A stretch of DNA of 6,878 nt, from contig NW_021829179.1 in assembly GCF_006345805.1 (NCBI RefSeq), positions 1 to 6,878 on the forward strand, written 5' to 3'. Of the stretch, positions 1-6,878 are shown one piece after another (position 1 is the stretch's first letter; the number at the start of each line of letters is the position of its first letter). The notes beneath the pieces are model-generated. The model was not told the origin of the DNA, did not search any database, and saw only the letters and a list, made by a program, of their open reading frames with translations. The DNA is from Octopus sinensis (Eukaryota). Both the position numbers and the translations under genes were made by a program.

Positions 1-80
1 TGTCTTTTGTTTCGTTGTTTATTTTTTGGTTTTATTTTCTAAAAAAACAATTTGTGTTCAATGCCTCCAGATCATTTAAC

Positions 81-1088
81 ATGTGCGTGCGCATGTGTGT
101 ATGTGTGTGTGCGTAAGTGTGTATGAGTGCGTGTGTGTATATGTGTATGTGTATGTTTATGTATGTGTGTCTATGTCTTATGCGTGTGTGTATGCGTATG
201 TATGTATGTGTATGTGTGTGTGTCTATGTGTGTGTGCGTATGTATGAGTGCGTATGCGTGTATGTGTATGAGTGCGCATGTGTGTATGTGTATGTATGTG
301 CATGTGTATGTACGTATGAGTACGTATGTGTGTATGTGTATGTGTGTGTCTATGTGTATATGCGTGTGTGTGTATGCCTAAGTGTGTATGAGTGCGCATG
401 CGTGTATGTGTGTGTGTCTATGTGTGTATGCGCAAGTATGTATGCGTAAGTGTGTATGAGTGCGTATGTGTGTGTGAATATGTGTGTGAGTGGATGTGTG
501 GTTGTGTGTAGAGGAATAATGAGTGTGCAAGAATGTGTGCGCATCTGTGTATGTACGTAATGTTCGTGCATGTGTGAATGTGTTTATATGTATGTATGTA
601 TATATATATGAATAAGTATGTGTCTTTATGCATCTATATGTGTGTGTGAGAGTGTACATGTGTATGTAGAGAAGAATTAGTGTGTGAGGAAAGTGTCAGC
701 GTAGGTACGTGTGTTTGTGTACGAGCGAATATGTCTGAGCGTATATATGTGTCTGTATGGATGTATATATAAACAAGTATATGCATATATACATATGTAT
801 CAATGCGTGTGTGGATGGCTAGATATATATGTAGATGAAATGTGTGTGTGTGAGAATGTTTTTATTAGTGCATGTGCGCATGTGTGAATATGTGTATGAG
901 CGTATGTATAAGTGTCTATGTGCATATGTATATGTGAATATGTATGTCTACATACACATATGTGTGTGTATGTATAGGAATGCGTGCTGATGTGCGAGTT
1001 ATGTGTGAATGAGTGTGTAAGCATGTATCTGTGAAAATGTATTTGTGCTTGTGAGCAAATATGTTTATGTGCGAATCAATGCGTGTGT
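81..1088. repeat. Degenerate (TG)n/(TATG)n/(TGCG)n alternating purine-pyrimidine simple repeat, decaying towards the 3' end
   Basis: Near-continuous RY alternation at 81-490, more interrupted afterwards. The 18-mer TAAGTGTGTATGAGTGCG recurs at 114-131, 379-396 and 447-464. Confidence 0.9.
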
Positions 1089-1091
1089 ATC

Positions 1092-1158
<67 letters not shown>

Positions 1159-1164
1159 ATCTAT

Positions 1165-1200
<36 letters not shown>

Positions 1201-1237
1201 TTATCTATCTTTCTATCTATTTATCTATCTATCTATC

Positions 1238-1308
<71 letters not shown>

Positions 1309-1320
1309 CTTTCTATCTAT

Positions 1321-1366
<46 letters not shown>

Positions 1367-1383
1367 GGCAATCTATCTATCTT

Positions 1384-1435
<52 letters not shown>
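1092..1435 (+). repeat. (TCTA)n = (GATA)n tetranucleotide microsatellite, about 86 units with TCTT/TTTA variants
   Basis: Read directly; it produces the (LSIY)n pseudo-ORFs. Confidence 0.98.
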
Positions 1436-1594
1436 GGGAGAGTTTACGAAAAAAGCAAAAGACGAAGACAGGTGGTGTACAAAACAAACAGATGTATTAG
1501 TATAACGCTCAGGAATAGGAAAAGTCTTTTACGTTTCGAGCCTACGCTCTTCTACAGAAAGGGACACAGAAAAAAAAAACAAGGAGAGAAAAAA
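1436..1594 (-). mobile_element. Short non-autonomous hammerhead-containing repeat (Penelope-like pLTR fragment / retrozyme-like), copy 1, embedded in a TCTA/TCTG microsatellite
   Basis: Non-simple island between (TCTA)n and (TCTG/TCTA)n. Shares ACGCTCAGGAA and TTT(T/A)ACGTTTCGAGC..GCTCTTC...CAGAAA with 2408-2613 and contains a hammerhead-like core on the minus strand. The family assignment is inference. Confidence 0.6.
1524..1565 (-). ncRNA. Minimal type I hammerhead ribozyme-like motif, variant core CUGUAGA (A6U)
   Basis: Minus strand reads GUC-CC-UUU CUGUAGA A GAGC-GUAG-GCUC GAAAC GUA AAAGAC. Stem II is 4 bp, stem I is CUUU/AAAG (or GUC..UUU/AAAGAC with a CC bulge), the NUH triplet is GUA and stem III is reduced to the palindrome ACGU. 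One core mismatch to CUGANGA. Confidence 0.55.
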
Positions 1595-1672
1595 GTCTGT
1601 CTATCTGTCTATCTGTCTATCTGTCTGTCTATCTGTCTATCTTTCTCTTTCTCTCTCTCTATCTCTCTCTCT
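1595..1672 (+). repeat. (TCTG/TCTA)n grading into (TC)n
   Basis: Read directly. Confidence 0.9.
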
Positions 1673-1689
1673 AAATAAATAAATATATA

Positions 1690-1719
1690 TGCGTGCGTGT
1701 GTGCGTGCGAGTGTGCGTG

Positions 1720-1763
<44 letters not shown>

Positions 1764-1782
1764 CGTGTGTGCGTGCGTATGT
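1690..1782. repeat. (TGCG)n/(TG)n microsatellite
   Basis: Pure (TG)n at about 1722-1755 flanked by TGCG units. Confidence 0.92.
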
Positions 1783-1862
1783 AGCTGACGTCATAAGAAT
1801 TTATTAACTTTAGACAGAGCGTGAAATAATTTTTCTATGTAATTGGGTTTCGCAGTACATAT

Positions 1863-1996
1863 AGACCGATAGAATAAGTACTAGGCTTACAAAGAATAAG
1901 TCCTGGGGGTCGATTTGCACGACTAAAGGCCGTGCTCCAGCATGGCCGCAGTCAAATGACTGAAACCAGTAAAAGAGTAAAAGAGTAAAAAGAGAG
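1863..1996 (+). mobile_element. 3' fragment (5'-truncated) of the tRNA-derived SINE, ending in a (GTAAAAGA)n tail
   Basis: Aligns closely with 4934-5043 (CCGATAGAATAAGTACT.GGCTTACAAAGAATAAG ... AGCATGGCCGCAGTCAAATGACTGAAAC). About three GTAAAAGA tail units at 1969-1993. Confidence 0.85.
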
Positions 1997-2407
1997 TATA
2001 TGTGTATGCGTGTGTATATAATGTCTGCATTTACGATTTACGTGTTATAATTATGTGTGTATAATTATGAATATGGGTGTGTGCGTGAATGCATGTATAA
2101 GCACGTATCTATGTCTATATCAATGTGTGATTGTTTATAAGTGGGAATGTAGAAATCCGTATGTAATACACATATTTAGGTTGAAAATGTGTATCTGTGT
2201 GATTGTAAGCACAAATGTGCACATCGTACATGTGTACACATGTCTTTCTACGCGTGTTTAAGATGGATAATGTGTTTTTTTACATTTCCAGAGAACAATT
2301 ACAAAATTATCTTTCTCGAAATTTCTATGAACTCTATCTATATCTACTACAGAGAAACTATGGGTGGATCTCAAGTAGATGTACGTATATACATAAATAT
2401 ATATATA

Positions 2408-2613
2408 GTTAATCCAAACATGAAAGCACAAAGAGAAAACACAACAACGCGAGGACGTGGAACAAGTATAGTGTTATTGGACGCTCAGGAAGGGAAAGAA
2501 AGAAGGAGGATTTAACGTTTCGAGCTGAGCTCTTCGTCAGAAACATAGGAAAAGGAAAGATCCAAAGAAGGGAAGACGGAGGAAAAAAATCGCCAACGGT
2601 ACACACGCGGTCA
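2408..2613 (-). mobile_element. Short non-autonomous hammerhead-containing repeat (Penelope-like pLTR fragment / retrozyme-like), copy 2, between (TA)n and (CA)n/(TA)n tracts
   Basis: Purine-rich island flanked by microsatellites; same motif order and orientation as 1436-1594. Boundaries are approximate. Confidence 0.6.
2510..2544 (-). ncRNA. Minimal type I hammerhead ribozyme motif with intact core CUGACGA...GAAA...UH
   Basis: Minus strand reads GUUU CUGACGA A GAGC-UCA-GCUC GAAAC GUU AAAU. Complete CUGANGA and GAAA boxes, 4-bp stem II, short stem I GUUU/AAAU, palindromic AACGUU in place of stem III. Predicted cleavage between 2514 and 2513. Confidence 0.7.
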
Positions 2614-2619
2614 TGAATA

Positions 2620-2652
2620 TACACACACACACACACACCACACATATATATA

Positions 2653-2705
<53 letters not shown>

Positions 2706-2761
2706 CTATATATATATATATATAAATATATATATATATATTATATACATATATATATATA
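2620..2761. repeat. (CA)n followed by (TA)n microsatellite
   Basis: Read directly. Confidence 0.95.
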
Positions 2762-2853
2762 CTGCCATCGCATGAAACTCTCGGCCTTGGGTCGGTTTGT
2801 CGTTTCTGCTAAATATACGCATATATAAATACATACACAAACATATACATATA

Positions 2854-3325
2854 TCTCTTTTCTCCTCGAAATTCTTTCATTTCACTCTCCCCCCCCCCAT
2901 CTCTCTCCCTCTCTCTCTCTCTCTCTCTATTTCTCTCTCTCTCTCTCTCTCTTTCGCTCTTTCGCTATCTCTCTCTCTCTCTCTCGCTCCCTCTCAGAAC
3001 CTCTTTCTAAGTCTATCTCTGTCGTTCCGTTCTCTCTCCTCTTTCTCTCTCCTCTTTCTCTCTCCTCTTTCTCTCTCCTTTCCCTCACCTCTCTCTCTCT
3101 CAGACTCTCCTTTCTCTCCCATCTCTTCCCTATCTCTACACTTTCTTCTTTTCTCCTTAACTACCTCTCTCTCTTTCTTCTTTCCATTCTCTCCGTTCAT
3201 CAGAGAACTTCTCTTTTCTCTCAACCGATTCTCTGTTTTTCCCCCACCATACTTCCGTACTTTTTCTCTACCTCCCCCCACTCTCTCTTCCTCCTTTTCT
3301 TCTAACCTCTCTCCCTCCATCCCTC
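2854..3325 (+). repeat. Degenerate (CT)n polypyrimidine/polypurine tract
   Basis: About 470 bp strongly C/T-biased on the + strand; gives the S/L/F-rich and E/R/K-rich pseudo-ORFs. Confidence 0.9.
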
Positions 3326-3543
3326 ATACTTTAATGATCCTTAACAGGCCATCAGATGTGACTTGGCAATACCATATATCATACAGCACACACAACACAC
3401 ACTGAAGTATATCAAAAGACAAAGATCAAAGATAATGTCGCGGAGTATTTCATATTTATTAGAAAATGGCGTTTTCTATGGAAGAACAAAAGCAGCAGAA
3501 TTTTCATCAACACTTTCCATTTCTTTTTATCATATATATATCA

Positions 3544-3548
3544 TGTGT

Positions 3549-3586
<38 letters not shown>

Positions 3587-3758
3587 ATAGATATAGATAT
3601 ATAAATATATAACATATATATATATACATGCATATATATATATGTATGTATATATACACATATATATTCATATATATACATATTTATATATTTATGTATC
3701 TATTTACGTAAATATATATATTCATACATATATATAAAAATACATACTACGTATGTAT

Positions 3759-3808
<50 letters not shown>

Positions 3809-3812
3809 ATAG

Positions 3813-3849
<37 letters not shown>

Positions 3850-3954
3850 AATATATATGCATAAATACATCCACTACATATATACACATATATATACTTA
3901 TATACATATATATATATGTATATAGAGACAGATATAATTTATATATAATATACA

Positions 3955-3996
<42 letters not shown>

Positions 3997-4075
3997 ATAA
4001 TATATATATATATTATATCTATATATATAGTATATATTATAATATAGATATATACACATATATATATATCTACAT
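3544..4075. repeat. (TG)n followed by a long degenerate (TA)n/(TACA)n tract
   Basis: (TG)n at about 3544-3585, then about 490 bp of TA-dominated repeat. Confidence 0.95.
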
Positions 4076-4150
4076 TTATTTTTTCATATATGTATAACTG
4101 TTTTGTTTCGTTCTTATTTTCTTCAATTCCACTTATGTTGCAGTTATCAC

Positions 4151-4294
4151 GTTGTTGTTGTTTTTGATGGTGGTCGTAATGGTGGTGGTGTTGGTGGTTG
4201 TGGTGGCGGTTGTGGTGGTAGTGGTGATACTGCTGCTGCTGATGATGCTAATGTTGATGCTGCTGGTGCTGCTGGTGCTGCTGGTATTATTACT
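4151..4294 (+). repeat. Compound trinucleotide repeat (GTT)n-(GGT)n-(GCT/GAT)n
   Basis: In-phase succession of GTT, GGT, GAT and GCT triplets. Confidence 0.85.
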
Positions 4295-4712
4295 GTGGAT
4301 ATTTGTGCTTTTTTTTGTACTCTTAGGTTGTTGTTTTTTTTTCTGGCTTAATTTCGTTTTTATTCTGGTAGTTTGTTGTCAATGTTTACCTCTTAAACGG
4401 TCGGTTCCTTTGACACCAAACTAAATTCATTATGTCTTCTCTTTATTCCTCATTCCTCTTATTCTCAATCCGTTCCTTCATCCGATCTAGGTGCATCTCG
4501 ATTATTTATCTATTTATATTTTCTTTATATATTTCATTTATTTATGATATTATTATTACAATATTGTCTATTTATTTATCAATCTATTTATTTCATAGTG
4601 TAAGGGTTACGTATTAATTCGCTATCTAATGCCGACAATTTGTTTAATGGAGCGTTAAATTGATGGGACGTGTTCTGTCTTCTTGTATCCACCCACGAAG
4701 AGGAAAAATATA

Positions 4713-5044
4713 TGGCTGTGTGGCTATGTGGTAAGAACATGGTTCCGGGTTCAGTCCCATTGCGTAGCACCTAGGGCAACTGTTTTCTATTATAGCCGAG
4801 GGCAACCAAAACCTTGTAGGTGGAAAGTGAAAGAAGCCTGTTGCATGTGTGTGTGTGTGTGTTTTTACCCCCTCCCCGCTTGAAACCGATGTTGGTGTGT
4901 TTACTTCCCCGTAACTTAGCGGTTCGGTAAAAGAGGCCGATAGAATAAGTACTGGGCTTACAAAGAATAAGCTCTAGGGTCGATTTATTCGACTAAAAGC
5001 GGTGCTCTAGCATGGCCGCAGTCAAATGACTGAAACAATAAAAA
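4713..5044 (+). mobile_element. Near full-length, diverged tRNA-derived CORE-like SINE with internal (TG)n and internal deletions
   Basis: A-box-like TGGCTGTGTGG/TGGCTATGTGG at 4713-4731, B box GGTTCAGTCCC at 4748-4758, CORE-like GCACCTAGGGCAACTG, internal (TG)n at about 4846-4862. The 5' half matches 5067-5234 and the 3' half matches 1863-1996. Confidence 0.85.
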
Positions 5045-5066
5045 CAATTATATATGTGTATATATA

Positions 5067-5234
5067 GGCGTAGGAGTGGCTGTGTGGTAAGTAGCTTGCT
5101 TACGAACCGCATGGGTTCAGTCCCACTGCATGGCACCTTGGGCAAGTGTCTTCTACTATAGCCTCGGGCCGACCAAATCCTTGTGAGTGGATTTGGTAAA
5201 CGGAAACTGAAAGAAGCCCGTCGTATATATGTAT
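5067..5234 (+). mobile_element. 5' half of the same SINE family (tRNA-like head plus CORE-like region), truncated at its internal microsatellite
   Basis: Starts GGCGTAGGAG. Pol III A box TGGCTGTGTGG at 5077-5087, B box GGTTCAGTCCC at 5114-5124, then ACCTTGGGCAAGTG resembling the MIR/CORE-SINE core motif. Colinear with 4721-4845. Confidence 0.88.
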
Positions 5235-5238
5235 ACGA

Positions 5239-5653
5239 ACACCAGAAGCAAAAGATTGCCTGATTTTCAAAAGGGATACATTGAGGGTCCCTCTGGGTGT
5301 GTAGCTCGACTTAACCAGCGTAAAATTGCACAAAACCTTGGGATTCCTCTTCCCATGGTTAACAGAATGTTTGTACAATTCCCAAGCAAAGAAATAGAAT
5401 CAACGGCATCCGGTTCAGGTCGACCTGGGTCTTCTGACATTGTGTCTTCGACCTGTCAAACGGATTATTGAAACAATATCTCTGTTGATGCTGCTGAGGA
5501 ATTCCAAATGAGTCGGAGGCACTTCTGTGAGGTATTTCCATCAACTTGACTGCGGAAGTGAAAACTAATAATATATTAACAAATTTGAAGTTCCAGAGAT
5601 AGTGTCTTTATAACGAGAGGTGTCTATTTATTTTTGAGGTGTCTATGAGTATA
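5239..5653 (+). pseudogene. Decayed, internally deleted Tc1/mariner DNA transposon: transposase N-terminal paired-like HTH region plus a possible right TIR remnant
   Basis: ORF 5229-5471 has RSKRLPDFQKGYIEG...LNQRKIAQNLGIPLPMVNRMFVQF...SGSGRP, i.e. first HTH plus the GRP(R)-type linker of Tc1 transposases (SGRP at 5415-5426). Frameshifted continuation LRPVKRIIE (5446-5472), SVDAAEEFQMS (5481-5513) and TSVRYFHQLDCG (5521-5556) resembles the second HTH. No DDE domain is visible. The end GGTGTCTATTTATTTTTG...ATGAGTA-TA looks like a Tc1 terminus. Confidence 0.7.
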
Positions 5654-5755
5654 TATGCTTAAATATGTTTGTGTGTGTCTGTATATATATATATGTATGT
5701 ATATATATATGTATATATGTATGTATATATCTATATACATATACATGCATATATG

Positions 5756-5790
<35 letters not shown>

Positions 5791-6015
5791 CATTTGTAAA
5801 AAACATAAATACGAAAGAAGCACACTCTAAAATGTAGATCAGAATATATTAATATATATATATATATACACACACATATGCATACATATATATAATATAG
5901 ATATATATAATAAATGCACTCTACACTCACACACCATATATATACATATATATATATACATATTTATTAGTACATATATATATATACATACACACACACA
6001 TATATATAATATATA

Positions 6016-6048
<33 letters not shown>

Positions 6049-6073
6049 AGCACACACATATATATATACACAC
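5651..6073. repeat. (TA)n/(TATG)n/(TACA)n degenerate microsatellites with short unique spacers
   Basis: Read directly. Confidence 0.92.
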
Positions 6074-6086
6074 AGATAGATGATCT

Positions 6087-6169
<83 letters not shown>
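6087..6169 (+). repeat. Perfect (ATAG)n = (GATA)n microsatellite, about 20-21 units
   Basis: Read directly; followed by degenerate GACA/GATC-type units to about 6330. Confidence 0.98.
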
Positions 6170-6477
6170 CTCATAAGAACGACAAGCACATTTATAATTT
6201 CGTATTAACATAAATGCAGACAAACAGACACACAGACGGACAAATAAACACAAAATCACGGTTGGCTGGACACAAGGACGGATCGACCGATCGATAGATC
6301 ACGCTAACGAGCAAGCGGGCGATAGATAAACTGGATGAAATATTTGGATACAAATGTATTCTACCATGATTGAGGGTGGTTTCCTTTTTCACATTCGTTT
6401 CGATAGATTTATATAAATAGATATGACCTGGAAATACTGTTAAAATATAATTCTAGATGTCTTTTATGTCATAATGA

Positions 6478-6552
6478 CCTTCCTCTCTCTCTCCGCCACT
6501 ACCTCTCTCATTCTCTCTTTCTGTTTCCTTCTATCTCTTTCTCTCTCTCTCT
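6478..6552 (+). repeat. Degenerate (CT)n tract
   Basis: Read directly. Confidence 0.85.
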
Positions 6553-6763
6553 ACATCAGTCTACCGTGTTCCAAAACACGACCGGATGTAAACGCTTCAA
6601 ACACCCAGGAATGACTCATTATATAGAAAGTAACTACACTCCTGTAAGGATTAGCTTCCGATAGCAGAACGTACGGCAACGAAAATAAATATAAGAATAT
6701 CAAGCTAAGAATAGTAGAAGGGAAAGAAAACGCAAAGGTGATGGAGGTGGGTGTTTATATCGT

Positions 6764-6818
6764 TGTGGTGGTGGTGGTGGGAGCGTTGAAGGAAAACAGC
6801 TCAGCATATATATATAGT

Positions 6819-6850
<32 letters not shown>

Positions 6851-6868
6851 ATATATTGAGAGAGAGAG
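6764..6868. repeat. (GGT)n, (TA)n and (GA)n short microsatellites
   Basis: (GGT)n at about 6765-6780, (TA)n at about 6806-6856, (GA)n at 6858-6868. Confidence 0.85.
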
Positions 6869-6878
6869 CACGGGGCTA

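What the first reader, a model, noticed from the sequence alone, without database searches (positions are those of the whole stretch)
1436..2613. Two divergent, co-oriented minimal hammerhead-ribozyme elements hidden between microsatellites
Seen: on the minus strand, 1524-1565 and 2510-2544 both read [N]UUU-CUGNNGA-A-GAGC-loop-GCUC-GAAAC-GUH-AAA[N]. Stem II is identical while its loop differs (GUAG vs UCA). Stem I stays paired with a changed outer pair (CUUU/AAAG vs GUUU/AAAU), and the flanks are only weakly alignable, which is the pattern expected from structural conservation. Established: type I hammerheads have the order stem I-CUGANGA-stem II-GAAA-stem III-UH-stem I, and minimal versions with almost no stem III occur in Penelope-like retroelement pLTRs and in non-autonomous retrozymes. 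Inference: these are two subfamilies of a small, non-coding, self-cleaving mobile RNA element (solo pLTR or retrozyme-like) that is probably abundant in this genome.
Basis: partly seen in the sequence, partly recalled or inferred. Interest (0 to 1): 0.8.

Follow-up and report, generated by a model that had tools for sequence, protein, structure and literature searches.

The report
Penelope retroelement tails with variant hammerheads
The two motifs are the short tail ends of two related, very abundant Penelope-like jumping genes, each carrying a tiny hammerhead-ribozyme motif of a kind described in 2014; one family has a changed letter in the catalytic core, so it likely cuts poorly or only with help, and the copy ends suggest that the RNA is likely inserted uncut.

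Summary
The motifs are real: a minimal hammerhead pattern matches 32,987 times in the genome, control 1. They are not a free-standing non-coding element. [quoted passage not shown] Long copies carry the motif in both flanking repeats, and the two proteins are 61% identical. Copies are dispersed, rarely tandem, and usually end in (TA)n; the pairing here is probably chance. This arrangement was published in 2014, and this scan found it before in other genomes. Two extras: (1) island A reads CUGUAGA, not CUGANGA; U6 is kept across all A subfamilies while position 7 takes all four bases, and 82 of the first 100 genome matches have A6U or U4C cores. (2) Copy 5' ends pile up 50-85 nt upstream of the ribozyme (30 of 36 B copies stop within 14 nt), not at the cleavage site (1 of 60 each), as expected if uncut transcripts are copied back to their start. 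Cleavage and the start site are untested.

The parts
1436..1595 (-). Family A solo pLTR end: 5'-truncated 3' terminus of a Neptune-type Penelope-like element; fixed 3' end at 1436, 5' end about 37 nt upstream of C3 (shorter than the family's commonest copies)
   Evidence: 1065 candidates, best 40 are 92-100% identical; 96% to L066, which continues into a GIY-YIG endonuclease
1526..1561 (-). Minimal type I hammerhead motif A with variant core CUGUAGA (A6U at 1554); stem I 4 bp, stem II 4 bp, palindromic ACGU in place of helix III; predicted cut 1530/1529
1506..1513 (-). CCTGAGCG block conserved between families A and B, about 77-85 nt from the element's 3' end; role unexplained
   Evidence: 91% A-vs-B identity against 33-44% around it
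2408..2613 (-). Family B solo pLTR end of a sister Penelope-like element; fixed 3' end at 2408, 5' end at 2613-2618, inside the family's pile-up of 5' ends
   Evidence: 514 candidates, best 41 are 92-100% identical; 91-92% to L148, L186, L187, L192, which have endonuclease sequence upstream
2510..2544 (-). Minimal type I hammerhead motif B with canonical CUGACGA core; predicted cut 2514/2513
2482..2489 (-). CCTGAGCG block of family B
1092..1435 (.). (TCTA)n microsatellite abutting the 3' end of A; a related (TCTG/TCTA)n tract at 1596-1672 abuts its 5' end: the insertion target
2614..2761 (.). (CA)n/(TA)n tract at the 5' end of B; a short (TA)n at 2400-2407 follows its 3' end
1838..2020 (+). 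Unrelated high-copy repeat piece between the islands (SINE-like; identity recalled); no PLE coding sequence anywhere in the window
   Evidence: up to 85 overlapping hits among 350 own-genome loci; tblastn with the PLE protein finds nothing

Best explanation
The two islands are independent insertions of the 3' ends (pseudo-LTRs) of two sister protein-coding Penelope-like retroelements, each carrying a minimal hammerhead motif, and were likely made when the element's reverse transcriptase primed at a nicked microsatellite and copied only about 160-210 nt of an uncut transcript. Shown: identity with the ends of RT-Cys linker-GIY-YIG elements; motif in both flanking repeats of long copies; fixed 3' ends, (TA)n targets, 5' ends piled up upstream of the motif. 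From published work on other PLEs: transcription starts inside the upstream pLTR; RT starts internally at the pLTR end on AT-rich nicks; minimal hammerheads cleave weakly and only as dimers or with protein help. Inferred (about 0.55): priming at the end of the upstream pLTR runs to the transcript's 5' end 70-85 nt before the motif, which explains the tens of thousands of short copies with both ends fixed. Inferred (about 0.6): the ribozyme is weak or conditional, above all in family A (A6U), and these solo copies are dead ends because they lack the downstream ORF-proximal RNA and a dimer partner.
For: A: L066 (96% to the island) runs into a GIY-YIG frame; 24 of 30 loci found with that endonuclease have an A-type end on the same strand within 1.5 kb downstream; L103, L104, L106 are pLTR-ORF-pLTR with the motif in both repeats 4.4-4.5 kb apart; RVT_1 above cutoff, E 1e-7. 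B: 5 of 30 longer copies show endonuclease sequence upstream within 1.5 kb; L148, L186, L187, L192 (91-92% to the island) have it 1.2-1.9 kb upstream, and L181/L182 have a B-type motif just before a 1008-codon open frame; A and B proteins 61% identical, differences 107/72/227 by codon position. Relatives at 47-51% protein identity in metagenome contigs carry a min-HHR just downstream (L313, L335, L349) nearly the same as the Acropora Neptune HHR in Fig. S3 of PMC4209133. 3' ends followed by a TA run in 39 of 50 (A) and 45 of 52 (B) copies with a locatable end, of 60 each. 5' ends in copies chosen only by a 3' 28-mer: B 30 of 36 at risk stop between -72 and -85 (0.10 per nt against 0.003 downstream); A 28 of 36 between -48 and -70; 51 of 60 in each keep the whole motif; 1 of 60 each at the cut site, 0.5-0.6 expected. 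No strong hairpin at the barrier (z 0.32 and -1.42).
Against: No read-level evidence for a start site or a cut. The Inr-like words (TCATTC in B1, TCAGTC in A1) are not conserved in the CCGACGA subfamilies, and in two further samples anchored on the motif about 7 of 20 (CCGACGA) and 10 of 20 (CTGTTGA) copies run well past the barrier (read by eye), so it is weaker there. The A counts at -31 to -47 are partly alignment stops in a variable CT repeat. Microhomology with (TA)n blurs 5' ends by a few bases. Only 4 of 30 B-endonuclease loci showed a B end within the 1.5 kb held (the B 3' UTR can exceed 2.3 kb), and three of the linked B loci were fetched because a B end was known nearby. GIY-YIG Pfam scores are below cutoff. 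Computed dimers do not form the helix III dimer.
Confidence: 0.8

Rival explanations
1. Same elements, but the short copies are ordinary 5' truncations of 3'-end-primed cDNA that stop at a sequence- or protein-caused RT block or at favoured microhomologies, not at a transcript start.
For: 5' truncation is typical of PLEs (PMC4209133, PMC8557442 passages); many junctions sit at TA/AT microhomologies; longer copies of all sizes exist; Inr word not conserved.
Against: A 30-fold jump in stopping rate over 14 nt at the same homologous place, 3-10 nt before a conserved ATG, in both families; no stable structure there.
Confidence: 0.3
2. The short forms are self-propagating non-autonomous elements (SINE-like or retrozyme, via circular RNA) that use the PLE protein in trans.
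For: Short copies far outnumber long ones and have two preferred ends; occasional tandem or inverted pairs (L064, L059); animal retrozymes are reported to derive from pLTRs (bioRxiv 10.64898/2026.07.22.740005, abstract to methods read).
Against: Tandem copies rare (1 of 60, 3 of 60); ends do not coincide with the cut site as circle-derived monomers would; each short subfamily examined has long ORF-linked counterparts at 91-96%; no shared flanks.
Confidence: 0.07
3. The family A motif no longer cleaves at all and is kept as a protein-binding or regulatory fold in the 5' leader.
For: A6 changes lower activity strongly in other hammerheads (A6C: PMC3088659, PMC7151607 passages); catalytic HHR mutants do not affect insertion of an anole PLE in vitro (PMC11167929 passages); copies are inserted uncut.
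Against: C3, G5, G8, A9, GAAA, GUH and the palindrome are kept while N7 (all four bases), N17 (A, U, C) and loop II vary, the pattern of a catalytic core.
Confidence: 0.35
4. The two co-oriented motifs form one functional unit (an LTR-retrozyme-like element or a heterodimeric ribozyme) around the 810 nt between them.
For: Same strand, 983 nt apart, both with the ACGU palindrome, so a heterodimer is sterically possible in a read-through RNA.
Against: Different families with their own ends and targets; only microsatellites and a common repeat lie between; from motif density alone about 1300 windows of this size hold two motifs.
Confidence: 0.02

Closest known systems
Minimal hammerheads (min-HHR) in pLTRs of metazoan Penelope-like elements (Cervera & De la Pena 2014, PMC4209133)
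   Same: Type I order, extra nucleotide between A9 and G10.1, G10.1-C11.1, palindromic 15.2-16.2 with no loop III, short stem I, U-rich 5' flank, thousands of solo copies, few in full elements
   Different: Family A has CUGUNGA (A6U) and part of family B has CCGACGA (U4C); none of the 56 representatives in their Fig. S3 has either, though their descriptor required the canonical letters. No cephalopod in their table.
Neptune-clade endonuclease-bearing PLEs (e.g. Acropora digitifera Neptune; clade features from PMC8557442, PMC3846280)
   Same: Single ORF, RT then CX4CxxC linker then C-terminal GIY-YIG with CxxC..H..H; DKG motif; partial tandem pLTR-ORF-pLTR; (TA)n target bias; protein relatives carry the Acropora Neptune HHR
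   Different: Long (0.8 to >2.3 kb) low-complexity 3' UTRs; very high share of 160-250 nt solo copies; clade not placed by a tree with named references
Non-LTR retrozymes of animals (Cervera & De la Pena 2020, PMC7229834)
   Same: Short, type I HHR, dispersed in an animal genome, related to pLTRs
   Different: Retrozymes are tandem 150-450 bp repeats with mostly canonical HHRs and make circRNAs; these copies are solo, minimal and continuous with a PLE ORF
Natural hammerhead core variants A6C (phage Bcep176) and U4C (viroid) (PMC3088659, PMC7151607)
   Same: Change at positions 6 or 4 of the CUGA turn with the rest of the core kept
   Different: Here A6U, in a dimer-type minimal HHR without tertiary contacts, in the majority of about 33,000 genomic copies

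Membership tests
min-HHR of PLEs | CUGANGA box | tested here: met
   Island B: CUGACGA
min-HHR of PLEs | CUGANGA box (island A) | tested here: not met
   CUGUAGA; U at position 6 in 76 of 77 distinct A copies, C in 1. A is a variant, not a strict member
min-HHR of PLEs | Bulged nucleotide, G10.1-C11.1, stem II, GAAA, palindromic 15.2-16.2, UH | tested here: met
   (G10.1-C11.1 and the GAAACGU box were required by the extraction pattern; inner stem II pairs kept in 71-75 of 77 and 75-78 of 83)
min-HHR of PLEs | Stem I with compensatory change | tested here: met
   4 bp; outer pair C-G in A (69 of 77), G-U/G-C/A-U in B (71 of 83); T-A, C-G, G-C in metagenome relatives. Counts are copies, not events; no R-scape test
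min-HHR of PLEs | Location in both pLTRs of an RT-EN element | tested here: met
   L103, L104, L106 for the A lineage; for B upstream (L181, L182) and downstream (L186, L187, L190-L192) positions seen in different copies
min-HHR of PLEs | Self-cleavage as dimer | not testable with these tools
   needs in vitro assay
Rfam hammerhead families | Covariance-model score | tested here: not met
   no hammerhead family among matches at E<=10
Neptune/Nematis-type EN+ PLE | RT followed by C-terminal GIY-YIG with CCHH | tested here: met
   RVT_1 E 1e-7 above cutoff, GIY-YIG E 0.002-0.02 below cutoff; motifs read from the sequence
Neptune/Nematis-type EN+ PLE | CX2-5CxxC linker between RT and EN | tested here: met
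   CSRPRCRTC (A) and CSRSRCNTC (B)
Neptune clade | Phylogenetic placement with named Neptune elements, apart from Nematis | tested here: inconclusive
   no tree with named references; indirect link through coral-type relatives bearing the Acropora Neptune HHR
Naiad/Chlamys or Hydra PLE | N-terminal EN, or DKT and no CCHH | tested here: not met
   EN is C-terminal, motif is DKG
Non-LTR retrozyme | Head-to-tail tandem units each with an HHR | tested here: not met
   1 of 60 and 3 of 60 with a same-strand neighbour block within 1 kb
Non-LTR retrozyme | Circular RNA | not testable with these tools
   only contigs of guessed RNA runs were available

The most novel reading that the evidence does not exclude
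These elements have been selected for a deliberately detuned ribozyme: the A6U core (and, independently, U4C) is kept across diverged, recently active subfamilies because cleavage must wait for the element's protein, a partner copy or a special ion, and the tens of thousands of solo copies that run from the transcript start to the RT start, through an intact cut site, are a genome-wide record that uncut RNA is the template in vivo.
Probability: 0.3. Interest if true: 0.6.

Novelty: new variant of a known kind. Interest (0 to 1): 0.33.

Why it matters
The kind is known, so the catch itself is ordinary. The value lies in an open question: what PLE hammerheads do. One in vitro study found cleavage dispensable for insertion. 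Here a sister pair of families gives a natural comparison (canonical core in B1, U4C in B2, A6U in A) with near-identical stems, and the copy ends give an in vivo readout that can be scaled to the whole genome. Descriptors that demand CUGANGA would miss about four fifths of these motifs, so min-HHR counts in such genomes may be far too low.

Tried and rejected
Rfam scans: no hammerhead family. Single-strand folding: no significant stability, and the monomer does not adopt the hammerhead fold; computed self-dimers pair stem II strands instead of helix III, so no thermodynamic support either way. Idea that many copies begin at the cut site: rejected (1 of 60 each). Idea that the CCTGAGCG block is an anti-ribozyme switch pairing with stem II: inconsistent (probability >=0.5 in 4 of 15 copies, <=0.23 in 11), and the block is absent from metagenome relatives. 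Hairpin as cause of the 5' barrier: not supported. Tandem candidates L061, L062, L065 were local duplications with flanks, not element arrays. Expression: no RNA holder listed on record; contigs of guessed RNA runs cover the pLTR and cross into the leader and ORF but cannot show starts, cuts or strand, and showed no splice joint: no evidence either way. Lunse et al. (PLE hammerhead variants that cleave as dimers) is not held; I saw only its citation and a review's summary (PMC6765202 passages), so A6U may be described there. Searches for A6U/CUGUNGA with hammerhead and for octopus + Penelope + hammerhead listed no paper that describes it. No solved-structure comparison and no tree with named PLE references were obtained.

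Full report
Observation. The window is a whole 6878-nt contig of a 2.72 Gb animal genome; its repeats look like octopus SINEs (recalled, no call names the organism). Both motifs lie on the minus strand as described: A with C3 at 1557 and N17 at 1530, B with C3 at 2540 and N17 at 2514. The canonical pattern matches once, at B, and in 0 of 200 shuffles. Rfam has no hammerhead hit and the folds are not unusually stable, as expected for motifs with no helix III.

Two abundant families. DNA searches returned 1065 and 514 candidates, the best 40 and 41 at 92-100% identity. Exact cores occur 2915 and 1745 times, exact 3' 28-mers 4009 and 1927 times, and a relaxed core pattern 32,987 times against 1 control match. 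Copies have a fixed 3' end, usually followed by a TA run (39 of 50 and 45 of 52 locatable ends among 60 each), and variable 5' ends. Island A spans 1436-1595 in a (GATA)n-type tract, island B 2408-2613 in (TA)n/(CA)n. Between them lie microsatellites and a common repeat; the window has no PLE coding sequence. About 1300 windows of this size should hold two motifs by density alone, so the pairing needs no explanation.

The parents. Walking upstream from a 96%-identical A copy (L066) led through a low-complexity UTR into a GIY-YIG endonuclease frame. Of 30 loci found with that peptide, 24 carry an A-type end on the same strand downstream. [quoted passage not shown] Nine such copies are 97.8-99.8% identical over RT-EN (chosen for intact frames, so biased young). 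For B, 5 of 30 longer copies had endonuclease sequence within 1.5 kb upstream; only 4 of 30 B-endonuclease loci reached a B end within the 1.5 kb held, because the UTR is longer; among 12 longer stretches 6 had a B end downstream, and L181 and L182 had a B-type motif before a 1008-codon open frame. The two proteins are 61% identical with most changes at third positions. Homologues at 44-57% are common in aquatic animal data but unnamed (577 hits among 8000 scored). Of 80 metagenome loci, 10 held a min-HHR; those downstream of the ORF in L313, L335 and L349 nearly match the Acropora digitifera Neptune HHR printed in Fig. S3 of PMC4209133. With the Cys linker that marks Neptune and Nematis (PMC8557442, passages), this points to Neptune; no tree was built.

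The ribozyme motif. Between A and B the GAAACGU box is 96% identical, the first box 70%, the flanks 33-44%; the outer stem I pair is C-G in A and G-U, G-C or A-U in B. Of the first 100 genome matches, counted by eye, 58 read CUGUNGA (N = A 12, U 25, C 15, G 6), 24 CCGACGA and 18 CUGANGA. U6 is kept in eight A subfamily representatives whose downstream flanks average 78% identity against 89% in the core. U4C also appears in 3 of 11 metagenome motifs, A6U in none. None of the 56 min-HHRs in Fig. S3 has either change, but that search required canonical letters. A6C and U4C lower activity in other hammerheads (PMC3088659 and PMC7151607, passages). Free variation at N7, N17 and loop II with a fixed rest argues that the fold is still selected; whether it cuts is untested.

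Where copies begin. In 60 copies per family taken in chromosome order by a 3' 28-mer alone, 51 of 60 in each keep the whole motif; 1 of 60 each begins at the cut site, as chance predicts (0.5-0.6). In B, 30 of the 36 copies that reach -72 stop by -85; in A, 28 of 36 stop between -48 and -70. The barrier lies a few bases before an ATG shared by both families, at TCATTC (B1) or TCAGTC (A1), which resemble an initiator (consensus recalled), and no hairpin explains it. It is weaker in two other subfamilies, where about 7 and 10 of 20 copies run on and the initiator word differs. Drosophila Penelope starts transcription inside the upstream repeat from an internal promoter (PMC2377424, passages), and the anole PLE primes internally at the pLTR end on AT-rich nicks and inserts mostly uncut RNA (PMC11167929, passages). 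Together these suggest that solo copies are cDNAs from the upstream pLTR end back to the transcript start. RNA data could not test this.

Comparison and verdict. Min-HHRs in PLE pLTRs, mostly as solo copies, weakly active as dimers, were described in PMC4209133 (parts 1-2 of 4 of the text and parts 1-2 of 3 of supplement 2 read; supplement 1 not available). Penelope-like families with recent insertions are reported in an octopus repeat annotation whose main text does not mention hammerheads (PMC13282606, passages). Retrozymes differ in being tandem (PMC7229834, passages; bioRxiv 10.64898/2026.07.22.740005, part 1 of 5). Solo pLTRs and an Inr-like word in pLTRs are noted in PMC3846280 (passages). 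Four earlier notes of this scan reach the same kind of verdict in other genomes. So B is a new member of a known kind and A a core variant of it. Lunse et al. and the supplements of PMC8557442 were not seen and may already hold the variant or the families. Interest 0.33.

Noticed in passing
window 1506-1513 and 2482-2489 (-); all A and B subfamilies: A CCTGAGCG block is 91% conserved between the families at a near-constant 77-85 nt from the 3' end; it may be a protein-binding site near the RT start; pairing with stem II was not consistently supported.
   Followed up: partly
L066, L103, L181, L192, L117 (alignment A2): Both families have an ATG 3-10 nt after the 5'-end pile-up followed by a stop within 0-4 codons: a conserved tiny upstream ORF at the presumed transcript start.
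   Followed up: no
window 5232-5465 (+): Short frame with a weak helix-turn-helix match (HTH_24, E 0.016), resembling the start of a Tc1/mariner transposase (recalled).
   Followed up: partly
window 4718-5236 and 1838-2020: High-copy SINE-like repeat pieces, up to 124 hits among 350 own-genome loci.
   Followed up: no
L059 1153-1699; L064 1054-1616: An inverted pair and a head-to-tail pair of solo B copies separated by (TA)n, typical PLE insertion structures; the tandem pair is 264 nt apart but carries changes in the core and stem II.
   Followed up: partly
L182 5678-6107, L094, L102, L138, L226, L427: A and B copies often sit directly beside or inside each other's TA tails, so the families seed targets for one another.
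   Followed up: no
L181 5160-7501; L189: The CCGACGA subfamily has a 3' UTR of more than 2.3 kb made largely of (CA)-rich repeats, a possible source of dispersed microsatellite-like DNA.
   Followed up: no
G000:C1:9737737-9737766: One match with a canonical box but a different stem II region, perhaps a third PLE family.
   Followed up: no
L150 3205-4779 (-): A more distant PLE (25-31% protein identity to family A) on the opposite strand.
   Followed up: no
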